In this document: one piece after another, positions 1 to 64,000 of the stretch | How the letters are laid out: every line of letters begins with the position of its first letter | Numbering within the stretch: the stretch's first letter is position 1 | Origin: Candidatus Bipolaricaulota bacterium | GTDB taxonomy: Bacteria; Patescibacteriota; Patescibacteriia; UBA11705; DATKZF01 | Assembly: GCA_035528115.1 (NCBI GenBank) | Contig: DATKZF010000001.1 | Coordinates: forward strand, 160,312-224,311 | Length of the DNA stretch: 64,000 nucleotides | Reading direction: 5' to 3' | The notes under the pieces: generated by a model | Seen by the model: only the letters and a program-made list of their open reading frames with translations | What the model was told of the DNA's origin: nothing | The model's database searches: none | Position numbers and translations under genes: made by a program

Positions 1-477
1 CACGGTTTTGCCAACGCCCGCGCCTCCGAACAAACCGACTTTGCCGCCTTTGGTGAACGGGCAAATCAAATCGATAACCTTAATGCCGGTTTCAAAAATC
101 TCAGTTTTAGTGGATTGCTCCGCGAAAGCCGGCGCCGGTCGGTGAATGGGATATTTCTTTTCGGCTATAATGGCTTCTTTATTGTCGATCGGCTGACCAA
201 GCACGTCAAACATTCTGCCGAGCGTGTTTTTGCCCACCGGCACTTCAATCGGCAATCCGGAATCGACAACGTCCAGATTTCGCCGTAAGCCTTCCGTGGT
301 TCCCAAGGCAATGGCTCGGATCATTGATCCTCCCAAATGATTTTGCACTTCGAGCACCAATTTATTATTTTCGCTCACGTTTACTTCCAAACTATTCAAT
401 AAACCGGGCAAACCGTCTTTGAATTCCACATCGACAACCGGCCCGATGACTCGCTTTATTTTTCCAATGTTTTTCAT
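1..477 (-). CDS. atpD: ATP synthase F1 beta subunit, N-terminal part (gene continues beyond window start)
   Basis: Reverse complement of 1..477 translates [25 protein letters not shown]...[15 protein letters not shown] (Walker A). It is absent from the ORF track because it is truncated by the window edge. Confidence 0.9.
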
Positions 478-482
478 ATGCG

Positions 483-660
483 ATATATTGATTAAAGATT
501 AAATAAATTGGAAACCGGAAACTGGAAACTAGAAATTGGGGTTGGACAAGAAAATTGCCTCATTGTTACATTGTTCCATTGTTACGTGATTCCCGCCTCC
601 GCTCTTAAGCTACGGCGGGCAGGCATGCTCCATGTTTCATGATACGTGATACGTGTTTCA
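483..660. repeat. Family-B intergenic element (CAATGNAACAATG-type direct repeats plus a GC hairpin), located between atpG and atpD
   Basis: ggaaactggaaactagaaattggggttggacaagaaaattgcctcattgttacattgttccattgttac followed by a cccgcctccgc...gcggcggg hairpin and catgctccatgtttcatgatacgtgatacgtg. A second copy lies at 38021-38190. Confidence 0.6.
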
Positions 661-1608
661 TTATACGGACTCCAAAGCCGCCTTGCCCGACGATATTTCA
701 ATAATTTCTTTGGTGATGGAAGACTGTCTGGCCTGATTATAAACCAAGCTAAGATCATCAATCATGTCTCCGGCCGCGTCCGAAGCCTGCCTCATGGCCA
801 TCATTCTGGCGCTGTGTTCGGAAGCGTTCGATTCAAGGGTCGCCTGATATATCTGAACTTCAACCAAACGCGGCAAAAGCGCTTCCAAAACCCGGCGCGG
901 ATCGGGCTCGAACAAATATTCATATTTAAATTCACCTTTGGTCAAATGCTTTGTTTGTTTTTCCTTCGCGAATTCCGGCGTCATGTGAATGCCTTTGCTT
1001 TTTCCCACCGCGCCCAAAAATTCATCTTCCATGGTAATAGGTAAAATCTGTTTTATTCTGGGAGTTTGTTTAATTGAAGAAAAGTAGTCGGTGTAACCGA
1101 TCAACACTTTATCATAAACGCCCTCCATATATTTTTCAATAATCATGTGCGACAATGAAGAAATTTCAGCGGACGATAAAATAATATCTTCTTTTGGAAA
1201 ATCCGCATCGATTTGATAACCGCTTCGAATCAACGCGTCGCGTCCCCGATTTCCAAAGGTTATCAATTCATGCTCGGCGGAGGCGTGTTTTTTTATGGAA
1301 TCAATCGCTTTCTGGGTTATTTGATTATTAAAACCGCTGCACAAACCTCTATTCGAACTTATTAAAACAATGGCCACTTTTTTCACTTTATCTCTCAATT
1401 TCAGCAACGGATGATATTTGGTCTCCGTTTTTTCCGCGATACTCAAAAGCATCTCCCAAGCCAAGTTGGAATAATCTCTCGTCGCCAACACGCCATCCAC
1501 GGCCTTTCTCATTTTCGCCGCCGCCACCATTTCCATGGCTTTGGTGATTTTTTTCGTGTTTTTGACGGATTTTATGCGTCGTTTGATTTCTCGCGATCCC
1601 GCTTGCAT
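661..1608 (-). CDS. atpG: ATP synthase F1 gamma subunit
   Basis: 315 aa starting MQAGSREIKRRIKSVKNTKKITKAMEMVAAAKMRKA, a typical gamma-chain N-terminus. It sits between atpA and atpD. Confidence 0.9.
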   Translation of the reverse strand: MQAGSREIKRRIKSVKNTKKITKAMEMVAAAKMRKAVDGVLATRDYSNLAWEMLLSIAEKTETKYHPLLKLRDKVKKVAIVLISSNRGLCSGFNNQITQKAIDSIKKHASAEHELITFGNRGRDALIRSGYQIDADFPKEDIILSSAEISSLSHMIIEKYMEGVYDKVLIGYTDYFSSIKQTPRIKQILPITMEDEFLGAVGKSKGIHMTPEFAKEKQTKHLTKGEFKYEYLFEPDPRRVLEALLPRLVEVQIYQATLESNASEHSARMMAMRQASDAAGDMIDDLSLVYNQARQSSITKEIIEISSGKAALESV

Positions 1609-1623
1609 AGTTTTTCCCGGTAA

Positions 1624-3177
1624 TTATTTAGCTTCGCCCTCTTCGGCGTCCGAGGACACCAGCATTTCCTTGACAGTTCCCTTATATTCTTCCACCAATC
1701 TTTTCATTTCATTTTCGATTTCTTCACTGAGATCTTTCTCCTTTTTGATTTTATCCAAAAGCCCTTTGGCTACGTTGTCCAAATATTTATGATAACCGGC
1801 TTCAAACAATCTGATCTTATCGGTTTTAACGTCGTCCAAATAACCGTTAACCGCGATATACAAAATCGCGATCTGATGCTCCACGGCCATGGGTTCGTAT
1901 TGACCTTGTTTCAATATTTCAGTGACTCGCTCCCCTCTTTCCAATTGCTTTCTGGTCGCTTCGTCAAGTTCGGAAGCGAACTGAGCGAAAGCCGCCAATT
2001 CTCGATATTGCGCCAAATCAAGTCTCAATTTGCCCGCCACTTTTTTCATCGCTTTCAGCTGAGCGGCCGAGCCCACGCGAGAAACCGACAAACCTATATT
2101 CAAAGCCGGTCTGATACCTTGATAAAACAAATCCGATTCCAAATAAATTTGCCCGTCCGTGATTGAAATCACATTGGTTGGAATATACGCTGACACATCT
2201 CCGGCCTGGGTCTCGATAATCGGCAAGGCCGTCAACGAACCGCCGCCTTCTTCTTCGCTTAATTTCGCGGCGCGCTCCAAAAGCCTGGAATGCAGGTAAA
2301 AAATATCTCCGGGATAAGCTTCTCTGCCCGGCGGTCGGCGCAAGAGCAAAGAAATTTCTCGATAAGACACGGCGTGCTTTGACAGATCATCATAAACAAC
2401 CAACACATCCTTGCCTTTGTCCATGAAAAACTCGCCAATGGCGCAACCGGAGTACGGCGCGATAAAAGACAACGAGGCCGAATCCGAAGCTCCCGCCACG
2501 ACTATAATGGTGTAATCCATGGCTCCCTTTTCTTCCAATTTGGATTTGATACGGGCGATTTTCGATTCTTTTTGGCCGATAGCCACATATATGCAAATCA
2601 TGTCTTGCCCTTTTTGATTGATAATGGCATCAATGGCAATGGCGCTTTTGCCGGTCTGACGATCGCCGATAATCAATTCCCTTTGGCCTCGGCCGATGGG
2701 AATCATCGAATCAATGGCTTTGATACCCGTTTGCACCGGCTGATTGACCGAGGATCTGGTGATCACTCCGGGCGCGATTTTTTCAATCGGATAAAATTGC
2801 TCGGCTTTTACCGGCGTTTTACCGTCAATAACATTACCGAGCGGATCGATGACTCTGCCAATCAAGCTTTCGGACACCGGCACTGACAGAATTTTTCCCG
2901 TGCTTTTTACTATGTCGCCTTCTTTAATTTTATGAAATTCACCCAAAACCATGGCTCCGACGCTATCTTCGTTTAAATTAAGCGCCACGCCGAGAACACC
3001 ATCGCCGAAATCAAGCATTTCCGAGGCCATCACGTCCGATAAGCCCGTGATTTTGGCAATGCCGTCGCCGACTTCAAGCACCTTACCCGTTTTTTCAATG
3101 GCCACGTCTTCTTTGAAATCTTCAATCTGCTTTTTCAGCATTTCCACTATGTGATCTTTTTTCAATGTTTTCTCCAT
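1624..3177 (-). CDS. atpA: ATP synthase F1 alpha subunit
   Basis: 517 aa with GDRQTGKS Walker A and alpha-subunit conservation throughout. Confidence 0.93.
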
Positions 3178-3217
3178 AATATTTGAAATTTATGAATTAC
3201 TTTATTAATGGCCGCCC

Positions 3218-3763
3218 TCAATTTATTTCGCGGATATTATTCCTTAGCCTGTCCAGTTTTCCCGCGACCGATGAATCGATAATCATGTCATCGATGGTTA
3301 TGCGCAACCCTCCGATCAATTCCGTCGAAATGACATTATTTAATCTTATTTCTTTTTTTGTTCTTTCAAATAACGCTTTTTTGAGTTGATTCGCTTGATT
3401 CTTGTCCAAGGGCACGACCGATTCGATCACGGCCAACGAAATATTCGATCCTGCCAATCGTTCAGCCTTGGCGACTTCGTAGATTGGTCCCAAATTCAAA
3501 ATATTATCGCTTTGAATCAACAACCGCAAAAAATTTTTGTTTTTTTCTCCAATCGATTTTTCAAAAACAATATCCAACGCCTTTTCCTTGTTCGAGAATT
3601 TGACTTCCGGGTCAGCGAGATAGTTTTTTATTTCGATTCGTTTATTTAAAACTTCAACCATCGAATCAAGCTCTGACAATAACTCATCGGCTTCTGTTTC
3701 CGACTTGGCGGCGGCGATCAGAGCTTTCGCCAATTGATTTATGGAAAAATTATTCGCGGACAT
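3218..3763 (-). CDS. atpH: ATP synthase F1 delta subunit (OSCP)
   Basis: 181 aa, located between atpF and atpA. Helical delta-like N-terminus. Confidence 0.75.
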   Translation of the reverse strand: MSANNFSINQLAKALIAAAKSETEADELLSELDSMVEVLNKRIEIKNYLADPEVKFSNKEKALDIVFEKSIGEKNKNFLRLLIQSDNILNLGPIYEVAKAERLAGSNISLAVIESVVPLDKNQANQLKKALFERTKKEIRLNNVISTELIGGLRITIDDMIIDSSVAGKLDRLRNNIREIN

Positions 3764-3765
3764 AA

Positions 3766-4275
3766 TTAAATTTTAGCGGTTTTTAAATCTGAAATCGCTT
3801 CTTCGATCAACTTTTTCTGCGCCCGGGGATCGATTGAATCTTTAGTGACTCTGCGCGACGCCAAAAGCACTAATTCTCCCAATTCATTCTTAACGCCATC
3901 GACCATCGATTTTCTCTCCAAAACTATCTTTTCCTTGGCTTCCCTAACCACTTCGGCGGCGTCCTTTTTCGTCAAATCCAATTTGCTTTTGCGGGCTTCT
4001 TCAGCTCTGAGTATCGCCTCTTCAACTATCTTTTCGGCTTCCTTTCTTCCCAAGGCGATTTGATTCTCCCTTTCTATTTTGGACTTTTTCAAATTTTCCT
4101 CGACTTTTTCAGCATTTTTAAGACTCGTGGAAACTTTATTTTCCCGGTCATGCAAAAGTTTCAAAATCGGCTTGTAGGCGAATTTATACAGCACGAAAAG
4201 CACTATGCCGAAATTCACGGCCTGCGCCAACAATAATTTCCAGTCTATACCGAGTTTATGAAGTAATTCTTCCAT
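3766..4275 (-). CDS. atpF: ATP synthase Fo subunit b
   Basis: 169 aa with one N-terminal TM helix and a long charged coiled coil. Operon position. Confidence 0.8.
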   Translation of the reverse strand: MEELLHKLGIDWKLLLAQAVNFGIVLFVLYKFAYKPILKLLHDRENKVSTSLKNAEKVEENLKKSKIERENQIALGRKEAEKIVEEAILRAEEARKSKLDLTKKDAAEVVREAKEKIVLERKSMVDGVKNELGELVLLASRRVTKDSIDPRAQKKLIEEAISDLKTAKI

Positions 4276-4338
4276 AAAAATTTATAATTAATTCACAGCC
4301 GCCCTGTAACTTATATTTTACAGAGCGGGTAGAAATAA

Positions 4339-4566
4339 CTAAACGAATTTTACAATCAAAGCGATCACCAAAGCGTAAATGGCCACGGCTTCCGCGAAAG
4401 CGATGCCGATAATCATCGGAGCTTGAATTTTCGAGGCTGACTCCGGATTTCTGCCGATCGAGTCCAGGGCCTTTGAACCGATTTTGCCAATGGCGAGTGT
4501 CGGACCGAAACCGCCCAAAGCGATGGTCAAACCGGCGATAATCGTTTTAAATACATCTTCATTCAT
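4339..4566 (-). CDS. atpE: ATP synthase Fo subunit c
   Basis: 75 aa two-helix proteolipid, GIAFAEAVAIYALVIALIV with a conserved carboxylate. Confidence 0.9.
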   Translation of the reverse strand: MNEDVFKTIIAGLTIALGGFGPTLAIGKIGSKALDSIGRNPESASKIQAPMIIGIAFAEAVAIYALVIALIVKFV

Positions 4567-4646
4567 AAATATTCGATAACGTTTCTCGACTTTAAATTTT
4601 CACTTGTTTGTTTAGAGTCTGAGACGTTATCTTTAATAATAATCAA

Positions 4647-5399
4647 TCAATGTTCATGCTCCATGGTTTGCACGCTCAAGAATACCAAGGTCAACATGGC
4701 GAAAACCACAGCTTGAATCAAGCCGACGAATATTTCCAAAAACAAAAAAGGCAATGGAGCGATGTACGGCACCAAAAACGCCACGACCGTCAATAATACT
4801 TCGCCGGCGAAAACATTTCCGAATAACCTGAACGAAAACGAAATCGTTTTGGCCACCTCTCCTATCGTTTCCAAAATCCCGATGAAAAACATAATCGGAT
4901 TTTTTATCAAATTTTTCAAACTGATGAATTTGCCCACGTGCTTGACCACTCCCAAAGTGACTATGCCGAAAAAATGAGTGGCGGCCACCGCGATCACGGC
5001 CACGGCCAGCGTCATATTCAAGTCAGCGCTGCCCGCTCGAAAAAGAGGCACGAAAGCTTCCTTGCCCTCATGCAATTCGTGAAAACCGATGGAACCGACG
5101 CCCGGCAACAGGCCTACCCAATTGCAAAAAATAACGAATAAAAATATGGTGGTTACGATCGGAAAAAATTTGATCGACAGTTTTCTGGAACCCGTGACTC
5201 CATCCATGACATTCAAAAAACCGTCAAAAATCATTTCCACCAAATTTTGATAGCCTTTCGGTTCTTTTTTTAACTTTTTTTTCAAAACGACAGCCGCCAC
5301 TATCAAAAAACACACCACGACCCAGGTGGTCAAAAGTGAATTGGTGATCGTGAATTTCCCAAGATGAAATATTGGTTCGGCGGACAGGGATATCTCCAT
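4647..5399 (-). CDS. atpB: ATP synthase Fo subunit a
   Basis: 250 aa polytopic membrane protein with the conserved Arg region (FRLFGNVFAGE). Confidence 0.9.
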   Translation of the reverse strand: MEISLSAEPIFHLGKFTITNSLLTTWVVVCFLIVAAVVLKKKLKKEPKGYQNLVEMIFDGFLNVMDGVTGSRKLSIKFFPIVTTIFLFVIFCNWVGLLPGVGSIGFHELHEGKEAFVPLFRAGSADLNMTLAVAVIAVAATHFFGIVTLGVVKHVGKFISLKNLIKNPIMFFIGILETIGEVAKTISFSFRLFGNVFAGEVLLTVVAFLVPYIAPLPFLFLEIFVGLIQAVVFAMLTLVFLSVQTMEHEH

Positions 5400-5400
5400 A

Positions 5401-5640
5401 CGTTACACGTTACGAATTATTACTTCTGAATTAGCTAGCCTTGGGTTTTGTCTGTTTCTTTTATTACGAATAATTACAAATACGTTACGAATACGTTACA
5501 AATTACTGCAGCTGGTAAGTTTGCCTTGGCGTTATGTTTATTACAAATACGTTACGAATTATTACTTCTAAATTAGCTAGCCTTGGATTTTGGCTCTTTG
5601 TTTAGGTGACGTTACGAATATCTGGCTAGCCTTGGTTTTA
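5401..5640. repeat. Tandem direct repeats (about 2.5 copies, period about 140 bp) containing the ACGTTACGAAT core, upstream of the atp operon
   Basis: acgttacgaattattacttct[ga]aattagctagccttgg at 5403-5448 and 5545-5592, with a partial third copy at 5609-5638. Confidence 0.6.
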
Positions 5641-5666
5641 AAAAACTGCAACCGCAATGCCGATTT

Positions 5667-5942
5667 CTACTCTCTCTTGCCTACTGCCTCCTTTTTATCA
5701 TCATCCTTGTTTATTTCGGCGAAGATTTTTATTATCTTGAAATATATCAACCAACTGGATATAAACAGCGAAAGAATTATCCCGATCAATAAAAGCCAAG
5801 GCGAGGTCTCAAACCTTTCATCCAAAAACCTGCCGATCAAAGCCAGAGCCACCAATGGGACTGCGATGGTATAGCCGAGCTGAAAAGTCAGGCCGAGCGC
5901 GAATACCCATGGTTTTTTGTCTTTTTCTTTGTCGTTTTCCAT
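5667..5942 (-). CDS. AtpZ/AtpI-like small membrane protein that leads the atp operon. The start is uncertain: the listed ORF extends to 5987 but the predicted TSS is about 5985.
   Basis: Two predicted TM helices (PWVFALGLTF.., WLLLIGIILSLF..). It is the first gene of the operon. The alternative start MENDKEKDKKPW lies downstream of the promoter mapped at 5992-6020. Confidence 0.55.
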   Translation of the reverse strand: MENDKEKDKKPWVFALGLTFQLGYTIAVPLVALALIGRFLDERFETSPWLLLIGIILSLFISSWLIYFKIIKIFAEINKDDDKKEAVGKRE

Positions 5943-5991
5943 TTTTTCAAAATAAATAAATTTCATCCCTCTGTGGATAAAAATCACTTAT

Positions 5992-6020
5992 ATAATAGAG
6001 AAAAATTTTAAAACGGTCAA
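5992..6020 (-). promoter_or_regulatory. atp operon promoter TTGACC-N17-TATTAT on the minus strand, with a DnaA-box 9-mer at the predicted TSS
   Basis: Reverse complement of 6015-6020 is TTGACC, and of 5992-5997 is TATTAT, with a 17-nt spacer. TGTGGATAA at 5972-5980 lies within about 5-13 nt of the predicted start. Confidence 0.5.
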
Positions 6021-6034
6021 GCCTAAAAAAACGT

Positions 6035-6883
6035 TTAATCCCCCATTGGAAGATTAAACAGTCTTTTCGCGTTTTGAAAAGTCAGCTCAGCGGCCTCGAC
6101 GTACTCAATTTTTCTCAAAGCGCTTATTTTTTCAATTATATATTCAACAAAAATCGGTTCGTTTCTTTGCCCACGATAAGGCGCGGGAGTCAAATACGGA
6201 CAATCGGTTTCGGACAATATTTTATCTTCGGGCATTTTTGAGACGACCTCAAGCAATTCAAGCGATTTGCTGTAAGTGATGATACCGGTAAAGCCCAAAT
6301 AAAAGCCCAAGTCCAGAAATTCTTTGGCGACTTGCCAATCACCGGCAAAACAATGCAAAACCCCTAATCCTTTCACCTCATGCTTCTTTAAAATTTCAAT
6401 CAGATCTACGTAAGCGTCTTTGGGACTATTTTGGGAGCCGCGGCAATGCAAAATAACGGGTAAATGCAGGCCGTTGGCCAGTTCGAGGTGATCGATCAAT
6501 AAATTTTTCTGCGTTTCCTTTTGCTCCGCGACCGAGACTCGCGAATTAAGATGATAATAATCCAAGCCGGTCTCACCAATGGCCACGCACTCGGATCGGC
6601 CGGCCAACAGCTCAAATCCCGCGAAATCAAAATTCTCGGCGCTCGTTTTTATTTTCTCTCCCTCCTCTTCGAAAATCTGTTCGAAAAGATGCACGGGATG
6701 AAGACCGATCGCCGCAAACACATTTGGGCGCGCGTCCGCCAGTTCAACGGCCTTTTGGCTGGTCGAAAAATTGGAACCGACATTAATCATCGCGGTTTTC
6801 TTTTCTTTGGCTCGCGCCATCACTTCGCCGCGGTCTTTATCGAACGCTTTGAAATTCACGTGACTGTGAGTATCTATAATCAT
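6035..6883 (-). CDS. tatD: TatD-family metal-dependent DNase/hydrolase
   Basis: MIIDTHSHVNF... His-rich TIM-barrel motifs. The start shares an ATGA overlap with the stop of the upstream cvpA. Confidence 0.85.
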   Translation of the reverse strand: MIIDTHSHVNFKAFDKDRGEVMARAKEKKTAMINVGSNFSTSQKAVELADARPNVFAAIGLHPVHLFEQIFEEEGEKIKTSAENFDFAGFELLAGRSECVAIGETGLDYYHLNSRVSVAEQKETQKNLLIDHLELANGLHLPVILHCRGSQNSPKDAYVDLIEILKKHEVKGLGVLHCFAGDWQVAKEFLDLGFYLGFTGIITYSKSLELLEVVSKMPEDKILSETDCPYLTPAPYRGQRNEPIFVEYIIEKISALRKIEYVEAAELTFQNAKRLFNLPMGD

Positions 6884-7374
6884 AAATGGCTTTTTATTTC
6901 TCTGTAAATTTTCGGCACCAGCGGAATCCAAATATAAGCGATGGTCATCAATGGAGCCAATAATCTGGATTGATCAATTTGACCGGACAACCAAGGACTG
7001 ATCACCGACAACTTAATGGTCATCCACATAAGAAACGAAGCGAATAAAAGTCCGCTGACAAGTCCCAAACCGGAGCCCAGCAGGCGCCCCAGCGTTTTCG
7101 AACCGGGGATGAAAGAGAATACGCCGAATATTTTTTCCACGATCCAAATCGCCAAATGAACAATCAATGATATGGCGATAAGCGCCAGAATGAAAATTAT
7201 CACTTTACTTAAAAATCCATCGACTTTTGACATTAACCAAGGATAAATTCTGGCCAAAATCAAAATCGTTAAAACAAAACCCAAAAGCGAACCGAGACTT
7301 TGAACAAAACCTTTTTTGTAGCCTCCGATCACAAAAGCGGCGACAAGTATAACCGCGATTATGTCTAAAATCAT
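6880..7374 (-). CDS. cvpA: CvpA-family membrane protein
   Basis: 164 aa with 4 TM helices and CvpA-like hydrophobic organisation. Confidence 0.6.
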   Translation of the reverse strand: MILDIIAVILVAAFVIGGYKKGFVQSLGSLLGFVLTILILARIYPWLMSKVDGFLSKVIIFILALIAISLIVHLAIWIVEKIFGVFSFIPGSKTLGRLLGSGLGLVSGLLFASFLMWMTIKLSVISPWLSGQIDQSRLLAPLMTIAYIWIPLVPKIYREIKSHL

Positions 7375-7380
7375 ATATTT

Positions 7381-8916
7381 TTATTTTCTGGGGAATAGAG
7401 CTTCCCCTTTATTTATTTTTGATCCGGGTTTCAATCCGCCCCATTTCATCCGTTTCTCTAATTTTTCATTCAATTCATTTTTGAGGGCGAGCCGGGAAAA
7501 AATATCGCCGGCCGCTCCGGGCATAATCGGATAAATCATTCTAGCTATATGCCTGAGAGTCTCGCAAGAGACATAAATCGCCTCGGCCAATTCAGTCTTG
7601 TTTTTTTCGTCCTTGGCCAATTCCCACGGTTTTTTTTCGGCGATAAAGGCATCCAGCGCTTTTGAGAGACTGTTCACCAAACTTACCGCATCGAATATTT
7701 TCAAATTCTTAAAACAGTCCAAATATTTTTCCCAATATTTTTTCATGCCAAAAGGCTCATGCTTTTTATCTTTCGGCGCGGGAACCACATTGTCAAAGTA
7801 CTTTTCGGCCATGCTTAAAACCCGGCTGGTCAAATTGCCGATGCCATTGGCCAAATCGGAGTTGTATTTATTGGCGAAAGACTCCGCTTTGATGTGGCCG
7901 TCTTCTCCGAATTGAAATTGGGAAACAATCAAGTACCTGGCCGCGTCCAAGCCGTATTCATCGATCAAATCCATCGGATCAATGGTGTTGCCCAAAGTCT
8001 TGCTCATTTTTTTGCCGTCAATGGTTAAATATCCGTGCACAAATAATTTATCCGGCAAGTCAAGCCCCAAAGATATCAATATGGCAGGCCAAATGACCGC
8101 GTGAAATTTCAAAATGTCTTTGCCCAGCAGCTGAAGATCAGCAGGCCAAAAATTGTTGAATTTCTTTTGATCGTTCGAGCCATATCCCAAAGCGGTTATA
8201 TAATTCATCAGCGCTTCAACCCAAACGTAAACCGTTTGTTTCTCATCAAACGGCAGTTTTATCCCCCACTCAACCTTAGTCCTGCTGATGGCAATGTCTT
8301 CCAAACCGCCTTCCAGCAATCCCAACACTTCATTTTTCCTTTTTTCCGGAAGAATTTTCAACTCGCCTTTGGATATTTTTTTAACGATAATGTCTCTGAA
8401 ATCGGACAGCCTGAAAAACCAATTTTTTTCGCTGACCGCTTCCGGCTTGGTTTGATGATTCGGACACAAACCGTTTTCCAAATCTTCTTCTTTCAAATAA
8501 GCTTCACAGCCCACGCAATACAAGCCTTCATATTCTTTTTCGAAAAAAATATCATGGCCGAGCGGCGTTTTCTTTGTTTTCAAAATATTTAAAATATTTT
8601 TGACCGCGTCTTCATGCCTTTTTTCCGTAGTTCTGATGAAATCATTATTGGAAATATCGAGGGAATCCCAGGCCAATTGAAACTTGGCGGAGACCTCGTC
8701 GCAAAATTTTTGAGGCGAAACATTGTTCTTTTTGGCGGCCTGCTCCACTTTGGCGCCATGCTCATCCGTGCCGGTCAAAAACCAAACTCTGTCGCCGCCC
8801 AGCAGCTGACGATGAAATCTGGCCAAAATATCGGCCATCAAGGTGGTGTAGGCGTGGCCGATGTGCGGTTGGGAATTAACGTAATAGATCGGCGTGGTAA
8901 TATAATATTTTTTCAT
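7381..8916 (-). CDS. metG: Methionyl-tRNA synthetase
   Basis: PIYYVNSQPHIGHAYTT (HIGH motif), KMSKTLGN (KMSKS motif), and CxxC knuckles. Confidence 0.93.
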   Translation of the reverse strand: MKKYYITTPIYYVNSQPHIGHAYTTLMADILARFHRQLLGGDRVWFLTGTDEHGAKVEQAAKKNNVSPQKFCDEVSAKFQLAWDSLDISNNDFIRTTEKRHEDAVKNILNILKTKKTPLGHDIFFEKEYEGLYCVGCEAYLKEEDLENGLCPNHQTKPEAVSEKNWFFRLSDFRDIIVKKISKGELKILPEKRKNEVLGLLEGGLEDIAISRTKVEWGIKLPFDEKQTVYVWVEALMNYITALGYGSNDQKKFNNFWPADLQLLGKDILKFHAVIWPAILISLGLDLPDKLFVHGYLTIDGKKMSKTLGNTIDPMDLIDEYGLDAARYLIVSQFQFGEDGHIKAESFANKYNSDLANGIGNLTSRVLSMAEKYFDNVVPAPKDKKHEPFGMKKYWEKYLDCFKNLKIFDAVSLVNSLSKALDAFIAEKKPWELAKDEKNKTELAEAIYVSCETLRHIARMIYPIMPGAAGDIFSRLALKNELNEKLEKRMKWGGLKPGSKINKGEALFPRK

Positions 8917-8987
8917 ATGTCTGTGTATTTGATAATGCTCCGGAAATAGCGACTTGACAAATCAATCTGATTCAGCTATTTTATACA

Positions 8988-9127
8988 GACGGGCTTGAGG
9001 CGGTTGTTTCCCATTATTCACCTTGGTCCGGTTGACTCAAGTTGTGTTGACCGCCGGGGAGCTACGCTTTGCGCCTTCCTCCCGCAGAGCGTAACACACA
9101 TAATGAGAGATAAACGCTTCGCCCGTC
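8988..9127 (+). ncRNA. Candidate structured small RNA of unknown class. An SRP-RNA-like fold was considered and not confirmed. The strand is tentative.
   Basis: About 140-nt GC-rich intergenic segment closed by GACGGGC (8988-8994) pairing with GCCCGTC (9121-9127). A TTGACA (8954-8959) sits about 17-19 nt upstream of a weak TATTTT -10, placing a TSS right at the 5-prime stem arm. The segment has no ORF. Confidence 0.3.
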
Positions 9128-9130
9128 ACC

Positions 9131-9835
9131 TTACTCTGATGCTTGCGACAATCGCGGCATCTTTTTATTTCCGGCGACAATGACAGCGAATTCTCCTTTA
9201 ACTTCGCTGTCGGAAAAATTTTCTTTCAATGATTCGATCTTGCCGCGATAAATCGTTTCATGCATCTTGGTCAGCTCGCGACCGATAACCATCTGCCTCT
9301 CCGGCATCAATTCCGCCAAATCACCCAATGTTCTCATAATTCGATGAACCGATTCGTAAAAAATGACCGGGATCTCCGAATTCATTATTTTTTCATAAAT
9401 TTTTCTTCTGCCTTTTTTGTGAGGTAAAAACCCCAAAAAAATAAAATTATCCATGGGCAGTCCGGCCACGCTGATCAAAGTCGAAAAAGCCGCCGGACCT
9501 GGCAAAGGAATCGTTGTTATTCCCGCAGCAGCAGCGGCTTCGGCCAATTTGCCTCCGGGATCCGAAACATTGGGCGTGCCCGCGTCGCTGACATAAACAA
9601 CGTTTTGTCCGCCTTTGATTTTTTCTATCAACTCCTTGATTTTATGCGGCGAAGAATGCTGATGATAACTGATTGTCGGCTTATCGATGCCGTAATGCGT
9701 CAAAAGCTTTCGAGTGTGCCTGGTGTCTTCGCAAACAATCAAATTTGCTTCTTTCAAAGTCTCAACAACGCGATAAGTTATATCTTTCAAATTCCCTATC
9801 GGCGTGGCCGCGATATATAAATTTCCTGATTCCAT
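9131..9835 (-). CDS. rsmI: 16S rRNA (cytidine1402-2'-O)-methyltransferase
   Basis: NLYIAATPIGNLKDIT...VCEDTRHTRKLL, the typical RsmI N-terminus. Confidence 0.88.
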   Translation of the reverse strand: MESGNLYIAATPIGNLKDITYRVVETLKEANLIVCEDTRHTRKLLTHYGIDKPTISYHQHSSPHKIKELIEKIKGGQNVVYVSDAGTPNVSDPGGKLAEAAAAAGITTIPLPGPAAFSTLISVAGLPMDNFIFLGFLPHKKGRRKIYEKIMNSEIPVIFYESVHRIMRTLGDLAELMPERQMVIGRELTKMHETIYRGKIESLKENFSDSEVKGEFAVIVAGNKKMPRLSQASE

Positions 9836-9864
9836 ATGTTTTCATTATAGCAAAAACTTAACTT

Positions 9865-9892
9865 TTTTCAATTGCCGGCTTCATGATATAAT
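9865..9892 (+). promoter_or_regulatory. Sigma-70-like promoter (TTTTCA-N16-TATAAT) placed to give a leaderless methyltransferase mRNA
   Basis: TATAAT at 9887-9892 is only 6 nt upstream of the ATG at 9899. A weak -35 is at 9865-9870. Confidence 0.4.
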
Positions 9893-9898
9893 AGGCTC

Positions 9899-10747
9899 AT
9901 GAAGTCCAAACGAAACAAAACCATCACCGCGTCAAATGAAGAAATCGAAAACTTCTCCTTTTTGAGCTTGCCCCGAGAAATAGATTCGATTTCAGCTCTT
10001 GAGAATCGAATTTTCCTGACCGATTCTCTGAAATCAATTAAATTGCTTCCGAACAATTCAATTGATTTGATTTTAACCGACCCGCCATATAACAACCGCA
10101 AAAACTTCGGCGACGGCACGGTTAATTTGAGCGAGACCGAATTTGAAAAATGGAATGACTCATGGATCAAAGAATGTTTCAGGATTCTAAAGCCGAACGG
10201 CTCGATTTACGTCTGCATCGACTGGCAAAACTCCGGTCTGATTCAGGACGTTTTAAAAAAATATTTCATTATCAAAAATCGCGTCACTTGGAAAAGGGAA
10301 AAAGGCAGAGGTTCTAAAACAAACTGGAAAAACAACATGGAAGACATCTGGTTCGCGACCAAGTCAAACGATTACACTTTCAACGTCGATCAAGTCAAAA
10401 TAAAAAAAGAAGTCATTGCTCCTTATACAGATTCAGCCGGAAATCCGAAAGACTGGATTGAAGAAGATGGGAAAAAATTCAGAATGACTTGCCCATCGAA
10501 TATTTGGACAGACCTCACCGTGCCTTTTTGGTCCATGCCCGAAAACACCGAGCACCCCACCCAAAAACCGGAAAAACTTATTGAAAGAATCATTTTGGCC
10601 AGTTCCAGTGAAGAAGATTTGATTTTCGATCCGTTCCTTGGCTCGGGAACGACATGCGCGGTCGCCAAAAGATTAAAAAGAAAATATCTCGGTTTTGAAA
10701 TTAATAAAAAATATTATATTCTGGCCTCCAAAAGATTGGACAAATAA
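9899..10747 (+). CDS. DNA methyltransferase (N6-adenine or N4-cytosine, beta class), apparently an orphan
   Basis: DPPY catalytic motif in LILTDPPYNN. C-terminal FDPFLGSGTT AdoMet motif with motif order IV then I (beta class). No restriction endonuclease is adjacent. Confidence 0.85.
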   Translation: MKSKRNKTITASNEEIENFSFLSLPREIDSISALENRIFLTDSLKSIKLLPNNSIDLILTDPPYNNRKNFGDGTVNLSETEFEKWNDSWIKECFRILKPNGSIYVCIDWQNSGLIQDVLKKYFIIKNRVTWKREKGRGSKTNWKNNMEDIWFATKSNDYTFNVDQVKIKKEVIAPYTDSAGNPKDWIEEDGKKFRMTCPSNIWTDLTVPFWSMPENTEHPTQKPEKLIERIILASSSEEDLIFDPFLGSGTTCAVAKRLKRKYLGFEINKKYYILASKRLDK

Positions 10748-10750
10748 ATC

Positions 10751-11098
10751 TCAATCGAACAATTCGTTTCTCAAATCCTTGGCGTCATTGAAAAAATCCT
10801 TACCTTGCTCAATCGCCGAATCCATTTCTTTCAAATGTTCATCGGCTGACGCGGCCGCGTCTTGAGCTTTTTGCAATGATTCACGTCCTTCGCTTATCTC
10901 CACGCTTATTTGCGCCCTGACCGTCTGATAAAATTTATACAAATACAATCCGCCGGCTATAACCGCCGCAACAAAAATCAGCCAACAGCCGGTTTTTATT
11001 TTTGTCAAAATGCCGGTTTTATATTTGACGATTTCCTTTGGTTTGGCCGTCTCATTATTTTCTTTTGTTGAGCTGTTGCTGGAATGCTTCATAATCAA
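10751..11098 (-). CDS. Hypothetical N-terminally anchored membrane protein
   Basis: 115 aa with one TM helix (CWLIFVAAVIAGGLYLY) followed by a charged coiled coil. It overlaps the upstream gene by 4 nt. Confidence 0.5.
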   Translation of the reverse strand: MIMKHSSNSSTKENNETAKPKEIVKYKTGILTKIKTGCWLIFVAAVIAGGLYLYKFYQTVRAQISVEISEGRESLQKAQDAAASADEHLKEMDSAIEQGKDFFNDAKDLRNELFD

Positions 11099-11673
11099 AT
11101 CAATTCCCTGATTTTAAGATCATAAATAATCTGCTCGATCTGCCTTTGATTTCGTTTGGCTTGATCGAATTTGGTTCGTAAAAAACTGGTCAGATTCATT
11201 TCGAGTAAAATCAAAATCACCTCATTAATGGTTTTTTGAATGTCGAAAATTTTGGCATATTTCCCCTGATTGACCAAAAGCACCGCCCAGCGCACCAATT
11301 CCCCGGAAAAATCGGCAAGTCCGCCCAAGTATTCGTCAAACTCAAGCGACACGCCGCTGATCTCCCCCACTTTACCCGTCTTTCTATATTCGAAATACAA
11401 AGCCGCTTCCGCGAATTCTTCATTGGCGGCCTTCCATGAGCCTTCGGCTCTGCTTTTGTGATTTTTGCCGAATTTTTTTTCCAATTCAACCAATGTTTTC
11501 TTGCTCTCATCAAGTTTCGCTTTGGCGTCTTTAATATTGTCTCGATGAAGCGCGAAGATCGCTTTTTTGGCGTTATTTAAAGCCATGCTCGATTGCCCGA
11601 TAATAATCGATCTGTTTTTTTGATAATCAGCGTGTTTTTTTTGAATTTGTTTCCAAAATGTTTTGTTTAGCAT
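11095..11673 (-). CDS. Translin-family protein (nucleic-acid-binding)
   Basis: EYLGGLADFSGELVRWAV and the C-terminal IEQIIYDLKIRE match the translin signatures YVEALSDLTGELMRLAI and VEEVVYDLSIRG. Confidence 0.6.
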   Translation of the reverse strand: MLNKTFWKQIQKKHADYQKNRSIIIGQSSMALNNAKKAIFALHRDNIKDAKAKLDESKKTLVELEKKFGKNHKSRAEGSWKAANEEFAEAALYFEYRKTGKVGEISGVSLEFDEYLGGLADFSGELVRWAVLLVNQGKYAKIFDIQKTINEVILILLEMNLTSFLRTKFDQAKRNQRQIEQIIYDLKIRELI

Positions 11674-11687
11674 AAATTTTCAAATAT

Positions 11688-11716
11688 TTGACTAATTTTA
11701 AATTTCTTCATATAAT
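11688..11716 (+). promoter_or_regulatory. Near-consensus sigma-70 promoter TTGACT-N17-TATAAT
   Basis: TTGACT at 11688-11693, a 17-nt spacer, then TATAAT at 11711-11716. An AGGAGG ribosome binding site follows at 11733, and the ATG is at 11746. Confidence 0.6.
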
Positions 11717-11745
11717 TTTAACTCGACAACCAAGGAGGACGGACA

Positions 11746-12143
11746 TGGACATTCATCCGTGCAAAAATTGCGCTCAGGCCAGCGTCTGCAACATCAGACT
11801 GGCGTTCGAGCGCTTCGGGCAAACGAACCCTGACATGAAAAGCGTCACCTTCAGCTGTCAGCGCTTCGAGTCGCTAAATAGAGCCCCGCCCGACATTTTG
11901 CAGGCGCGGACATCATCCTGCAGACGTTGCGGCGAAGCGAACAACTGCCGGATGAAAAAAAATATGTCTCTTCTCTTCACCCGCTACGACAACAGCATCT
12001 CGCTGATCGCCTTGTTCTGTACGAAGAGACTCTACGATCTGGCAAAGTTCCTCGAAGGATGCCTCTCCTGCCAAAGAACCGGTTGTCCGATCCGAGACGC
12101 GCTCAATTTCAAGCTCGTCTGCTCGTATCACCCCGACCGCTAA
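11746..12143 (+). CDS. Small cysteine-rich hypothetical protein (132 aa, at least 13 Cys)
   Basis: Strong AGGAGG-N7-ATG. CxxC and CxxxC spacings (CKNCAQASVC, CRRCGEANNC, CLSCQRTGC). Local GC about 60%, above the neighbouring genes. Confidence 0.6.
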
Positions 12144-12168
12144 ACCGCTTTCTCAAAGCGGTTTTTAT
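12142..12168. terminator. Bidirectional rho-independent terminator
   Basis: AAACCGCTTTCTCAAAGCGGTTTTT hairpin with flanking A and T runs, between convergent genes. Confidence 0.6.
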
Positions 12169-12170
12169 AA

Positions 12171-13175
12171 TTATTGCAAATACTTTTGCTTATTGGCCAC
12201 GTGCTCTTCAAATGTTTTGCTGTAAATTATTTCGCCGTCTTCGGTATTCAAAAAATAATAATAATCATTAGGCTCGGGATAAACGACGGCCTTGATCGCC
12301 TCAATGCTCGGATTGCAAATAGGACCGGGCGGCAAACCTTTATTTTCATAAGTATTATACGGATGCTGAATTTCCAAATCAGCGAAGCTGGGACGAGTTG
12401 TCCCCTTTTTCGTGATGTAATTGATGGTGGCGTCGGATTGAAGCGGCATGCCTATGTTCAATCTTTTCAAAAAAACATCAGCTACGATTCTCCTATTTTC
12501 ATAGCCATGCATTTCTTTTTCCACGATTGAAGCCAAGGTCAAAACCTCAAAAATAGTTTTCTTTTGTCGTTTTATTTCAGTTCTCAATTCAGGCGTCAAC
12601 TTTTGATCTAAATTTTCCAACATTTTTTCAATAACCCCGGCCGAACCGGCTTGCGGATCAAAAAAATAAGTGTCCGGATATAAATAACCTTCAAGGTCCG
12701 CCTCCATCGGCTTACCATCCCAAAAAGTCCATCTGCTTTCCGCTCTCCAAAAACCGTTTTGAACTTCATCCAGAAATTCCAACCCCGAAACAATATCTTG
12801 CTCGGTTAATTCAGCGGCGATTTGCATTTGATCCCAACCTTCGATTATGGTCACGCGACCGAACTTGTCTCCTTGACCGCTTAAAGCGTCAATCAAATCA
12901 AATGAATTATATTCCGGTTTCAACCAATAGGTGCCGGCCACAAAGTTACTTGAAAGCCCCTTGAATTTTATGTACCACAGCAAGGCCGATTCATCTTTAA
13001 CAATGTCATTGACCCGCAATTTTTCAACAATGTCTTTAGCGCTCATGCCGCTTTCGACTTTGAACGGAATATTTTCGGAAATATTCAAATTTTCTTTCAA
13101 GTTTTCAAATTTCAAAAAACCGAACGCGGCCAATCCCAACAAAAGAATCAAAATAAGAAAAAAAAGTTTTTTCAT
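12171..13175 (-). CDS. mltG: Endolytic murein transglycosylase MltG (YceG family)
   Basis: N-terminal TM helix and YceG-like domain, with the C-terminal motif YNTYENKGLPPGPICNPS. Confidence 0.85.
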   Translation of the reverse strand: MKKLFFLILILLLGLAAFGFLKFENLKENLNISENIPFKVESGMSAKDIVEKLRVNDIVKDESALLWYIKFKGLSSNFVAGTYWLKPEYNSFDLIDALSGQGDKFGRVTIIEGWDQMQIAAELTEQDIVSGLEFLDEVQNGFWRAESRWTFWDGKPMEADLEGYLYPDTYFFDPQAGSAGVIEKMLENLDQKLTPELRTEIKRQKKTIFEVLTLASIVEKEMHGYENRRIVADVFLKRLNIGMPLQSDATINYITKKGTTRPSFADLEIQHPYNTYENKGLPPGPICNPSIEAIKAVVYPEPNDYYYFLNTEDGEIIYSKTFEEHVANKQKYLQ

Positions 13176-14254
13176 AAGACTTTTTTATAATCATCATTAT
13201 TTTTTAGCTTTTCAATAATGTCTTTCAACCCTTGCGCATAACCTTTTTTGCACACCAGCAGAGCGTCCTTGGTGTCCACGATTACCAAATCATCAAGGCC
13301 GATGGTGGCGATAACTTTGCCTTTTTCGCCCGCGATCAGACAGCCGGAAGTGTCATCGCCCACCCAGTCCGCTTTGACCAAATTGCCGTTTTCATCGACT
13401 TGACTTTTTTGAGCGTCGTACAAAACGTCAAACGCGCCAATATCGGACCAAGGAAAATTCGCCTTAACTATCAAAACGTCAGCCGTCTCTATTTTTTCCG
13501 TAATGGCGTAATCGATGGACACGCTCTTCATCAATGAACAAACTTCTTCAATTTTATTTTCATCGCTTGCTTTCACCGCTCGATGAATTTCTTCAACGTT
13601 TTTCAAAATATCCGGCGCGTATTTTTTGAAAGCCTCGATGAATTTTCTCGGCGTCCACATGTAATAGCTGGCGTGCCACAAATAACTCCCTTCAGCCAAA
13701 TACTTTTTGGCCGTGTCAAAATCAGGTTTTTCCGTGTGGTCCGCAAATTCAAAAATTTCGACATTGTCTTTTTCTTGATAAAGACGTCCGATCTTCGTGT
13801 ATCCCAAAACAGTACTGGGAAAATTAGGACTGACCGCAATGTCCAGCAGTTTGCCGGTTGATTGAACCAAGTCATCCGATATTTTCAAAATTTTTAAAAA
13901 TTTTTCAGTGTCGCCGATAAAATGATCCGAGGGAATGAACGCCACCGTTTCATCCGGATATTTTTCCATCAAATTCAAGCATACATAAGCCATGGCCGGA
14001 GCCGTGTCTTTTTTGCAAGGCTCAACCAAAAAATTCTCATCTGCGATTTGTCCGGCCAATGACTTGGCCGAAACCAAATGCTGTTTGCCCAGCGCAACAT
14101 AAATATTCTTTTTATCAAAATCAGCGAAGCGATCCAACGTTTGCTCCAGCAATGTTTTGTCGCCGATTATTTTGCAAAATTGTTTAGGTTTTTCCCGCCG
14201 ACTCAGCGGCCAAAGCCGCGTCCCTCCCCCGCCGGCCATGATGACTATTTTCAT
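13172..14254 (-). CDS. Mannose-1-phosphate guanylyltransferase-like sugar nucleotidyltransferase
   Basis: MKIVIMAGGGGTRLWPLSRREKPKQF, the nucleotidyltransferase G-loop. Length 360 aa. Confidence 0.8.
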   Translation of the reverse strand: MKIVIMAGGGGTRLWPLSRREKPKQFCKIIGDKTLLEQTLDRFADFDKKNIYVALGKQHLVSAKSLAGQIADENFLVEPCKKDTAPAMAYVCLNLMEKYPDETVAFIPSDHFIGDTEKFLKILKISDDLVQSTGKLLDIAVSPNFPSTVLGYTKIGRLYQEKDNVEIFEFADHTEKPDFDTAKKYLAEGSYLWHASYYMWTPRKFIEAFKKYAPDILKNVEEIHRAVKASDENKIEEVCSLMKSVSIDYAITEKIETADVLIVKANFPWSDIGAFDVLYDAQKSQVDENGNLVKADWVGDDTSGCLIAGEKGKVIATIGLDDLVIVDTKDALLVCKKGYAQGLKDIIEKLKNNDDYKKVL

Positions 14255-14322
14255 ATATTTGACAATTGACCTTTTTTGAATTAATCTGTTATATTCTTCT
14301 ACAAGGGAACAGGAGGATTGTC

Positions 14323-14694
14323 ATGACAACACAAACCATGGGCATTCTTTGGGCAATGGCGATCATCAGCTACCTTGCCACGGGCCTGGTTATCGCAATG
14401 ATTTCCTTCAACCTGTGGAATTATGCTATGTTCAAACAAGACGTTCTGCACGTCAAGCCCTGGCATTACATTTTTTTTCCTGGCATGCTGATCAAAAAAA
14501 GAATAATCAGCATCAGCAGATACATCCCGGACCCACGCCCGGCCAATAATATGGGGATCGCGCCGTACATCATAGCGACTACGCCGTTTTGGCCGCTACG
14601 GGTGATCTGGCTATTCATCTGCCTGATCATCTGGCCGCTGGCGCGAATCTTCCGGAAACCTCGGCCTAGAGTATCCACCTCCTACGCTCCCTGA
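14323..14694 (+). CDS. Small hypothetical membrane protein
   Basis: AGGAGG ribosome binding site at 14311. Three or four hydrophobic helices. Confidence 0.45.
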   Translation: MTTQTMGILWAMAIISYLATGLVIAMISFNLWNYAMFKQDVLHVKPWHYIFFPGMLIKKRIISISRYIPDPRPANNMGIAPYIIATTPFWPLRVIWLFICLIIWPLARIFRKPRPRVSTSYAP

Positions 14695-14722
14695 CAAACC
14701 TGGCCGCACGCGTCGGGTTTTT

Positions 14723-15550
14723 TCAATTGAGCAATAAATACACGATCAATGCCGCGGCCAATAAAAACCGGTAATACGCGAACGGCCTCATGCCGCGCTT
14801 ATTCAGTATAGCCAATAAAAATTTAATTGCAACAAACCCTATTACCGCCGAAGAAATTATGCCGATGATAAATAAAGGAGCTTCGGACGTTAACGTTTCA
14901 AAATTCAATTTCAGCGCGCCCAAAACGGCAGCTCCGAGCATCACCGGAATTCCCAAAACAAAACTGAACCGAGCGGCCTCGCCTCTCTGTAATTTAAAAC
15001 CCATTCCTGTTATAATGGTAATGCCTGAGCGCGAAACTCCCGGAATCAAGGCAATCGCTTGAGCAAAACCGATGGCCAACGCGCTCTTCCAATTCAAACT
15101 GATGATTTGTTTATTTCCTTTATAAAATTTTTCAACCAGCAAAAACAAAACTCCTCCCAAAATCAACGCGACGATGACCACAACGGAATTTCTGACAACC
15201 TTTTCGAAAAAGTCTCCGAAAGCGGCGCCCAAGAGCGCGGCGGGGATCGAGCCTAGAACAAGCAACCAAGCCAATCTCTGATCATCATTTAAATGATTTA
15301 ATTTCTTAAAACTTGAAAACCACGCAACGCATAAAACTCCAATGGGTTTGGCAAAGTAAACGATTATGGCCAGCAAAGTACCCAAATGAAGAGCGACATC
15401 AAAGCTCAAGCTGTCATTGATTTGAAAATTTAAAATATCCCTAAAAATAATCAAGTGCCCCGAACTGGAAACGGGCAAAAACTCGGTAATGCCTTGAACG
15501 ATTCCCAAAAAAAGAGAAGATAAATAAATCATATTAAATTTATGCTGCAA
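14723..15550 (-). CDS. uppP: Undecaprenyl-diphosphatase. The start may be the internal Met at 15532.
   Basis: GITEFLPVSSSGHL and the conserved C-terminal PGVSRSG motif. Confidence 0.88.
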   Translation of the reverse strand: MQHKFNMIYLSSLFLGIVQGITEFLPVSSSGHLIIFRDILNFQINDSLSFDVALHLGTLLAIIVYFAKPIGVLCVAWFSSFKKLNHLNDDQRLAWLLVLGSIPAALLGAAFGDFFEKVVRNSVVVIVALILGGVLFLLVEKFYKGNKQIISLNWKSALAIGFAQAIALIPGVSRSGITIITGMGFKLQRGEAARFSFVLGIPVMLGAAVLGALKLNFETLTSEAPLFIIGIISSAVIGFVAIKFLLAILNKRGMRPFAYYRFLLAAALIVYLLLN

Positions 15551-15970
15551 ATAGTATTATTGCCGATCGTCTGCGGTCTTATCTGCCAGCTGTTAAAACT
15601 CATCTTCAGCGCGTTCACCGGAAAATTTTCATGGGGAGAATTGAACAGCTACGGCGGCATGCCGTCATCCCATTCGGCTTTCGTCTCATCGCTGGCCGTG
15701 GTGGCCGGCTATTATGAAGGCTGGACATCGGTCGCCTTTTCCATCGCCCTGGTTTTTGCCATTTTGACGATCAGAGACGCCATCGGATTTCGAAGAATTT
15801 TGGGCAAGCACGCGCAAATCATCAATCAGATGGTGCATCAAATGCCGGATTCGAACAAGTCAGACTATCAACAATTATCAACAAGACTCGGACACAAGCC
15901 CGGCGAGGCTCTGGCCGGCGCTTTGATCGGTGTAGCTGTTACTTTAATTTATGTTTTATTGACGCGATAA
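15542..15970 (+). CDS. Divergent PAP2-family (YuiD-like) membrane phosphatase-related protein
   Basis: GGMPSSHSA motif. Length 142 aa. Confidence 0.65.
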   Translation: MLQIVLLPIVCGLICQLLKLIFSAFTGKFSWGELNSYGGMPSSHSAFVSSLAVVAGYYEGWTSVAFSIALVFAILTIRDAIGFRRILGKHAQIINQMVHQMPDSNKSDYQQLSTRLGHKPGEALAGALIGVAVTLIYVLLTR

Positions 15971-15971
15971 G

Positions 15972-16826
15972 TCATTTTTGACAAACCGGACAAAAAACGG
16001 AAGTTCTGCCGGCAATTTTCATTTTTATCAAAACAGCGCCTTCGCGCCGGCACTTTTGCCCGACTCGACCGTAAACCTTCAATTTTTTTTCATACTCCCC
16101 GGTTTTGTTTGATCTGGAATAATTATTCTGAGACGTGCCTTTATCTTCGATGGCTTCGCTCAGAATTTTTTTTATATTTTCGAATAGTTTCTTGGCTTCT
16201 TTGGACGTTAATTTTCCTACCGCTCTATCCGGTCTGACTTTGGCCGCGAAACAAATCTCGTCGGAATATATGTTGCCGATGCCAGCCACTGCATTTTGAT
16301 CCAGCAACAACGCTTTGATTTTTTTTCGCGGAAATTCTTTTAACACCTTCGAAAAATATTCAAAGGTAAATTCTTTGGACAACGGCTCCGCGCCGACTTC
16401 ATTTAAAATATTTTTTAACGCTTTTTCATCCACCAAATTCAACCAGCCGAATTTTCGCACGTCATTGTAAAAAAGTTCTTCGCCGTTTCCAAAATTAAAA
16501 ATCACTCTGGTGAATTTATTGGGAACTTTTTCAACACCAGGAATGCCGTGTCCGCCGAAAATCAATTTGCCGTTTTTCGAGACAAAAACATACTGGCCGG
16601 TCATTTTCAAATGGCTGATCAAAGAAAGTCCTCCGGCCAAATCGAATATCAATTTTTTTTGACGGCGCCAAACCTTGGAAATTTTTTTATTTTTCAGTTT
16701 GGCCGCCAGATCCTTGGGAGATATTTTTTTCTTAAAATCCAAAACCTCCACCCGTCGGATTATTTTTCCGAGTAAAACCTTCGACAGCTCCGATTTTAAA
16801 ACTTCAACTTCAGGCAATTCGGGCAT
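15972..16826 (-). CDS. mutM: Formamidopyrimidine-DNA glycosylase
   Basis: N-terminal MPELPEVE and a C-terminal zinc finger (CPVCQK). Confidence 0.9.
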   Translation of the reverse strand: MPELPEVEVLKSELSKVLLGKIIRRVEVLDFKKKISPKDLAAKLKNKKISKVWRRQKKLIFDLAGGLSLISHLKMTGQYVFVSKNGKLIFGGHGIPGVEKVPNKFTRVIFNFGNGEELFYNDVRKFGWLNLVDEKALKNILNEVGAEPLSKEFTFEYFSKVLKEFPRKKIKALLLDQNAVAGIGNIYSDEICFAAKVRPDRAVGKLTSKEAKKLFENIKKILSEAIEDKGTSQNNYSRSNKTGEYEKKLKVYGRVGQKCRREGAVLIKMKIAGRTSVFCPVCQK

Positions 16827-16833
16827 ATTGGCA

Positions 16834-18423
16834 TCAAATTAAAGACTTGCCTTCCATGTCTTCGGTCGCTGACAAATCCAACAGCTTTAAAATCGTCGGC
16901 GCCACGTCGGCCAAGATACCGGCCGGCTTAATCAGACTCAAATCATTGCCGAGGCTTTCCGCGCCGGATAAATTTTTGCCTTCCCATTCTTTGCCGACAA
17001 TGATGAAAGGCACCGGATTTCGAGTATGTTCTTTCGTGACCTCACCGGTATTAACGTCTTTCATTTGCTCGGCGTTCCCATGATCCGCGGTGATGATCAC
17101 CACGCCGCCTTTCGATAAAACCAAATCGACTATCGTGCCCAAATGCTTATCCACTATTTCCGCGGCTCGTTTGGCCGCCTCGATATCTCCTGTATGCCCG
17201 AGCATATCCATATTTGAAAAATTGCACACGATAAAATCATAAACCTCTCTTAATATTTCCTTTTCAAGGCGTTTTGATATTTCCGGCGTCGCCATTTGAG
17301 GCGTCCGAGCGTAGGAATCCGCCATGGGCGAAGGCATCACCACTCTATCTTCATTAATGAAAGGCTCCTCCGCTCCCCCGTCGAAAAAGAACGTGACATG
17401 CGCGAATTTTTCCGTTTCCGCCACATGCAGTTGCTTGAAACCGTTTTCGGAAATGATTTTCGCCAAGGAATTTTTTATCACCTGCTTCGGATAAGCCACT
17501 CCGATCGTTGCCAAATCTTCCGAATATCTGACCAATGAAATAACGGCAATATTGTCCATTTTAGGTCCACGCTCGAATTTATCGAAATTATCCGAAACAA
17601 AAGCTCCTGCCAATTGCCCTGCGCGATCGCCTTTCAAATTGAAAAAAATGACAGCGTCATTTTGTTGTATCGTTGTTTTTGGCCGACCACCGCTGGTCAA
17701 AACCACCGGCACAAAGCCATCATCGAATATTCCTCTATTATAAGACGCCGCGATGGCTTCCGCCGCGTTATCGTAAAATTCATCGGCTTGTCCGTTGGCC
17801 ATGGCCACGAAAGCTCTTTGAGTGCGCTCCCAATGTCCGTCCCGATCCATGGCGAAAAATCTGCCAGAGATCGAAGCGATTTCCCCCACACCAAGTTCCG
17901 CGCATTTTTTTTCAACTTCGGCGATCAAACCGGCGCCGCTGTCTTTAATGGAATCAACTCCGTCGAGAATGGCATGAATAAAAACTCGATTGACTTTTTG
18001 CCGACGAGCCAATTCAAGCAAAGCGAACAGATGCCTCAATGAACCGTGAACATCGCCATCGCTGACAATGCCGATCAAGTGCAACCCGGATTTATTGGCC
18101 TTGACATGGTTAATCGCTTTAAGCAATTCCTGATTATTGAAAAAATCGCCGTTCTTGATGGATCTGTCTATTCTGGGCAAATTTTGATAAAACACTTTGC
18201 CGATGCCCATGGTCATGTGTCCGACTTCAGAATTGCCGGGTTCATTTTCCGCCAACCCAACCGCTTCTCCCGAAGCGAGCAACGTTAATGAAGGATAATT
18301 GGACACCAAACGATTAAAATTCGGCGTTTTAGCCAAAGTAATCGCGTTGACGTCCGAAGGCTGCGCAACTCCCCAGCCGTCAAGAATCATCAACAATACG
18401 GGTTTGGGAATATTTTTATACAT
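16834..18423 (-). CDS. gpmI: 2,3-bisphosphoglycerate-independent phosphoglycerate mutase
   Basis: MILDGWG...GNSEVGHM, the Ser-containing catalytic motif. Length 529 aa. Confidence 0.9.
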   Translation of the reverse strand: MYKNIPKPVLLMILDGWGVAQPSDVNAITLAKTPNFNRLVSNYPSLTLLASGEAVGLAENEPGNSEVGHMTMGIGKVFYQNLPRIDRSIKNGDFFNNQELLKAINHVKANKSGLHLIGIVSDGDVHGSLRHLFALLELARRQKVNRVFIHAILDGVDSIKDSGAGLIAEVEKKCAELGVGEIASISGRFFAMDRDGHWERTQRAFVAMANGQADEFYDNAAEAIAASYNRGIFDDGFVPVVLTSGGRPKTTIQQNDAVIFFNLKGDRAGQLAGAFVSDNFDKFERGPKMDNIAVISLVRYSEDLATIGVAYPKQVIKNSLAKIISENGFKQLHVAETEKFAHVTFFFDGGAEEPFINEDRVVMPSPMADSYARTPQMATPEISKRLEKEILREVYDFIVCNFSNMDMLGHTGDIEAAKRAAEIVDKHLGTIVDLVLSKGGVVIITADHGNAEQMKDVNTGEVTKEHTRNPVPFIIVGKEWEGKNLSGAESLGNDLSLIKPAGILADVAPTILKLLDLSATEDMEGKSLI

Positions 18424-18447
18424 AATTTATAATTATTTTTAATAATT

Positions 18448-19992
18448 TCAAGTCAATGATTTGGTTCTGATTTTATGATCGCCTTGATCCAAAAGTCGCA
18501 AAATCGTGGGTAATACGTTAGCCAAGCGGCCTCCGGATTTGAGTTTAAACTGTTTTCCGGAAGAGACGACGATAAAAGGGACTTTGTTGGTGGTGTGTTC
18601 GGTGTATTTTTCTCCGGTTTTCAAATCAATCATTTTCTCGGCATTGCCATGATCGGCGCTGATAACGCAACTGCCGCCCATGGCTTTTATTCTTTTATAA
18701 ATCGCGCCCACGCATTTGTCCACTGCACAAATGGCTTTTACCGCGGCGTCGAGATTGCCCGTGTGACCGACCATATCCGGATTGGCGAAATTCACCGCAA
18801 AATAATCGTATTGCCTTTTGGACAATAAATCAAGAATCTTGTCCGTGATTTTATAAGCGCTCATTTCCGGTTTCAAATCATAACTCCTGACATTGGGCGA
18901 CGGAATTTTGATTCTGTCTTCGCCGTTGACGGGCACGTCCGAACCGCCGTTCAAAAAGTAAGTGATGTGAGCGTATTTTTCCGTTTCCGCGACATAGACC
19001 TGTCTTAAATTTTCCAATACTTTCGGCATGGTATTTTTTAAAGTAATACTGGGGAAGGCGGTCAAAATATGATCCAGATCAGGACCGAAATCGGTCAGCG
19101 CCACAAATGACAAATTCTTCAACGCTTTTTTTCTGCGAAAAGACTTAGGGTTGCGTTGATTAAAATCTTTTTGCACAAAAGCTTTAGCCAATTGCCGCGC
19201 GCGGTCAGATCGCAAATTGAAAAATATCACGCCGTCATTGTCTTTTATCAAAACGGTCTTTTTTCGTCCGTTCAATATCAAAGACGGTTCCAAAAATTCA
19301 TCGGTCAAGCCTCTGTTATAAGAATGCAAAATGGCTTTGTCAAAATTGCCAAAATATTCTCCTTGACCCGAAGTCAGCATCTCATACGCCTTTTGAGTGC
19401 GCTCCCATTTTTTATTTCTGTCCATGGCAAAATATCTGCCGATAAGCGAAGCGATAAAAGCATTTTCAGGCAACTTTTTTTGCACTTGGCGCAAAATATC
19501 GGCCGCGGCGAATTGCGGCGAATCGCGGCCGTCCGTAAATAAATGCAAATATATTCTTTTGCATTGTTTGCAAACCAATTTGGTCAGAGCCAAAAGATGC
19601 TCCAAACTCATGTGCGGACTGCTATGCAAAGAAATCAAACCCATCAAATGCAGATCGGATTCATTGGAATTTACGTGCTTTATTAATTGAATAAAAGCCG
19701 GATTTTTATAAAACGTGCCGTTCTTTATGGCTTTGGAAATAATCACTGAGTCTTGCACGACAACTTTGCCCGCGCCGATATTCATGTGACCTGACTCGGA
19801 ATTACCCACTTGCAAATCCGGCAAGCCGACATGATGGCCGTGAGCGAACAAAGACGTGCTCGGATATTTCTTGATTAAAAAATCGTAATTCGGTTTTTTC
19901 GCCAATTCAATCGCATTGCCTCTGTTTTTCTGAGCCAATCCCCAACCGTCCAAAATCATGAAAATGAGCGGCAAATTTGATTTTGAAGACAT
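18448..19992 (-). CDS. Second, diverged paralog of cofactor-independent phosphoglycerate mutase
   Basis: MILDGWGLAQ...GNSESGHM. Roughly 40-45% identical by eye to the adjacent gpmI. Confidence 0.8.
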   Translation of the reverse strand: MSSKSNLPLIFMILDGWGLAQKNRGNAIELAKKPNYDFLIKKYPSTSLFAHGHHVGLPDLQVGNSESGHMNIGAGKVVVQDSVIISKAIKNGTFYKNPAFIQLIKHVNSNESDLHLMGLISLHSSPHMSLEHLLALTKLVCKQCKRIYLHLFTDGRDSPQFAAADILRQVQKKLPENAFIASLIGRYFAMDRNKKWERTQKAYEMLTSGQGEYFGNFDKAILHSYNRGLTDEFLEPSLILNGRKKTVLIKDNDGVIFFNLRSDRARQLAKAFVQKDFNQRNPKSFRRKKALKNLSFVALTDFGPDLDHILTAFPSITLKNTMPKVLENLRQVYVAETEKYAHITYFLNGGSDVPVNGEDRIKIPSPNVRSYDLKPEMSAYKITDKILDLLSKRQYDYFAVNFANPDMVGHTGNLDAAVKAICAVDKCVGAIYKRIKAMGGSCVISADHGNAEKMIDLKTGEKYTEHTTNKVPFIVVSSGKQFKLKSGGRLANVLPTILRLLDQGDHKIRTKSLT

Positions 19993-20003
19993 AATGATTT
20001 TTT

Positions 20004-21242
20004 TTAGAATTTCAATTCGGTTTCTATTTCCATCAATCTATTGTATTTACACACTCTCTCGCCGCGGGACAACGATCCGGTTTTAATGTAATCGGAACCC
20101 ACGGCCACGGACAAGTCAGCGATAAAATCATCCGTAGTTTCGCCCGAGCGATGAGAAACGATAACTTTATAATCGCTTTTTTGAGCCAACTTAATTGTTT
20201 CCATTGTTTCACTCAAACTGCCGATTTGATTCAACTTAATCAAAATCGCGTTGGCCGCCGAATTCTCCATTCCCTTTTTCAATCTTTTAATATTCGTAAC
20301 GAAAAAATCATCTCCGACCAGACTTGCTTTTTTACCGAGCCTGCGGGTAATTTCAGTCCAGTTTTCCCAATCGTCTTCGGCCAGCGGATCTTCGATCAAT
20401 TCGAACGGATATTTTGCGAGCCATCTTTCCAAAACATTCATCATCGCCTCGGCCGAGATAGGCTTGCCTTCGAGCAGGTATTTTTTGTTGGCGTAAAATT
20501 CGGAAGCGGCCAAGTCCATGCCCAATTTCACGTTGCCGCCGAGTTTGTAGCCGGCTTTTTTCACGGCCGCCACGATCAATTTAATCGCCTCTTCATTATT
20601 TTTCACTCTCGGAGCGAAACCGCCCTCATCACCGACAAGAGAAATCAGATCGCGATCTTTCAAAATCGATTTTAAAGCGTGAAATATTTCAACGCCGCAA
20701 CGCACCCGCTCCGAAAACTTTTTCATCTTGGGAATAATCATGAATTCCTGAATGGCTAAACCATTATCCGCATGCTTGCCTCCGTTCAAAATATTCATGG
20801 TCGGATAAGGCATCTTCGTTATCTTGCCGAATTTGAACGTTTGATTCAAGTATTTATAGAGCGGTTTTTTCTGAGCTTTGGCCGCCGCTCTGGCGCAGGC
20901 CAATGACACTCCCAAAATAGCGTTGGCGCCCAATCTTTTTTTGTTCTGCGTTCCGTCCAGCTGGATCATCAAACGATCGATTTTCTTTTGATCGACCACG
21001 TTTATATTTCTCAATTTGGGGGCGATGACTTTTTCGATATTTCCAACCGCGCGCAAAACTCCTCGGCCGCCGTAACGCTTGCCCCCGTCACGAAGCTCTA
21101 GCGCCTCGTGAACGCCCGTTGACGCGCCCGAGGGCACGGACGCCGTGGCGCTGACATTATTGGCTAAAGTAACTGTCGCCTCGACGGTCGGATTGCCTCG
21201 AGAATCCAAAATTTCCCTGGCTTTAATTTGTTTTATTTTCAT
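20004..21242 (-). CDS. eno: Enolase. The ORF track extends it to 21275 via an upstream Met.
   Basis: MKIKQIKAREILDSRGNPTVEA. The C-terminal SHRSGETTD is the standard enolase signature. Confidence 0.92.
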   Translation of the reverse strand: MKIKQIKAREILDSRGNPTVEATVTLANNVSATASVPSGASTGVHEALELRDGGKRYGGRGVLRAVGNIEKVIAPKLRNINVVDQKKIDRLMIQLDGTQNKKRLGANAILGVSLACARAAAKAQKKPLYKYLNQTFKFGKITKMPYPTMNILNGGKHADNGLAIQEFMIIPKMKKFSERVRCGVEIFHALKSILKDRDLISLVGDEGGFAPRVKNNEEAIKLIVAAVKKAGYKLGGNVKLGMDLAASEFYANKKYLLEGKPISAEAMMNVLERWLAKYPFELIEDPLAEDDWENWTEITRRLGKKASLVGDDFFVTNIKRLKKGMENSAANAILIKLNQIGSLSETMETIKLAQKSDYKVIVSHRSGETTDDFIADLSVAVGSDYIKTGSLSRGERVCKYNRLMEIETELKF

Positions 21243-21325
21243 AAATTTTGCAAAAATTAACGAATCAATATTCAAATAAGAGAGGCAAAAAAATCTTCGC
21301 TCCCTTTTATTGTTTTAATAATTCA

Positions 21326-22102
21326 TTATAAAATTTCGTACTCGACGTTGGCGTCAATGATCACTTCTTGGGAACCGACTTCAACCGTCGGAGCGGCCGC
21401 TCCCCCGATGCCGGCATCTTCAGCATAGGTCTTCATGTAATAATCCGGCGTGTAACCTTCATTTTCCGAAAAAGAAACCACCTTGCCCAATTTCACGCCG
21501 GCAATATCAGCCAAGGCCTCCGCTTTTTGTTTGGCTTGCTCGAGCGCCTTTTCTCTGGCTTCTTGCTTGTATATTTCAGGGTCATCAATGGTGAATTGCA
21601 AACCGCCAACGCTAGTTAATCCCAAATCCCCGGCCAGGCCGATGACGTCTCCCGCTTTTTCGGTATCTCTGATAGTCACTTCGACATTCTGCGAGACTTT
21701 GTATCCCTTAAAAACCTGAGAGCCGCTTCTCCAGTCGTATTCCGGATAAATGGAATAATTCACGGTCTTGATGTCTTTTTTATCGACATTATATTTTGAT
21801 TTCAGCTCGGAAATTAAAGAATTGATGTCTTTCGTCACCTTAGTCTGAGCCGCGGCCACCGTTTTTTCCAAGGCCTCTGTGCCCAAGGTTACTTTAGCCA
21901 CATCGGGAATGGCGATTACTTTGCCCTCGCCGGACACGGTGATGGTATTTTTCATTTCCGGAGAAATGCCGATGTAGTCATACGCCTTGATCTTTGACCT
22001 AACGCCAAAACCGACAAAAACGATTAGAACGATTAACAAACAGGCTAAAAGAATCGTAAAGATTTTGTTTTCGGACCATGATGGCCAAAATGTGTTTTTC
22101 AT
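21326..22102 (-). CDS. SIMPL-domain (DUF541) periplasmic/secreted protein
   Basis: N-terminal TM anchor and the SIMPL pattern (ITVSGEGKV..PDVAKVTLG...GYKVSQNVEVTIRD). Confidence 0.7.
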   Translation of the reverse strand: MKNTFWPSWSENKIFTILLACLLIVLIVFVGFGVRSKIKAYDYIGISPEMKNTITVSGEGKVIAIPDVAKVTLGTEALEKTVAAAQTKVTKDINSLISELKSKYNVDKKDIKTVNYSIYPEYDWRSGSQVFKGYKVSQNVEVTIRDTEKAGDVIGLAGDLGLTSVGGLQFTIDDPEIYKQEAREKALEQAKQKAEALADIAGVKLGKVVSFSENEGYTPDYYMKTYAEDAGIGGAAAPTVEVGSQEVIIDANVEYEIL

Positions 22103-22230
22103 AATTTTTAATTACGAGATTTACAAGATTTTAATACCGGATAGTACAAGATATTATTTCCAATTCTCGTAATATCTTGCCTGCCCCGAGCAGAGTCGAG
22201 GGGCACATAAATCTTGTACAGCTCGTAACA

Positions 22231-23454
22231 CTAATTTTTATTTTTTCTTAAAACAGCCGCCAGCCCCGGAAATTTTTTATAATCGGTCAGAAAATCAAGC
22301 ATGGCTCCGCCGCCAGTGGACACAAAATCCATGTCTTTCAACATTTTTATACGATTGAGCGCTTCAATGGTTTCTCCTCCGCCCACCGCGCCAAATGGAG
22401 CTCCCTTGGATCTTTTGGCGATTGCTTCCGCCAACAAAGCCGTGCCTTTTCTAAATCGCGGATCTTCCGTCTGCCCCATCGGTCCGTTCCAAATTATGGT
22501 TTTCGCAGACCTGATATATTTCGAAAAATCCTTAACCGTATTTCGTCCTACATCCAAAATCATTTGATTTTTTTTATAGACGATGTCTTTGTCATTGGTC
22601 ACTTGGCGACTGATAACGATATTTTCTTTTTCCTCCCATATTAAAACATCCTTGGGTAAAATAATTTTATCGCCGAATTTTTTTAAAATTTCTTCGGCTT
22701 GTTTTAAATTCCCGTGATTGACGAGAGAACCGCCTATTTCATAACCGAGCGCTTTGAAAAAAACATTCGCGGCCACGCCGCCAATCAGAAAAAAATCATA
22801 TGACGGCAGCAATCTCTCCATCAACGGCAGTTTGGTCTCAACCTTTATGCCTCCGATAATGCCGATGGCCGGTCGCCGCGGCTTGATCAACTTGCCCAAA
22901 TTGCTCACTTCTTCGAAAAACTTCAAACCGACGCAGGCCGACAACAAATTGGTTATGGCATCAATAGACGCGGCTTTTCGATGAGAAAATGAAAAAGCTT
23001 CATTGACATAGATGTCCGCCAGCGCGGCCAATTTACGAGCGAAAGAAACGGAATTTTTGTCCTCGCCCGAATTAAACCGCAGGTTTTCCAACAAAACCAC
23101 GTCGCCCGCTTCCAACGCCGCCAAATCCTTTTTGGATATTTGAGAAATGTCTTTGTCCCAAAATAAAACGTTTTGCCGAGGCATCAATTTCCTGAGTTCA
23201 AGATAAACGGGATTAAGACTTAATTTTTTATTGTATTTGCCTTCGGGCCTTCCGAGATGCGAAGCCAAAATAACGCGGCCGTCACGCTTGATAATGTGTT
23301 CGATCGAAGACAATGCGGATTTAATACGAAAATTTTCCACCACCCGACCGTTTTTTACGGGCACATTGAAATCAACCCGCATAAAAACGATTTTCCCTTG
23401 CAAATCATTGACTTGGTCGAGCCGAGGAACTTTTTTTATCTCAGTTATCGTCAT
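22231..23454 (-). CDS. pgk: Phosphoglycerate kinase
   Basis: VFMRVDFNVP, two-domain PGK of 407 aa. Confidence 0.92.
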   Translation of the reverse strand: MTITEIKKVPRLDQVNDLQGKIVFMRVDFNVPVKNGRVVENFRIKSALSSIEHIIKRDGRVILASHLGRPEGKYNKKLSLNPVYLELRKLMPRQNVLFWDKDISQISKKDLAALEAGDVVLLENLRFNSGEDKNSVSFARKLAALADIYVNEAFSFSHRKAASIDAITNLLSACVGLKFFEEVSNLGKLIKPRRPAIGIIGGIKVETKLPLMERLLPSYDFFLIGGVAANVFFKALGYEIGGSLVNHGNLKQAEEILKKFGDKIILPKDVLIWEEKENIVISRQVTNDKDIVYKKNQMILDVGRNTVKDFSKYIRSAKTIIWNGPMGQTEDPRFRKGTALLAEAIAKRSKGAPFGAVGGGETIEALNRIKMLKDMDFVSTGGGAMLDFLTDYKKFPGLAAVLRKNKN

Positions 23455-23492
23455 ATGCTTAATTATATCAAATTTATTTCATTCGGACACGC

Positions 23493-23753
23493 TCACTCGC
23501 CTTTTATTTCAAGCAAGCTCCAATAATTTTCTTTACCCGTCGCTTTTTCTATTTTAATTTCAGCGCCATCGGCCAACGTGCCTTCGTTTAACATCGTTAA
23601 GTTAAACCTAAGATTCTCAGGGGAAATATCTTGTCCATGCTCTCGAATAAACCCCAATTCAACGGAGATTTCACTCACCTTTCGGCAATTGTTTTCAGCG
23701 GCTTTCTCTAAAACCAATTTATGAATTTTATCGGCCAGATGAAGATCGTGCAT
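23493..23753 (-). CDS. HypA-like hydrogenase nickel-insertion protein that lacks the C-terminal Zn finger
   Basis: Starts MHDLHLADKI (the MHE Ni-binding N-terminus). It aligns to HypA up to about residue 75 and then ends, with no CxxC...CxxC. It sits directly downstream of hydA. Confidence 0.5.
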   Translation of the reverse strand: MHDLHLADKIHKLVLEKAAENNCRKVSEISVELGFIREHGQDISPENLRFNLTMLNEGTLADGAEIKIEKATGKENYWSLLEIKGE

Positions 23754-23754
23754 A

Positions 23755-25017
23755 TTAATGAGTCGCGCAAGAGATGCATGGATCATAAGCCCGAATCAAG
23801 GACTTGATCAAACTCTCTCTTTTTTTATCCGAAAAATTTTGTAAAGTCGGCAAAAATACTTTCAAATCTTTTTCCAAATTGGCGATAAACAAAGCGGTCG
23901 GCGTGACGATGTCGCATTTTCTCACCGCGCCGTAATCGTCAAAATCGAAATTGTAATACAATAAACCTCGCGGCGCTTCAATCACGGACAGACCGCGGCC
24001 GGCAGCGGGTTTGACGGAGACCTTCAATTTTTTATTTCTTATTTTCAAATATTTTTCAATCAATTTGCCGCATTCTTCCAAACAATGAATAATCTCGATC
24101 GACTGCGCCAAGACATTATGAAACGGATTATAATCGGGCGTTTCAATGCCGAGCTCATCCCAATTTTTTTTCGCGATGCCGTTTAATTTGTCATAATTGC
24201 AATTTATTCTAGCCAAAGATCCGCACATGACCGCTCGCCCGAGATGATGAGATCTTTTGACCGCCTCCCCGGACGAATTGGTTTCCGAAACCTCGGCATA
24301 AAATTGATCCGCGCTTACTTTTCTTTTGTTATCAAGAAAAAAGACTTCTCCATCATAAATCGCGTATTCTTTCCCTGATTTCAAGGCGACGTAATTGGAA
24401 GGATTTTTAAAATTGGTAATCTTTTGTTTTTTCAAAAAATCAAACAGTTTCACGGCCTGTTTCGTTTTGACGGGGATTATCTCCGCCAATTCCTTAAGCG
24501 AATTCTCGTCCGGCGCGACGTTAAATCCTCCGACCACGCTGTTTATCGGATGGATCGTCCGACCGCCGATTATTTTCGCGGCCAAAACCCCAAAATCTCT
24601 GACTTCGAGCGCGTATTTCGACTGTTCGGGATATTTCTTCACCAAATCCGTGTTATTGGAAACGCCGACAAAATCGGGGAACGATAAAAAAAACATGTGC
24701 AAAGCGTGGCTGTGAATTATCTGAGCCAATTCCAGGATTTTTCGGAGCAAAATTATTTCCGGAGTAATTTCGGTAAAAAAAGCGTTTTCAATCGCCTTGA
24801 TCGCGCCAAGATTGTGAACGATCGGGCAAACGCCGCAAATTCTCGAAACGATAACCGGCAATTGCTGATAAGGCCGGCCAATGACCATGCCTTCAAAAAG
24901 ACGGGCGCCTTCTTCCGTGATCAGCCTGGCCTCGGCCGCTTCTCCGCCGAGCAGGCTGCCGACAAAACTCGAGTGCCCTTCGGTCTTGGCGATGTGGTTT
25001 ATTTTAATGGTTTTCAT
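23755..25017 (-). CDS. NiFe hydrogenase large (alpha) subunit, group 3b type
   Basis: N-terminal RICGVCPIVH and C-terminal DPCISCATH Ni-Fe ligand motifs. Likely start MKTIKINHIAKTEGH. Confidence 0.88.
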   Translation of the reverse strand: MKTIKINHIAKTEGHSSFVGSLLGGEAAEARLITEEGARLFEGMVIGRPYQQLPVIVSRICGVCPIVHNLGAIKAIENAFFTEITPEIILLRKILELAQIIHSHALHMFFLSFPDFVGVSNNTDLVKKYPEQSKYALEVRDFGVLAAKIIGGRTIHPINSVVGGFNVAPDENSLKELAEIIPVKTKQAVKLFDFLKKQKITNFKNPSNYVALKSGKEYAIYDGEVFFLDNKRKVSADQFYAEVSETNSSGEAVKRSHHLGRAVMCGSLARINCNYDKLNGIAKKNWDELGIETPDYNPFHNVLAQSIEIIHCLEECGKLIEKYLKIRNKKLKVSVKPAAGRGLSVIEAPRGLLYYNFDFDDYGAVRKCDIVTPTALFIANLEKDLKVFLPTLQNFSDKKRESLIKSLIRAYDPCISCATH

Positions 25018-25209
25018 ATTTAGTTTGACAAATTCAGATTTAACTGATAATATCAAAGCACGCTTCGAGAAAATGACAAGTCCTGATCCGTGCATACATG
25101 TCGCTACCCTCCCGTTGTGTCGACAACTCTTTCCGTCTTTTCTCGAAGCGTCCTTGACCTCTCTGAGACCGACTTTGCATGCACCGTCGGTCTCTTTTTT
25201 TTTTAAATT

Positions 25210-25956
25210 TTACAAATAATCTTTCATGCCAAATACTTCCAGCGCTTGCTCTATTTCTTTAATTGAATGATTCTTTTTTAAAAATTTCATTAAATTTTCA
25301 ACTTCCGCGTCTTTTATCAAACCGCGACACCCCCAGCAACCTTGCTTGCTTTTCAGACAAACGGCGTTGCAACCGGTCTGCGTTATGGGTCCCAAACAAA
25401 TTTCGCCCTTCTGCAAAACGCATTCATAACCCAGGCGCTGGCAATCGTAACAAATCGTTTTCTGCGCTATTTTCGGTAATCTACCCGCTTCAATGTCATA
25501 AAGCATGGAAAAAAACTCATCAACGTCTATCGGACAAGTCGGCACGTCAAAATCAACGCGAACATAATCTCTGACCGGCAAAACATCCGGATTTTCTATT
25601 CCTTCGGGCTTATCGTAAATTTTTTTGATCAATTTGAGCTTATCGCCGTAATTTTTCAAATGATAAATGCCTCCAAAATGCGCGCAAGTCCCGAGCGTCG
25701 CCAGATAGCGGCTATTTTTCCTGACAATTTTCAATTGCTCGATATTTGCATTGGTGATCGGACTGCCTTCGACAAAAACAATATCGAATTTTTTCTCGGA
25801 CAAATCTTCTTCTTCCCTCCATAAACGAAAAAACTCCCAATCAAAATGATTCAACGACTTCAAATATTTTTCCTTGGAATCCAAAATGGCAAAACAGCAG
25901 CCTTCGCAGGATGTCAAAGACAAAATGCCTATTTTAAATTTGGAATTTTTTTTCAT
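25210..25956 (-). CDS. NiFe hydrogenase small (delta) subunit
   Basis: CEGCCFAILD...GTCAHFGG Fe-S ligands (Nuo 20-kDa-like). Confidence 0.85.
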   Translation of the reverse strand: MKKNSKFKIGILSLTSCEGCCFAILDSKEKYLKSLNHFDWEFFRLWREEEDLSEKKFDIVFVEGSPITNANIEQLKIVRKNSRYLATLGTCAHFGGIYHLKNYGDKLKLIKKIYDKPEGIENPDVLPVRDYVRVDFDVPTCPIDVDEFFSMLYDIEAGRLPKIAQKTICYDCQRLGYECVLQKGEICLGPITQTGCNAVCLKSKQGCWGCRGLIKDAEVENLMKFLKKNHSIKEIEQALEVFGMKDYL

Positions 25957-26444
25957 ATTTTCAGATTCGAGGAGGCTATCGCGTTTTTAACTGCTGCGGC
26001 CAATTGATCCGCATTGTCCGAAGTGATGAAATAATCAGGTTGATTTTCAATTTTCAATCTGACGCCATTGCCGGATCTAGCCACATACCCTCGGGATCGG
26101 TCTCGGCCGATTCTGATGCCGTAGCCCAAATATGTCTGCCATTTATATTCATCGACTTTAACATCCTCGATTTCTTCGAGTTTTATTTTTCTTTTTAACA
26201 ATCCATAGCCGACAATCATATTTTCATCGGTTACCGTGACGCTCAAACGTCTAAAATTGACGAACACGAAACCATCCAGCAAAAAAACGAACACCATAAC
26301 CAAATTGGCAAAATCGGGCGCTTCGCTCACCGAATCAGCTCGATAAGATGAAACAAAGCAATAGCCGATGACAATCAAAACCGCAAACACCAAAAGCGTT
26401 CCAATCGGCGAAAAGCTTTGCTTTTCTTCATGTAAAATATTCAT
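25953..26444 (-). CDS. Membrane protein with two TM helices and a bacterial-PH-like (YdbT/DUF304-like) domain, inserted inside the hydrogenase operon
   Basis: 163 aa. Two N-terminal TM helices, then a beta-rich segment (VTVTDENMIVGYGLLKRKIKLEEIEDVKV) typical of bPH domains. It overlaps hydD by 4 nt. Confidence 0.5.
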   Translation of the reverse strand: MNILHEEKQSFSPIGTLLVFAVLIVIGYCFVSSYRADSVSEAPDFANLVMVFVFLLDGFVFVNFRRLSVTVTDENMIVGYGLLKRKIKLEEIEDVKVDEYKWQTYLGYGIRIGRDRSRGYVARSGNGVRLKIENQPDYFITSDNADQLAAAVKNAIASSNLKI

Positions 26445-26450
26445 AATTTT

Positions 26451-27266
26451 CTAAAACGGTTTATATATCGAAGTCACTCCGTCCAATTCCGCCAAACTGA
26501 ATACCGGCCCGTCTTGGCAGATATATTTCGAACCGATGGCGCAATGCTGGCACACGCCTTGGCCGCAGTACATTCGTTTTTCCAGGCTGAGATAAATACT
26601 TTCGGGAGATATTTTTTTTGCCAGCAATTTTTTAACCACCGCCTTGTACATAACCGGCGGACCGACAACGAAAAACAAGGCATCATCAACCAAATCTTTA
26701 TTTAAAAGATCACTGACAAAACCGCTTTTGGGAGAATACTTCGGCAGTCTTCCCTTTTCCAAAATCAAATTCAAATCGTAATTTTTTTGCCACTCGGCAA
26801 AACTATTTTTAAAATACAGAGTATCTTTGCTCGAGCAACCGATAAAAATTTGTTTTTCCATTTCTTGGCGATCCGAGTAATATTCTATTATCGAACGCAA
26901 AGGCGCGAAGCCGCAACCGCCTCCTATCAGAATCAAATTTTTATCAATCGCCTCGGGGAAACCGTTGCCGAAAGGCCCCCTCACCAGCATAAAATCGTTT
27001 ATCTTGAGCGAAATCAATTTTTTGGTAATTCTGCCAATGCCGCGGATCGTTAACTCAAAATAATCCCCGGCTTCTTTGGGATTGGAACACAAACTTATCG
27101 GCGCTTCGCGCCAACCCATCAGGCCGACTTGCATGAATTGCCCGGGCAAAAATTCGAAAGCTTTCTGGCCGTCCGCCGGCAATTTCAAACGAAACAAAAC
27201 AGTGTCCGCGTTCTGCTCTTCCCGACCGATGATTTTGGCTTTTTCCGGTTTATACGCGTTTCTCAT
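26451..27266 (-). CDS. Hydrogenase gamma subunit (FAD/NAD-binding, 2Fe-2S; PyrK-like)
   Basis: GGCGFAPLRS NAD-binding motif and a C-terminal CGQGVCQHCAIG... cluster. Confidence 0.8.
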   Translation of the reverse strand: MRNAYKPEKAKIIGREEQNADTVLFRLKLPADGQKAFEFLPGQFMQVGLMGWREAPISLCSNPKEAGDYFELTIRGIGRITKKLISLKINDFMLVRGPFGNGFPEAIDKNLILIGGGCGFAPLRSIIEYYSDRQEMEKQIFIGCSSKDTLYFKNSFAEWQKNYDLNLILEKGRLPKYSPKSGFVSDLLNKDLVDDALFFVVGPPVMYKAVVKKLLAKKISPESIYLSLEKRMYCGQGVCQHCAIGSKYICQDGPVFSLAELDGVTSIYKPF

Positions 27267-27267
27267 T

Positions 27268-28284
27268 TTATTTTCTTAGGTTTTTAAAATTTTCCGCTAT
27301 GCTGATGCCCACCGGACAAGCCTGAAAACATCTCATGCAACCGACGCAACCGGGAAATTTGTATTCGTCCGTCATTCTGACGAATTTATGATAATACCAA
27401 TAATATAATTTTTCCGCGGCGTGTCTCATGTCGTTTTCGCCATTGGTTATTTTCGTGAATTCCGGATAAAAGCAAGACGACCATTTTCTTTTTCTGGAAA
27501 TAACATCTCCGTCCGCGACATCTTCATGCTCGAAACAAAAACAAAGCGGGCAGACGAGAGAACATTTGCCGCAAGCCAGACAAATTTTGCCCAGCTCTTG
27601 CCAGAGCTTATCCTCGGGCTTGGACTTGAAAATCAATTCCCTGTTTTTTAAAACAAATTCCTTATTCGGCCCTTCTTCGGGGATCGGCCCGGCGTATTCG
27701 ATATTCATATAATCACTGATACCGTTTTCCTCCAGTATTTGCTGGCCTTTTTCCGAGCCGCTGAAAATTTTCAAATTTTTGTTTTTTTGCTCTTCAATGA
27801 AAATATCGAAATTCAAATGTTCAAGCTTATCCTCCCTGAATTTTTCATGAAAAATTTTATATTTCCGATAATCCTGCGGCAGACCGGCGCTGTAGCCGAT
27901 AAGTAAAGTCTTGGCTCGTCGCTTTTGATAATAAACGTCTTCGGAAAAAATCGCTTCCAGATAAGTCAGGGCCTGCAAATCCAAAATATTTATTCCAAAA
28001 ATCACTCTGGATTTTTTTTCAAATATCTCGCAAAGCCCTTTTTCATCTTGTTTTAATATTTCTTCCGTTGAGGGCAACAGCAAATGCTTGAAGCTTTGCT
28101 TGGGCAATTTCCATGACCAATCCATTTCCTTGATGTCCGAGATCTCAACCACCGCGATATCATCATCGATTTTTCGGGGCGCGAAAAAAACATTTTTTTT
28201 CAGCAAACAAAGCAATAATTGATTGAGAGCGCTTTTTGTCATATTAAAATCATTATAACACAAAAACCGGCGGATAAAAAACAA
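27268..28284 (-). CDS. Hydrogenase beta subunit (4Fe-4S ferredoxin-like)
   Basis: CLACGKCSLVCPLC and CVGCMRCFQACPVG ferredoxin motifs. Confidence 0.8.
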   Translation of the reverse strand: MFFIRRFLCYNDFNMTKSALNQLLLCLLKKNVFFAPRKIDDDIAVVEISDIKEMDWSWKLPKQSFKHLLLPSTEEILKQDEKGLCEIFEKKSRVIFGINILDLQALTYLEAIFSEDVYYQKRRAKTLLIGYSAGLPQDYRKYKIFHEKFREDKLEHLNFDIFIEEQKNKNLKIFSGSEKGQQILEENGISDYMNIEYAGPIPEEGPNKEFVLKNRELIFKSKPEDKLWQELGKICLACGKCSLVCPLCFCFEHEDVADGDVISRKRKWSSCFYPEFTKITNGENDMRHAAEKLYYWYYHKFVRMTDEYKFPGCVGCMRCFQACPVGISIAENFKNLRK

Positions 28285-28328
28285 AAAATCCCCAAGGAAT
28301 CGGGGATTTTTATAATTCTTGTTTATGT

Positions 28329-28934
28329 TTATTTGGCGTCAATCACGAAGGTGGCGATAATACCCGGGACTTCATCCATTCTCTTTTCCATTTCAGCGTT
28401 GGCCGTGGATTGCGCGCGATCCCAAGTGAATATATGTTGCGAATTTTCAGTGATATAAACCGGTTTCGGCCCTTCGGCGTCTTTTTGGATATCCCACTGA
28501 TCATGAGTAAAAATCGTTATGGCGAACAATCCGTCTTTTTGCGCGGGCAAACCGAAATAAAAAGATGGCGCTGAGCCGACCTGCCAGGAGGTGTTCTTTT
28601 CCACGAGATTATACTCTTTCCACTCCGCGGGCAAAGTCAAACCGAAACCGTATTCAGAATTATAATAATCTATTTCCTCCTCGATCATCGCCTCCGCTGT
28701 CGCTTCCTCCGCAACCGGTTCATTAATGACCTCCGCCTCGATTTCATTGGCTATCTCATTCTCATTTTCCAACCAATCCTCCAAGGAACGAGCGTCATTT
28801 TGCGATTTTAAGTAATAAAACAGCAGCCCCAGTCCGGAGAGCAGGACAATTAATAAAACTATCAAAAGAATCAAAAGCCCATTGGTTACTTTCGGACTTG
28901 GCATATTTGGCGATGTTATCGGATCTTCCGGCAT
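28329..28934 (-). CDS. Hypothetical N-terminally anchored protein
   Basis: 201 aa with a TM helix after a Pro-rich N-terminus, an acidic linker, and a globular C-terminus. Confidence 0.5.
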   Translation of the reverse strand: MPEDPITSPNMPSPKVTNGLLILLIVLLIVLLSGLGLLFYYLKSQNDARSLEDWLENENEIANEIEAEVINEPVAEEATAEAMIEEEIDYYNSEYGFGLTLPAEWKEYNLVEKNTSWQVGSAPSFYFGLPAQKDGLFAITIFTHDQWDIQKDAEGPKPVYITENSQHIFTWDRAQSTANAEMEKRMDEVPGIIATFVIDAK

Positions 28935-29031
28935 AATTTATAATTTAATAATAAATCGCTTATTTAATGTAATACGCAAGAAATAATCAATTATTACTCA
29001 TTGACAAACGACAAATCTGTTTTGAAATAAT

Positions 29032-29514
29032 TTATTTAATTTCCAATTCAGTCTTTTCCACAATGCGCAATTCATATCGAGGCGCCACCAAAAGTCCGAT
29101 AAACAAACCTGAAATCAAGAAAATCAACAAACTGGCCAATGTCCACCACATTATCAAGCCAAAAGGAATATTAAGCAATAAAACAAAGGTCAACATGCTG
29201 GATATGCCCGCGACAAGGAACATCAACAGCCCGAAAAGAAGTCCCCTTTTCGCGCCGCTGCCGGGCACGGCGCTGCCCAGCAAATAAAACACGAAGACCG
29301 CGATAATCGCGCTCGCCAATTGGGATAAGACGGAATAAACCATAAAACTGGCCGGCGGCGGTCCGGCCTCGGGCATCATTAATTTGGACCATAGACCAAA
29401 GTAAGCTTCGTCCATGTAATAACTCATAGAAAATTGAGCGATTACCGTCTGAATCAGCTCGGCCACGATCACCATGATAATGACCGCCAATAAAGCCTTC
29501 CAAAAATTTTTCAT
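29032..29514 (-). CDS. Hypothetical polytopic membrane protein
   Basis: 160 aa with about 4 TM helices. Confidence 0.5.
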   Translation of the reverse strand: MKNFWKALLAVIIMVIVAELIQTVIAQFSMSYYMDEAYFGLWSKLMMPEAGPPPASFMVYSVLSQLASAIIAVFVFYLLGSAVPGSGAKRGLLFGLLMFLVAGISSMLTFVLLLNIPFGLIMWWTLASLLIFLISGLFIGLLVAPRYELRIVEKTELEIK

Positions 29515-29586
29515 AATTTGAATTTAATTATAATCATTTTCATTATAGCAAATATTAATTTTTGCCAAAACCCTTTTTACAATCGA

Positions 29587-30798
29587 TCAAATTTCATATT
29601 TGAATCCGCCGGCGCGTTTTTTCAGTCTCGGCGAGCCGAGCATTGAGCCCAAATGAATGGAATGCTCTCCGAAATCATCATTTATTTTATCGAGCGATTC
29701 GGCCAATAAGAATCTTTTTCTTTCCTTGGGAAAAAGCGGCGGCTGACCGCGGCCTTCAATCAAATTGGAAACGCGAAAACCCACCAATCTGACGGCACGA
29801 TCCAAATTCAAATCAAAAATTTTTCCGCGCGACCATTCAAAAAAAGATAAGTCGTCCGCCAAATACCCGGGCCACGTTTGACTCTCACCCCAATGAGTGA
29901 AATTATCGAATCTAAAAAAAAACATCGACGTTTTGCCTACTAAATTATTCTTTCTCAACCGACGGCAAACTTTTTCGATGAGCTGAGCCAAAATTTTCAA
30001 AATGTAATCTTTGTCAAAAGTATTTTGCGGCAAAGTATAAGAAGCGCTGGCCGATTTCACGCTCTCTTCGCGATAATATGAAATCACCGGCTCATCCAAT
30101 TCGCCGGAGGCCAAAAGTTTCAAGCGCGGCCCCCAATGCGGGCCGAATTCAAAACGCATTATTTTTTCATCGGCTTCTTCTATTTTTTTCAAAGTGTCCA
30201 AACCCAAATTCTCCAGCCGAGCCGCCAGGCGCGGCCCTATACCGCAAATATCTTCGGGCTTGGCTTGATTTAAAACTTGCCGCTTGTTTTCGCGTTCGAT
30301 AATGAACAAGCCGTCCGGCTTTTTTAAATCCGAAGCCAGCTTGGCCAAAAGCTTGTTGTATGAAATTCCTATGGAACATTTGATCCACTCACCAACTTCA
30401 TTTTTTAATTCGGTTTTTATTTTTTTAGCGATTTCCACGGCTTGAACAAAATCGACGGCCAAACCTGTCAAATCGAGAAAAGCCTCGTCAATGCTGAACA
30501 GCTCGACTTCGCCCGCGTATTTTTTAAAAATTTCAAAAAAACGCTCGGTAATCTGAGCGTATTTTACGGGATCCGGCTGGACAAAAATCAGGCGCGAGCA
30601 CAGCTTTCTGGCTTCAAAGACGCTCATTGCCGTTTTTATCCCCATTTTTTTCGCTTCCGCGGACGCGGCCACGATCACGGTTCTCGAATCTTCCTTGCCG
30701 GAAACGACCATGGCCTTGCCTCTCAAAAAAGGATTGGCTTGCTGTTCCACGGACGCGAAATACGAATTCATGTCTATATGAAGCAATATTCTATCCAT
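29587..30798 (-). CDS. dinB: DNA polymerase IV (Y-family)
   Basis: MDRILLHIDMNSYFASVE...AVSIDEAFLD, the conserved Y-family catalytic motifs. Confidence 0.9.
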   Translation of the reverse strand: MDRILLHIDMNSYFASVEQQANPFLRGKAMVVSGKEDSRTVIVAASAEAKKMGIKTAMSVFEARKLCSRLIFVQPDPVKYAQITERFFEIFKKYAGEVELFSIDEAFLDLTGLAVDFVQAVEIAKKIKTELKNEVGEWIKCSIGISYNKLLAKLASDLKKPDGLFIIERENKRQVLNQAKPEDICGIGPRLAARLENLGLDTLKKIEEADEKIMRFEFGPHWGPRLKLLASGELDEPVISYYREESVKSASASYTLPQNTFDKDYILKILAQLIEKVCRRLRKNNLVGKTSMFFFRFDNFTHWGESQTWPGYLADDLSFFEWSRGKIFDLNLDRAVRLVGFRVSNLIEGRGQPPLFPKERKRFLLAESLDKINDDFGEHSIHLGSMLGSPRLKKRAGGFKYEI

Positions 30799-30899
30799 AA
30801 ACTCACGCGGGAATATAAGTTTTAGTCTCCGCGTCAAAAGCGTAATTTTTGCGTGGTCGAATAGACAGCCCGGAAAAAATTTTTAAGATTTTAGTTAAT

Positions 30900-31148
30900 T
30901 TATCCTTCATAATAAAGTTCCAATAATTGCCACGCGCCCTTGCCCGTGTCAAAACAAAGTTTAAAATAATTAGCCGCGTCGTTGACGGAAAAAAAATATA
31001 ATTTGTTCTTGCCGCGCGAGGCCGAGTGCACCAAATTTATTTTTCTGATTTTATACCGCTTATCGCGCCATTTGAAAAAAAGCGGAATGATTTTATTTTT
31101 GGTGAACGCGGCAATGACCTCTATGGGTTGATTTATGGTTTCATGCAT
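30900..31148 (-). CDS. Small hypothetical protein between lexA and dinB
   Basis: 82-aa ORF co-oriented with the SOS pair. No motif recognised. Confidence 0.4.
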   Translation of the reverse strand: MHETINQPIEVIAAFTKNKIIPLFFKWRDKRYKIRKINLVHSASRGKNKLYFFSVNDAANYFKLCFDTGKGAWQLLELYYEG

Positions 31149-31338
31149 AAAAATTAAACATTAATGGTCAAATCGCGCCAAAATTCAGTAACCTTGCGAT
31201 ACATTGATTTTATTTTTCTTTTTGACATAAAATTTTAATCCTCTCGACAAAAGAGCCGAGGGAAAGGATTGATCGCGACGCAATTAATCCTTCCCGCTCT
31301 TTTGCCCATGCTTATTTAATAATTATTTTTATTTTTGA

Positions 31339-31944
31339 TTAAGCGTATTTTCTGATGATCGCCCTGACCACGCCGCGAATGGCCACGTCTTTGCAGAAAA
31401 TGGGCTTCATTGAGCTATTGGCCGGCTGAAGCCTGATTCTCTGCGCTTCGCGATAAAACTTTTTCAAAGTCACATAGGCATTGTTGAGCAAAGCGACAAC
31501 CACGTCGCCGTTTCTGGGATAATTATTTCTTTCGACAATGACATAATCTCCGTTAAAAATGCCTTCTTCAATCATCGACTCCCCTTTAACTTTCAAAATG
31601 TAGGAATTTTCATCCCTGACCAAGTCCGCGGGCACGGCCATGGTCTCATTTTCTTCAATAGCTTCAATTGGCTGGCCGGCCGCGATCATGCCGACAAGCG
31701 GCAATTCAATGCTTCTGCCCATCCTGATTACCTTACTGGTCAATTCGATGGATCTGGCCTTCTGCGCGTCCACGTCCAAATAACCTTTGGTTTTCAGCGT
31801 CTGAATATGTTGGTGGATGGTGGCCGGCGAAGAAATCTTGAAATGTTCGCCGATTTCTCGATAACTCGGCGCGAAATCGTATTCTTTAACATAGTCAATG
31901 ACAAAGCGCAAAATCTCCGTTTGTTTTTTGGTTAGTTCGCCCAT
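31339..31944 (-). CDS. lexA: LexA repressor
   Basis: N-terminal wHTH and a C-terminal S24 peptidase with Ser (KVKGESM) and Lys (VTLKKF). Confidence 0.9.
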   Translation of the reverse strand: MGELTKKQTEILRFVIDYVKEYDFAPSYREIGEHFKISSPATIHQHIQTLKTKGYLDVDAQKARSIELTSKVIRMGRSIELPLVGMIAAGQPIEAIEENETMAVPADLVRDENSYILKVKGESMIEEGIFNGDYVIVERNNYPRNGDVVVALLNNAYVTLKKFYREAQRIRLQPANSSMKPIFCKDVAIRGVVRAIIRKYA

Positions 31945-32009
31945 ATCTTTAAATTTATGAATGGTTACAAATATCTAAAAAATTATAAATACTTTTGGAC
32001 ATCGTTACT

Positions 32010-32087
32010 AATGGTTACGAATCTACCCATATGCCAAACAAGATCCAATAATTTCATAAGAGCTTCGTTCGTAAATTCGTAACCATT
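32010..32087. promoter_or_regulatory. Perfect 13-bp inverted repeat AATGGTTACGAAT ... ATTCGTAACCATT in the lexA upstream region
   Basis: Left arm at 32010-32022 and right arm at 32075-32087. It shares the GTTACGAAT core with the dispersed repeat family. A DnaA-box 9-mer lies at 32183-32191. Confidence 0.5.
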
Positions 32088-32244
32088 GGTAGCCCTTTCT
32101 ATAAAATATTCGTAACACGAACAGAAACCGAACACTCTTATTTACAATATACCGAACAAAAAGCGAACGGTCAATTCCCTCCTGTGGATAACTCCAATAA
32201 AACAAAAAAAGTCCCGTTTTTCGGGACTCATCGCCGCGATCATT

Positions 32245-33108
32245 TTATAAAGATTTTATCGAAAAGTTATTCCACAAATCCTTATTTGAAATTTCCTCGC
32301 CTTGAGGGCTTTTCGAACCCGCTTTTACATTCACTTTTTTTACCGCGTCAAACACATACCAATCGTATCGATCACCGTCTTCGAGCGGCGTGTCGCAAAC
32401 ATAATAAATTTTATCGCCTTCATATTTATCAAAGACGCAAACCGTTTTATGATCCTTCGCCAAATCATAACCATCTATTTTTACGGGAAAATAATCAATT
32501 TTGAAAAATATTTTATCGGAAATACCGATAATCGCTTTCGTTGAAACCGCTGTCAAATCCGCCGTCGCGGCATTTTTGGCGGACAGCTTATCATAGGAGG
32601 ACGTTGAATCCAACAGCATCAAAAATTTTTCATTGGCCCGGCAAGCTTGCTTCAATTCATATCCTTGTTGCTGATAATAAGCGAACGCTCGATTATTGTA
32701 TTTCAAATAAAAAGGTATTTTGTCGCTGAAAGAAGGATATCCATCATTAAACTCGATAGAGCAGTCTTCAACCACTTTGGCGGCTTCAGGCAAATCTCTC
32801 TCAATGAGTTCCTGATTGATCCTGTCCTTTTCTTCCAAATCCGCCACGTGTTTGTTCAGTTCGTCTATCTTCGCTTGCAATTCATTTTGAGTCGCGGCTC
32901 CGACAGTCTCTTTCGCCCGTTGGACGGTTTGCGATTGGGAAAAATAAAAAATTACCGCGGTTGTAATTAAAATTAAGACAACGCCGACGATAATCGAAGC
33001 GGCCTTGGTCGGCTTCAAAGTCTCCGGCAATTTTCGAGAAGTCTTTTCCTTATTACCGAATTCTTTCATTTCTTGATTGTGTTTTCCCATTTCATCGCTC
33101 ATATTCAT
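32245..33108 (-). CDS. Hypothetical N-terminally anchored protein with a coiled coil
   Basis: 287 aa with a TM helix and coiled coil. Tyr-rich, Cys-containing C-terminal domain. Confidence 0.5.
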   Translation of the reverse strand: MNMSDEMGKHNQEMKEFGNKEKTSRKLPETLKPTKAASIIVGVVLILITTAVIFYFSQSQTVQRAKETVGAATQNELQAKIDELNKHVADLEEKDRINQELIERDLPEAAKVVEDCSIEFNDGYPSFSDKIPFYLKYNNRAFAYYQQQGYELKQACRANEKFLMLLDSTSSYDKLSAKNAATADLTAVSTKAIIGISDKIFFKIDYFPVKIDGYDLAKDHKTVCVFDKYEGDKIYYVCDTPLEDGDRYDWYVFDAVKKVNVKAGSKSPQGEEISNKDLWNNFSIKSL

Positions 33109-33230
33109 TTAAGCTGATTTGTTATCTCATTTTAAATAATTTTAAGCGTTTTGGCAAGATCTCCGGTTTACGGAAATAAAAAAAAACGGGGGCTTGCCGC
33201 CCCCGTTCGCCATCTGATTCCAATAACATT

Positions 33231-33737
33231 TTAATAATAATTGATTCCGCTGAATAATTTATCAACAATTATTCTCAAAACGCTTTGAAAAAAATCGGGA
33301 TTAAGAATGTAAACGGCGGTCAGCGAGCCGACGCAAATGATAACCGACAGCCATTTGGTGTAAACTCCCGCTGTGCGGAAAAAAAGTACCAAAGAAAGAA
33401 TGGCTGTGAGTAGCGGACCGACGATTTTAATGTCTCCCAAAGGCAATTGATAGCCGGCGACATACTGACTTTCAGTTCCCAAAAAGGCGGCCAGATCGAA
33501 AGTGACTTTGAATATCACCAAAATGGCTTCCAGGATCAATATGATCAGCAAGGCAATGGAAGCGTACTTGGTGCTCGCGCCCGGTTCGGTGCGATAAACC
33601 TCGTAAATCACTGCAGGCAACAGACCGATGACAATCCATAACGCGTTATGAGTGTAAAACGAGACCACCGCCATCATGACCGTAATAATGCTCAAAATCA
33701 CGCAATAAAGAACCGCGTAGCGTGTTGGTTTGGCCAT
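33231..33737 (-). CDS. Hypothetical membrane protein
   Basis: 168 aa with about 5 TM helices. Confidence 0.5.
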   Translation of the reverse strand: MAKPTRYAVLYCVILSIITVMMAVVSFYTHNALWIVIGLLPAVIYEVYRTEPGASTKYASIALLIILILEAILVIFKVTFDLAAFLGTESQYVAGYQLPLGDIKIVGPLLTAILSLVLFFRTAGVYTKWLSVIICVGSLTAVYILNPDFFQSVLRIIVDKLFSGINYY

Positions 33738-33771
33738 ATTTTATATTATGAATGAATTTCGAAGAAACAAT

Positions 33772-35328
33772 TTATTCTTTCTTCGTCGGCGCGGCCACGA
33801 CCGTTTGATCCGACGAAAAAGCCAAATAGCCCGGAATGACGATGCCGACGATCGGCACGATGATCAAAATACCCACCCAGTTCGGTTTGCCTCTTCTTTC
33901 GGCGATGGCCATAAAAACAACCACGGCTATCACGATATTAACGATCGGAATCAAGAAGAAAATGAACCACCATAAAGGTTTCTGCGCCACCTGAATCATC
34001 AAGACAATATTGGCAATGGGAATCCAGGCCATCCAGCCGTTGGGCGTGTTGGTTTTCTTAGCTATCACTTGCAGACAAACGGCCATGTAAATGTAACCGA
34101 CCAGCCCGAACAACAAATACATCAGGATCATCCAACCCCAGACAAAAGAGCCGGCAAAAAACATCGGCGGAAAGCCGGTTAATCCCGCCAATTCGTCTTC
34201 ATCATTTTCACCCCCGCAGGAACTCTTGCTGACGCATCTGATTTGATCGTCGCAATCTTCCGACGAACAATTTCTGACTTGATACATTTCGTCTTTGTCA
34301 CAGTCTTTTTTCCCGCAACCCGAATCTTCCCAAGTCGAACATTCGCAAACTTCCTCTTCTTGTTCACCGCTCTCGCATTTTCCATCGCAAGTGGCGGACG
34401 AGTAGCACGTTTTGGCGCTCGCTTTTTGGCAAGCCGCCAATGAAACATAAGCTCCGACAGCTTCGCAGGAGTATTCAGCGCAAGAATAAAATTCAGTGAC
34501 GGCCTCCGAAGATTTGATTTCCAGTTGATAATTCACTATTTCATCCTGATAAGTGTAAAAATTATTAAAAACCGAAACAAACACATCCGTGTCGTCCGAT
34601 GGCGTCAGATACAAAGAAACGACAGCTCCTTTATTAACGGAGCTGTCCTCTTCAATCAATTGCCTGCCGGAATTATACAGCCCTAAAGTCAATTCCGTTT
34701 CATTGGAAGGAACCAAATTAAAATTGTAAGTCACGCCTTTGGACAGACTTACCTTGTAATAGTCTTGAACGTCGTCTCCGAATTCGTCGGCAATGCCCGC
34801 GTTACCGGCCAAAAAACCATCATAGCTTCCAATGGCGACATCCATTGCGTCGCCGAAAGAATCGCCGGCATCAGTTTGACTATCGACGTCGTAGTAATTC
34901 ATTAAGGAAAATTTGAATGTGAAAGATTCTACCTCCGCGTAGTCATTTTCCAGTTTGATGTAAAACTTGGAGGATTTATCGGAACCGACCAGCCAGTTGA
35001 TTTCCGGCTTTTCGTCATAGACAGACTTCAATTCTTCCTCATCTTCATCATAAAGATACAATGTGCTCCCGCCTTCTTCAAAAGTTCCGGCGGAAACGCT
35101 AAGCATTTGACCTGGCTTTACCTGGACGTAATAATAAAGACTCTCGCCGTCCGCTAAAAACCCGCCCTGATAGGTCCCGGGACGGAGGGCTGCCGCGGAA
35201 TCAAAATCGTCGCCTCCCGCCGGCAAAGAAATTTGAGCGGCCACCGGACTTAAGCCTATAAACGCGGCGGCGCAAAAGATAACAAAGCCGACGCTCATTG
35301 TTTGGAAAAATGAAAATTTTTTCAACAC
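33772..35328 (-). CDS. Secreted cysteine-rich protein with a C-terminal multi-TM anchor
   Basis: Signal peptide. A central stretch with more than 20 Cys (CECSTWEDSGCGKKDCDKDE...), then a Trp-rich polytopic C-terminus. Confidence 0.55.
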   Translation of the reverse strand: MLKKFSFFQTMSVGFVIFCAAAFIGLSPVAAQISLPAGGDDFDSAAALRPGTYQGGFLADGESLYYYVQVKPGQMLSVSAGTFEEGGSTLYLYDEDEEELKSVYDEKPEINWLVGSDKSSKFYIKLENDYAEVESFTFKFSLMNYYDVDSQTDAGDSFGDAMDVAIGSYDGFLAGNAGIADEFGDDVQDYYKVSLSKGVTYNFNLVPSNETELTLGLYNSGRQLIEEDSSVNKGAVVSLYLTPSDDTDVFVSVFNNFYTYQDEIVNYQLEIKSSEAVTEFYSCAEYSCEAVGAYVSLAACQKASAKTCYSSATCDGKCESGEQEEEVCECSTWEDSGCGKKDCDKDEMYQVRNCSSEDCDDQIRCVSKSSCGGENDEDELAGLTGFPPMFFAGSFVWGWMILMYLLFGLVGYIYMAVCLQVIAKKTNTPNGWMAWIPIANIVLMIQVAQKPLWWFIFFLIPIVNIVIAVVVFMAIAERRGKPNWVGILIIVPIVGIVIPGYLAFSSDQTVVAAPTKKE

Positions 35329-35427
35329 ATTTTTGTTGAACTTTTTAGTAAATCCCGTTTGATTTTTGAAGGGGACAAACTAATATAGTTCTTTAAATTA
35401 ATTATTTTTTATTTTAAACTCGTTTGA

Positions 35428-37671
35428 TTAAAAGAACACCTCCACTTTTCCAACCATATAATTTATGATGGAAAAAGTCATATGCAAAGTCAGTCCCACT
35501 CTGGTCAGCCATAAACTGCCACCTTCAGATTCTTCAACTTTGTAACCCAACGCTTGATATTTTTCCTGCACCATTATCACATCGGCGCGCGTCACCAGGC
35601 GAGAAAAAACATATGTCAGCCACATGCTTTTCATATTGTCTTTCAATTTTACCTGATCATCAAACACCTCATTAAGTATCGGTAACAATTCATCATGAAC
35701 CGTTTGATTTTTATCTCCTTCCACCGCGACCTCTTTGGTATTATCATAGTTGATCAGCGCCCAGGTTTTGGCGACGGGAGTTGTTCCAGGATCTTTCGAC
35801 GTCGTATCCGTCAAGAAATCACAAGTCGGTTCCACCTTATTTAATTGATATTTACAAATCTCGCGCGACGCGTTGCTTATCGAGGGCACGTTTTCTTTTA
35901 CTTTCGTATTGACGTTCAACGTCATATCCGACACCATGCCCACTTCCATGTCTTGCATAACCAAGTATTCGCTCTGATCTTCAAGCGTCGCCTCGCGATA
36001 ATCGGTTACATCGGCATATCCGCTCGCTCCGCCGTTAACGTCCACTTTTATCAAAGCCGCTTCTTTATAAGGTTCCTGGCTAAGCATCACCAAATGCGTT
36101 TTATCCGTTAACATGCTTGCCGATACAACCACGCCCTTATCAGTGGTCGACGCGATATCGTATCCCGATAAATTTCTTTCCGCGTCAAACCGTTTAATCC
36201 AGATAGGATTGGCATTGCCGTCAATTTTAATCAATTCGATATTCGACGCCAATGCGTCCGCGAAGGCCTGGGAGGCGGCTTTTGACGCGTCCCAAAGCTC
36301 TTTGAGCTCCGGAACGCTGTCCGGATCAAGGCAATCGGAATTCAATTCCTCACATTTATCCCACAGCACTTTTTGCTTTTTACCGGCGTCGCTATATTTC
36401 GCTTCCACGCCCTCGCTGTCTCGAATCACGTCTTGCATAATGACAAAATATCCATCAACCGTTTTAGCCATTTGAAAATCAATAGCGGTGGCTCCGGAGA
36501 CCAAACCGACCGTTAAATTTTTTGCCCATTTGTAATTACCCGACGCGTCAACCTTGGCCACTATGAATGAACGAGGAGTAAAACTGGTAATGGAATCAAT
36601 CCCGTTGCTCAACCCTTGAGTCGATAGTAAATTTTCAAAACCGACCGCCAAAAATCCGCCGTCCGAAGTCGGCTGAACCGCCTTAAAATCTCCGCCCATC
36701 ATGCGGATGGAGGTTTTCCCAAGAGTAATGTCGGCGCTGGAATAACTGATCGGCGCGACTATTTCCGAGGGAATCATTTCTAAACTTTTGGCCCACTCAA
36801 TATCCAGATTATCATTTAATTTAACAATGGTCGGCAAATCTCCCAGCACCACCTCCGGTCCCAAAATATTATCGGGCTGTTCATTGGTTGGCACGGAAAT
36901 ATTGGCCAGAGCGACGAATCCGCCGTCAGTCAGACGCTCCATGTCTACAGCTTCCCAATCCATTTTTTTGGCATACAACGCTTTCCCGTCTTTATCGATT
37001 TTAATCAAAACGCTGTATTTTGGCACGGCCGATATGTCGGCCACGTCATTGCCATAACCGGTTTGCGCGAATCTCGCCAAAAGCATCACGCCGCCGTCCG
37101 GCAACGCCCATATTTTCTGCGGACGATCCACGCTGTAATCGCCAAGCATCGTTGACCACGATTGAACGCCTTTGGAATTAACTTTGGTAACCAAAATATC
37201 CCCATAAACTTCCAAAACCTTTTCGTATTTGGCGTCGACAAAATCCAAAATGTCGCTGGCGTAAACAATGCCTCCGTCAGACGTCTCCGCGGACACGTGC
37301 GGCTCATGCCTGGTGGATGAATCCCGAGGAGGCAAACTTTGACTACTGAATTGTTTGCTCCATGAAGGATTGCCCTTTGCGTCGACTTTAACCAAAAAAG
37401 GATTTCCCACAGACATGCCCGAGCTCCACATCGTGTCTCCGGAAATCAAATACCCGCCGTCTTTAACTTGTAAAACATTATAACCGTCGGTGAGATCGCG
37501 CAAATGATAAGTTTTAATGAAGGTGGAGGAACTCACCGGCTCGACAGAACAAGAACCGGCAATTTGCGCCCGATGTTTTGGCGTCGCCGCCACAATAAGG
37601 GCAATTCCTAAAATGGCCAACGCTGATATAAGAATGGGTTTATACAAAAAAGCTTTTTTATTTTTTTTCAT
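35428..37671 (-). CDS. Large secreted repeat protein (predicted beta-propeller-like)
   Basis: 747 aa with a signal peptide. DGG[FYIV] blades recur about every 50-60 aa (KDGGYLISG, SDGGIVYAS, PDGGVMLLA, TDGGFVALA, SDGGFLAVG). Confidence 0.55.
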   Translation of the reverse strand: MKKNKKAFLYKPILISALAILGIALIVAATPKHRAQIAGSCSVEPVSSSTFIKTYHLRDLTDGYNVLQVKDGGYLISGDTMWSSGMSVGNPFLVKVDAKGNPSWSKQFSSQSLPPRDSSTRHEPHVSAETSDGGIVYASDILDFVDAKYEKVLEVYGDILVTKVNSKGVQSWSTMLGDYSVDRPQKIWALPDGGVMLLARFAQTGYGNDVADISAVPKYSVLIKIDKDGKALYAKKMDWEAVDMERLTDGGFVALANISVPTNEQPDNILGPEVVLGDLPTIVKLNDNLDIEWAKSLEMIPSEIVAPISYSSADITLGKTSIRMMGGDFKAVQPTSDGGFLAVGFENLLSTQGLSNGIDSITSFTPRSFIVAKVDASGNYKWAKNLTVGLVSGATAIDFQMAKTVDGYFVIMQDVIRDSEGVEAKYSDAGKKQKVLWDKCEELNSDCLDPDSVPELKELWDASKAASQAFADALASNIELIKIDGNANPIWIKRFDAERNLSGYDIASTTDKGVVVSASMLTDKTHLVMLSQEPYKEAALIKVDVNGGASGYADVTDYREATLEDQSEYLVMQDMEVGMVSDMTLNVNTKVKENVPSISNASREICKYQLNKVEPTCDFLTDTTSKDPGTTPVAKTWALINYDNTKEVAVEGDKNQTVHDELLPILNEVFDDQVKLKDNMKSMWLTYVFSRLVTRADVIMVQEKYQALGYKVEESEGGSLWLTRVGLTLHMTFSIINYMVGKVEVFF

Positions 37672-37879
37672 ATAAATTTATTATACCACAAAAAAAATAT
37701 TGGGTAAATCAAAAAAAGTCCCAATTGGGACTCCATATTTTTTGTTTTTTGTTTTTTATATTTTATATTTTATTTTTGAATGGCTGTGCCATCCGTAGCG
37801 CATGCATTGAAACCTAAAGCGTCAATACTGGTCGTTCTTCGTTGAAACTTCGAACGACATCCTTCGCTATCGCGAAGGA

Positions 37880-37954
37880 TGGTACCGCCACGGGGAATCG
37901 AACCCCGGTTCCCAGCGTGAGAAGCTGATGTCCTAACCACTAGACGATGGCGGC
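37880..37954 (-). tRNA. tRNA-Glu (anticodon CUC)
   Basis: Reverse complement GCCGCCATCGTCTAGTGGTTAGGACATCAGCTTCTCACGCTGGGAACCGGGGTTCGATTCCCCGTGGCGGTACCA folds as a cloverleaf with a GGTTCGATTCC T-arm and encoded CCA. The overlapping ORF 37770..37964 is spurious. Confidence 0.8.
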
Positions 37955-38020
37955 GCGTTTTCAAGGTATTTTAACAGAAAACCGGATATAGTCAACAGTG
38001 CGGTAAATAGTAATGGGTAA

Positions 38021-38190
38021 TCGGAAACTGGGAATTAGAAATTAGGGTTGGAGAAGAAAATTGCTTCATTGCTTCATTGTTTCATTGTTACATTGTTATG
38101 TGATATGTGTTCCATGATTCATGCTCCCCGCCTTCGCCCTATCGGGGCTTCGGCGGGCGTGTTACATGACACATCAAGACACAAGCCACT
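38021..38190. repeat. Family-B intergenic element, second copy (between the murF 3-prime end and tRNA-Glu)
   Basis: cggaaactgggaattagaaattagggttggagaagaaaattgcttcattgcttcattgtttcattgttacattgtt followed by a ccccgccttcgcc...cggcgggcg hairpin. About 80% identical to 510-600. Confidence 0.6.
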
Positions 38191-48169: not shown

Positions 48170-48342
48170 GTTACGAATTACATTCCTCTATTAAACTTTT
48201 AGGTTATCTGTTACGTATTACAATATTCTCAAGATTAAAGCTATAAGTAAATATAATTTGCAACAACAGATTGGAAGCCAAATGGAATCTTGTAATTCGT
48301 AACAACCGCTTGAAAGCTATCCAGCAGATTGTAATTCGTAAC
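48170..48342. repeat. MITE-like element family A (copy with a duplicated right end)
   Basis: GTTACGAATTACA at 48170-48182. TGTAATTCGTAAC at 48291-48303 and again at 48330-48342. Confidence 0.7.
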
Positions 48343-48422
48343 AATATTATTTCAAAACCGTCCCCGTCTCCATATACAGGTGGAAAAATTCAACTAAATT
48401 TAGCTAAAAAATAAAGCAATCC

Positions 48423-48451
48423 TTGACTTTTTATTGATTTTGTGATATAAT
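48423..48451 (+). promoter_or_regulatory. Sigma-70 promoter TTGACT-N17-TGaTATAAT (extended -10)
   Basis: TTGACT at 48423-48428 and TATAAT at 48446-48451, preceded by TG. AAGGAGG follows, and the ATG is at 48504. Confidence 0.6.
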
Positions 48452-48503
48452 GTTATTAGTTTTCTAAACAACGACAGGCCTGAATGGCCTAAGGAGGCAC
48501 GAG

Positions 48504-49268
48504 ATGAAGCAGTGGATGTGCGCCATGTTGGCGCTGGTTCTGGTCGGCTGTTGGCAGGCGCCGCAGCCGGAAAAAACGATGTACAACCCAAACCCCATGA
48601 GCCGGCTCGAAGCGGAATGCCCGCAAGGCACGTTCCTACTGGAGCTGAATTCCAGCACGTTCATGGCTCAATTCTGCTCGGACAGTTACTTTGTCCAGCA
48701 GGGTCCCTTCAAGGAGTGGGAGCATGGACGACTCTCACGAGAAGGGCAGGCGCTCGACGACAAAGCTGTCGGACAGCACACCTTCATGAACTACGACCGT
48801 GATGGCAACGTCGCCGAGATCCGCAAGAGCGACTACAACTCCAAGGGAGAGCAGGACGGCTTCGAGACCCGCTACTACGCGGACGGCCAGGTGGAGGTCA
48901 TTTGGCCGTTCACCCGAGGGATGGAAAACGGCATCACGGAGTGGTATTACCCCAGTGGAAGTTTGGGCGGATACTGCAACTACCTCGTCGGGCTCCAAGA
49001 TGGCGAGTGTGCCAGCTTTTTCCCCGACGGTCGTCTCTGGGAAGCTCTGGAGTACGACCACGGCAGATTGGTAGGAGCGTACCTGCCCGACTCGCCAGCC
49101 ACGTTCGTAGATGCTGGCGGGAATGGGTACGTCGAGTACCTCAACAATGAGGGGCTCGTGACCACCAGCGGCCGGTACGAAAACGGCCGTAAGGAGGGCT
49201 GCTGGCAGAACAGGCACAGGGAATCCGTCCTCTATATGGACGGGAAAATCCTCGGCTTTAACTGCTAG
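48504..49268 (+). CDS. Lipoprotein with MORN-like (YwqK-type) repeats
   Basis: MLALVLVGCW lipobox. Repeated YYxDGxxxxxxxxxxGxxxGxxxxYYPSG modules. GC about 62-67%, the highest in the window. Confidence 0.65.
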   Translation: MKQWMCAMLALVLVGCWQAPQPEKTMYNPNPMSRLEAECPQGTFLLELNSSTFMAQFCSDSYFVQQGPFKEWEHGRLSREGQALDDKAVGQHTFMNYDRDGNVAEIRKSDYNSKGEQDGFETRYYADGQVEVIWPFTRGMENGITEWYYPSGSLGGYCNYLVGLQDGECASFFPDGRLWEALEYDHGRLVGAYLPDSPATFVDAGGNGYVEYLNNEGLVTTSGRYENGRKEGCWQNRHRESVLYMDGKILGFNC

Positions 49269-49290
49269 TTTGTTTCTCCTTTTCAACCAG

Positions 49291-49328
49291 ACCGCCAAGG
49301 GCACCTCCTTTGGCGGTCGATTTTTTTT
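49291..49328 (+). terminator. Rho-independent terminator
   Basis: ACCGCCAAGGGCACCTCCTTTGGCGGTC hairpin followed by a T8 run. Confidence 0.7.
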
Positions 49329-49388
49329 AAATTTTGCAAAATGATTGACGCGCTAAAACAATGGAGCAATGAGACAATGGAACAATCG

Positions 49389-50012
49389 TCACTTCAGCAC
49401 CGTCCCCGTCTCCAAATACCATAAATACAAATCCAGCTCTGCCAGATTCAAGCCGGCTCGCTCCCCCACTTTTCTCAAAACCTTTTCCATTTGAAGATAA
49501 TTTTTTTCGTTTAATGTTTTCGGCCGCTTGATCAACTTTTCTTTTTCCAAAATATCAATGATGTGAAAATCGATAATGGCTGAATCTTTATAGCCGATAT
49601 TTCGCAAAAAATGACTGGCCTCTTTCCAGCCTAAGCCTTTGATGTTTTCCACCAGCCAATCCCGCAATTCCGATTCACTTAATTTTTTCATCAACTTTTC
49701 CAATTCATTTTTGCGCTTTTGCGCCAAAGCAATGTAATTCGCCCGTTTGGTATGAAATCTAGCGCCGCATCGTTGTAAAACTTTTTGCAATTTGTTCTCG
49801 GACAAATTCAAAAATCCGTCGCCTACTTTGGCCTGAACTTCAAGGCATCTTTGCGCGGTGGAATTGGCGGTCAGCAGGCAAAAGCACAGCTCTTTGAAAA
49901 TTTCATCGCTTGATCCTTTGCCCGCTTTTTTAAATTCCAAAATCCTTCGGTCAATCACTTTTTTAACCGGGGATTTTTTTAATTCGGCTATTTGTTTCAA
50001 TGTTTTTATCAC
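49389..50012 (-). CDS. 8-oxoguanine DNA glycosylase/AP lyase (Ogg2-like HhH-GPD enzyme)
   Basis: 207 aa with an HhH-GPD-like core (LRNIGYKDSAIIDFHIIDIL). Assigned by family resemblance only. Confidence 0.55.
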   Translation of the reverse strand: MIKTLKQIAELKKSPVKKVIDRRILEFKKAGKGSSDEIFKELCFCLLTANSTAQRCLEVQAKVGDGFLNLSENKLQKVLQRCGARFHTKRANYIALAQKRKNELEKLMKKLSESELRDWLVENIKGLGWKEASHFLRNIGYKDSAIIDFHIIDILEKEKLIKRPKTLNEKNYLQMEKVLRKVGERAGLNLAELDLYLWYLETGTVLK

Positions 50013-50602
50013 ATTGTCCGTTCACTGTTTAATCGCTTAAAAGTTATTCTTTTCAATGTCTCTCTGCATTTTTTGTAATCCGGCGAAGCCACGGCCACCA
50101 AATTCCAAAAATTTCGCGAATGATTCATTTCTTTCAAATGACACAACTCATGCGCGACAATGTATTCGGCCAATTCGTCCGGCAGAAATAAAATTCGGTA
50201 ATTAAAACACAAATTGCCGTCGGACGAACAGCTCCCCCACCTTGACTTCGCGTTTTTAACGCTGACTTGTTTGTATTTGAAATTGTAAACGTCATTGACC
50301 GCCAAAAGTTTTTTATCAATTATTTTCTTCGCTCTGAATTTGCAGGCGTCAAAATTTGTCTGGCCGAATTCGCTCATTTCCGCTGGGATCGCGTTTCTTT
50401 CAATCAAACTGATTTTTTCCGCCACAAAAGACGAATTTTTTTCTACGAAATCAAAAATGGCTTTTTCGCTCAAACGAGTCGGAGCCACCACCGTAACCTC
50501 GGCCTCTTGCGATATTATAATTTTCAACCGTCTGGACAAACGGTTTCGTTTCAATTTGAAAAATATTTTTCGGTCGGCGATATTTAAATAAGGCATAATC
50601 AA
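50009..50602 (-). CDS. YgjP/DUF45-family metal-dependent hydrolase (WLM-like, HExxH)
   Basis: IVAHELCHLKEMNHSRNFW. Confidence 0.75.
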   Translation of the reverse strand: MIMPYLNIADRKIFFKLKRNRLSRRLKIIISQEAEVTVVAPTRLSEKAIFDFVEKNSSFVAEKISLIERNAIPAEMSEFGQTNFDACKFRAKKIIDKKLLAVNDVYNFKYKQVSVKNAKSRWGSCSSDGNLCFNYRILFLPDELAEYIVAHELCHLKEMNHSRNFWNLVAVASPDYKKCRETLKRITFKRLNSERTM

Positions 50603-50677
50603 TCATATTTTAACATCCTGACGCGTCCGCATCAAATTTAAAAGCCGCCAGAAGTGATCCGCGGCTCGAAAAATGGG

Positions 50678-50992
50678 TTACAAACAGGACAAACAGTCCT
50701 CCCCGAAAAACACGCAGTCCTCAACGCAACGTCTCAAGTCAACCAAATCTTCTTGGGACTGGAGACGAAGTTCCCTTTCGTCGGCCAAGCGTACTTCCAG
50801 ATCTTCGATGTCCCGAAGAAGCAATTGAGGGGAATCGCGCCTTGACGGCAAATGATCAGCCGCCTTCATCTGGTTCTCGCAGTGGCGGCACAGAATCCAC
50901 CCGGACAAAATCACGACCGCCAACAGCGCTTTATCGGACCGCCACCATGGTTTTCCCTTGACCACGATCTGACGATTTTGCGTCATCTGCAT
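50678..50992 (-). CDS. Small Cys-containing membrane protein. The listed ORF extends to 51052.
   Basis: One TM helix (ALLAVVILSGWIL). CRHC and C-terminal CVEDCVFFGEDCLSC motifs. GC-richer than its flanks. Confidence 0.45.
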   Translation of the reverse strand: MQMTQNRQIVVKGKPWWRSDKALLAVVILSGWILCRHCENQMKAADHLPSRRDSPQLLLRDIEDLEVRLADERELRLQSQEDLVDLRRCVEDCVFFGEDCLSCL

Positions 50993-51062
50993 TCCTCCAG
51001 AGGCATAATTGCCGACAATTGTATATATTACCAGATTTATTTTCTTTGTCAATACGAAAATT

Positions 51063-51515
51063 TTATTCTCGCGGCGTTTCCTTCCCGTAGAATTTCATCA
51101 GCGCTTCGCGCCATTCTTTCGAAGAAATAAAATCATCCAACAATTTATATTGAATTTCCAGTTCCCTTCGGCGATGCTTTTCCAGCGCTTCATGCAGATG
51201 GCGGCCGTTGACTTTGCTATTTTCAACATCATCATTTAAAAAATTCTCTTTTATCATGTCCATCAATTTTATTATATTCCCGTGATCTCGATGAGCCACG
51301 GTTGTCGGGCCCGTTTCATTTTCGAAACCGAAATGCTCGTCAAAGCGTGGAAATAAAAAGTTATCTTCAAGCGAAATATGCATTGAGATGTATTTTTGAA
51401 ATCGCTTAAATAAAACGGACGCATTGTCATTCTCAACATCTTCTTTCAAAAATTCCAACCACAATTTATCGAGAAATTCATGATCAGCGTCCATGAAATC
51501 GCCGATTAGTCCCAT
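51063..51515 (-). CDS. Hemerythrin-like (HHE cation-binding) protein
   Basis: His and Glu spacing (HEFLD...H..E...H..H...E) consistent with a hemerythrin-domain four-helix bundle. Confidence 0.5.
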   Translation of the reverse strand: MGLIGDFMDADHEFLDKLWLEFLKEDVENDNASVLFKRFQKYISMHISLEDNFLFPRFDEHFGFENETGPTTVAHRDHGNIIKLMDMIKENFLNDDVENSKVNGRHLHEALEKHRRRELEIQYKLLDDFISSKEWREALMKFYGKETPRE

Positions 51516-51595
51516 ACATTTCTTTTTTTATAACTTTATTCAACCATATCATTTTCAGGCGACAAAATCAATTTAAAAAGCCAAGCATTTGATGC

Positions 51596-53068
51596 TCAGC
51601 TCGCGGATGTTTCCTCGTCCTTTTTTCTTTTCAACCTGGCCGGAAGTTCTTTCAACCATCTGAAGAATTTGCGTTCCTCTTTCTGTCTGCGGAATTTGCG
51701 CAGACTCAGATGTCCGTAAATGGTGAGAAAGAAATTGCGCAAGCGCTGACTTTTCCTGCCGTATGGCGGCAAGAGGCTCAACAGCGCCCGCTTGATCACC
51801 CTGCCCCATGAATAGAACCGAGGCATGGCTTGGAGCATAACCGCTTTTTGCAGCTGCCAGGCGGGGATCTTAGCCGGTTCGAACACGACGTGATGAGAAT
51901 CGTAGTAACGCCACGATCTGGAGAGCAGTCTGCCTGCCTCTTCGAGCTTTTGGTACGTTTCAGCGCCGGGCAATGGCGTCAAGATCGAAAACATCACAGT
52001 GTCGATCCTCATGTTAATGGCGAATCTGACCGTGTCCTTGATCGTCTTCAGGTCGTCATGATCTCCGCCGAGAATAAACATGCCGTGCACGGCAATGCCA
52101 TGCTTGTGGAACACTTTGATCGAATTTCTGATTTCCTCGACGGTTTGGTCTTTTTTCCACTCTTTCAGAGTTTCCGGATTGACGGATTCAATGCCGACAT
52201 AGACCTGATTGCAGCCCGCGTCGCGCATCAAAGCCATCAGCTCAATATCCTTGGCGGAATTTACGGTCACCTGAGCGAACCAGTTGAAGCCGGCGCCCGT
52301 TCGTTTTCTCATCTCGATCAGCGACCGAAGCAGTTCCTTGGTGCGCTTCGGTTTGCCGACAAAATTGTCATCATAGAAAAATATCGAACGTCCGGGCAGC
52401 AGAGTGATAAGTCTTTCCACTTCGGCCACCACCGACTCGACGCTCGCGCAACGCAGCTTGCGGCCGAACATGGGAGTGACTGAGCAAAACTCGCACCGTT
52501 TGTGACAGCCGCGAGATGTCTGAATGGGAATGAAGCGCAGGCGATCCAAACCTTCGATGAGATCAAGCGCCGGGAAAGGGATGTGGTCGAATATATCTTG
52601 GTCTCGCTCGCGATTCGGATTATCGATGCGCTTGCCCGCGACTTTGTATGAAATACCGCTGATCTCGTCCAAGGCGCGCCGATTTTCCAGCCATTCGATG
52701 ATCTCGACGATGACAATTTCGCCTTCGCCGCGAACCACGATATCCACCCCGTTCTCCAACGCCTCGTGCGGCAGGAACGTCACATGCGGTCCACCCATGA
52801 TCACGGGTTTGTTAGGATTTTCGTCCTTGATTTTCCGAGCGATTTCGTACGCCCGCTCGGCCGTGCAAGTAATGGTGGAGATCCCCACCAAATCGCAAGC
52901 GTCCACGTACGACCAGTTGATCCTAGCCAGATCTTCACAGAAGACTTTGACCGTGTGTCCCATGTCTCGCAAAATGGCCGCCAAGATCGGCAGGCCGAGT
53001 CTCGGCAAAACGAACTTCTTGAACACGTTAAGTCCGGGCGAACGAGGCTCGATCAGCGCTATTTGCAT
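51596..53068 (-). CDS. B12-binding-domain radical SAM enzyme
   Basis: N-terminal cobalamin-binding Rossmann fold, then CHKRCEFCSV (CxxxCxxC). Length 490 aa. Confidence 0.85.
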   Translation of the reverse strand: MQIALIEPRSPGLNVFKKFVLPRLGLPILAAILRDMGHTVKVFCEDLARINWSYVDACDLVGISTITCTAERAYEIARKIKDENPNKPVIMGGPHVTFLPHEALENGVDIVVRGEGEIVIVEIIEWLENRRALDEISGISYKVAGKRIDNPNRERDQDIFDHIPFPALDLIEGLDRLRFIPIQTSRGCHKRCEFCSVTPMFGRKLRCASVESVVAEVERLITLLPGRSIFFYDDNFVGKPKRTKELLRSLIEMRKRTGAGFNWFAQVTVNSAKDIELMALMRDAGCNQVYVGIESVNPETLKEWKKDQTVEEIRNSIKVFHKHGIAVHGMFILGGDHDDLKTIKDTVRFAINMRIDTVMFSILTPLPGAETYQKLEEAGRLLSRSWRYYDSHHVVFEPAKIPAWQLQKAVMLQAMPRFYSWGRVIKRALLSLLPPYGRKSQRLRNFFLTIYGHLSLRKFRRQKEERKFFRWLKELPARLKRKKDEETSAS

Positions 53069-53177
53069 GATATCTTTCCCTTCCTTTGTTTTTTTTGAAA
53101 GAACCGTATAAATTTTAGCATATTTAAAACATCAGGGGAACAAAAAACCGCCCAGGTGGTCGGTAATCATATGTAAA

Positions 53178-53190
53178 TGTAATTCGTAAC
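53178..53190. repeat. Solo family-A terminal 13-mer TGTAATTCGTAAC
   Basis: Exact 13-mer in the spacer between the radical SAM gene and the DUF333 gene. Confidence 0.5.
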
Positions 53191-53732
53191 TATTTGCAGT
53201 CTATGGAACAACTCTTTGACGTTTCCGCGCAAGCGCAATCCAAACTCTCGCAAACGACTTCCTGGCACTCCCCGTCGCCGCAGGTATCTTTGCAAAAATT
53301 ATCTCCGGGCGCGCATTCGCCCCTGAAATATTCCCATTCCGAGCACTCTGAATTGTCATCAAACAAACAAAAACCGGCCTGACCGTTGGCCAAAGTTCTG
53401 ATTTCCAATTTGCCGCCATTGTCTTCGCAATAAACCGACGCCGGATTGGCCAGCCCCGCGTTGTTCCCCACTGCGTTCAAATTATTGTCATCTTCATTTA
53501 TTTCTTCGACAAAAAGTCTGCCGTCTTCCGTTCTACATTGACGAGGATAGCTTTCCATAATCGCGTAGCCCGCGTCAGCGCATTCGTCAAAATCGGATAT
53601 TTTGCCCTCGATTTTCATTTTTTCGAATAAATCAAGGTCGTTATCGGCGATGTAGGACCACAAGTAATAAACCAGAAATCCTCCGCCCGCGACAATGACG
53701 ACGCTGGCGATGATCAGAATTATTTTTTTCAT
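53190..53732 (-). CDS. DUF333-like secreted Cys-rich protein
   Basis: Signal/anchor helix. NPASVYCEDNGGKLE...GFCLFDDNSECSEWEYFRGEC core, plus a Cys-rich tail. Confidence 0.55.
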   Translation of the reverse strand: MKKIILIIASVVIVAGGGFLVYYLWSYIADNDLDLFEKMKIEGKISDFDECADAGYAIMESYPRQCRTEDGRLFVEEINEDDNNLNAVGNNAGLANPASVYCEDNGGKLEIRTLANGQAGFCLFDDNSECSEWEYFRGECAPGDNFCKDTCGDGECQEVVCESLDCACAETSKSCSIDCK

Positions 53733-53733
53733 A

Positions 53734-54450
53734 TCAGCTTATTTTAAATGTCGCCAAAATTTCTTTCAATGTTTCAGGTTTATCCGTTTCGTTTTCATAA
53801 ACGCACGCGTCGTAATCTTTATCGCCCTCGGTTCCATAAACGCCGCAATTTGGGTATTTGACACTAAAATTCGCGATCAAAAATTGTCCGACATTTTCCG
53901 TCGCGTAATAATAATCGACATAAGTCGAGCCGGCCGCGCCTTCAATGTGCCGATAAACGCAGAAAGGCTTTTTGGCAATGGTGATTTTCTCGCCGAGCGC
54001 GTTATCCCAATAATAAGAGGTGGGAACTCCCGGAGCCATCGATTTTTCAATGGCATAGCCCGTGGCCTTTTCAACGGCTTGATCGATGTTCGGGCATTTA
54101 TTGGGAAAATCCTGATCTTTGGCCGCAATACTGACGACTTTGGGATCTTGATAAAAAAACTCGTCCGGATATTTGAATTCCACTCCATTATCATCGAAAG
54201 CCGTCCAATCCGCGGTAAGGTCAACCGCCTCGGGCGCTTTTTCAACCGTCGCCGGAGCTTCTTTGTCGCCCGCGTTGATATTGGCCAATTTATCCTCGAT
54301 TTGTTTTTGAGACGCGGTCACTTCGTTTTTCAATTCGGCCAGCTTGTTGTTTTGCCAATACAAAAAGAGGCAGACCAAAAAAATGGTACTGATCAGCGCG
54401 GCCGCGACCGCAAAGCCGCCGAATGAGGGTTTGGGTGTTTGTTTTTCCAT
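53734..54450 (-). CDS. Anchored secreted protein, paralog family member A
   Basis: A TM helix and LAELKNEVTASQKQIEDKL coiled coil, then a distinct Cys-containing globular domain. Confidence 0.55.
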   Translation of the reverse strand: MEKQTPKPSFGGFAVAAALISTIFLVCLFLYWQNNKLAELKNEVTASQKQIEDKLANINAGDKEAPATVEKAPEAVDLTADWTAFDDNGVEFKYPDEFFYQDPKVVSIAAKDQDFPNKCPNIDQAVEKATGYAIEKSMAPGVPTSYYWDNALGEKITIAKKPFCVYRHIEGAAGSTYVDYYYATENVGQFLIANFSVKYPNCGVYGTEGDKDYDACVYENETDKPETLKEILATFKIS

Positions 54451-54464
54451 ATAATTACAAATAT

Positions 54465-55154
54465 TTATTTTATTTCGATCACTTTAACTAACTCAGCTGT
54501 ATTGTATACCTCTGTTTGTCGCAAATTTATCATGTAATTATCAATCTCGATAGTCGCCTCGCCTCTGCTGCCCGCTGGTCCGAAAAGCTTTTTGGCCAGC
54601 TCTTGATTTGTAAAACAAAACCAAATATTTCTATCGTCATTCGCGAATTTTGGAAATTTACCAATATCTGTTTGTTTAATATTATCAAAGCAAACATTTC
54701 CATCACGTCCGCCTAACATATCCTCTCCCGGCTTATAATATGTATAGTTGCCAGTCACGGTGATTTTACCTCTGAAAAAAAATTCGCTTTTATCCAAATC
54801 AGCCGTATAAAAAGTCATATCGCCCTTGTTGCTTAAATTCAATCCGTCAGCCCTTCCTGTTTCGATTTTCGACGCGTCTTTTATCTCATTCTCTTCTTCC
54901 TCGGCAAATTCTTCTTCTTTAATTACTTCTCCGATTACTGCCTCCTCCGTCGCCAGCGGCGTCATCTTCTCAATTTTTTCGCTTAATGTAATTTGATTCT
55001 CCGCCAGTTTCTGAATCGGATTAACCACTGCGGTGTAATACCACAAATACGCTCCGCCCACGCACAAAATCGCGGCCACGATGATCGCCGTGATTATCAT
55101 GATGTAGCACGGCAGCATGGATTTTTTTGTTTGTTTTTTTGTTTTTCTCGGCAT
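54465..55154 (-). CDS. Anchored secreted protein, paralog family member B
   Basis: The N-terminus YLWYYTAVVNPIQKLAENQITLSEKIEKMT closely matches member C. The C-terminal domain is different. Confidence 0.55.
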   Translation of the reverse strand: MPRKTKKQTKKSMLPCYIMIITAIIVAAILCVGGAYLWYYTAVVNPIQKLAENQITLSEKIEKMTPLATEEAVIGEVIKEEEFAEEEENEIKDASKIETGRADGLNLSNKGDMTFYTADLDKSEFFFRGKITVTGNYTYYKPGEDMLGGRDGNVCFDNIKQTDIGKFPKFANDDRNIWFCFTNQELAKKLFGPAGSRGEATIEIDNYMINLRQTEVYNTAELVKVIEIK

Positions 55155-55286
55155 AACTGTTTAATTTTTATTGTTTATGAATAAATTATAACATAAACCC
55201 TCATATTTGTAATAAATTTATGTGCATAAAAATCATTTAAAATTAAAAACCGGCAACAAATAATTCGCGCCGGTTTCAAGCTCTTA

Positions 55287-55964
55287 TTAGTCAATGAATT
55301 TAATGGTTTCAACCATCTGATTAAACAAATTCTTATATGAATCCCATTTGCTCGCATCCACCTGGTATAAAAACATATAGACGTGACCGTCTTTCGTAAA
55401 CTTTAAACTATATGCCTCAAGTTTATTTCCGTCATAAGTGCCGCTGAATAAATTCCTCTTGGCGCTTACGCCGTCAACTGTGATATCCGCCTCGCTCTGT
55501 ATTTCCGATAAATACTCAAATCCAATTCCCGGGTTATCGACTAAAACAATGAGAGAAAGATTTTTTGAAAAAGGATTTACCGCCGGCACTGAGCTATCTT
55601 CCAGCTGAAGCCATAAACCGCCTTCCGTGGAATAAGAATTCTTGGTCATTTTCCAATTTTTCGGATATTGAAATGAGAACCCCAAATTAGCGTCAATATA
55701 GGCATTATTTTTTATTTCCGGCACGACCTCCGCTTGTTCCTCGGCGACGACCGCTTGAGAGGCTTCATAAGTCAATTTGTCGAGCTTATCGCTCAAGATT
55801 TTTTGATTTTCCGCTAATTGCTGAATCGGGGCTTGCAGAGAATACCACATGTAGATTCCTCCGGCGATTAAAAGGACTACCACTAAAACTCCCACCACAA
55901 GCATCGAGTATGAAATCTTTGATGGCGTTGCGGGAGGTGTTTCAATAGAATTTTGATTTAACAT
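55287..55964 (-). CDS. Anchored secreted protein, paralog family member C
   Basis: The N-terminus YMWYSLQAPIQQLAENQKILSDKLDKLT is also similar at DNA level to member B. The C-terminal domain is different. Confidence 0.55.
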   Translation of the reverse strand: MLNQNSIETPPATPSKISYSMLVVGVLVVVLLIAGGIYMWYSLQAPIQQLAENQKILSDKLDKLTYEASQAVVAEEQAEVVPEIKNNAYIDANLGFSFQYPKNWKMTKNSYSTEGGLWLQLEDSSVPAVNPFSKNLSLIVLVDNPGIGFEYLSEIQSEADITVDGVSAKRNLFSGTYDGNKLEAYSLKFTKDGHVYMFLYQVDASKWDSYKNLFNQMVETIKFID

Positions 55965-56013
55965 AAATTACTAATGTTACGGCTATTAAGCTAGCCTTTG
56001 TTTTTATTTAAAA

Positions 56014-56116
56014 ATTACGAATGGTTACGAATTACAATCATCCCGTTGGCTTTTAGGTTATTTGTTACTAATTACAATCTTCTTAGGCATAAAGCTATAA
56101 GTTAATGTACTTCATA
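56014..56116. repeat. MITE-like element family A (partly degenerate), followed by a fragment of family-B repeat
   Basis: GTTACGAATTACA at 56014-56026 and the internal ttaggttatttgttac segment. The right end is degenerate. The 56120-56160 stretch catgctccatgatacatgatacgtgacacatg matches the 3-prime end of the 483-660 element. Confidence 0.55.
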
Positions 56117-56164
56117 ACAATGCTTCATGCTCCATGATACATGATACGTGACACATGAATTATA

Positions 56165-56198
56165 CCACAAAACATAAAAGGCCGGGAAATTCCGGCCC
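56165..56198 (-). terminator. Rho-independent terminator closing the mraZ-rsmH-ftsL unit
   Basis: Perfect GGCCGGGAAATTCCGGCC hairpin, followed on the minus strand by a U-rich tract. Confidence 0.6.
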
Positions 56199-56211
56199 AA
56201 TGAAATTTGAT

Positions 56212-56577
56212 TTAGCGTTTGGCCACGCCCGTGCCCGTATCCACGATATAAGCGAAATCGGTAATCGGCACCATGTCCAGATTTTGGACTTTCTCGCTCA
56301 ATTCCGCCATTGATCTCAATCTGACCGCGTCCAGACTCAATTTTTTGTTTTCTTCATCGTACTTGGCGACTTTGCTTTCAAGCTCTTGAATTTGGAATCC
56401 TTTGGTCGCCAGACTGTTTATTTGCAGCAGGTACAAAAAGACCGAGCCGGCTAATATTATTATAACCAAAACCTTGACCAACAATGATGATTTATTGTTA
56501 AAATTAAAACGCGTTTTTTTGATTTCCGGACGTTTTGACGCAGTCGCGGATTTTCGAAATTTATAAAATGGGGACAT
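56212..56577 (-). CDS. ftsL: FtsL-like bitopic cell-division protein
   Basis: 121 aa with a basic N-terminus, one TM helix, then a coiled coil. It sits directly after rsmH, as in dcw clusters. Confidence 0.55.
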   Translation of the reverse strand: MSPFYKFRKSATASKRPEIKKTRFNFNNKSSLLVKVLVIIILAGSVFLYLLQINSLATKGFQIQELESKVAKYDEENKKLSLDAVRLRSMAELSEKVQNLDMVPITDFAYIVDTGTGVAKR

Positions 56578-56676
56578 AAGTTTTGCATGCTTGCCCTCCG
56601 TAGCCCTGCCTACCGGCAGGTTTAGCGAAGGAGGGAATCATGGATCAATTTTATTTTTTATTTTTGTTTTTGAACT

Positions 56677-64000: not shown

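Follow-up and report, generated by a model that had tools for sequence, protein, structure and literature searches.

A duplicated block, short-word arrays and REP-like GC hairpins in the atpG-atpD and murF-tRNA-Glu spacers of a Patescibacteria genome: probable lineage-specific extragenic mosaics

The 64-kb stretch of DNA analysed here (the window) is Patescibacteria (CPR) DNA, the best named relatives of its AtpG and MurF proteins being Kuenenbacteria, Falkowbacteria and "Patescibacteria group" MAGs. The minus strand carries 63 of the 74 called genes and was therefore taken as the transcribed strand at the two repeat elements under study, copy 1 in the atpG-atpD spacer and copy 2 in the murF-tRNA-Glu spacer. 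A DnaA-box-like cluster at 58.1-58.5 kb was dismissed as an oriC, as the genes keep one orientation on either side of it and what is conserved there is the mraZ promoter, with its GTGGGG repeats. The genes and signals bordering the two elements are as follows.

661-1608, minus strand: atpG (Pfam, from the identical Logan contig L036)
477, minus strand: start of atpD (Pfam, from L036)
478-660: atpG-atpD spacer, 183 nt
38174-39454, minus strand: murF, with its stop codon at 38174-38176
37880-37954, minus strand: tRNA-Glu(CTC)
37995-37968, minus strand: tRNA-Glu promoter TTGACT-16-TAAAAT, TG-extended, 10/12 matches

The gene set of L036 (atpA, atpG, atpD, a peptidyl-prolyl isomerase gene and atpC) was confirmed with Pfam. 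The copy 1 element is 100% identical over 178 nt in this independent assembly and is not an assembly artefact. The tRNA-Glu promoter stands directly downstream of the copy 2 head and outside the repeat; the orthologous promoter in the relative L048 reads TTGACT-16-TATAAT. Shine-Dalgarno (SD)-like motifs were present at 4 of 39 gene starts, the remaining 35 having none, including that of atpD, which has an A/U-rich leader.

Both spacers were originally predicted to hold a single repeat unit of about 170 bp made of a similar head, a GC hairpin and a tail. The two elements exist, but each is a mosaic of three parts and not one unit; their parts, with two outlying arrays, are listed below.

505-539: copy 1 head, degenerate 7-nt array, GGAAACY on the plus strand and TTTCCNG on the transcribed minus strand (TRF period 7, 5 copies)
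539-558: copy 1 non-repetitive core GGGTTGGACAAGAAAATTGC, two copies in the window
554-585: copy 1 8-nt array, CATTGTTN x3, AACAATGN on the transcript (TRF period 8; direct-repeat family D1)
624-660: copy 1 tail, CRTGNTN heptamers up to the atpG stop codon at 661-663 (TRF period 7; D3)
38012-38099: copy 2 head, core (38045-38064) and 8-nt array CATTGYTN x5, 86% to 506-585
38099-38126: copy 2 heptamers TGTGATA TGTGTTC CATGATT CATGCTC, from alignment
56120-56160: third tail-like CATGNTN array (TRF 56133-56158, period 7)
49353-49386: isolated AACAATGN array in a convergent intergenic region, in opposite orientation relative to the neighbouring gene

The likeness of the two heads was borne out, with 86% identity over 80 ungapped nt between 506-585 and 38012-38091 (family D9; blastn E = 2e-21 against ~200 kb), and the head core 20-mer GGGTTGGANAAGAAAATTGC occurs twice in the window against 0.07 occurrences expected from shuffles. 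The 8-nt array of copy 2 was placed by TRF at 38060-38095 (period 8, 4.5 copies), and both copies show autocorrelation peaks at lags of 7 and 8. Read along the transcript, copy 1 consists of (CAYGNAN)n, the GC hairpin, (AACAATGN)3, the core GCAATTTTCTTGTCCAACCC, (TTTCCNG)4 and an A/T-rich stretch of 25 nt leading to the atpD ATG. The supposed collinearity over 170 bp did not survive: the copies are collinear only over the head and the 8-mer array, the CRTG heptamer tail of copy 1 lying on the far side of the hairpin and the equivalent heptamers of copy 2 lying between the 8-nt array and the hairpin. A CCCGCC...GGCGGG hairpin does lie in each spacer (592-619 and 38127-38157) but the two are of different subtypes, with different loop bases and inner stems, and the first is nearer to a third hairpin (56594-56635, minus strand) and to the hairpins of relatives than to the second. 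The reported third tail at 56120-56160 was recovered (87% to the copy 1 tail over 32 nt, E = 3e-5), as was the 8-nt array in opposite orientation at 49353-49386 (80-83% over 30 nt, E = 0.003-0.02), the latter a low-complexity similarity; the likeness in both cases is one of shared short words. The copy 1 tail also resembles the L036 atpD-ppi spacer and the atpG-atpD spacers of relatives, and the array at 56120-56160 is situated downstream of the promoter-like site TGTGGTATAAT and adjoins a family-1 element. Around the 170-bp elements (470-680 and 37955-38190) neither terminal inverted repeats nor target duplications were found; the inverted repeats there comprise only the central hairpin and a local CATG palindrome.

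Short-period arrays proved to be widespread. TRF detected 17 arrays of period 7 or 8 in the window, 12 of them within the 9.6% of the DNA that is non-coding (binomial p = 2e-9), so that such arrays are a general property of spacers and not peculiar to the two sites. Degenerate CRTGNTN heptamer arrays are common in the spacers of this lineage, and in the relative L055 five perfect CCATGCT units stand beside degenerate ones, which suggests that arrays are still expanding there; L055 also carries a 600-nt array of ~12-nt units. At the same site of the atp operon, arrays differ in both word and length between close relatives. The words of the head array, TAGAAATTGG and CCAATTTCTA, are reused in hairpin spacers of L045 and L055, so the head looks like another member of this word vocabulary. 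Periodic sites of the Rho, CsrA, HutP or TRAP type within the 7-nt arrays were unsupported, either the orientation or the period being a misfit.

The search for further heads was extended to 185,579 species genomes and 241 M metagenome records, in which no further real copy of the core was found. The 34 matches there (8 in genomes and 26 in metagenomes) were attributed to chance, almost all falling within coding sequence that is unrelated, with a single Terriglobales-type gene family accounting for most of them; one viral match (L035) fell outside this pattern. Blastn of the head against phage and plasmid collections gave nothing, and neither ~200 kb of related genomes nor the regions downstream of murF in L045 and L048 contain the head. 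Judged from these searches, the CATTGTTN-bearing head appears to be a lineage-specific duplication with two copies only. Absence of further copies and of spacer conservation in relatives, the outcome named beforehand as speaking for lineage-specific junk, is largely what was found for the head and the spacer. The length of the atpG-atpD spacer, thought unusual in the original prediction, is ordinary in this setting, nearly every atp spacer here and in close relatives being filled with similar arrays. The atpG-atpD spacers of five related lineages are given below.

L050: AtpG identity 74%, spacer 11 nt
L051 (Kuenenbacteria): AtpG identity 61%, spacer 49 nt
L037: AtpG identity 79%, spacer 84 nt
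L040: AtpG identity 81%, spacer 85 nt
L043: AtpG identity 74%, spacer 116 nt

Neither the head nor the GC hairpin was found in any of these five spacers. The three longer ones (L037, L040 and L043) are built from the lineage-specific heptamers ATCATGG, CACATAA and ACAAATA and form long imperfect palindromes, with fold z = -4.8 to -6.7 against shuffles.

The GC hairpin has a distribution of its own, with four members in the window.

592-623, plus strand: hp1, a 28-nt hairpin (592-619) and CAGG; CCCGCC-TCC-GC..GC-TAC-GGCGGG; antisense to atp transcription (R1 E = 0.005)
38127-38157, plus strand: hp2, 31 nt; CCCGCC-TTC-GCCC..GGGC-TTC-GGCGGG; I1 (R1 E = 0.056)
56590-56635, minus strand: hp3, a hairpin (56594-56635) and CAAG; CCCTCC-TTC-GC..GC-TAC-GGAGGG (R1 E = 0.0018)
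37831-37858, plus strand: hp4; GTCGTTC-TTC-GT..AC-TTC-GAACGAC (R1 E = 0.0035)

All follow one plan, a 6-bp outer stem, a 3x3 internal loop, a short inner stem, a variable tip and usually a C-R-R-G tail (the 4-nt tail of hp2 is ambiguous), and hp1 is present in every fold prediction of copy 1. Covariance model R1, built from four L048 and L045 sequences only, recovered the four hairpins at E = 0.0018-0.056 (rough values by the tool's own account), hp4 having first been found by it, and gave no further hairpins in ~117 kb of relatives. The count is thus four in the 64-kb window and none in 10.7 kb of extra flank (~75 kb of genome). Between hp3 and hp1 the flanks and loops are near-identical (TGATTCCC(T)CCTTCGCT...GCTACGG(A)GGGCAAGCATGC in hp3 and TGATTCCC(G)CCTCCGCT...GCTACGG(C)GGGCAGGCATGC in hp1), with a compensatory G:C to T:A change. 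The apical loop of hp3 holds a nested CCTGCC-GGTA-GGCAGG hairpin, and a related CCTGCC...GGCAGG lies downstream of murF in L048. When the small set of eight hairpins was aligned, with apical parts replaced by a fixed AAAA, five of the eight pairs had changed on both sides, the loop bases T7, C9, T18 and C20 (T-N-C/T-N-C) were invariant and 100% of cells were paired, a fraction inflated by some of the eight having been found with a pattern that requires pairing. Every hairpin in the window lies 16-41 nt past a gene 3' end (atpG, murF, rsmH or tRNA-Glu), specifically 16 nt after the murF stop for hp2 and 21 nt after the tRNA-Glu 3' end for hp4. Three are antisense to transcription and hp3, between rsmH and ftsL, is sense, as are those of relatives. 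The internal loop of the sense RNA reads G-N-A/G-N-A in copies 1, 2 and 4 of the hairpin and U-N-C/U-N-C in hp3 and relatives, so that the family as a whole shows no preference for one RNA strand; a lone G-U pair in L048 speaks for the U-N-C strand.

The junctions of the hairpin with its surroundings point to insertion. Excising hp1 with CAGG (592-623) leaves the in-phase series CGTGATT CATGCTC CATGTTT CATGATA CGTGATA CGTGTTT, excising hp2 leaves CATGATT CATGCTC CGTGTTA CATGACA and excising hp3 with CAAG leaves CATGATT CATGCAA, the heptamer phase being restored at all three array sites. An orthologous spacer is filled in one genome and empty in others: rsmH and ftsL are separated without a hairpin by 24 nt in L053 and by an 84-nt pure heptamer array in L055, where the 5' part of the spacer, AAAAACAAAAATAAAATTGATNCATG, is common to L055 and the window. 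In L048 and L045 the hairpin is found downstream of murF within tRNA-Glu-like 5' fragments, as an exact 30-nt insertion relative to the genuine tRNA-Glu sequence GCCGCCATCGTCTAGTGGTTAG. The word before the insertion is CATGATT, CGTGATT or CATGCTC in arrays and CATCGT(C) in the tRNA fragments. Relatives show arrays of tRNA 5' fragments and nested tRNA genes; when the inner part of the nested L045 tRNA-like gene was spliced out, ARAGORN returned only a sub-threshold, unconvincing call. On this anatomy the hairpin looks independently inserted into the arrays, although it could instead belong to an ancestral composite element, since both copies of the head have a hairpin within ~45 nt. No transposase (Y1/HUH or other) was found among the 20 window proteins scanned against Pfam, Y1_Tnp included.

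Together these features are best read as a modular extragenic repeat of the REP/BIME or BOX kind, into which a miniature palindrome has inserted in a target-specific way. The elements are probably (at a rough probability of 0.55) lineage-specific extragenic mosaics of slippage arrays, a duplicated block and a REP-like palindrome, and not one RNA gene. The arrays of 7-8-nt words would owe their origin and their changes in length to replication slippage, with point mutation degrading them afterwards; a block of ~80-90 nt (TTTCCNG array, unique core and AACAATGN array) would have been duplicated between the atpG-atpD and murF-tRNA-Glu spacers; and the ~30-nt GC hairpin would have been inserted independently, exactly between heptamer units, 3' of a word of the CATGATT, CGTGATT or CATGCTC type or, in relatives, after the CATCGT(C) of tRNA-Glu-like 5' fragments. 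The hairpin may be mobilised as single-stranded DNA by an enzyme with target specificity, as in IS200/IS605 or RAYT systems. In the transcript, a stable stem-loop 16-41 nt past a stop codon or tRNA end could, as with REP/BIME, keep 3' exonucleases off the mRNA segment upstream of it, and atpD would still be translated from its unstructured, A/U-rich, SD-less leader.

The main rival assigns the elements a boundary function, in which the GC hairpin and the weakly structured, C>G RNA downstream of it would act as a U-tract-less or factor-dependent terminator followed by a restart promoter, with atpD-ppi-atpC forming a separate and possibly leaderless unit. Such a role would suit the placing of all four hairpins shortly after gene 3' ends and that of copy 2, which sits precisely in the interval from the murF stop to the tRNA-Glu promoter, an interval free of canonical terminators, as well as the composition of the sense strand outside the hairpin (C 21-24%, G 13-14%), the reverse of that of coding sequence. 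In several genes TATAAT is followed 7-8 nt on by ATG, which suggests leaderless mRNAs, and atpD is preceded by CAATAT-ATCGCAT-ATG. Nevertheless, there is no above-threshold minus-strand promoter upstream of atpD, the best by eye being TTCCAA-17-CAATAT at 6/12, and positions 300-900 of the minus strand contain neither a terminator nor a promoter of at least 9/12 matches, so that copy 1 is very probably co-transcribed with atpG. The hairpins carry no T-run, though the genome uses canonical hairpin-plus-T-run terminators elsewhere: on the sense strand hp1 is followed by AAUCACG and hp2 by GAGCAUG, the minus-strand terminator scan gave nothing at either, and no promoter or terminator was found inside the repeated unit. 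Moreover, hp3 sits 16 nt before the ftsL start in mraZ-rsmH-ftsL, an essential operon in which termination would be harmful, and relatives manage with atpG-atpD spacers of 11 and 49 nt. A boundary function is accordingly judged improbable. The genuine repeat does fill spacers directly after stop codons, and the earlier placing of the elements inside transcription units is sound for copy 1 but fails for copy 2, which precedes the tRNA-Glu gene's own promoter.

Alternatively, the spacers could be neutral low-complexity DNA in which slippage and template switching make arrays and palindromes in situ, the hairpins being convergent and nothing being mobile. The differing words and lengths of arrays at one site in close relatives, the perfect (CCATGCT)5 and 600-nt arrays of L055 and the palindromes of such words in relatives' atpG-atpD spacers (z as above) would all follow from this. 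It does not readily explain hairpins with an invariant loop and similar flanks (CCAT-S-R-T ... CA-R-GC-W-W-G) in contexts as unrelated as heptamer arrays and, in two other genomes, tRNA-like sequence, nor their breaking of AT-rich arrays at unit boundaries, which in-situ slippage does not do; we regard it as unlikely for the hairpins and spacers as a whole.

A cis-regulatory RNA or processed sRNA dedicated to the atp operon, tuning beta-subunit expression through structure or an RNase site, comes closest to the function first proposed (sRNA, RNase site or attenuator) and is quite improbable. Beyond the location between atpG and atpD, it can draw on the stability of the hairpin, whose internal loops in copies 1 and 2 are purine-rich (G-N-A/G-N-A) when read on the sense strand, and on the strong hairpin of different sequence that relatives keep at this spacer, which implies that some intercistronic stem may be selected. 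However, the sequence is not conserved among relatives, copy 2 precedes a tRNA promoter and not a coding start, and the hairpin family occurs in both orientations. On both strands the whole atpG-atpD spacer is no more structured than shuffled sequence (z = +0.2 to +0.5), and the same holds for the whole elements of both copies; the spacer of the window forms no long duplex (at least ~20 bp). At the gathering threshold Rfam matched tRNA alone in the 64 kb, and permissive scans of both copies stayed far below it (E of at least 1). The pairing of the spacer with other atp spacers, which would bracket atpD by complementary arms as atpC is bracketed, was likewise not significant (z = -1.9), cross-matches of the GC hairpin apart. 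With neither conservation, structure nor an Rfam match, a regulatory role in the atp operon is not supported. The sole small ORF shared by the copies (MRQFSCPTPIS... and MKQFSSPTLIS...) was rejected because all eight of its variable codons are non-synonymous.

An antisense sRNA or protein-titrating RNA from the plus strand, presenting GGA every 7 nt (GGAAACC GGAAACT GGAAACT) and ending at the GC hairpin, is scarcely credible, as the weak promoter-like (461-489, plus strand, 9/12) and terminator-like (617-630, plus strand) sites and the slightly better than shuffled fold of the copy 2 plus strand (z = -1.2) are set against promoter-like matches at background frequency, a putative promoter outside the repeated unit, no plus-strand promoter ahead of copy 2 and no conservation.

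Under the preferred reading as extragenic mosaics, the atpG-atpD element does not represent a conserved RNA that regulates the ATP synthase operon and would tell nothing special of ATP synthase regulation. Any effect on mRNA is probably incidental, and by analogy with REP the most likely consequence is passive, the hairpin protecting the upstream mRNA segment; atpD, with its SD-less, A/U-rich leader, has no need of coupling to atpG. The mosaics would instead show how spacers are built in tiny, SD-poor CPR genomes, from slippage arrays, segmental duplication and a target-specific palindrome. Such repeats break assemblies, as at L044, L048 and L049, where independent assemblies end in related repeats; they inflate apparent "regulatory" spacers, and they can disrupt or duplicate tRNA genes.

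A wider and more tentative reading, doubtful as it stands, would make the ~30-nt hairpin an undescribed class of miniature mobile palindrome in Patescibacteria that inserts 3' of CAT-S-N-T-Y. Insertion would probably be of single-stranded DNA, slippage-made CATGNTN arrays would serve as landing pads, and the D-arm of tRNA-Glu type (CATCGTC^TAG) would be a natural target, giving rise to the arrays of tRNA 5' fragments and the nested tRNA genes. Palindromes, word-hairpin spacers and the IVP-gene cassettes of relatives (see below) might then together form a lineage-wide selfish punctuation of operons.

Several known systems can be set aside. The elements are not MITEs because they have neither terminal inverted repeats nor target-site duplications. 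An attC-like site shares what we take to be the same succession of stem, unpaired spacer, stem and variable tip, and was rejected since the hairpin is presumably too small and has no RYYYAAC/GTTRRRY boxes and no cassette context. TIGR arrays, considered since they are found in Patescibacteria, lie beside a Tas gene with a Nop domain and have units of ~36 nt that carry edge and loop repeats, two spacers of 8-9 nt and box C/D motifs (PMC12045711). The arrays described here repeat every 7 or 8 nt over 3-5 units and lack a 36-nt periodicity, and the neighbours of the elements are atp, mur and tRNA genes only. A further comparison is with the intervening sequences of 23S rRNA, among them the Coxiella IVS, which has been described as a selfish element that RNase III excises (PMC4990558). 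A resemblance is seen in close relatives, which have long word-hairpin atp spacers and, within atp operons, PF05635 (23S_rRNA_IVP) genes flanked by inverted word arrays, the stem-plus-optional-ORF design of the IVS being the same as that of these cassettes; unlike an IVS, the two elements of the window lie in mRNA spacers and not rRNA and have no long stem (z ~0).

BOX elements of Streptococcus pneumoniae and Correia elements of Neisseria are high-copy repeats with defined ends or terminal inverted repeats, and Correia elements can alter mRNA stability or processing through RNase III. The present elements are like BOX in being modular intergenic repeats with variable internal tandem modules (boxB in BOX) that are, very probably in the case of copy 1, co-transcribed with flanking genes, and differ from both in that just one long block is shared, which is present twice and lacks terminal repeats. 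REP/BIME sequences of enterobacteria and REPIN-RAYT systems comprise short imperfect GC palindromes that are strictly extragenic and often lie in operons shortly after stop codons; REP/BIME occur in both orientations as mosaics with other short motifs, have conserved stem irregularities and a covarying stem, and stabilise upstream mRNA. Hairpins hp1-hp4 (28-42 nt) resemble such palindromes in being intergenic in four of four cases and in occurring in both orientations (3 + 1). The defining property of REP families is a high genome-wide copy number, of dozens to hundreds, and the hairpins cannot be filed as REP because the GTAG foot is missing and copy number and RAYT were assessed only within ~75 kb and 20 proteins, respectively. 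In place of the conserved GTAG/CTAC foot of REP, the feet here are CATGATT, CGTGATT or CATGCTC and CAGG or CAAG, GTAGC being confined to the internal loop of hp1, hp3 and L048, where it reads on the opposite strand. The conserved feature is, unlike in REP, the symmetric 3x3 internal loop; the hairpins are single and set in AT-rich heptamer arrays whereas REPINs are paired doublets, and there is no RAYT among the 20 window proteins scanned.

A search of the full-text literature found no description of REP- or MITE-type elements in Patescibacteria, which is weak negative evidence. Like IS200/IS605 elements and their miniature derivatives (PATEs), the hairpin appears to be inserted immediately 3' of a specific short word, has no terminal inverted repeats or target duplication and is essentially a structured hairpin; unlike them, it is one hairpin of ~30 nt, not left- and right-end hairpins flanking a cargo, and no TnpA was identified. 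We infer an IS200/IS605-like mechanism from the anatomy of the insertion site at 3-5 sites. What may be new, and this is put forward tentatively, is the word-targeted miniature palindrome: a REP-like element with a defined insertion word would, if real, provide a handle on the mobile-DNA biology of an uncultivated phylum.

Two tRNA-Glu loci of related genomes carry the roughly 30-nt GC hairpin within tRNA-Glu-like 5' fragments. At L045 6320-6640, tRNA sequences are nested one inside another. This locus starts with a strong promoter (TTGAAA-17-TACAAT) and a tRNA-Glu-like 5' fragment with the 30-nt hairpin insertion. An intact tRNA-Glu(CTC) comes next, preceded by the 16-nt arm ATATTTAGGAAATTTT and followed by the complementary arm AAAATTTCCTAAATAT; the last part is a decayed tRNA 3' portion that runs from the D-stem strand to CCA and pairs with the 5' fragment through its acceptor strand. 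Folded in its entirety, the arrangement forms one cloverleaf inside another (z = -5.7). It resembles a mini-element that carries a tRNA, has inverted ends and was inserted into a resident tRNA-Glu gene at the D-arm. At L048 11450-11741, the orthologous tRNA-Glu promoter TTGACT-16-TATAAT (11/12) precedes three or more 84-nt units in tandem. Every unit combines a tRNA-Glu 5' fragment with the hairpin, with CTAGTGGTTAG and with an arm rich in A/T; stem position 3 differs among the units (G-U, A-U or G-C), and CCCCGTTTTCTTAGGGGATTTTT, which ends the first unit, looks like a terminator. Both assemblies of the L048 genome end in this region. The window holds a further hairpin at its own tRNA-Glu:

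Window 37860-37879: perfect 8-bp hairpin, TCCTTCGC-TATC-GCGAAGGA, directly adjoining the tRNA-Glu CCA end, with the family hairpin hp4 next.

This hairpin has the TTCGC...GCGAA motif in common with the hairpin family but lacks the internal loop.

Inverted repeats also enclose whole genes in the window, and the region upstream of mraZ is shared with two relatives:

Window 56019-56121 and 58184-58286: 103-nt inverted repeats, 95% complementary.
Window 58132-58538, L053 1117-1588 and L055 9142-9476: region upstream of mraZ, conserved in the three genomes.
L055 15727-16357: array of ~12-nt units (ATAACGCAA-type), >30 units over ~430 nt, with large GC palindromes after it.

The 103-nt repeats wholly bracket the mraZ-rsmH-ftsL block (2,062 nt) and are members of the first repeat family, GTTACGAATTACAAT, which has further window sites at 5400-5666 and at 45.1, 48.2 and 59.9 kb. 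Complementary arms of this family likewise bracket atpC in L036, the independent assembly identical to the window (duplex z = -7.8). Upstream of mraZ, a TATAAT is flanked by GTGGGG-N4-GTGGGG direct repeats, which are probably the MraZ operator, by analogy with the direct repeats of TGGGN to which MraZ of E. coli binds. The mraZ leader has a conserved GC hairpin, CCGGCGG...CCGCCGG, and TTATCCACA-type boxes are also present in the upstream region. In L055 (9400-9476), five perfect CCATGCT heptamers lie immediately upstream of the mraZ start. An origin of replication in the mraZ upstream region was rejected because gene orientation does not switch there.

Among 39 gene starts examined in the window, only four had an SD-like motif, and AAATT or AAAAT is the typical ending of the upstream regions. 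In several genes the ATG lies 7-8 nt after TATAAT (for example at gene starts 9835, 23454 and 37671), which suggests that leaderless mRNAs are widespread. Two further window features were a long leader and a repeat-bearing reading frame:

Window 8917-9130, L037 1950-2181 and L043 2135-2393: GC-rich leader of ~214-260 nt upstream of a class I aminoacyl-tRNA synthetase gene.
Window 41628-43277, plus strand: 549-aa ORF with an 87-nt (29-codon) tandem repeat, ~11-12 copies of 61-80% identity.

The synthetase leader gave no Rfam match at the gathering threshold and could represent a divergent T-box or some other type of leader. The 549-aa ORF is a repeat protein with no connection to the intergenic mosaic elements. 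The 266,694-bp source contig was deposited as "Candidatus Bipolaricaulota bacterium", a label that looks wrong, since the AtpG, MurF and RsmH encoded on it all have their closest relatives in Patescibacteria.

Comparison of the atp operon with that of related lineages located the following:

L037 10955-11038, L040 3134-3218 and L043 10883-10998: atpG-atpD spacers of close relatives, long imperfect palindromes.
L036 12502-13194: peptidyl-prolyl isomerase gene between atpD and atpC, just beyond the window's left end.
Window 4567-4646 (minus strand), L037 6313-6531, L043 6584-6816 and L051 5021-5097: conserved bipartite hairpin upstream of atpE.
L050 3577-4027 (between atpD and the isomerase gene) and L037 6760-7348 (between atpE and atpF): genes of the 23S_rRNA_IVP family (PF05635).

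The heptamer words building the three spacer palindromes (z = -4.8 to -6.7) differ by lineage; the architecture is kept with complete sequence turnover. The isomerase gene occupies the same place in L037, L043 and L050 but not in the Kuenenbacteria relative L051. The atpE-upstream hairpin, in which GATAAC..CGACT and AGTCG..GTTATC enclose an A-rich loop of ~20 nt, occurs in lineages as distant as 61% AtpG identity; it had no Rfam match and is a candidate for a conserved leader of atpE, which encodes the c subunit. Complementary word arrays stand on both sides of each PF05635 gene, and these cassettes resemble an rRNA intervening sequence moved into mRNA.

What the first reader, a model, noticed from the sequence alone, without database searches (positions are those of the whole stretch)
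9865..11673. Orphan, apparently leaderless DNA methyltransferase next to a translin-family protein
The beta-class DPPY methyltransferase at 9899-10747 has a TATAAT hexamer ending 6 nt before its ATG, so a leaderless mRNA is predicted. No restriction enzyme is nearby. The convergent neighbours are a small anchored protein and a translin-like protein (11095-11673) with GEL and YDLxIRx signatures. Translin homologs are uncommon in bacteria. An orphan methyltransferase beside an unusual nucleic-acid-binding protein could be an epigenetic-regulatory or anti-mobile-element pairing.
Basis: partly seen in the sequence, partly recalled or inferred. Interest (0 to 1): 0.5.

Follow-up and report, generated by a model that had tools for sequence, protein, structure and literature searches.

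The report
Solitary DNA methylase beside bacterial TRAX-like nuclease
A lone DNA-methylating enzyme and a bacterial relative of the eukaryotic/archaeal TRAX (C3PO) nuclease really do sit side by side here, but they are neighbours by shared ancestry in a housekeeping block of an ultra-small (Patescibacteria-type) bacterium, not a functional pair.

Summary
9899-10747(+) encodes a beta-class DPPY DNA methyltransferase. TGATATAAT ends exactly 6 nt before its ATG. A small single-pass membrane protein and a translin-family protein (11095-11673, -) converge on it.

The translin-family protein is TRAX-like. It keeps the full C3PO catalytic tetrad (E86, E89, D121, E125), and its model superposes on human TRAX and N. 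equitans C3PO (TM 0.85-0.90).

The methyltransferase looks solitary. No restriction-enzyme family was found in the 64 kb. Its composition is native and its position is syntenic in relatives. It is better conserved than its neighbours. Relatives about 55% identical are also solitary, in dnaA-gyrB regions.

Leaderless geometry is a habit of this genome: 6 of 13 TGnTATAAT promoters sit 6-9 nt from a long-ORF ATG, and almost no gene has a Shine-Dalgarno sequence. TRAX-like genes occur in at least 395 species genomes, mostly Patescibacteria. Only 11 of 69 informative loci have the methyltransferase nearby. There it is always convergent and 0.6-2.3 kb away, and four syntenic loci lack it.

The pairing is therefore inherited gene order, not an epigenetic or defence module. 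Both genes are new members of known kinds. Interest is low to moderate.

The parts
9844..9852 (-). Extended -10 promoter element TGCTATAAT of the divergent rsmI gene. The ATG at 9835 lies 8 nt downstream.
9865..9871 (.). Overlapping -35-like hexamers of the two back-to-back promoters: TTTTCA on + (9865-9870) and TTGAAA on - (9871-9866). Each lies 16 nt from its -10 element.
9884..9892 (+). Extended -10 promoter element TGATATAAT of the methyltransferase gene. Six nt separate it from the ATG, so the predicted transcription start is the A of the ATG (leaderless mRNA).
   Evidence: The same geometry occurs in orthologues L005, L065, L045 and L014. L081 has 9 nt.
9899..10747 (+). Solitary beta-class (motif IV before motif I) DNA methyltransferase, 282 aa, probably N6-adenine. 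DPPY at nt 10079-10090, HPTQKP at 10553-10570, FLGSGTT at 10634-10654.
   Evidence: PF01555 at E 3e-50. Best solved relative is M.BceJIV, 8URK, at E 8e-38. Motif positions. The N-terminus M-x-S-x-R-N-K-T is conserved in 12 of 12 orthologues, and 10 of 11 orthologues have no upstream in-frame start.
10751..11092 (-). Small single-pass membrane protein, 113 aa from the ATG at 11092 (the ORF opens at TTG 11098). It has an MKHS... N-terminus, one transmembrane helix and a charged, probably helical C-terminal tail. Its start lies 2 nt after the TRAX-like stop codon, so the two are probably co-transcribed.
   Evidence: Proteins of the same architecture sit immediately downstream of the TRAX-like gene in about 16 related loci. 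No Pfam family.
11095..11673 (-). TRAX-like (C3PO-type) translin-superfamily protein, 192 aa, with the catalytic tetrad E86/E89 (EEFAEA, nt 11404-11421) and D121/E125 (DFSGE, nt 11299-11313).
   Evidence: PF01997 at E 2.8e-20. The profile's best PDB hits are NeC3PO, fly and human TRAX, and AfTRAX. AlphaFold2 pLDDT 95.6. Foldseek TM 0.85-0.90 to TRAX and NeC3PO. Catalytic residues mapped via and PMC5100593, and invariant in 27 homologues.
11688..12164 (+). Adjacent insert that is not part of the pair. It comprises a sigma-70-type promoter (TTGACT-17-TATAAT, 11688-11716), an AGGAGG Shine-Dalgarno sequence, a Cys-rich 132-aa ORF (11745-12143; GC 0.54, GC3 0.71) and a 10-bp-stem terminator (12142-12164). 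It separates mltG from the TRAX-like gene.
   Evidence: No Rfam match.

Best explanation
These are two independent housekeeping functions that are neighbours by descent.

(A) The methyltransferase. 9899-10747 encodes a solitary beta-class DNA methyltransferase, most likely N6-adenine (inferred from the DPPY motif). It has its own extended -10 promoter, placed so that transcription starts at the A of the ATG. The mRNA would be leaderless and translated without a Shine-Dalgarno sequence, as are many first-in-operon genes of this genome. The enzyme would methylate a short, still unknown motif across the chromosome. By analogy with CcrM, Dam and M.BceJIV, it would serve replication, repair or transcription rather than restriction (inference).

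(B) The nuclease. 11673-11095 and 11092-10751 form a two-gene unit: a TRAX-like protein and a small membrane-anchored protein. By homology to archaeal C3PO, the TRAX-like protein should assemble into a hollow homo-oligomer, an octamer in N. equitans and A. fulgidus. It should cut single-stranded RNA or DNA by a two-metal mechanism using E86, E89, D121 and E125. Its role would be RNA processing or turnover, or nucleic-acid salvage (inference).

The two units converge, with their stop codons 3 nt apart. That close spacing is specific to this genome.
For: Methyltransferase identity and class.

Solitary status:
- No restriction-endonuclease family was found in the 64 kb.
- Neighbours in relatives are RsmI, MetRS, Ham1, an M50 peptidase and the TRAX-like gene.
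- Relatives about 55% identical lie between ptsH and lolA in the dnaA-dnaN-recF...gyrB region of alphaproteobacterial MAGs, with no restriction enzyme.

Native and vertically inherited:
- GC 0.398 and GC3 0.481, like its neighbours.
- Same syntenic slot in 11 genome loci plus L081.
- Pairwise methyltransferase and TRAX-like identities co-vary: Spearman 0.42, with 8 of 5000 Mantel permutations reaching that value.
- The methyltransferase is the more conserved of the two in 63 of 66 pairs.

Leaderless expression:
- Exact geometry.
- TGNTATAAT occurs 13 times against 1.8 expected.
- Six of those 13 sites have a long-ORF ATG 6-9 nt downstream.
- Only about 7 of 72 ORFs have a Shine-Dalgarno-like motif.
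- Orthologues share the geometry.

TRAX-like nuclease.

Independence of the two units:
- Convergent orientation in all 11 loci.
- Methyltransferase present in 11 of 69 informative loci.
- Four syntenic loci lack it.
- The TRAX-like gene sits in varied housekeeping contexts elsewhere.
- No PADLOC hit for the TRAX-like protein.
Against: - Only 64 kb of the genome is visible, so a restriction enzyme elsewhere cannot be excluded.
- Several window ORFs have no family assignment.
- The methylated base and the target motif are unknown. The base-contacting residues of the closest solved enzyme, M.BceJIV, are not conserved.
- No transcription-start, methylome or enzymatic data exist for this organism.
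- Within the syntenic clade the two genes have stayed within about 2 kb of each other over substantial divergence (TRAX-like identity down to about 40%). On its own, that could hint at a selected linkage.
Confidence: 0.7

Rival explanations
1. Split restriction-modification system. The methyltransferase protects the chromosome against a cognate restriction endonuclease encoded elsewhere in the genome, outside this 64-kb window.
For: The protein scores best against PADLOC 'Type II methyltransferase' models at 229 bits. Only part of the genome can be inspected. Restriction enzymes often escape Pfam, and several window ORFs have no family.
Against: - The gene occupies a syntenic position among housekeeping genes across genomes whose TRAX-like proteins are only 40-50% identical.
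- It is more conserved than its neighbours.
- Its composition is native.
- No palindrome is strongly avoided in the window (low power).
- Relatives in other phyla are also solitary.
Confidence: 0.12
2. Functional pairing. The methyltransferase marks self DNA and the TRAX-like nuclease, possibly membrane-tethered through the small protein, degrades unmarked or foreign nucleic acid. Alternatively, the two cooperate in epigenetic regulation.
For: The two genes lie within 0.6-2.3 kb of each other in 11 related genomes plus the window and L081. The TRAX-like protein has an intact nuclease site.
Against: - The genes are always convergent and never co-transcribed.
- Variable genes lie between them (small membrane protein, Ham1, others).
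- 58 of 69 informative TRAX-like loci have no such methyltransferase.
- Four loci with identical flanking synteny lack it.
- The methyltransferase family occurs without a translin neighbour in other phyla.
- The TRAX-like protein has no hit in PADLOC.
- Characterised C3PO enzymes act on short single-stranded RNA or DNA inside a closed barrel, and no methylation sensitivity is reported (PMC5100593).
Confidence: 0.06
3. The methyltransferase is a recently acquired gene derived from a mobile element or phage.
For: PF01555 methyltransferases are frequent on mobile elements (general knowledge). The gene is one of the few +-strand genes in a window transcribed almost entirely on the - strand. It is present in some syntenic loci and absent from others.
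Against: - GC and GC3 match the neighbours.
- No integrase or repeats flank it.
- The slot and orientation are the same across divergent genomes, and its distances correlate with those of the TRAX-like gene.
- The promoter is of the genome's own extended -10, leaderless type. The atypical inserts use Shine-Dalgarno sequences instead.
Confidence: 0.03
4. This rival concerns expression only and is independent of the other three. The TATAAT-to-ATG spacing is fortuitous or is not the operative start. The gene is then translated from a leadered transcript or from another start codon.
For: Seven of 12 orthologues have the -10-like element farther upstream, with 20-46 nt leaders, or have weaker elements. 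No transcription-start data exist.
Against: - The start codon is fixed by a conserved N-terminal peptide and by the absence of upstream in-frame starts.
- There is no Shine-Dalgarno sequence.
- The 6-9 nt spacing recurs at six strong promoters in this window.
- The distance histogram shows enrichment at 6-8 nt.
Confidence: 0.2

Closest known systems
M.BceJIV of Burkholderia cenocepacia (PDB 8URK; orphan beta-class N6-adenine methyltransferase, target GTWWAC)
   Same: It is the best solved-structure match, at E 8e-38 over residues 23-280. It shares the size (about 283 aa), the beta-class motif order, the DPPY and HPTQKP motifs, and orphan status with lineage-wide conservation (PMC11380664).
   Different: The residues that read GTWWAC are replaced in the window protein (P, I, E, K, T, F, S; M, E), with indels in the target-recognition domain. 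These are R180, L182, F183, W188, R203, H205 and Q207, plus H147 and D148 of the flipped-cytosine pocket. The target motif is therefore probably different. The genomic context also differs: the trp operon in Burkholderia, against a stand-alone leaderless gene here.
CcrM (Caulobacter, GANTC) and E. coli YhdJ: conserved solitary beta-class adenine methyltransferases
   Same: Same Pfam family and class. All are solitary, chromosomally fixed and conserved across a lineage.
   Different: Scores are far below the NCBIfam equivalog cutoffs: CcrM 120.6 against 830, and YhdJ/PRK11524 178.6 against 292. The window protein lacks the C-terminal domain of CcrM. No cell-cycle evidence exists for it.
Archaeal homo-octameric C3PO (Nanoarchaeum equitans NEQ131/NeC3PO, PDB 5JR9/5JRC; Archaeoglobus fulgidus AfTrax, 3ZC0/3ZC1)
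   Same: These are the best profile hits: NEQ131 at E 1.1e-19 and AfTrax at E 1.5e-15. They share the length (about 190 aa) and the all-helical fold, with TM 0.85-0.88. All four metal-binding residues correspond: Ne E82, E85, D117 and E121 to window E86, E89, D121 and E125. The substrate and interface residues K34, R124 and R163 correspond to K36, R128 and R166. As in the archaea, it appears to be a single translin-superfamily gene rather than a translin plus TRAX pair.
   Different: The host is bacterial (Patescibacteria-type). The published survey cited in PMC5100593 lists Chloroflexi as the only bacterial phylum. Sequence identity to the archaeal proteins is only about 18%. The gene is followed by a small membrane protein. 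Oligomeric state and activity are untested.
Eukaryotic C3PO (translin:TRAX hetero-octamer; human 3PJA, fly 3AXJ/3RIU)
   Same: Same fold. The top three Foldseek hits are human TRAX chains, with TM 0.88-0.90. The profile scores TRAX (65-69 bits) above translin (39-52 bits). The catalytic tetrad is the same.
   Different: No translin partner gene was seen, and no RNAi machinery is expected in a bacterium. The protein is shorter, lacking the TRAX insertions.

Membership tests
Beta-class amino DNA methyltransferase (Pfam PF01555 N6_N4_Mtase) | Score above the Pfam gathering threshold over the full domain | tested here: met
   171.6 bits against a cutoff of 26.7, covering profile positions 1-219 of 221
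Beta-class amino DNA methyltransferase (Pfam PF01555 N6_N4_Mtase) | Catalytic motif IV (D/N/S)PP(Y/F) placed N-terminal to the SAM-binding motif I FxGxG, which is the beta permutation | tested here: met
   DPPY at residues 61-64 and FLGSGTT at residues 246-252
Beta-class amino DNA methyltransferase (Pfam PF01555 N6_N4_Mtase) | Methyl transfer to N6 of adenine rather than N4 of cytosine, at a defined DNA motif | not testable with these tools
   DPPY, rather than SPPY/F, favours N6-adenine by established motif knowledge. The closest solved enzymes are adenine-specific. No methylome data are available.
Orphan (solitary) methyltransferase | No restriction endonuclease gene adjacent or nearby | tested here: met
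   No restriction-endonuclease Pfam family among about 70 ORFs of the window. None in L081, L001 or L083-L086. Caveat: some ORFs are unassigned.
Orphan (solitary) methyltransferase | Conserved across related species in a fixed chromosomal context | tested here: met
   Eleven genome loci plus L081 share the slot. Identity is 63-82%, higher than for the flanking genes.
Orphan (solitary) methyltransferase | No cognate endonuclease anywhere in the genome | not testable with these tools
   Only 64 kb of the genome is available.
M.BceJIV-type GTWWAC specificity | Conservation of the base-contacting residues R180, L182, F183, W188, R203, H205 and Q207 | tested here: not met
   None of the seven is conserved in the phmmer alignment, read against the contacts listed in PMC11380664.
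CcrM / YhdJ equivalogs (NCBIfam NF050803, NF008572) | Score above the curated equivalog cutoff | tested here: not met
   120.6 against 830 for CcrM, and 178.6 against 292 for YhdJ
Translin superfamily, TRAX-like / C3PO nuclease | Pfam PF01997 score above the gathering threshold | tested here: met
   73.6 bits against a cutoff of 25.9. All 69 homologues carry PF01997.
Translin superfamily, TRAX-like / C3PO nuclease | Seven-helix all-alpha translin/TRAX fold | tested here: met
   AlphaFold2 pLDDT 95.6 with seven helices. Foldseek TM 0.85-0.90 and probability 1.00 to TRAX, NeC3PO, translin and AfC3PO.
Translin superfamily, TRAX-like / C3PO nuclease | Catalytic acidic tetrad: Glu, Glu, Asp, Glu (human TRAX Glu123, Glu126, Asp193, Glu197; NeC3PO E82, E85, D117, E121) | tested here: met
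   Window E86, E89, D121 and E125 align to the N. equitans residues. They are invariant in 27 homologues.
Translin superfamily, TRAX-like / C3PO nuclease | Closed octameric barrel assembly and Mg/Mn-dependent cleavage of single-stranded RNA or DNA | not testable with these tools
   No multimer modelling or biochemistry was available. The interface residues R166 and K168 are conserved.
Leaderless mRNA | A -10 element positioned so that transcription starts at the start codon, and no Shine-Dalgarno sequence | tested here: met
   TGATATAAT, then 6 nt, then ATG. Only AGG lies 3 nt from the ATG.
Leaderless mRNA | Experimentally mapped 5' end at the start codon | not testable with these tools
   No transcriptome data are available.
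Restriction-modification-like or defence gene pair (methyltransferase plus nuclease) | Co-oriented or co-transcribed genes with conserved co-occurrence | tested here: not met
   Convergent in all 11 loci. Methyltransferase present in 11 of 69 informative loci. Four syntenic loci lack it. No PADLOC match for the TRAX-like protein.

The most novel reading that the evidence does not exclude
The TRAX-like gene and the small membrane-protein gene may encode a membrane-tethered, C3PO-type barrel nuclease. It would be specific to genome-reduced Patescibacteria and would process imported or endogenous single-stranded nucleic acid for nucleotide salvage or RNA maturation. Its recurrent neighbours elsewhere fit this loosely: a PilB-type pilus ATPase, Ham1/ITPase, NUDIX and a metallophosphoesterase. 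The adjacent, unusually well-conserved solitary methyltransferase may be a lineage-wide, CcrM-like epigenetic regulator of these bacteria. Neither role has been described for this phylum.
Probability: 0.15. Interest if true: 0.55.

Novelty: new member of a known kind. Interest (0 to 1): 0.28.

Why it matters
This result mainly clears up a lead. The suggestive adjacency of a lone methyltransferase and a rare nucleic-acid-binding protein is inherited gene order, not a new epigenetic or defence module.

Two modest points remain useful:

1. A TRAX-type nuclease with an intact active site is widespread in Patescibacteria. It was found in at least 395 species genomes and in 443 clusters (50% identity) at E <= 1e-30. 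The survey cited in the C3PO literature names only Chloroflexi among bacteria. In organisms with minimal RNase repertoires this nuclease may be an important and entirely uncharacterised RNA or DNA processing enzyme.

2. The methyltransferase is a candidate lineage-conserved orphan epigenetic enzyme in a phylum whose regulation is almost unknown.

The window also gives a clear example of extended -10, leaderless, Shine-Dalgarno-free gene expression as the default in such a genome. That matters for gene calling and start-codon assignment in these MAGs.

Tried and rejected
- Exact-sequence contig look-up of the TRAX-like protein returned nothing, so the rest of the source genome could not be inspected.
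- Predicting the target motif from the closest structure, M.BceJIV, failed because the base-contact residues are not conserved.
- Palindrome avoidance in the window showed no near-absent site. The strongest deviations were TTAA, TATA, GGCC and GAATTC, at z of -3 to -5 with hundreds of sites remaining, so the test was uninformative.
- I asked whether the GC-rich 11.7-12.2 kb insert is a structured RNA gene such as RNase P RNA or tmRNA. There was no Rfam hit at the gathering threshold or at E <= 1, and ARAGORN found no tmRNA. The fold z-score was only -3.0. A homologue 58% identical has conserved cysteines and no gaps, which favours a real small protein.
- I checked whether an 825-aa ORF beside the methyltransferase in the closest relative, L001, could be a restriction enzyme. 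It is an M50 peptidase.
- A repeat and inverted-repeat scan of 9700-12250 found nothing beyond short chance-level matches. No terminator was found between the convergent stop codons.
- Literature searches for translin in Patescibacteria, for leaderless translation in the candidate phyla radiation, and for orphan methyltransferases in Patescibacteria found no directly relevant paper.
Full report
**Anatomy**

The region lies in a window where almost every gene is on the minus strand. From high to low coordinates, the minus strand carries:
- uppP, then a mannose-1-phosphate guanylyltransferase, then mltG/yceG (12171-13175);
- the translin-family gene (11673-11095);
- a small ORF whose ATG (11092) follows the translin stop codon after 2 nt (10751-11092).

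The methyltransferase gene (9899-10747) is on the plus strand and converges on this unit, with only 3 nt between the two stop codons. Upstream of it, rsmI (9835-9131) and metG run divergently on the minus strand.

The 63-bp rsmI/methyltransferase intergenic region holds two back-to-back extended -10 promoters. These are TGCTATAAT at 9852-9844 on the minus strand and TGATATAAT at 9884-9892 on the plus strand. Their -35-like hexamers overlap at 9865-9871.

**Checking the observation**

All the stated features are present.
- The 282-aa product matches PF01555 (N6_N4_Mtase) at E 3.1e-50. DPPY lies at residues 61-64 and FLGSGTT at residues 246-252, which is the beta-class order.
- TATAAT (9887-9892) ends exactly 6 nt before the ATG.
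- The 192-aa protein matches PF01997 (Translin) at E 2.8e-20 and contains GEL (124-126) and YDLKIRE (184-190).
- The intervening 113-aa protein has a single hydrophobic helix.
- The promoter motif is not a chance match. TGNTATAAT occurs 13 times in the window against 1.8 expected, and none of 100 shuffles reached 13.

**The translin-family protein is a TRAX-like nuclease**

A profile of 27 homologues hits the following PDB sequences:

| PDB protein | E-value |
|---|---|
| N. equitans C3PO (NEQ131) | 1.1e-19 |
| Fly TRAX | 6e-18 |
| Human TRAX | 2e-17 |
| A. fulgidus AfTrax | 1.5e-15 |
| Translins | 6e-13 to 9e-8 (weaker) |

An AlphaFold2 model has mean pLDDT 95.6 and seven helices. Its three best Foldseek matches are the TRAX chains of human C3PO (TM 0.88-0.90), followed by NeC3PO (TM 0.85).

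The NeC3PO paper defines a two-metal site formed by Glu82, Glu85, Asp117 and Glu121. It also names the substrate and interface residues Lys34, Arg124, Arg163 and Arg164 (PMC5100593). In the HMMER alignment, after allowing for the 34-residue offset of the crystallised chain, these map to window E86, E89, D121 and E125, and to K36, R128, R166 and K168. All are invariant across the 27 homologues.

The protein is therefore predicted to be catalytically competent. As in archaea, it should work as a homo-oligomer, because no second translin-family gene is seen. Assembly state and activity are inferred, not shown.

**How common it is and what surrounds it**

Two peptide patterns found 395 species-level genomes encoding a relative. 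The informative record titles are almost all Patescibacteria: Falkowbacteria, Uhrbacteria, Magasanikbacteria, Buchananbacteria and Parcubacteria. Many other titles are placeholder names. A full profile search found 2,916 clusters at 50% identity with E <= 1e-3, of which 443 had E <= 1e-30.

I clustered the neighbours de novo in 80 loci. The upstream neighbour on the same strand is variable:

| Upstream neighbour | Loci |
|---|---|
| MltG | 24 |
| PilB-type T2SSE ATPase | 17 |
| P-type ATPase | 14 |

Downstream neighbours are also variable:

| Downstream neighbour | Loci |
|---|---|
| Mur ligase | 18 |
| Metallophosphoesterase | 13 |
| Small membrane protein, cluster 7 | 13 |
| Permease | 10 |
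| GT2 glycosyltransferase | 8 |
| Ham1/ITPase | 8 |
| NUDIX hydrolase | 7 |

None of these is a defence gene, and the TRAX-like protein matches no PADLOC model.

The only tight partner is the small MKHS...-TM-charged-tail protein. It sits immediately downstream, with gaps of -4 to +10 nt in most cases, in about 16 loci of the window's own clade.

**The methyltransferase**

Its best solved relative is M.BceJIV (8URK) at E 8e-38. M.BceJIV is an orphan beta-class N6-adenine enzyme that recognises GTWWAC (PMC11380664). The residues that read GTWWAC are not conserved here, so the target motif cannot be inferred. NCBIfam places the protein below the YhdJ and CcrM equivalog cutoffs.

Evidence for solitary, native status:
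- No restriction-endonuclease family was found in any window ORF.
- GC 0.398 and GC3 0.481 are typical of the locus.
- The gene occupies the same slot, between rsmI and the TRAX-like unit and on the opposite strand, in 11 genome loci and in the Falkowbacteria contig L081.
- It is 63-82% identical across genomes whose TRAX-like and MltG proteins are only 40-53% identical.
- It is the more conserved protein in 63 of 66 pairwise comparisons. Its pairwise identities correlate with those of the TRAX-like gene: Spearman 0.42, with 8 of 5000 Mantel permutations as high.
- Relatives about 55% identical sit between ptsH and lolA in the dnaA-dnaN-recF...gyrB region of alphaproteobacterial MAGs, again without a restriction enzyme.

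This pattern is typical of lineage-conserved orphan methyltransferases with housekeeping or regulatory roles. That reading is by analogy to CcrM, Dam and M.BceJIV and is an inference. A cognate endonuclease elsewhere in the genome cannot be excluded.

**Leaderless expression**

The -10 element spans -12 to -7. Six nt between TATAAT and the ATG therefore places the +1 position on the A of the ATG. The start codon is secure:
- All 12 orthologues begin M-x-S-x-R-N-K-T.
- Ten of the 11 orthologues have no upstream in-frame start.
- Four orthologues (L005, L065, L045, L014) share TGnTAnAAT + 6 nt + ATG. L081 has 9 nt. Others have 20-46 nt leaders without a Shine-Dalgarno sequence.

This is the norm for the genome, not a peculiarity of the methyltransferase:
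- Only about 7 of 72 ORFs have any Shine-Dalgarno-like motif.
- Distances from -10-like hexamers to start codons pile up at 6-8 nt.
- Six of the 13 TGNTATAAT sites are followed after 6-9 nt by the ATG of a 234-747-aa ORF. These ATGs are at 9835 (rsmI), 9899 (the methyltransferase), 23454, 28242, 37671 and 46916.

**Is the pairing functional?**

The evidence says no.
- The genes are convergent in every case. They are separated by 0.6-2.3 kb containing variable genes: the membrane protein, and Ham1 in five loci.
- The methyltransferase accompanies the TRAX-like gene in only 11 of the 69 loci that have at least 3 kb of downstream sequence.
- Four loci with the same flanking synteny (L004, L006, L007, L012) lack it. 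In L007, rsmI follows the small protein directly.
- The 3-nt stop-to-stop spacing is unique to this window. The gap is about 195-240 nt in L002 and L081.

The simplest account is that both genes belong to an ancestral housekeeping block: tatD-metG-rsmI | methyltransferase(-Ham1) | small TM-TRAX-mltG-manC-uppP. This block is retained in one Falkowbacteria-like clade.

**Verdict**

Both proteins are new members of known kinds.

The residual interest lies in two things. One is an uncharacterised, widespread bacterial C3PO-type nuclease with a membrane-anchored partner. The other is a strongly conserved solitary methyltransferase in a poorly understood phylum. Neither is surprising enough to rank high without experimental data.

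Noticed in passing
window 11688-12164 (+): A compositionally foreign mini-gene lies between mltG and the TRAX-like gene. It has a near-consensus sigma-70 promoter (TTGACT-17-TATAAT), a strong AGGAGG Shine-Dalgarno sequence, a Cys-rich 132-aa ORF and a perfect 10-bp terminator hairpin. The ORF has GC 0.54 and GC3 0.71, against about 0.42 and 0.47 for its neighbours. Only one homologue exists in 5.8 billion proteins (58% identity, cysteines conserved). There is no Pfam or Rfam match. In L081 the same gap is only 92 nt.
   Followed up: partly
window about 47000-49300 (+), GC 0.47-0.49: This is a cluster of plus-strand ORFs: 47008-47409, 47665-48138 and 48504-49268. Two of the three (47008 and 48504) have AAGGAGG-type Shine-Dalgarno sequences; 47665-48138 has none. 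GC is higher than elsewhere, whereas the rest of the window is Shine-Dalgarno-free. The cluster may be an acquired segment that kept a different translation-initiation style.
   Followed up: no
window 9836-9898: The rsmI and methyltransferase promoters are back to back, and their -35-like hexamers overlap on opposite strands (TTTTCAA, 9865-9871). RNA polymerase occupancy of the two promoters may therefore be mutually exclusive.
   Followed up: no
window 15008-15016 (+), 41429-41437 (+), 45629-45637 (+), 56159-56167 (-): These are perfect TGNTATAAT promoter elements with no long ORF starting right after them. One is antisense inside uppP. They are candidate promoters for small RNAs, short ORFs or antisense transcripts.
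   Followed up: no
window 28242 and 46916 (- strand starts): The longest-ORF starts of two genes, TTG at 28284 and GTG at 46937, are probably wrong. A TGTTATAAT element lies inside each extension, 9 nt upstream of an ATG (28242 and 46916). This suggests shorter, leaderless versions of both genes.
   Followed up: partly
proteins P0212, P0223 and about 50 others among the top 150 hits (not in the window): These are two-domain proteins of 345-691 aa. The N-terminal translin-like domain lacks the catalytic residues. The C-terminal TRAX-like domain keeps EExxE...DxxGE. That amounts to a single-chain translin-plus-TRAX arrangement. The named members come from stramenopile algae (Chattonella subsalsa, Coscinodiscus wailesii; MMETSP). 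Their TRAX-like half scores 106-145 bits against the bacterial profile, against 65-69 bits for canonical animal TRAX.
   Followed up: partly
L003, L013, L014, L042, L045 (and L006, L012 without the methyltransferase); protein P0110: A Ham1/ITPase (non-canonical NTP pyrophosphatase) gene lies directly downstream of, and co-directional with, the methyltransferase in 5 of 11 orthologous loci. One database protein, P0110 (491 aa), is annotated with both the Ham1 and N6_N4_Mtase domains. In the window the Ham1 gene is absent from this position.
   Followed up: partly
proteins P0001 and P0070 (100% identical to the window proteins): NCBI labels the source MAG 'Candidatus Bipolaricaulota bacterium'. 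Gene order and the closest relatives (72-82% identity) are Patescibacteria or Falkowbacteria-like, so the taxonomic label is probably wrong. Many related MAGs carry the placeholder name 'uncultured Gammaproteobacteria bacterium ... binchicken'.
   Followed up: no
L082 (ENA ERZ27237639 k141_359124): The same metG-rsmI-methyltransferase block is joined directly to CTP synthase, YidC and a TonB-dependent receptor instead of the TRAX-like unit. TonB-dependent receptors are unexpected in Patescibacteria, so this contig may be a chimeric assembly.
   Followed up: no

What the first reader, a model, noticed from the sequence alone, without database searches (positions are those of the whole stretch)
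23493..28284. Group 3b NiFe hydrogenase operon with a Zn-finger-less HypA and a bacterial-PH membrane protein inserted between subunits
The beta, gamma, delta and alpha subunits (27268-28284, 26451-27266, 25210-25956, 23755-25017) are canonical. Two details are not. A 163-aa protein with two TM helices and a bPH-like domain (25953-26444) is translationally coupled between gamma and delta. The only maturation factor present is an 86-aa HypA that keeps the MHD N-terminal Ni site but ends before the CxxC...CxxC zinc finger. No hypB/C/D/E/F or endopeptidase is in the window.
Basis: partly seen in the sequence, partly recalled or inferred. Interest (0 to 1): 0.5.

Follow-up and report, generated by a model that had tools for sequence, protein, structure and literature searches.

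The report
Streamlined CPR hydrogenase operon, zinc-less HypA
This is a real four-subunit nickel-iron hydrogenase operon from a tiny-genome (Patescibacteria/CPR) bacterium; its odd features (a one-domain nickel chaperone with no zinc finger, a catalytic subunit needing no final protease cut, and a small membrane protein before the small-subunit gene) are conserved across the lineage and are not assembly errors.

Summary
On the minus strand, 23493-28284 encodes beta, gamma, a 163-aa membrane protein ("X"), delta, alpha and an 86-aa HypA. It matches the Patescibacteria "hyd1" group 3b [NiFe]-hydrogenase of Jaffe et al. 2020.

- **HypA.** The short HypA is not a frameshift. Only 38 bp separate it from an intact pgk. 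All 73 distinct homologues are 83-101 aa and none has a CxxC motif. M1-H2-D3 is invariant and His39 is kept in 72 of 73. The predicted fold matches only HypA structures.
- **Endopeptidase.** Its absence is explained. This alpha subunit and 81 related ones end exactly at the His of DPCxxCxxH, so there is no tail to cleave.
- **Other Hyp genes.** No HypB-like gene appears in any locus. HypC/D/E/F sit beside the hydrogenase in other CPR clades but not in this window. Whether they lie elsewhere in this genome is unresolved.
- **Protein X.** It has two transmembrane helices and a confident PH fold. Pfam bPH hits are sub-threshold. It directly precedes delta in 33 of 67 distinct homologues. Its relatives also occur without any hydrogenase (CaCA-X-pgk), so its role is inferred only.

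Verdict: a new variant of a known kind, of moderate interest.

The parts
27268..28242 (-). Beta subunit (HydB/ShyB-like, two 4Fe-4S motifs). The mechanical ORF begins at a TTG at 28284; the likely start is the ATG at 28242.
   Evidence: Pfam Fer4_22 E = 3.9e-26; NCBIfam sulfhyd_HydB/ShyB. Relatives are 323 aa.
26451..27266 (-). Gamma subunit (FAD/NAD(P)-binding, 2Fe-2S).
   Evidence: FAD_binding_6, NAD_binding_1 and DHODB_Fe-S_bind; NCBIfam PRK08345 and ShyC.
25953..26444 (-). Protein X, 163 aa: an N-terminal strand, two transmembrane helices (residues 13-35 and 44-63) and a PH-fold domain that is inferred to face the cytoplasm. It overlaps the delta start by 4 nt.
25210..25956 (-). Delta (small) subunit.
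   Evidence: Oxidored_q6 E = 2.8e-18; NCBIfam ShyD E = 4e-44.
25018..25209 (.). A 192-bp spacer between delta and alpha. On the + strand it carries a near-consensus promoter-like site (25025-25053) and a hairpin followed by T10 (about 25165-25205). This may be a small antisense RNA unit or a structured mRNA spacer. The same slot holds variable inserts in relatives (YibE/F, NUDIX, or 1.4 kb with no called gene or long ORF).
   Evidence: The fold of 25058-25206 (+) gives -45.8 kcal/mol, z = -5.3.
23755..25017 (-). Alpha (large, catalytic) subunit, 420 aa. It has the L1 motif RICGVCPIVH and the L2 motif DPCISCATH, and it ends at that His with no C-terminal extension.
23493..23753 (-). Mini-HypA, 86 aa. 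It consists of the nickel-binding domain only, with the MHD N-terminus and conserved His39. It has no zinc site.
   Evidence: Pfam HypA. PDB profile hit to T. kodakarensis HypA, E = 1.3e-8. AF2 pLDDT 88.9, with the top 14 Foldseek hits all HypA. 73 distinct homologues.
28284..28311 (.). A terminator-like hairpin, readable on both strands, between the upstream 201-aa membrane protein gene and beta. It marks the likely 5' boundary of the operon.

Best explanation
The locus is a Patescibacteria (CPR) 'hyd1'-type group 3b [NiFe]-hydrogenase operon, in the order beta-gamma-X-delta-alpha-HypA. It encodes a cytoplasmic NAD(P)-linked, sulfhydrogenase-like enzyme with a lineage-specific, pared-down nickel-insertion step.

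Shown:
- The catalytic subunit keeps all four Cys ligands but ends exactly at the His that is normally the cleavage site. No maturation endopeptidase is therefore needed.
- The gene after alpha encodes a single-domain HypA. It keeps the Ni-domain fold and an invariant Met1-His2-Asp3, and it has no zinc site at all.
- This short form is the only HypA next to these hydrogenases in 73 distinct sequences, and no HypB-like NTPase is nearby in any locus.
- X is a two-helix membrane protein with a PH-fold domain. Within one monophyletic hydrogenase subclade it is fixed immediately upstream of the small-subunit gene.

Inferred:
- Mini-HypA binds Ni through its N-terminus together with the near-invariant His39 loop. 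In several lineages that loop expands into a His-rich stretch.
- Mini-HypA hands Ni directly to the alpha subunit without HypB, and without a proteolytic checkpoint.
- The PH domain of X faces the cytoplasm, by the positive-inside rule.
- X may tether or organise the small subunit, or the whole enzyme, at the membrane. I give this about 0.25 on its own.
- The Fe(CN)2CO unit is presumably still made by HypCDEF encoded elsewhere in the genome. This was not verified.
For: Operon identity:
- Pfam, NCBIfam and PDB matches to sulfhydrogenase subunits.
- The closest relatives are all Patescibacteria MAGs with the same synteny, DinB ... beta-gamma-X-delta-alpha-HypA-pgk-SIMPL-eno.
- Jaffe et al. 2020 (PMC7304191) describe this CPR-specific four-subunit 'hyd1' clade.

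No C-terminal extension:
- All 82 complete alpha ORFs end at DPCxxCxxH.
- The P. furiosus sulfhydrogenase I alpha chains in the PDB are 428 aa and 424 aa, the latter ending at the aligned His. I read these as precursor and mature form.
- E. coli HycI found nothing in the window plus 85 loci.

Mini-HypA:
- 38 bp separate it from an intact pgk.
- 73 distinct sequences are 83-101 aa. MHD is present in 73/73 and H39 in 72/73. None has CxxC, and 66 of 73 have no Cys at all.
- His-rich loop variants occur, for example LAHDGHDEHVED and VPHNHKHAHEHDNH.
- AF2 pLDDT is 88.9, and the top 14 Foldseek hits (E up to 1.6e-3) are all HypA.
- The profile hit to T. kodakarensis HypA has E = 1.3e-8.

No HypB: phmmer and P-loop motif scans were empty in all loci.

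Protein X:
- Family members give weak hits to bPH_4/5/6/8 and DUF3093.
- The X-to-delta adjacency holds in 33 of 67 distinct homologues. All 27 with HMM E < 1e-47 are hydrogenase-linked.
- X-bearing hydrogenases form one clade in the alpha tree.
Against: - No experiment exists for any CPR hydrogenase.
- HypC/D/E/F were not found in the 64-kb window, in about 7.5 kb beyond its right end, or within 7 kb either side of alpha (10 kb either side of HypA for L001 and L003) in X-clade relatives. The enzyme could therefore be unmaturable in this lineage. I could not read the rest of the genome.
- The Ni role of His39 is inferred from conservation only.
- X relatives at similar divergence occur in CPR genomes with no hydrogenase, as CaCA-X-pgk in L093, L105/L106, L118-L120 and L125. 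More distant relatives sit next to flavodoxin genes in non-CPR bacteria. X is thus not an obligate hydrogenase component.
- One member of the X clade (L015) has a PDDEXK_3 gene in place of X.
- The operon is a hotspot for unrelated inserts such as NUDIX, PDDEXK_3 and YibE/F. This makes mere passenger status plausible for X.
Confidence: 0.7

Rival explanations
1. X is a passenger. It is a generic small bPH-type membrane protein that already lived next to pgk and a CaCA transporter in this lineage, and the hydrogenase genes came to lie around it. It has no role in the hydrogenase. Its fixed position before delta reflects operon inertia and translational coupling only.
For: - CPR loci without hydrogenase keep CaCA-X-pgk-eno (L093, L105/L106, L118-L120, L125).
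- L092 and L108 have gamma-CaCA-CbiM-PDGLE-X-delta.
- The family has 482 representative clusters, and most of the distant ones are not hydrogenase-linked.
- L015 lacks X although its hydrogenase is otherwise intact.
- Many unrelated genes are inserted in these operons.
Against: - The X-to-delta adjacency persists in 33 distinct sequences down to about 27-30% identity. It persists even where other genes separate gamma from X (L092, L100, L103, L108, L114).
- The genes often overlap at start and stop.
- The variable inserts elsewhere in the operon turn over quickly, whereas X does not.
Confidence: 0.4
2. The operon is a decaying or non-functional relic. Without HypB, HypC, HypD, HypE, HypF and a complete HypA, the NiFe(CN)2CO cofactor cannot be made, and the short HypA is a degenerate remnant.
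For: No HypB/C/D/E/F was found in the window or in X-clade loci. Genome reduction is typical of CPR (Jaffe 2020, PMC7304191).
Against: - All metal-ligand motifs in alpha are intact in 82 of 82 sequences.
- All six ORFs are intact and conserved at 27-66% identity (X 27-45%, alpha 53-66%) across species-level genomes in the same order.
- Mini-HypA has invariant functional residues across 73 sequences and a confident fold. This is the opposite of decay.
- Other CPR clades with the same mini-HypA do carry HypC/D/E/F next to the hydrogenase. The short HypA therefore coexists with a working Fe-cofactor pathway.
Confidence: 0.12
3. The short HypA is an assembly or frameshift artefact of a normal two-domain HypA.
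For: None beyond its unusual length.
Against: - Only 38 bp lie between its stop and the start of intact pgk.
- The same 83-101 aa form is seen in 73 distinct sequences from independent assemblies, with no CxxC anywhere.
Confidence: 0.01

Closest known systems
Pyrococcus furiosus / Thermococcus kodakarensis soluble sulfhydrogenase (group 3b, SHI / Hyh; PDB 9e15, 9nez, 5yxy)
   Same: The same four subunit types (alpha, beta, gamma, delta). Alpha aligns end to end (E = 1e-62) with the L1 and L2 Cys motifs. Gamma has FAD/NAD(P) and 2Fe-2S domains, and beta has two 4Fe-4S motifs.
   Different: The archaeal alpha chain is deposited as 428 aa and 424 aa forms. I read the 4-residue tail after the His as the cleaved extension. 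Here the gene ends at the His. The archaeal enzymes use a two-domain HypA with an ATPase-type HypB (review PMC12134894). Here HypA has one domain, no HypB is nearby, and a membrane protein gene is embedded in the operon.
CPR 'hyd1' group 3b hydrogenase clade (Jaffe et al. 2020, BMC Biol 18:69, PMC7304191)
   Same: A Patescibacteria-specific clade with large, small, gamma-like and beta-like subunits. The paper notes that gamma and beta are sometimes not immediately upstream of the small subunit, and that a chaperone-like family lies nearby.
   Different: The sections I read do not describe the zinc-less HypA, the extension-less alpha or the PH-fold membrane protein. They call the nearby chaperone family hypC-like.
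Canonical HypA / HybF nickel metallochaperone (PF01155; PDB 3a43, 5aun, 5yxy, 6g81)
   Same: N-terminal Met-His-acidic motif, the Ni-domain alpha/beta fold, and a gene position next to hydrogenase genes.
   Different: The four-Cys zinc domain is absent. The protein ends after a hairpin that aligns to the first knuckle region of T. kodakarensis HypA, without the cysteines. There is a 4-residue or longer insertion carrying conserved His39. All NCBIfam HypA models score far below their cut-offs.
Large subunits that naturally lack a C-terminal extension (H2 sensors such as HoxC, and Ech/CooH-type enzymes; from my own knowledge, not checked here)
   Same: The polypeptide ends at or near the last ligand motif, so no endopeptidase is required.
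   Different: Those belong to groups 2b and 4. Here the trait is in a group 3b clade whose archaeal relatives carry a short tail after the His.
Bacterial PH (bPH) membrane proteins such as YdbS/YdbT and SunI (Pfam bPH_2, bPH_5, bPH_8)
   Same: Two N-terminal transmembrane helices followed by a PH-fold domain, and a small size.
   Different: No Pfam bPH model reaches its gathering score. The family has its own conserved Y-x-G-Y-G-I-R-x-G-R-D motif. I know of no bPH protein reported in a hydrogenase operon.

Membership tests
Group 3b [NiFe]-hydrogenase | Large subunit with the L1 (RxCGxCxxxH) and L2 (DPCxxCxxH) NiFe-ligand motifs | tested here: met
   RICGVCPIVH and DPCISCATH are present. Both motifs are present in 82 of 82 relatives.
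Group 3b [NiFe]-hydrogenase | Closest characterised relatives are sulfhydrogenase/Hyh alpha rather than other groups | tested here: met
   NCBIfam HydA/ShyA give E = 1e-67 and 4e-64, against VhuA at 3e-46 and FrhA at 2e-40. The top PDB hits are P. furiosus SHI and T. kodakarensis HyhL. All hits are below the equivalog cut-offs, so this is a divergent subclade.
Group 3b [NiFe]-hydrogenase | Four-subunit module: small subunit plus an AsrA-like FeS beta and an AsrB-like FAD/NAD(P) gamma | tested here: met
Group 3b [NiFe]-hydrogenase | H2/NAD(P)H or sulfur-reducing activity | not testable with these tools
   No biochemical data are available.
HypA nickel metallochaperone (PF01155) | N-terminal Met-His-Glu/Asp nickel motif | tested here: met
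   MHD in 73 of 73 sequences.
HypA nickel metallochaperone (PF01155) | Ni-domain fold | tested here: met
   AF2 pLDDT 88.9. The top 14 Foldseek PDB hits (E up to 1.6e-3) are all HypA, with TM-score (query-normalised) 0.67-0.82. This rests on a predicted structure, not a solved one.
HypA nickel metallochaperone (PF01155) | Zinc domain with two CxxC pairs | tested here: not met
   No CxxC in any of 73 sequences, and 66 have no Cys at all. The Pfam match stops at profile position 69 of 112.
HypA nickel metallochaperone (PF01155) | Works with a HypB NTPase partner | tested here: inconclusive
   No HypB-like gene was found in the window or in the other hydrogenase loci fetched. Whole genomes could not be searched.
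HypA nickel metallochaperone (PF01155) | Binds Ni and delivers it to the large subunit | not testable with these tools
   Inferred only, from the gene's position after alpha in about 70 loci and from the conserved residues.
Bacterial PH domain proteins (Pfam PH clan, bPH_1-8) | PH superfold (seven-stranded sandwich capped by a C-terminal helix) | tested here: met
Bacterial PH domain proteins (Pfam PH clan, bPH_1-8) | Significant match to a curated bPH profile | tested here: not met
   The best hit is bPH_5 at 18.5 bits against a cut-off of 22.5, E = 0.002. Among 60 family members there are scattered weak hits to bPH_4, bPH_5, bPH_6, bPH_8 and DUF3093.
CPR hyd1 clade (Jaffe et al. 2020) | Patescibacterial large subunit co-located with small, gamma-like and beta-like subunits | tested here: met
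   Most of the 80 nearest genomic loci are Patescibacteria MAGs by record title; seven are labelled Actinomycetes or Thermoleophilia, and other non-CPR labels look like mislabels. The window clade carries the beta-gamma-delta-alpha-HypA pattern. I did not place the sequence in the paper's own tree.

The most novel reading that the evidence does not exclude
Patescibacterial group 3b hydrogenases are matured by a minimal nickel route unlike the HypA-HypB-protease scheme regarded as universal. In this reading, a single-domain, cysteine-free HypA with a His loop acts alone, with no NTPase and no proteolytic checkpoint. In the X subclade the membrane-anchored PH protein couples the enzyme, through its small subunit, to the membrane or to a cation/nickel import site. 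That lineage may even lack HypCDEF and depend on a host or on unknown factors for the Fe(CN)2CO unit. DUF6390 fills the same operon slot in sister clades.
Probability: 0.15. Interest if true: 0.75.

Novelty: new variant of a known kind. Interest (0 to 1): 0.45.

Why it matters
A 2025 review (PMC12134894) presents [NiFe]-hydrogenase maturation as a conserved pipeline. [quoted passage not shown]

A whole bacterial radiation appears to depart from that scheme. It has a one-domain HypA, no zinc site, no nearby HypB and no cleavable tail. That defines a natural minimal system. It could show which parts of HypA are truly needed for nickel delivery, and it could simplify heterologous production of NAD(P)-linked hydrogenases.

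It also bears on whether CPR hydrogenases, which are widely used to infer H2 metabolism in these uncultured bacteria, are really functional. The PH-fold membrane protein fixed before the small-subunit gene is a testable lead for how a 'soluble' hydrogenase might be organised at the membrane.

Tried and rejected
- **Frameshift or truncated HypA:** rejected.
- **Zinc-finger remnant downstream:** impossible, since only 38 bp precede intact pgk.
- **Word-indexed homology search for X:** it found only X itself. This was misleading, because syntenic loci and an exhaustive phmmer search showed a large family.
- **Metagenome scan with the 60-sequence X alignment:** I repeated it with 10 sequences.
- **Spacer between delta and alpha as a remnant of the YibE/F gene seen in L003/L007:** no tblastn or blastn similarity. 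Rfam found no family in the operon or in the L006 gap.
- **Locating HypD on the window's own contig:** I searched with a CPR HypD and looked for the contig-length fingerprint (266,694 bp). None of the 120 hits listed matched, and the test is weak. The one Kuenenbacteria HypD I examined belongs to a hyd2-type locus.
- **Walking beyond the window:** the left end failed because there was no exact protein match. The right end added ribosomal and glycosyltransferase genes only.
- **AlphaFold-database fold search for zinc-less HypA outside CPR:** the library was unavailable.
- **Literature:** searches for a zinc-less HypA, CPR hyp genes or a bPH-hydrogenase link returned nothing relevant.

Full report
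**1. What is in the sequence**

Six ORFs lie head to tail on the minus strand of 23493-28284.

| Gene | Coordinates | Evidence |
|---|---|---|
| beta | 27268-28284 | Pfam Fer4_22; NCBIfam sulfhydrogenase HydB/ShyB |
| gamma | 26451-27266 | FAD_binding_6, NAD_binding_1, DHODB_Fe-S_bind |
| X (163 aa) | 25953-26444 | see section 4 |
| delta | 25210-25956 | Oxidored_q6; ShyD |
| alpha | 23755-25017 | NiFeSe_Hases; HydA/ShyA E = 1e-67 and 4e-64 |
| HypA (86 aa) | 23493-23753 | Pfam HypA, profile positions 1-69 of 112, E = 4.6e-10, above the gathering score |

The best solved relatives of alpha are P. furiosus sulfhydrogenase I and T. kodakarensis HyhL (E = 1e-62 and 6e-61, aligned end to end).

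The beta ORF starts mechanically at a TTG. The ATG at 28242 gives 324 aa, matching the 323 aa of relatives.

The junctions are tight:
- beta to gamma: 1 nt
- gamma to X: 6 nt
- X to delta: a 4-nt ATGA overlap
- alpha to HypA: 1 nt

The exception is delta to alpha, separated by 192 bp.

The rest of the window looks like a Patescibacteria/CPR genome: ATP synthase, two iPGM genes, enolase, pgk, LexA, DinB and mraZ/W. All close relatives of the locus are Patescibacteria MAGs. A few carry evidently wrong taxon labels.

**2. The short HypA is real and clade-wide**

Only 38 bp separate the HypA stop from the start of an intact 407-aa pgk. No zinc-finger remnant can be hidden downstream.

A word-indexed search found 11 clusters of 84-94 aa. 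I then fetched 80 genomic loci around relatives of alpha and searched their ORFs with profiles built from this operon. Nearly every locus has a short HypA after alpha.

Over all loci there are 73 distinct sequences:
- They are 83-101 aa long.
- All start with MHD.
- G34 and N47 are invariant, and His39 is kept in 72 of 73.
- None has a CxxC, and 66 have no cysteine at all.

The AlphaFold model (pLDDT 88.9) is helix-strand-helix-hairpin. Its top 14 Foldseek PDB hits (E up to 1.6e-3) are all HypA structures. A profile of the family hits T. kodakarensis HypA at E = 1.3e-8.

In that alignment the terminal hairpin lies over the first Cys-knuckle region of the archaeal protein, with the cysteines replaced. 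The His39 loop is a 4-residue insertion relative to the archaeal protein.

In several lineages the loop expands into His-rich stretches:
- LAHDGHDEHVED in Moranbacteria-type loci
- VPHNHKHAHEHDNH in L051
- PEHAHACDGGRGHDE in L068

I infer, without proof, that Ni is bound by the N-terminus together with this loop.

The 2025 review PMC12134894 describes HypA as having a zinc domain. It says the HypA-HypB pair appears conserved throughout evolution. My literature searches found no description of a zinc-less form.

**3. Why there is no endopeptidase, and what about the other Hyp proteins**

Alpha ends ...DPCISCATH followed by the stop codon. All 82 complete alpha ORFs in the fetched loci likewise end at the His of DPCxxCxxH, and all have the L1 motif.

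The P. furiosus chains in the PDB are 428 aa and 424 aa, the latter ending at the aligned His. I read these as precursor and mature form. This clade therefore has nothing to cleave.

The searches for other maturation genes gave these results:
- E. coli HycI and HypB found nothing in the window or in 85 loci.
- P-loop motif scans for G3E-type and Mrp/MinD-type HypB were also empty.
- HypC, HypD, HypE and HypF do exist in CPR. They sit next to two-subunit (hyd2-like) hydrogenases in many loci, and hundreds of CPR HypD clusters exist.
- HypC alone sits between gamma and delta in sister four-subunit clades.
- None is in this window, in about 7.5 kb beyond its right end, or within 7 kb either side of alpha (10 kb either side of HypA for L001 and L003) in the X-bearing relatives.

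Whether this genome encodes HypCDEF elsewhere is the main open point. I could not read the rest of the 266,694-bp contig or the other contigs of the MAG.

**4. The inserted membrane protein X**

Pfam gives only sub-threshold bPH hits: bPH_5 E = 0.002, then bPH_4, bPH_2 and bPH_8.

The word-indexed search found only X itself. Two other lines of evidence showed this was misleading:
- Syntenic loci L001 and L003 carry 37-38% identical proteins in the same slot.
- An exhaustive phmmer search found 482 representative clusters, mostly 150-170 aa.

With 66 of these as an alignment, AlphaFold gives pLDDT 95.1. The model has an N-terminal strand, two transmembrane helices (13-35 and 44-63), then a seven-strand sandwich with a C-terminal helix.

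The family has its own conserved motif, Y-x-G-Y-G-I-R-x-G-R-D-x-S-x-G-Y.

*Genomic context.* Among 67 distinct homologues from genomic and metagenomic loci, 33 lie immediately upstream of delta and 23 immediately downstream of gamma. All 27 with HMM E < 1e-47 are hydrogenase-linked. The X-to-delta adjacency survives even where other genes separate gamma from X (L092, L100, L103, L108, L114).

In a neighbour-joining tree of alpha, the X-bearing loci form one clade, with one outlier (L100). They show the pattern beta-gamma-X-delta-alpha-HypA-pgk. Sister clades carry HypC, an EamA transporter and DUF6390 between gamma and delta instead.

*Evidence against a dedicated role.*
- CPR loci with no hydrogenase keep CaCA-X-pgk-eno (L093, L105/L106, L118-L120, L125).
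- More distant, non-CPR relatives sit between a flavodoxin-like gene and an MBL-fold gene.
- L015, inside the X clade, has a PDDEXK_3 gene in place of X.
- L092 and L108 have gamma-CaCA-CbiM-PDGLE-X-delta, which places X beside a Ni/Co uptake component.

I therefore rate a membrane-tether or organiser role toward the small subunit at about 0.25. I rate passenger status, or a partnership with a transporter, at about 0.4.

**5. Other structure in the operon**

The delta-to-alpha slot is variable among relatives:
- a YibE/F membrane protein in L003/L007
- a NUDIX hydrolase in six loci
- 1.4 kb with no called gene or long ORF in L001/L006

In the window this slot is 192 bp. On the opposite strand it holds the best promoter-like site of the region (TTGACA-17-TAATAT with an upstream TG, 25025-25053). 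About 150 nt further on is a 9-bp GC-rich hairpin followed by T10. That stretch folds with z = -5.3.

It has no Rfam match and no similarity to other loci. It may be a small antisense RNA or just a structured spacer. I did not resolve this.

**6. Comparison and verdict**

The operon belongs to the CPR-specific four-subunit 'hyd1' clade of group 3b hydrogenases described by Jaffe et al. 2020 (PMC7304191). The sections of that paper I read do not mention the zinc-less HypA, the extension-less alpha or the PH-fold protein.

The enzyme itself is a known kind. The maturation set is a distinct variant: a one-domain HypA, no nearby HypB and no protease substrate. X is a lineage-specific addition of unproven relevance.

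- **Novelty:** a new variant of a known kind.
- **Interest:** moderate (0.45). The variant is a documented, clade-wide exception to a scheme thought universal, and it is directly testable. It rests on genomics of uncultured organisms, and the key question of HypCDEF elsewhere in the genome remains open.

Noticed in passing
window 25018-25209 (+ strand unit about 25025-25206): The spacer between delta and alpha carries, antisense to the operon, a near-consensus sigma-70-like promoter (TTGACA-17-TAATAT with TG). About 150 nt follow that fold strongly (-45.8 kcal/mol, z = -5.3) and end in a hairpin plus T10. There is no Rfam family and no similarity to other loci. It could be a small antisense RNA.
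   Followed up: partly
L006 5565-7000 (= L001 7296-8731): In the closest relative the same delta-to-alpha slot is 1.4 kb with no ORF of 70 aa or more. It holds several promoter-like and hairpin-plus-A/T-run units that look like small opposite-strand transcription units. It is not a YibE/F pseudogene by tblastn.
   Followed up: partly
L020, L024, L029, L049, L055, L064 and others, between gamma and delta: Sister CPR four-subunit hydrogenase operons carry a recurring cassette where the window has X. It consists of HypC, an EamA-family transporter and DUF6390 (conserved LGxCGP cysteine motif). DUF6390 also directly precedes delta in L005. It may be an unrecognised hydrogenase accessory factor.
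   Followed up: partly
L034, L041, L042, L046, L048, L051, L057, L063, L076 (minus strand, upstream of the hydrogenase): HypF-like genes of only about 380-430 aa align solely to E. coli HypF residues about 390-736, the C-terminal domain. They lack the N-terminal roughly 390 residues, which in E. coli HypF hold the acylphosphatase, zinc-finger and YrdC-like domains (domain assignment from memory). Full-length HypF occurs in L021 and L058.
   Followed up: partly
L092 2910-4986 and L108 1079-3217: A CaCA (Na/Ca-exchanger family) gene, a CbiM/NikM-type Ni/Co uptake component and a PDGLE-domain protein lie between gamma and X inside the hydrogenase operon. CaCA-X adjacency also occurs in CPR loci that lack any hydrogenase.
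   Followed up: partly
L008 6565-7014, L011 6515-6997, L013 3398-3754, L117, L123, L124: A NUDIX hydrolase gene recurs between delta and alpha in the X-bearing clade. L008 and L009 also have a four-helix-bundle ORF between alpha and HypA that looks to me like the proteins encoded in 23S rRNA intervening sequences. PDDEXK_3 genes are inserted in L001/L006 and L015. These operons are insertion hotspots.
   Followed up: no
window 28284-28311: A 10-12 bp hairpin flanked by A and T runs, terminator-like on both strands, lies between the upstream 201-aa membrane protein gene and beta. This leaves very little room for an operon promoter downstream of it.
   Followed up: no
window 28329-28934 and 29032-29514: Two membrane protein genes with no Pfam match (201 aa and 160 aa) lie upstream of beta. 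They are syntenic in L001 and L003 (225/214 aa and 160 aa), between DinB and the hydrogenase operon.
   Followed up: no
L067, L074, L075, L077, L078: Four-subunit relatives labelled Actinomycetes (L067) or Thermoleophilia (the others) share the extension-less alpha ending at DPCxxCxxH. They have no mini-HypA in the fetched flanks.
   Followed up: no

What the first reader, a model, noticed from the sequence alone, without database searches (positions are those of the whole stretch)
50640..53070. B12-radical-SAM enzyme, hemerythrin-like protein and small Cys-rich membrane peptide as a compact, slightly GC-richer module
The three co-oriented genes (51596-53068, 51063-51515, 50678-50992) are not typical of minimal-genome fermenters. 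A cobalamin-dependent radical SAM enzyme (CHKRCEFC) with a hemerythrin-type O2/iron-sensing partner and a 100-124-aa protein ending CVEDCVFFGEDCLSC suggests a maturase plus substrate peptide, or redox-sensing module, possibly RiPP-like. GC is a few percent higher than the flanking genes, and the module is bracketed by family-A repeat remnants at 53178-53190. That is consistent with lateral acquisition.
Basis: inference. Interest (0 to 1): 0.55.

Follow-up and report, generated by a model that had tools for sequence, protein, structure and literature searches.

The report
Conserved B12 radical-SAM gene, two orphans
The three genes are real, but they are not a peptide-maturation cassette: the cobalamin radical-SAM gene is an inherited, syntenic member of a large uncharacterised enzyme family, and the hemerythrin-like gene and small cysteine-rich gene beside it are genome-specific orphans with their own transcription signals.

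Summary
51596-53068(-) is a class-B (B12-binding) radical SAM enzyme with CHKRCEFC. 51063-51515(-) is a hemerythrin/HHE di-iron protein. 50678-50992(-) is a 102-104 aa protein with one TM helix and six Cys.

The "module" does not hold up.
- The rSAM has more than 2,900 homologues. Its closest relatives (69, 67 and 55% identity) sit in the same DUF333...rSAM...Ogg...TGT neighbourhood in Patescibacteria-like contigs, so it is inherited rather than inserted.
- None of those relatives, and none of about 87 other loci, has the hemerythrin or the small ORF beside the rSAM. Both are orphans, the small ORF even against 1.84 billion representatives.
- The small ORF has its own consensus promoter, Shine-Dalgarno site and terminator-like hairpin. 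The rSAM also ends in a hairpin.
- In relatives the slot between rSAM and Ogg holds rubrerythrin, SOD and FMN reductase, so the hemerythrin most likely belongs to an oxygen-defence slot.
- GC is uneven: rSAM 53% (the richest 1.5 kb in the window), small ORF 53%, hemerythrin 39%.
- The "bracketing repeat" is one 13-mer, on one side only.

There is no SPASM domain and no RiPP family match. The rSAM substrate remains unknown. This is an ordinary locus of low to moderate interest.

The parts
51596..53068 (-). Class-B (cobalamin-binding) radical SAM enzyme, 490 aa (GenBank HUT21979.1). It has an N-terminal B12-binding Rossmann domain, an rSAM core with C188-x3-C192-x2-C195, and a C-terminal pair of long basic helices.
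   Evidence: Pfam PF02310 and PF04055. No NCBIfam equivalog reached; the best is HpnJ at 168 bits against a cut-off of 577.6. AlphaFold model has pLDDT 92. Foldseek top hits are MgmA 9ccb, TsrM, AprD4, OxsB, CysS and TokK. More than 2,947 homologues were found.
51063..51515 (-). Hemerythrin/HHE-type di-iron protein, 150 aa (HUT21978.1). It is an orphan at the sequence level.
   Evidence: Pfam PF01814 at 34.5 bits. The only database hit is itself. The best solved relative is the di-iron domain of YtfE/RIC at E about 1e-3, with H46/E50/H78 aligned to the YtfE H-x3-E and His positions. The single-sequence model is all-helical but of low confidence, pLDDT 48.
50678..50992 (-). Orphan small protein (104 aa from the first ATG, 102 aa as annotated, HUT21977.1). 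It has a basic N-terminus, one TM helix at residues 21-35, CRHC at the helix end, an acidic helical stretch, and a C-terminal C-x3-C-x6-C-x2-C.
   Evidence: ORF listing. Hydropathy, charge and Cys map. No homologue in 5.8 billion clusters or in 1.84 billion representatives scored exhaustively. No Pfam or PDB match. GC1/GC2/GC3 of 0.58/0.36/0.64 is a coding-like pattern.
51025..51052 (-). Promoter-like site for the small ORF: TTGACA, 16 nt, TAATAT with a TG extension. It is followed by a GGAGGA Shine-Dalgarno site at about 51001-51006.
   Evidence: Promoter scan, 10 of 12 matches with TG. Sequence read directly.
50634..50668 (-). Terminator-like hairpin and U-run after the small ORF (GAGCCGCGG...CUGGCGGCUUUUAAAUUU).
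   Evidence: Fold of 50625-50685(-) gives -19 kcal/mol, z = -2.94, with 1 of 200 shuffles as stable.
51570..51602 (-). Hairpin and U-run overlapping the rSAM stop codon. It is a weak terminator-like site between the rSAM and the hemerythrin gene.
   Evidence: Terminator scan. Fold gives -12.8 kcal/mol, z = -1.74.
53178..53190 (-). Solitary copy of the genome-specific 13-mer GTTACGAATTACA, about 110 nt upstream of the rSAM start.
   Evidence: 17 copies in the window against 0.09 expected. No second copy flanks the module. The motif is absent from all 90 related loci.
49389..50602 (-). YgjP-like metallopeptidase-fold gene (50009-50602) overlapping the start of Ogg, the 8-oxoguanine glycosylase (49389-50012). 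Ogg is the conserved downstream anchor of the syntenic block. YgjP is absent from the related loci.
   Evidence: Pfam PF01863 and PF22175. NCBIfam N-glycosylase/DNA lyase at 240 bits. Ogg is 73-81% identical in L001, L002 and L005. YgjP has no hit in the related loci.
53190..53732 (-). DUF333 protein, the conserved upstream anchor of the syntenic block.
   Evidence: Pfam PF03891. Homologues lie upstream of the rSAM in L004 and L005.

Best explanation
The interval holds three separately transcribed genes, not one functional cassette.

1. The rSAM is the lineage's orthologue of a very large, strongly conserved, stand-alone family of class-B (cobalamin plus [4Fe-4S]) radical SAM enzymes. It was inherited in place between the DUF333 cluster and Ogg/TGT in a Patescibacteria-like clade. 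By analogy with the class, it cleaves SAM reductively at the CxxxCxxC cluster and uses cobalamin for a methyl transfer or rearrangement. The substrate is probably a common cellular molecule rather than a neighbouring peptide, and it remains unknown. This step is inferred.

2. The hemerythrin-like protein occupies a variable slot between the rSAM and Ogg. In relatives that slot carries rubrerythrin, Fe/Mn-SOD and FMN reductase. It is most likely a di-iron protein that scavenges oxygen or reactive oxygen species, or protects Fe-S clusters, in an anaerobe. It could incidentally protect oxygen-labile enzymes such as the rSAM. This step is also inferred.

3. The small Cys-rich ORF is a monocistronic, genome-specific orphan. 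It is probably a membrane-anchored protein with its C-terminus outside the cell, and its function is unknown.

The high GC and atypical codon usage of the rSAM are best read as an in-place replacement by an allele from a GC-richer member of the same clade, or as gene-specific composition. They do not indicate insertion of a foreign island.
For: Domain and fold identity of the rSAM:
- Pfam, NCBIfam, AlphaFold and Foldseek results agree on a class-B rSAM.

Synteny and vertical descent:
- The closest homologues P0002, P0003 and P0004 lie in DUF333...rSAM...(variable)...SOD-Ogg...TGT loci.
- The identity ranking for the rSAM (69 > 67 > 55%) mirrors that for Ogg (81 > 75 > 73%).
- The window's rSAM is monophyletic with these three in an NJ tree of 83 sequences.
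- A cluster mate of P0002 is named Patescibacteria group bacterium.

Behaviour of the family:
- 2,947 or more hits were found.
- 439 relatives occur across GTDB species, in Actinomycetota, Aminicenantes, Zixibacteria, Deltaproteobacteria, Clostridia and others, at 42-48% identity.
- Mean column identity is 53% with 65 invariant positions.
- No conserved biosynthetic neighbour was found. The only recurrent neighbour is a tandem-MerR gene, in 27 of 88 loci, and it is absent here.

Oxygen-defence content of the slot in relatives:
- Rubrerythrin, SOD and FMN reductase, from the Pfam labels.

Hemerythrin precedent:
- The window protein resembles the YtfE/RIC di-iron domain.
- Hemerythrins protect Fe-S enzymes from oxygen damage in Campylobacter jejuni (PMC4257069).

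Composition:
Against: - The rSAM substrate is not identified, so 'common cellular substrate' rests only on conservation and the lack of conserved neighbours.
- The hemerythrin assignment rests on a modest Pfam score (34.5 bits), a marginal PDB match (E about 1e-3) and a poor structural model (pLDDT 48).
- The window itself has no SOD or rubrerythrin. The 'oxygen-defence slot' is therefore inferred from only three related lineages.
- The rSAM and the small ORF share a GC-rich composition that the hemerythrin gene lacks. This could mean a shared history that the present data cannot resolve.
- In each clade member some small membrane ORF, often with Cys, follows the rSAM. These ORFs are not homologous to one another, and such ORFs are common in these genomes.
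- The promoter and terminator calls are consensus matches, not measurements.
Confidence: 0.62

Rival explanations
1. RiPP-like or protein-modification cassette. The B12-rSAM methylates or otherwise modifies the Cys-rich C-terminus of the small ORF. The hemerythrin acts as a redox partner and the YgjP-like metallopeptidase acts as the processing protease.
For: - The genes are adjacent and co-oriented.
- The small ORF has a Cys-rich C-terminal tail.
- Class-B rSAMs include RiPP methyltransferases. ApyD scores 127 bits and rSAM_ocin_1 scores 72 bits as distant matches.
- An HExxH-fold gene lies downstream.
- The rSAM and the small ORF share GC-rich composition.
Against: - The small ORF has no homologue anywhere.
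- It is absent next to syntenic orthologues at 55-69% identity and from 87 other loci.
- It has its own promoter, Shine-Dalgarno site and terminator, and the hemerythrin gene lies in between.
- It carries a TM helix, which is unusual for a precursor peptide.
- There is no SPASM or auxiliary-cluster Cys motif.
- All RiPP rSAM models are far below their cut-offs.
- The rSAM family is conserved at about 45-50% identity across phyla as a stand-alone gene.
- YgjP overlaps Ogg and has its own promoter-like site.
Confidence: 0.05
2. The rSAM is a lipid-modifying enzyme, for example a methylase or coupling enzyme for membrane-spanning or branched lipids. Its basic, aromatic-rich amphipathic C-terminal helices hold it at the membrane.
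For: - The best HMM neighbours are lipid enzymes: HpnJ at 168 bits, the ladderane lipid rSAM at 119 bits and HpnR at 110 bits.
- The gene stands alone.
- It is distributed among anaerobic sediment phyla, which overlaps the distribution reported for mss homologues (PMC13159169).
- The C-terminal 71 aa contain 21 Lys/Arg in two long helices.
Against: - All these scores are far below the family cut-offs.
- Mss is described as sharing the catalytic architecture of Tes (PMC13274423), and the Tes model scores only 23.9 bits against a cut-off of 450.
- No lipid genes are nearby.
- Patescibacteria-like genomes generally lack lipid synthesis (own knowledge).
- The basic tail would fit RNA binding equally well.
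- No Mss sequence was available to compare.
Confidence: 0.15
3. The three genes form a recently acquired genomic island brought in by the 'family-A' repeat element.
For: - The interval is GC-richer than 97.6% of same-length windows.
- The rSAM has atypical codon usage, B = 0.39 against 0.15-0.23 for long genes.
- One 13-mer repeat copy lies at 53178-53190.
- The hemerythrin, small ORF and YgjP genes are absent from the related loci.
Against: - The rSAM is syntenic and monophyletic with its lineage relatives.
- The hemerythrin and YgjP genes have native composition.
- The repeat copy is single, 13 nt long and on one side only.
- No integrase, transposase, tRNA or direct repeats flank the interval.
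Confidence: 0.08

Closest known systems
Class I B12-dependent radical SAM enzymes with solved structures: MgmA/QCMT (9CCB), TsrM, OxsB, CysS and TokK
   Same: They share an N-terminal cobalamin-binding Rossmann domain followed by a TIM-like rSAM core with CxxxCxxC. The profile against PDB gives E = 5e-30 to 9CCB. Foldseek gives probability 1.0 and TM about 0.66-0.70. The architecture matches 'class I' in the review PMC12931638.
   Different: Identity is only about 16-21%. The C-terminal region, two long basic helices, is different. None of their substrates or pathway genes (MCR, thiostrepton, oxetanocin, carbapenem) is present. The reaction type, methylation or rearrangement, is unknown.
HpnJ (TIGR03471) and BchE (TIGR02026)
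   Same: They are the best-scoring curated families, matching over nearly the full length: HpnJ E = 3e-49 over residues 58-419 and BchE E = 3e-42. JGI auto-annotations of some family members say 'BchE'.
   Different: The scores are 168 and 145 bits against equivalog cut-offs of 577.6 and 481. No hopanoid or bacteriochlorophyll genes are nearby. The protein is not a member of either family.
RiPP class-B rSAM methyltransferases (TIGR03975 rSAM_ocin_1, ApyD, PoyB/C-type)
   Same: They belong to the same superfamily and have the same domain order. A small Cys-rich ORF lies nearby.
   Different: The scores are 72 bits against a cut-off of 281.85, and 127 bits against 750. There is no conserved precursor, no co-transcription signal, and no accompanying transporter, protease or leader-binding element.
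Single-domain bacterial hemerythrins and the di-iron domain of YtfE/RIC
   Same: The HHE domain is above the Pfam threshold. The H-x3-E ... LFP ... GP ... H motif aligns to YtfE. The protein sits in an anaerobe next to Fe-S and oxidative-damage genes. The precedent for Fe-S protection is PMC4257069.
   Different: It has no close homologue. It lacks the N-terminal ScdA_N domain of RIC proteins. Metal and oxygen binding are untested.

Membership tests
Class-B (cobalamin-dependent) radical SAM | N-terminal B12-binding Rossmann domain (PF02310) | tested here: met
   70.8 bits against a cut-off of 32.1, residues 19-123. The domain is present in the pLDDT-92 model and superposes on B12-rSAM structures.
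Class-B (cobalamin-dependent) radical SAM | Radical SAM core with a CxxxCxxC [4Fe-4S] motif | tested here: met
   PF04055 at 81.6 bits. C188, C192 and C195 are invariant in 49 family members.
Class-B (cobalamin-dependent) radical SAM | Binds cobalamin and cleaves SAM | not testable with these tools
   This needs purified protein with UV-vis or EPR spectroscopy and an activity assay.
HpnJ / BchE equivalogs | Score at or above the NCBIfam equivalog cut-off | tested here: not met
   168 bits against 577.6 for HpnJ, and 145 bits against 481.35 for BchE.
RiPP maturase rSAM (rSAM_ocin_1, ApyD, SPASM-type) | Family model cut-off reached, or a SPASM/twitch auxiliary-cluster domain present | tested here: not met
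   72.2 bits against 281.85, and 127.3 bits against 750. There is no C-terminal Cys cluster; the only Cys are at positions 44, 58, 68, 188, 192, 195, 207 and 286.
RiPP maturase rSAM (rSAM_ocin_1, ApyD, SPASM-type) | A precursor peptide gene conserved next to the enzyme in relatives | tested here: not met
   No homologue of the small ORF occurs in L001-L005 or in about 87 other loci, or in any database searched.
   30.5 bits against 251.
Hemerythrin / HHE cation-binding domain | Pfam PF01814 at or above the gathering score | tested here: met
   34.5 bits against 25.3, residues 6-123.
Hemerythrin / HHE cation-binding domain | His/Glu di-iron ligands on a four-helix bundle | tested here: inconclusive
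   H12, H46-x3-E50, H78 and H114-x3-E118 are present. H46, E50 and H78 align to the YtfE H-x3-E and His positions; their identity as YtfE's iron ligands is from my own knowledge of the YtfE structure. The model shows 4-5 long helices but has pLDDT of only 48.
RIC/YtfE Fe-S repair proteins | ScdA_N domain plus a C-terminal di-iron domain, with significant full-length similarity | tested here: not met
   Only residues 38-91 match, at E about 1e-3. There is no ScdA_N hit in Pfam.
Mss / Tes membrane-spanning lipid synthases | Tes-like rSAM architecture, or significant similarity to Mss | tested here: inconclusive
   The Tes model scores 23.9 bits against a cut-off of 450. No Mss sequence was available in the tools for direct comparison.

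The most novel reading that the evidence does not exclude
The orphan membrane-anchored Cys-rich protein is a lineage-specific substrate or redox partner of the B12-rSAM. Alternatively, a non-homologous small Cys-bearing membrane ORF plays this role after the rSAM in each clade member. Either case would make this a previously unseen cobalamin-rSAM protein-modification system in a Patescibacteria-like bacterium. A separate and more likely reading is that the rSAM family itself performs an undescribed reaction. It has thousands of members and about 45-50% identity across ten or more phyla. It is stand-alone, or translationally coupled to a tandem-MerR protein in Aminicenantes- and Clostridia-type loci.
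Probability: 0.06. Interest if true: 0.6.

Novelty: new member of a known kind. Interest (0 to 1): 0.25.

Why it matters
If the conclusion is right, the locus should not be pursued as a RiPP or natural-product cluster.

Two things remain of modest value.
- It shows that a cobalamin-dependent rSAM is a conserved, syntenic gene in a small Patescibacteria-like clade. That implies these reduced genomes scavenge and use B12.
- It points to a large, highly conserved class-B rSAM family that matches no curated functional model and has no assigned substrate. The family is a reasonable target for enzymology.

The variable oxygen-defence slot next to Ogg illustrates how related anaerobes swap different iron-based antioxidant genes at one position.

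Tried and rejected
- Word-indexed search of the small ORF and the hemerythrin returned only self hits.
- The exhaustive phmmer search of the small ORF gave one further hit, 19 residues of the TM helix matched within a repetitive 710-aa protein, which I discounted.
- PADLOC and PHROGs showed no defence or phage signal.
- Rfam showed no cobalamin or other riboswitch upstream of the rSAM.
- The single-sequence AlphaFold model of the hemerythrin was too poor (pLDDT 48) to use for a fold search.
- The afdb50 Foldseek library was unavailable.
- Permissive Pfam and PDB searches of the small ORF found nothing significant. The best was a COMP coiled coil at E = 0.39.
- tblastn of the relatives' SOD, rubrerythrin, ABC and Na/H genes found no remnants in the window, so the small ORF is not a decayed copy of those genes.
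- A scan of 87 loci for conserved small Cys-rich ORFs beside the rSAM found only unrelated, mostly spurious ORFs.
- The Mss lipid-synthase idea could not be tested by sequence, and the Tes score does not favour it.
- Literature searches for a hemerythrin plus B12-rSAM pairing, a MerR plus B12-rSAM pairing, or CPR oxidative-stress loci found nothing relevant.
- The GC-rich plus-strand ORFs at 11.7-16 kb are not paralogues of one another and do not explain the GC pattern.
Full report
**Observation**

- ORF 51596-53068 encodes 490 aa with CHKRCEFC at residues 188-195. It matches Pfam B12-binding (70.8 bits) and Radical_SAM (81.6 bits).
- ORF 51063-51515 encodes 150 aa and matches the Hemerythrin HHE domain at 34.5 bits, against a cut-off of 25.3.
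- ORF 50678-50992 encodes 104 aa. GenBank annotates 102 aa from the second ATG. It has a +4 N-terminus, one hydrophobic helix at residues 21-35, and CRHC at the helix end. An acidic, helix-prone stretch follows, and the protein ends C89-x3-C93-x6-C100-x2-C103.

The proteins are already in GenBank as HUT21979.1, HUT21978.1 and HUT21977.1. They come from a 266,694-nt contig of a MAG labelled Candidatus Bipolaricaulota. The closest rSAM relative is labelled Patescibacteria group bacterium. The window's gene content looks like a reduced fermenter: ATP synthase, two iPGM genes, a NiFe hydrogenase, mraZ/mraW, a PBP and TGT.

**Composition**

- The interval is 49.0% GC against 43.2% for the window, and 2.4% of equal-length windows reach that value. 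The signal is uneven.
- The rSAM is 53.0% GC with GC3 0.672. The mean over 70 ORFs is 0.510 +/- 0.067, and the rSAM is the single most GC-rich 1.5 kb of the window.
- Its codon-usage distance from 15 long genes is 0.39, against 0.15-0.23 among those genes.
- The small ORF is 52.7% GC. The hemerythrin gene between them is 39.1% GC with GC3 0.424, which is native or lower.
- In the three related lineages the rSAM is only about 2-3 points above its contig's overall GC.

**Repeats**

- GTTACGAATTACA is a real, genome-specific repeat. It has 17 copies against 0.09 expected and is absent from all 90 related loci.
- Only one solitary copy, at 53178-53190, lies near the module. None lies on the other side. 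"Bracketed" is therefore not correct.

**Relatives and synteny**

- The rSAM has at least 2,947 homologues. The three closest are P0002 (69%), P0003 (67%) and P0004 (55%).
- All three lie in the same neighbourhood as in the window: small secreted proteins and DUF333 upstream, Ogg downstream and then TGT.
- The identity ranking for the rSAM parallels that for Ogg (81, 75 and 73%).
- In an NJ tree of 83 family members, the window's protein is monophyletic with these three, nested in the wider family.
- The rSAM is therefore an inherited gene of this lineage. It is not an insertion specific to this genome.

**The variable slot**

- In relatives the segment between the rSAM and Ogg holds small unrelated membrane ORFs, an ABC transporter, rubrerythrin, an FMN reductase, an SRPBCC protein and Fe/Mn-SOD.
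- In the window it holds the hemerythrin gene, the small ORF and a YgjP-like gene whose end overlaps the Ogg start.
- None of these three has a counterpart in the related loci.
- No remnant of the relatives' genes is present in the window.

**Orphans**

- The hemerythrin-like protein and the small ORF each found only themselves among 5.8 billion clusters.
- An exhaustive phmmer scan of 1.84 billion representatives found nothing for the small ORF beyond a TM-helix match of 19 residues, which I discounted.
- Pfam, NCBIfam, PADLOC, PHROGs and PDB gave nothing for the small ORF.

**Transcription signals**

- The small ORF has a near-consensus promoter (TTGACA, 16 nt, TG-extended TAATAT at 51052-51025), a GGAGGA Shine-Dalgarno site, and a stable hairpin with a U-run after its stop codon (z = -2.9).
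- The rSAM ends in a hairpin with a U-run (-12.8 kcal/mol).
- YgjP-Ogg has its own TG-extended promoter-like site.
- These are consensus matches only. They argue for separate transcription units.
- No riboswitch or other Rfam element is present.

**What the rSAM is**

- A high-confidence model (pLDDT 92) superposes on MgmA/QCMT, TsrM, AprD4, OxsB, CysS and TokK. The family profile hits 9CCB at E = 5e-30. This is the class I architecture described in PMC12931638.
- No curated functional model is reached: HpnJ 168 bits against 577.6, BchE 145 against 481, PhpK 135 against 600, ApyD 127 against 750, rSAM_ocin_1 72 against 282, and MiaB/RimO 30.5 against 251.
- There is no SPASM-type Cys cluster.
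- The family is unusually conserved. Mean column identity is 53%, with 65 invariant positions across 49 members from many phyla.
- 439 relatives occur among GTDB species representatives, in Actinomycetota, Aminicenantes, Zixibacteria, Deltaproteobacteria, Clostridia, Thermotogae and others.
- Clustering of neighbours over 88 loci found no conserved biosynthetic partner. The only recurrent neighbour is a roughly 240-aa tandem-MerR protein translationally coupled upstream, in 27 loci. It is absent from the window's clade.
- No conserved small Cys-rich ORF accompanies the enzyme.
- This pattern fits an enzyme acting on a common cellular substrate, not a tailoring enzyme for an adjacent peptide.
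- The C-terminal 71 residues form two long helices with 21 Lys/Arg. That is compatible with membrane-surface or nucleic-acid binding, but it does not decide the substrate.
- I considered the bacterial membrane-spanning lipid synthase Mss (PMC13159169). It is described as Tes-like (PMC13274423), and the Tes model scores only 23.9 bits. No Mss sequence was available to test directly.

**What the hemerythrin is likely doing**

- Its best solved relative is the di-iron domain of the Fe-S repair protein YtfE (E about 1e-3). H46-x3-E50 and H78 align to the YtfE H-x3-E and His positions; that these are YtfE's iron ligands is from my own knowledge of the structure.
- H12 and H114-x3-E118 complete a plausible ligand set, read directly from the sequence.
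- The single-sequence model is helical but unreliable.
- In relatives the slot carries rubrerythrin, SOD and FMN reductase next to the 8-oxoguanine glycosylase. Hemerythrins protect Fe-S enzymes from oxygen in Campylobacter (PMC4257069).
- The most economical reading is therefore an oxygen, ROS or Fe-S protection role. This is inference.

**Verdict**

- The interpretation as a maturase-plus-substrate, RiPP-like, laterally acquired module is not supported.
- The rSAM's compositional anomaly is real and only partly explained. Because orthology and synteny are intact, I favour in-place replacement by an allele from a GC-richer clade member. This is untested.
- Overall this is a new member of a known enzyme class with two orphan neighbours, of low to moderate interest.

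Noticed in passing
window 45097-45196, 48170-48349, 56019-56157, 58147-58286, 59842-59970: These are composite intergenic repeat elements of about 100-170 nt. They are built from direct and inverted copies of GTTACGAATTACA spaced about 40 nt apart. The motif has 17 copies in the window against 0.09 expected and is absent from the related loci. Two 103-nt arms (56019-56121 and 58184-58286) are 95% complementary. They bracket a 121-aa weakly FtsL-like ORF (PF19579, 17.0 bits, below the 24.6 cut-off) plus mraW and mraZ. The elements could be MITE- or REP-like repeats or operator arrays.
   Followed up: partly
window 47008-49268 (+): A run of plus-strand genes is markedly GC-rich (51-59% GC, GC3 up to 0.77) with strongly atypical codon usage (B = 0.50-0.63). 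It includes a MORN-repeat protein and a putative lipoprotein and lies between TGT and Ogg. The 157-aa lipoprotein has a 28%-identical homologue at the syntenic position in L001. GC-rich genes in this genome are therefore not all recent insertions.
   Followed up: partly
L033, L034, L041, L044, L052, L054, L058, L063, L066, L071-L073, L076-L080, L084, L085, L088-L090 and others (immediately upstream of the rSAM): In 27 of 88 loci, from MAGs labelled Aminicenantes, Eubacteriales/Clostridia, Calditrichaeota, Spirochaetales and Cytophagia, a roughly 240-aa protein with two MerR HTH domains is translationally coupled to the rSAM orthologue, with overlaps of 4-8 nt. This is an uncharacterised two-gene unit.
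   Followed up: partly
window 41628-43277 (+): A 549-aa ORF is built largely of 12 or more tandem 87-nt (29-aa) repeats at 60-80% identity. The only Pfam match is a weak tautomerase hit.
   Followed up: no
window 16834-18423 and 18448-19992 (-): Two adjacent paralogous genes encode cofactor-independent phosphoglycerate mutase (iPGM). They share DNA repeats at 72-76% identity.
   Followed up: no
L001 3929-4057 and 4078-4302; L005 7581-7856; L002 3661-4017 and 4092-4274: Each related clade member has a different, non-homologous small membrane or secreted ORF directly downstream of the rSAM. Several carry Cys pairs, for example CCGCASC and CAAC in L001. This may simply reflect the abundance of such ORFs in these genomes.
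   Followed up: partly
window 554-583 and 38060-38097: Short 8-nt-period repeats (ATTGCTTC/ATTGTTAC...) occur in two distant intergenic regions. One lies just upstream of tRNA-Glu at 37880-37954.
   Followed up: no
L002 4426-4620 (-) and 4917-5153 (-): Two small ORFs each have a CxxC pair near the N-terminus and a C..GSG motif near the C-terminus. They may be paralogues and look zinc-ribbon-like. They lie in the variable slot of the related locus, on the opposite strand.
   Followed up: no

What the first reader, a model, noticed from the sequence alone, without database searches (positions are those of the whole stretch)
53190..55964. Run of four co-oriented anchored secreted proteins: a shared N-terminal anchor plus coiled-coil module with swapped C-terminal heads
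The three paralogs at 53734-54450, 54465-55154 and 55287-55964 all start with a TM helix followed by a conserved segment (members B and C: YLWYYTAVVNPIQKLAENQITLSEKIEKMT versus YMWYSLQAPIQQLAENQKILSDKLDKLT, also similar at nucleotide level). Their C-terminal globular domains are unrelated to each other. The fourth gene, at 53190-53732, is a DUF333-like Cys-rich protein. The N-module resembles the FtsL/FtsB-type anchor of the neighbouring ftsL (56212-56577), and the block sits exactly where ftsI would be in a canonical dcw cluster. That suggests duplication of a divisome-anchor module onto different extracytoplasmic domains. The alternative is a cassette-like surface protein family diversified by head swapping. 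The block is flanked by family-A repeat elements on both sides.
Basis: partly seen in the sequence, partly recalled or inferred. Interest (0 to 1): 0.6.

Follow-up and report, generated by a model that had tools for sequence, protein, structure and literature searches.

The report
Tandem membrane-anchored proteins with reshuffled heads
Just downstream of the cell-division gene ftsL, a small group of uncultured ultra-small bacteria carries a variable tandem set of membrane-tethered proteins that combine one of two conserved anchor modules with different outward-facing heads (several PsbP-like); the family is real and undescribed but narrow, with no detectable homology to division proteins.

Summary
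All four ORFs exist as stated. B (54465-55154) and C (55287-55964) share a real N-terminal module, N1: a Lys-rich tail, a TM helix, then WYY-x5-PIxxLxxNQxxLxxxI. A profile built without window sequences finds B at E 4e-32 and C at 7e-16. A (53734-54450) does not carry N1 (E 0.26). It has a second anchor type, N2.

Five to six related metagenomic lineages carry arrays of 3-9 such genes. Wherever the flanks are visible, the array lies between mraZ-rsmH-ftsL and a DUF333/Cys-rich gene (D). The N2 gene is always last and abuts D.

The anchor is under strong purifying selection (dN/dS 0.04-0.22 among paralogs). It shows no homology to FtsL (hhalign probability 2-3%). An ftsI-like gene lies 12 kb downstream, and terminator-like hairpins separate ftsL, C and B-A-D.

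N1 occurs in only 25 of 1.84 billion representative proteins. This is a lineage-specific modular envelope-protein family. The divisome link is not supported, and function is inferred only.

The parts
55287..55964 (-). Gene C: N1 anchor + acidic linker + PsbP-like head. Appears monocistronic.
   Evidence: ORF. PF18933 PsbP_2 at 30.3 bits against GA 27, residues 77-219. N1 HMM built without window sequences gives E 6.8e-16. Head orthologs are L009_8604 (37%) and L006_3545 head 1 (30%).
55740..55928 (-). N1 anchor module of C (aa 13-75): TM helix + WY-x-PIQQLAENQKILSDKLDKL juxtamembrane helix
54465..55154 (-). Gene B: N1 anchor + acidic linker + B-type head of unknown fold. First gene of the B-A-D unit.
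54936..55154 (-). N1 anchor module of B (aa 1-73): MPRKTKKQTKK tail, TM helix, YLWYYTAVVNPIQKLAENQITLSEKIEKM
   Evidence: AF2 predicts a continuous helix over residues 14-62.
53734..54450 (-). Gene A: N2 anchor + linker + A-type head with a PsbP-like fold
54256..54450 (-). N2 anchor module of A (aa 1-65): MEKQTPKPSFGG-TM-LYWQNNKLAELKNEV..QKQIEDKL
   Evidence: AF2 predicts a helix over residues 11-59.
53190..53732 (-). Gene D: TM anchor + 'MESYPRQCR' segment + DUF333 + Cys-rich tail (CKDxCGDGxCQEVVC...C.C.ET..SC..DC). It starts 1 nt after the stop codon of A.
   Evidence: PF03891 at 69.8 bits, residues 93-139. Alignment A1 shows invariant Cys columns. The tight N2-gene/D junction (1-3 nt) is conserved in L004, L006, L008 and L009.
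56179..56198 (-). Terminator-like hairpin plus U-run directly after ftsL
   Evidence: 7 bp stem with 6 GC pairs. dG -14.1 kcal/mol, z -2.9.
55248..55275 (-). Terminator-like hairpin plus U-run after gene C
   Evidence: dG -17.4 kcal/mol, z -4.4, 0 of 200 shuffles as stable
55185..55213 (-). Promoter-like site (ATTACA-17-TATAAT with extended TG) upstream of B
   Evidence: 10 of 12 matches. This is a consensus match only.
56019..56121 (.). Intergenic palindromic repeat element (13-mer GTTACGAATTACA units) between ftsL and C. It is 95% complementary to 58184-58286 upstream of mraZ.
   Evidence: The family is genome-specific and has no Rfam match.
56212..56577 (-). FtsL-like gene (context only, not a family member)
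   Evidence: NCBIfam FtsL_Actino E 1.4e-8, sub-threshold. 59-64% identical orthologs precede the array in L004, L006, L009 and L091.

Best explanation
SHOWN.
- Genes C, B and A belong to a small, previously unannotated family of type II (N-in) single-pass membrane proteins.
- Each protein has a short Lys-rich cytoplasmic tail, a TM helix that continues into a conserved juxtamembrane helix of about 3 heptads, an acidic low-complexity stalk, and one or two extracytoplasmic globular heads.
- There are two anchor types. N1 has the motif G-x2-Y-x-W-[YH]-Y-x5-[PK]-I-x2-L-x2-N-Q-x2-L-x3-I, with Gln invariant in 29/29 sequences. N2 reads LYWQNNxMxELKxE...QKxLxxKVExIENG.
- In every lineage where the flanks are visible, the genes form a tandem array of 3-9 copies. 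The array lies between mraZ-rsmH-ftsL and a tightly abutting N2-gene/DUF333-Cys-rich-gene pair.
- Anchors and heads have been recombined during evolution, and head genes are gained and lost even between close relatives.
- Most heads are PsbP/Mog1/DcrB-like. A few, including B, have no recognisable relatives.

INFERRED.
- The heads are non-enzymatic binding or adaptor domains held on flexible stalks in the space outside the membrane.
- The conserved anchor helix, which has a polar N-Q in the heptad core, makes the paralogs associate laterally, either with each other or with one common membrane partner. This would explain why it stays nearly invariant while the heads diverge.
- The N2 protein and D probably act as a fixed pair.
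- In the window, the transcription units appear to be mraZ-rsmH-ftsL | C | B-A-D.
For: Reality of the family:
- Leave-window-out HMMs recover B, C and A.
- The N1 alignment of 29 sequences shows conserved columns.
- Only 25 of 1.84e9 representative proteins match N1 at E<=1e-3. All are 75-334 aa with N1 at the N-terminus, except one that carries a 36-residue N-terminal extension.

Arrays and synteny:
- L004 has 3 genes, L006 has 9 and L009 has 7. L091, L089, L002 and L003 are partial.
- The N2 gene is always last and lies 1-3 nt from D.

Reassortment:
- The A-type head is on N2 (window, P0006) and on N1 (P0007, P0009, P0022).
- The H4 head is on N1 (L009_4985) and on N2 (L009_9289).
- The B and H5 heads occur alone or behind a PsbP-like head (P0002; L006_3545).

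Constraint on the anchor:
- Five L006 paralogs are 80-94% identical in DNA from the ATG to about +170 nt, then fall to random.
- For these paralogs dS is 0.5-1.2, dN is 0.04-0.11 and dN/dS is 0.04-0.22.

Heads:
- C matches PsbP_2 above the gathering score. Many other heads match it sub-threshold.
- AF2 predicts one long helix through the TM segment and the juxtamembrane segment.

Variability and transcription:
- The array is the most variable part of a conserved block. MraZ is 86-87% identical between lineages, against 30-45% for array orthologs.
- Terminator-like hairpins and a promoter-like site separate the units.
Against: - No functional, expression or localisation data exist. Every relative is a metagenomic contig, and there are only about 5-6 independent lineages.
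- The structure models rest on 3-sequence alignments. B has mean pLDDT 59.8 and A has 69.8.
- Oligomerisation through the anchors was not tested. Strong conservation could instead reflect insertion or targeting requirements.
- Whether N1 and N2 share ancestry is ambiguous (hhalign probability 78%).
- Adjacency to ftsL may be inherited synteny among fairly close relatives rather than a functional link, or the functional link may be real and underrated here.
- Orthologous heads show ordinary purifying selection (dN/dS about 0.07-0.09). That does not favour an arms-race surface role.
Confidence: 0.6

Rival explanations
1. Divisome accessory proteins. The anchors are FtsL/FtsB(DivIC)-like TM plus coiled-coil modules that dock different periplasmic-side domains onto the FtsL-containing division complex. 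The single-copy N2 protein could be the lineage's FtsB/DivIC counterpart.
For: - The array immediately follows mraZ-rsmH-ftsL in all four lineages where the upstream flank is visible: window, L004, L006/L009 and L091.
- The architecture is a bitopic TM plus a short coiled coil with polar core residues.
- Five of six N2 proteins give DivIC (PF04977) alignments that start at profile position 1-2, at 12-16 bits.
Against: - hhalign of N1 or N2 against the FtsL family gives probability 2-3%, and the FtsL HMM finds no array member.
- All DivIC scores are far below the gathering score of 28.9. A control TM+coil protein (window 32245-33108) scores 13.6.
- Copy number (3-9) and head content vary even between close relatives, which is unlike core divisome parts.
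- A terminator-like hairpin follows ftsL in the window, and a reverse-strand DUF218 gene follows it in L004.
- A class B PBP and a Mur ligase are present 12 kb away.
- The compared genomes are close (MraZ 86-87% identical), so the synteny may simply be inherited.
Confidence: 0.12
2. A surface-variation locus. The shared 5' anchor sequence serves as a recombination substrate so that heads are exchanged or switched (antigenic or host-range variation of an episymbiont's surface).
For: - The genes are tandem and co-oriented with a shared 5' module, and anchor/head combinations have been reassorted.
- Array content differs between the close relatives L006 and L009.
- dS across the array and D (0.5-1.4) exceeds dS of rsmH and ftsL (0.12-0.24) in the same genome pair, which hints at a mosaic history.
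- L009 carries duplicated 23S_rRNA_IVP genes inside the array.
Against: - In the window, B and C share only 73% identity over 59 nt. That is too little for frequent homologous exchange.
- The L006 paralog anchors have dS 0.5-1.2, so there is no ongoing conversion.
- Every copy is a complete gene with its own start, and there are no silent cassettes.
- No recombinase, invertase or reverse transcriptase is seen among the locus genes whose families are on record or were scanned.
- Heads are under purifying selection.
- The 103-nt inverted repeats bracket mraZ-ftsL, not the array.
Confidence: 0.15
3. The N-terminal similarity is only compositional (generic TM plus amphipathic helix), and the genes are unrelated neighbours.
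For: - A against B or C is not significant by BLASTP.
- Other anchored TM-linker-head proteins lie elsewhere in the window, at 28329-28934 and 32245-33108.
Against: - B against C gives E 9e-10 with composition adjustment.
- Leave-window-out HMM E-values are 4e-32 and 7e-16.
- N-Q is invariant or nearly so, and there is a positional motif across 29 sequences.
- dN/dS is 0.04-0.22.
- Only 25 hits are found in 1.84e9 proteins.
Confidence: 0.02

Closest known systems
Bacterial PsbP-like / Mog1-fold extracytoplasmic proteins (Pfam PF18933 PsbP_2; structural relatives CyanoP 2xb3, DcrB 6e8a, LpqN 6e5d, MTC28 4pws)
   Same: - C's head passes the PF18933 gathering score.
- Like DcrB, LpqN and CyanoP, the heads are tethered to the outer face of the cytoplasmic membrane and carry no catalytic signature.
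   Different: - Tethering is by a conserved TM plus juxtamembrane helix module (N1 or N2), not by a lipobox.
- The genes form a variable tandem array.
- Some array heads (B, H5, H6, H7) are not PsbP-like.
- The functions of DcrB and LpqN are recalled from my own knowledge and were not tested here.
FtsL / FtsB (DivIC, PF04977) bitopic division proteins
   Same: - N-in single TM helix followed by a short coiled coil with polar core residues.
- Encoded next to ftsL.
   Different: - No significant sequence or profile similarity.
- The array proteins are about 220-355 aa with large heads, multi-copy, and variable in number.
Paralogous envelope-protein families with a conserved N-terminal module and variable C-terminal domains (for example mycobacterial PE/PPE, staphylococcal tandem lipoproteins, mycoplasma variable lipoproteins). 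Comparison from my own knowledge.
   Same: - Tandem or clustered paralogs with a conserved N-terminal targeting or assembly module and divergent or exchanged C-terminal domains.
- Lineage-specific expansion.
   Different: - The anchor modules have no Pfam match above a gathering score and no NCBIfam match.
- No dedicated secretion system or phase-variation machinery is evident.
- The array has a fixed terminal pair (N2 gene + DUF333 gene) and a fixed genomic position.
DUF333 (PF03891) proteins with the CGDGxC Cys-rich tail, found in CPR bacteria and DPANN archaea
   Same: - D matches DUF333 at 69.8 bits.
- The DUF333 plus Cys-rich tail recurs at 57-65% identity in Parcubacteria, Patescibacteria and Micrarchaeota loci.
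   Different: - In this lineage D is TM-anchored, with no lipobox Cys.
- Here D is always coupled to the N2 gene.
- Other DUF333 loci (L010, L012-L088) have no N1 or N2 genes.

Membership tests
FtsL/FtsB/DivIC (PF04977, PF19579, NCBIfam FtsL) | Significant profile match to a family model | tested here: not met
   - B and C have no DivIC hit.
- A scores 12.2 bits and other N2 proteins 12.8-15.8 bits, against GA 28.9. A control TM+coil ORF scores 13.6.
- hhalign against the local FtsL alignment gives probability 2-3%.
FtsL/FtsB/DivIC (PF04977, PF19579, NCBIfam FtsL) | Bitopic N-in TM helix continuing into a coiled coil | tested here: met
   - Lys/Arg-rich N-tail.
- AF2 predicts a continuous helix over residues 14-62 in B and 11-59 in A.
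- Heptad spacing I47/L50/Q54/L57/I61/M64.
FtsL/FtsB/DivIC (PF04977, PF19579, NCBIfam FtsL) | Small protein (about 90-130 aa), single copy, stably conserved | tested here: not met
   The proteins are 201-355 aa with globular heads, and there are 3-9 copies with turnover between relatives.
PsbP-like (PF18933/PF01789; PsbP/Mog1 fold) | Pfam match above the gathering score | tested here: met
   - C is met: PsbP_2 at 30.3 bits > 27 and PsbP at 26.7 > 23.5.
- A and B are not met; neither has a hit.
PsbP-like (PF18933/PF01789; PsbP/Mog1 fold) | alpha-beta-alpha sandwich fold with an N-terminal beta-hairpin and a C-terminal helix | tested here: met
- B's head has no match.
- C was not modelled.
DUF333 (PF03891) | Pfam match above the gathering score | tested here: met
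   D scores 69.8 bits against 25, covering the full 47-position profile.
Recombinational or phase-variable cassette systems | Near-identical repeats able to drive exchange, silent copies, and an associated recombinase or reverse transcriptase | tested here: not met
   - Identity is 73% over 59 nt in the window.
- dS is 0.5-1.2 among the L006 anchors.
- All copies are complete genes.
- Neighbouring genes are rSAM, hemerythrin, YgjP, Ogg, Bro-N and TsaB.
Type IV pilin-like (class III signal peptide) | Pilin N-terminal domain match (Pfam Pilin_N). The G/A/S(-1) cleavage site and Glu+5 were checked by eye only. | tested here: not met
   - The N1 alignment shows a conserved Pro before the TM helix but no G|F site and no Glu+5.
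- The only Pilin_N hit is weak (E 0.005) and falls on the divergent first gene L006_3545.
Bacterial lipoproteins | Lipobox with an invariant Cys at the end of the signal peptide | tested here: not met
   - None of the four has a lipobox Cys after its N-terminal hydrophobic segment: A, C and D have no Cys in their N-terminal regions, and B's Cys17 and Cys31 lie at the start of and within its TM helix.
- LPAM_1 for D gives E 0.2.

The most novel reading that the evidence does not exclude
The N1/N2 helices (with D's anchor) are a dedicated assembly code. They bundle a changeable set of PsbP-like and other heads into one multi-headed membrane complex, positioned with and functionally tied to the FtsL division machinery. 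In effect this would be a lineage-specific, modular extracytoplasmic extension of the divisome or cell-envelope synthesis apparatus in ultra-small bacteria, with the single-copy N2 protein as an FtsB analogue.
Probability: 0.1. Interest if true: 0.65.

Novelty: new variant of a known kind. Interest (0 to 1): 0.38.

Why it matters
Envelope proteins of ultra-small, host-dependent bacteria are almost wholly uncharacterised. This locus gives a clean, testable example of modular construction:
- two short anchor modules that are kept almost invariant;
- interchangeable outward-facing heads;
- a fixed chromosomal position next to the division genes.

If the anchors turn out to mediate assembly, they define a new membrane-docking motif. 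They would also offer a handle for finding what these cells display on their surface. As it stands, this is a narrow, lineage-specific family (25 clusters in 1.84 billion proteins) with no demonstrated function.

Tried and rejected
- Word-indexed homolog searches with B, C and A returned only 3, 1 and 4 proteins including self. C has no close full-length homolog there.
- D's profile against PDB sequences gave no hit.
- The genome-contig scan with the D profile mostly returned unrelated DUF333 loci, chiefly Chloroflexota and DPANN. Only L009 and L011 were syntenic.
- The metagenome scan with FtsL gave 3 loci. One of them, L092, is the same organism as L009.
- Rfam found nothing in 44000-64000.
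- Literature searches for Patescibacteria + ftsL/mraZ, PsbP-like + Patescibacteria, and DUF333 gave nothing relevant.
- Rejected: FtsL homology, a pilin-type signal, lipoprotein anchoring, and ongoing gene conversion.
- Rejected: gene-wide positive selection on the heads.
Full report
**What is at the coordinates.**
- D, 53190-53732, 180 aa
- A, 53734-54450, 238 aa
- B, 54465-55154, 229 aa
- C, 55287-55964, 225 aa

Upstream on the same strand lie an FtsL-like gene (56212-56577; NCBIfam FtsL_Actino E 1.4e-8, sub-threshold), rsmH and mraZ. A Bro-N gene and a tsaB-like gene lie further upstream. Downstream are a B12-binding radical SAM gene, a hemerythrin gene, a YgjP-like gene and an Ogg gene. 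NCBI labels the source MAG 'Candidatus Bipolaricaulota'. Its only syntenic relatives are labelled Patescibacteria or are unlabelled metagenome contigs.

**Is the shared N-module real?**
- B and C align over their N-terminal 61 residues at 43% identity, E 9e-10 with composition adjustment.
- At DNA level the similarity is 73% over 59 nt. It is confined to the end of the TM helix plus the following helix.
- I built an HMM from relatives only, with no window sequence. Among 300 window ORFs it finds B at E 3.7e-32 and C at 6.8e-16, and the next ORF scores 0.015. The refutation condition ('only compositional') therefore fails for B and C.
- A is different. BLASTP gives E 0.1-0.7 against B and C, and the N1 HMM gives E 0.26.
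- A carries a second, equally well conserved anchor, N2 (MEKQTPKPSFGG-TM-LYWQNNxMxELKxE..QKxLxxKVExIENG). An HMM built without A recovers it at E 7e-27.
- N1 and N2 resemble each other only marginally. hhalign gives probability 78%, and B against the N2 HMM gives E 8e-6. Common ancestry is possible but not shown.

**The N1 signature.**
An alignment of 29 N1 sequences shows:
- an MPKxK-type basic tail and a conserved Pro before the TM helix;
- a G-x2-Y-x-W-[YH]-Y motif at the outer end of the helix;
- then [PK]-I-x2-L-x2-N-Q-x2-L-x3-I. Gln is invariant (29/29), and the hydrophobic spacing follows a heptad pattern;
- an acidic linker after that.

AlphaFold2 predicts one continuous helix through the TM and juxtamembrane segments. 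It covers B 14-62 and A 11-59, followed by disordered linkers.

**Relatives.**
- Word-indexed searches found very few homologs. Their contigs, plus two collection scans, gave five to six lineages that carry the same locus.
- The array directly follows tsaB-(Bro-N)-mraZ-rsmH-ftsL in the window, L004, L006/L009 and L091.
- It ends with an N2 gene whose stop lies 1-3 nt from the start of a DUF333/Cys-rich gene in the window, L004, L006, L008 and L009.
- Copy number is 3 in the window and L004, 7 in L009 and 9 in L006.
- A full HMMER scan of 1.84 billion representative proteins with an N1 profile found only 25 proteins at E<=1e-3. All are 75-334 aa with N1 at the N-terminus, except one with a 36-residue N-terminal extension.
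- None of the other DUF333 loci fetched (L010, L012-L088) has an N1 or N2 gene at significant E-values.

**Heads.**
- All-against-all BLASTP and profile-profile comparison define at least eight head classes.
- C's head passes Pfam PsbP_2 (30.3 bits, GA 27). Several other heads match PsbP_2 sub-threshold.
- A and C therefore share a fold class even though their sequences are not detectably related (hhalign probability 3.5%).

**Reassortment.**
- The A-type head is on N2 in the window and in P0006/L008. It is on N1 in P0007 (L006), P0009 (L009) and P0022 (L089).
- The H4 head is on N2 in L004, L006, L009 and L002, and on N1 in L009_4985.
- The B-type head stands alone on N1 in the window and L002. 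In P0002 it follows a PsbP-like domain.
- H5 behaves the same way: L004_8196 carries it alone, while L006_3545 carries it behind another head.
- The junctions fall in the acidic linker, just before the first beta-hairpin of the head.

**Selection.**
- In L006, five tandem paralogs with different heads are 80-94% identical in DNA from the start codon to about +170 nt. Identity then falls to random, and it is also random upstream of the start.
- Their anchors differ mostly at synonymous sites: dS 0.5-1.2, dN 0.04-0.11, dN/dS 0.04-0.22. The anchor is therefore held by purifying selection on the protein, not by recent gene conversion.
- Between the close relatives L006 and L009, orthologous anchors and heads both show dN/dS of about 0.06-0.17. 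This gives no gene-wide evidence of diversifying selection.
- Across lineages the array is the most divergent part of the block. MraZ is 86-87% identical, RsmH 65-69%, FtsL 59-64% and D 47-57%. A is 39-45% and C 30-37%. B's head is absent from L004, L006 and L009.

**Relation to the division cluster.**
- hhalign of N1 or N2 against the local FtsL family gives probability 2-3%. The FtsL HMM hits no array protein.
- DivIC (PF04977) alignments for N2 proteins score 12-16 bits against a cutoff of 28.9. An unrelated TM+coil ORF (32245-33108) scores 13.6.
- A class B PBP (PBP_dimer + Transpeptidase, 39585-41357) and a Mur ligase (38174-39454) lie 12 kb downstream on the same strand. The dcw cluster is therefore split, and ftsI is not replaced.
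- A terminator-like hairpin with a U-run follows ftsL (56179-56198). Another follows C (55248-55275; dG -17.4 kcal/mol, z -4.4).
- A promoter-like site precedes B. B-A-D are 14 and 1 nt apart.
- In L004 a reverse-strand DUF218 gene separates ftsL from the array.

**Repeats.**
- The 13-mer GTTACGAATTACA occurs 21 times against 1.5 expected, in intergenic clusters.
- A 103-nt element between ftsL and C (56019-56121) is 95% complementary to one upstream of mraZ (58184-58286). These two copies bracket mraZ-rsmH-ftsL, not the array.
- On the D side there is only one 13-mer, and it overlaps D's stop codon.
- The family is specific to this genome and has no Rfam match.

**Interpretation.**
- Shown: a lineage-specific, modular family of N-in anchored extracytoplasmic proteins. 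It has two conserved anchor types, heads that have been reassorted, and a fixed position and terminal gene pair.
- Inferred: the heads are non-catalytic binding or adaptor domains. This is by analogy with the PsbP/DcrB/LpqN fold class, whose functions I cite from my own knowledge. The anchor helix mediates lateral association with a common partner or among paralogs. The N2 protein and D work as a pair.
- The divisome-anchor reading is not supported by any sequence test. It survives only through gene adjacency among fairly close relatives.
- An active cassette-switching mechanism is not supported.
- Overall this is a real and previously unannotated family, but a narrow one. It fits the general pattern of paralogous envelope-protein families with a conserved N-terminal module.

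Noticed in passing
window 56019-56121 and 58184-58286: A 103-nt inverted repeat, 95% complementary, brackets the mraZ-rsmH-ftsL trio exactly. Both arms belong to a genome-specific intergenic palindromic repeat family built from GTTACGAATTACA 13-mers at about 40-nt spacing. Other copies lie at 45097-45196, 48170-48342 and 59842-59969, with a variant at 5407-5603. Whether the bracketed segment can invert is unknown.
   Followed up: partly
window 41628-43277 (+): A 549-aa ORF on the opposite strand to most genes, made of about 14 tandem 29-aa repeats (FTLSEEQKNNLVDSLIKxNPxELLSNLxK). TRF reports period 87 nt and 11.3 copies at 42166-43145. It has no Pfam match.
   Followed up: partly
L010, L012, L018, L033 (DPANN archaea) compared with window 53190-53732: The DUF333 plus 'FCKDxCGDGxCQExVCxAxGCPCAET..C..DC' tail of gene D recurs in Micrarchaeota at 51-65% identity, similar to the Patescibacteria loci (57-58%), and more weakly in a Nanoarchaeota MAG (39%). 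In these archaea it is fused to other domains. This suggests exchange of the module between ultra-small bacteria and archaea.
   Followed up: partly
L009 4584-4967 and 7404-7787 (also L092): Two near-identical copies of a 127-aa 23S_rRNA_IVP (PF05635) four-helix-bundle gene are inserted inside the array. Each lies just upstream of an array gene and shares the same upstream sequence (the 'MFLCAFVNF' extension). They are absent from the close relative L006.
   Followed up: partly
window 38174-41357: A class B PBP (ftsI-like) and a Mur ligase lie 12 kb downstream of ftsL. The dcw cluster of this genome is therefore split by about 12 kb of unrelated genes, including the array, radical SAM, hemerythrin, Ogg, TGT and a Band 7 gene.
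   Followed up: partly
window 28329-28934 and 32245-33108: Two further proteins share the same general plan (TM helix, coil or acidic linker, extracytoplasmic head) but lack the N1/N2 motifs. The first has the 'YGFGLTLPAEW' hairpin typical of PsbP-like heads. Anchored PsbP-like proteins seem to be a common design in this genome.
   Followed up: no
window 16834-18423 and 18448-19992: Two tandem paralogs of cofactor-independent phosphoglycerate mutase (iPGM), with stretches of 72-76% DNA identity.
   Followed up: no
window 58539-59387: A Bro-N domain gene, a family I know as typically phage-associated, sits between tsaB and mraZ. It is conserved at the same position in L004.
   Followed up: no
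L006 compared with L009, whole locus: Synonymous divergence is very uneven along the syntenic block: rsmH 0.12, ftsL 0.24, mraZ 0.45, array genes 0.5-1.1 and D 1.4. This suggests a mosaic or recombinant history, with the array/D part older or imported.
   Followed up: no
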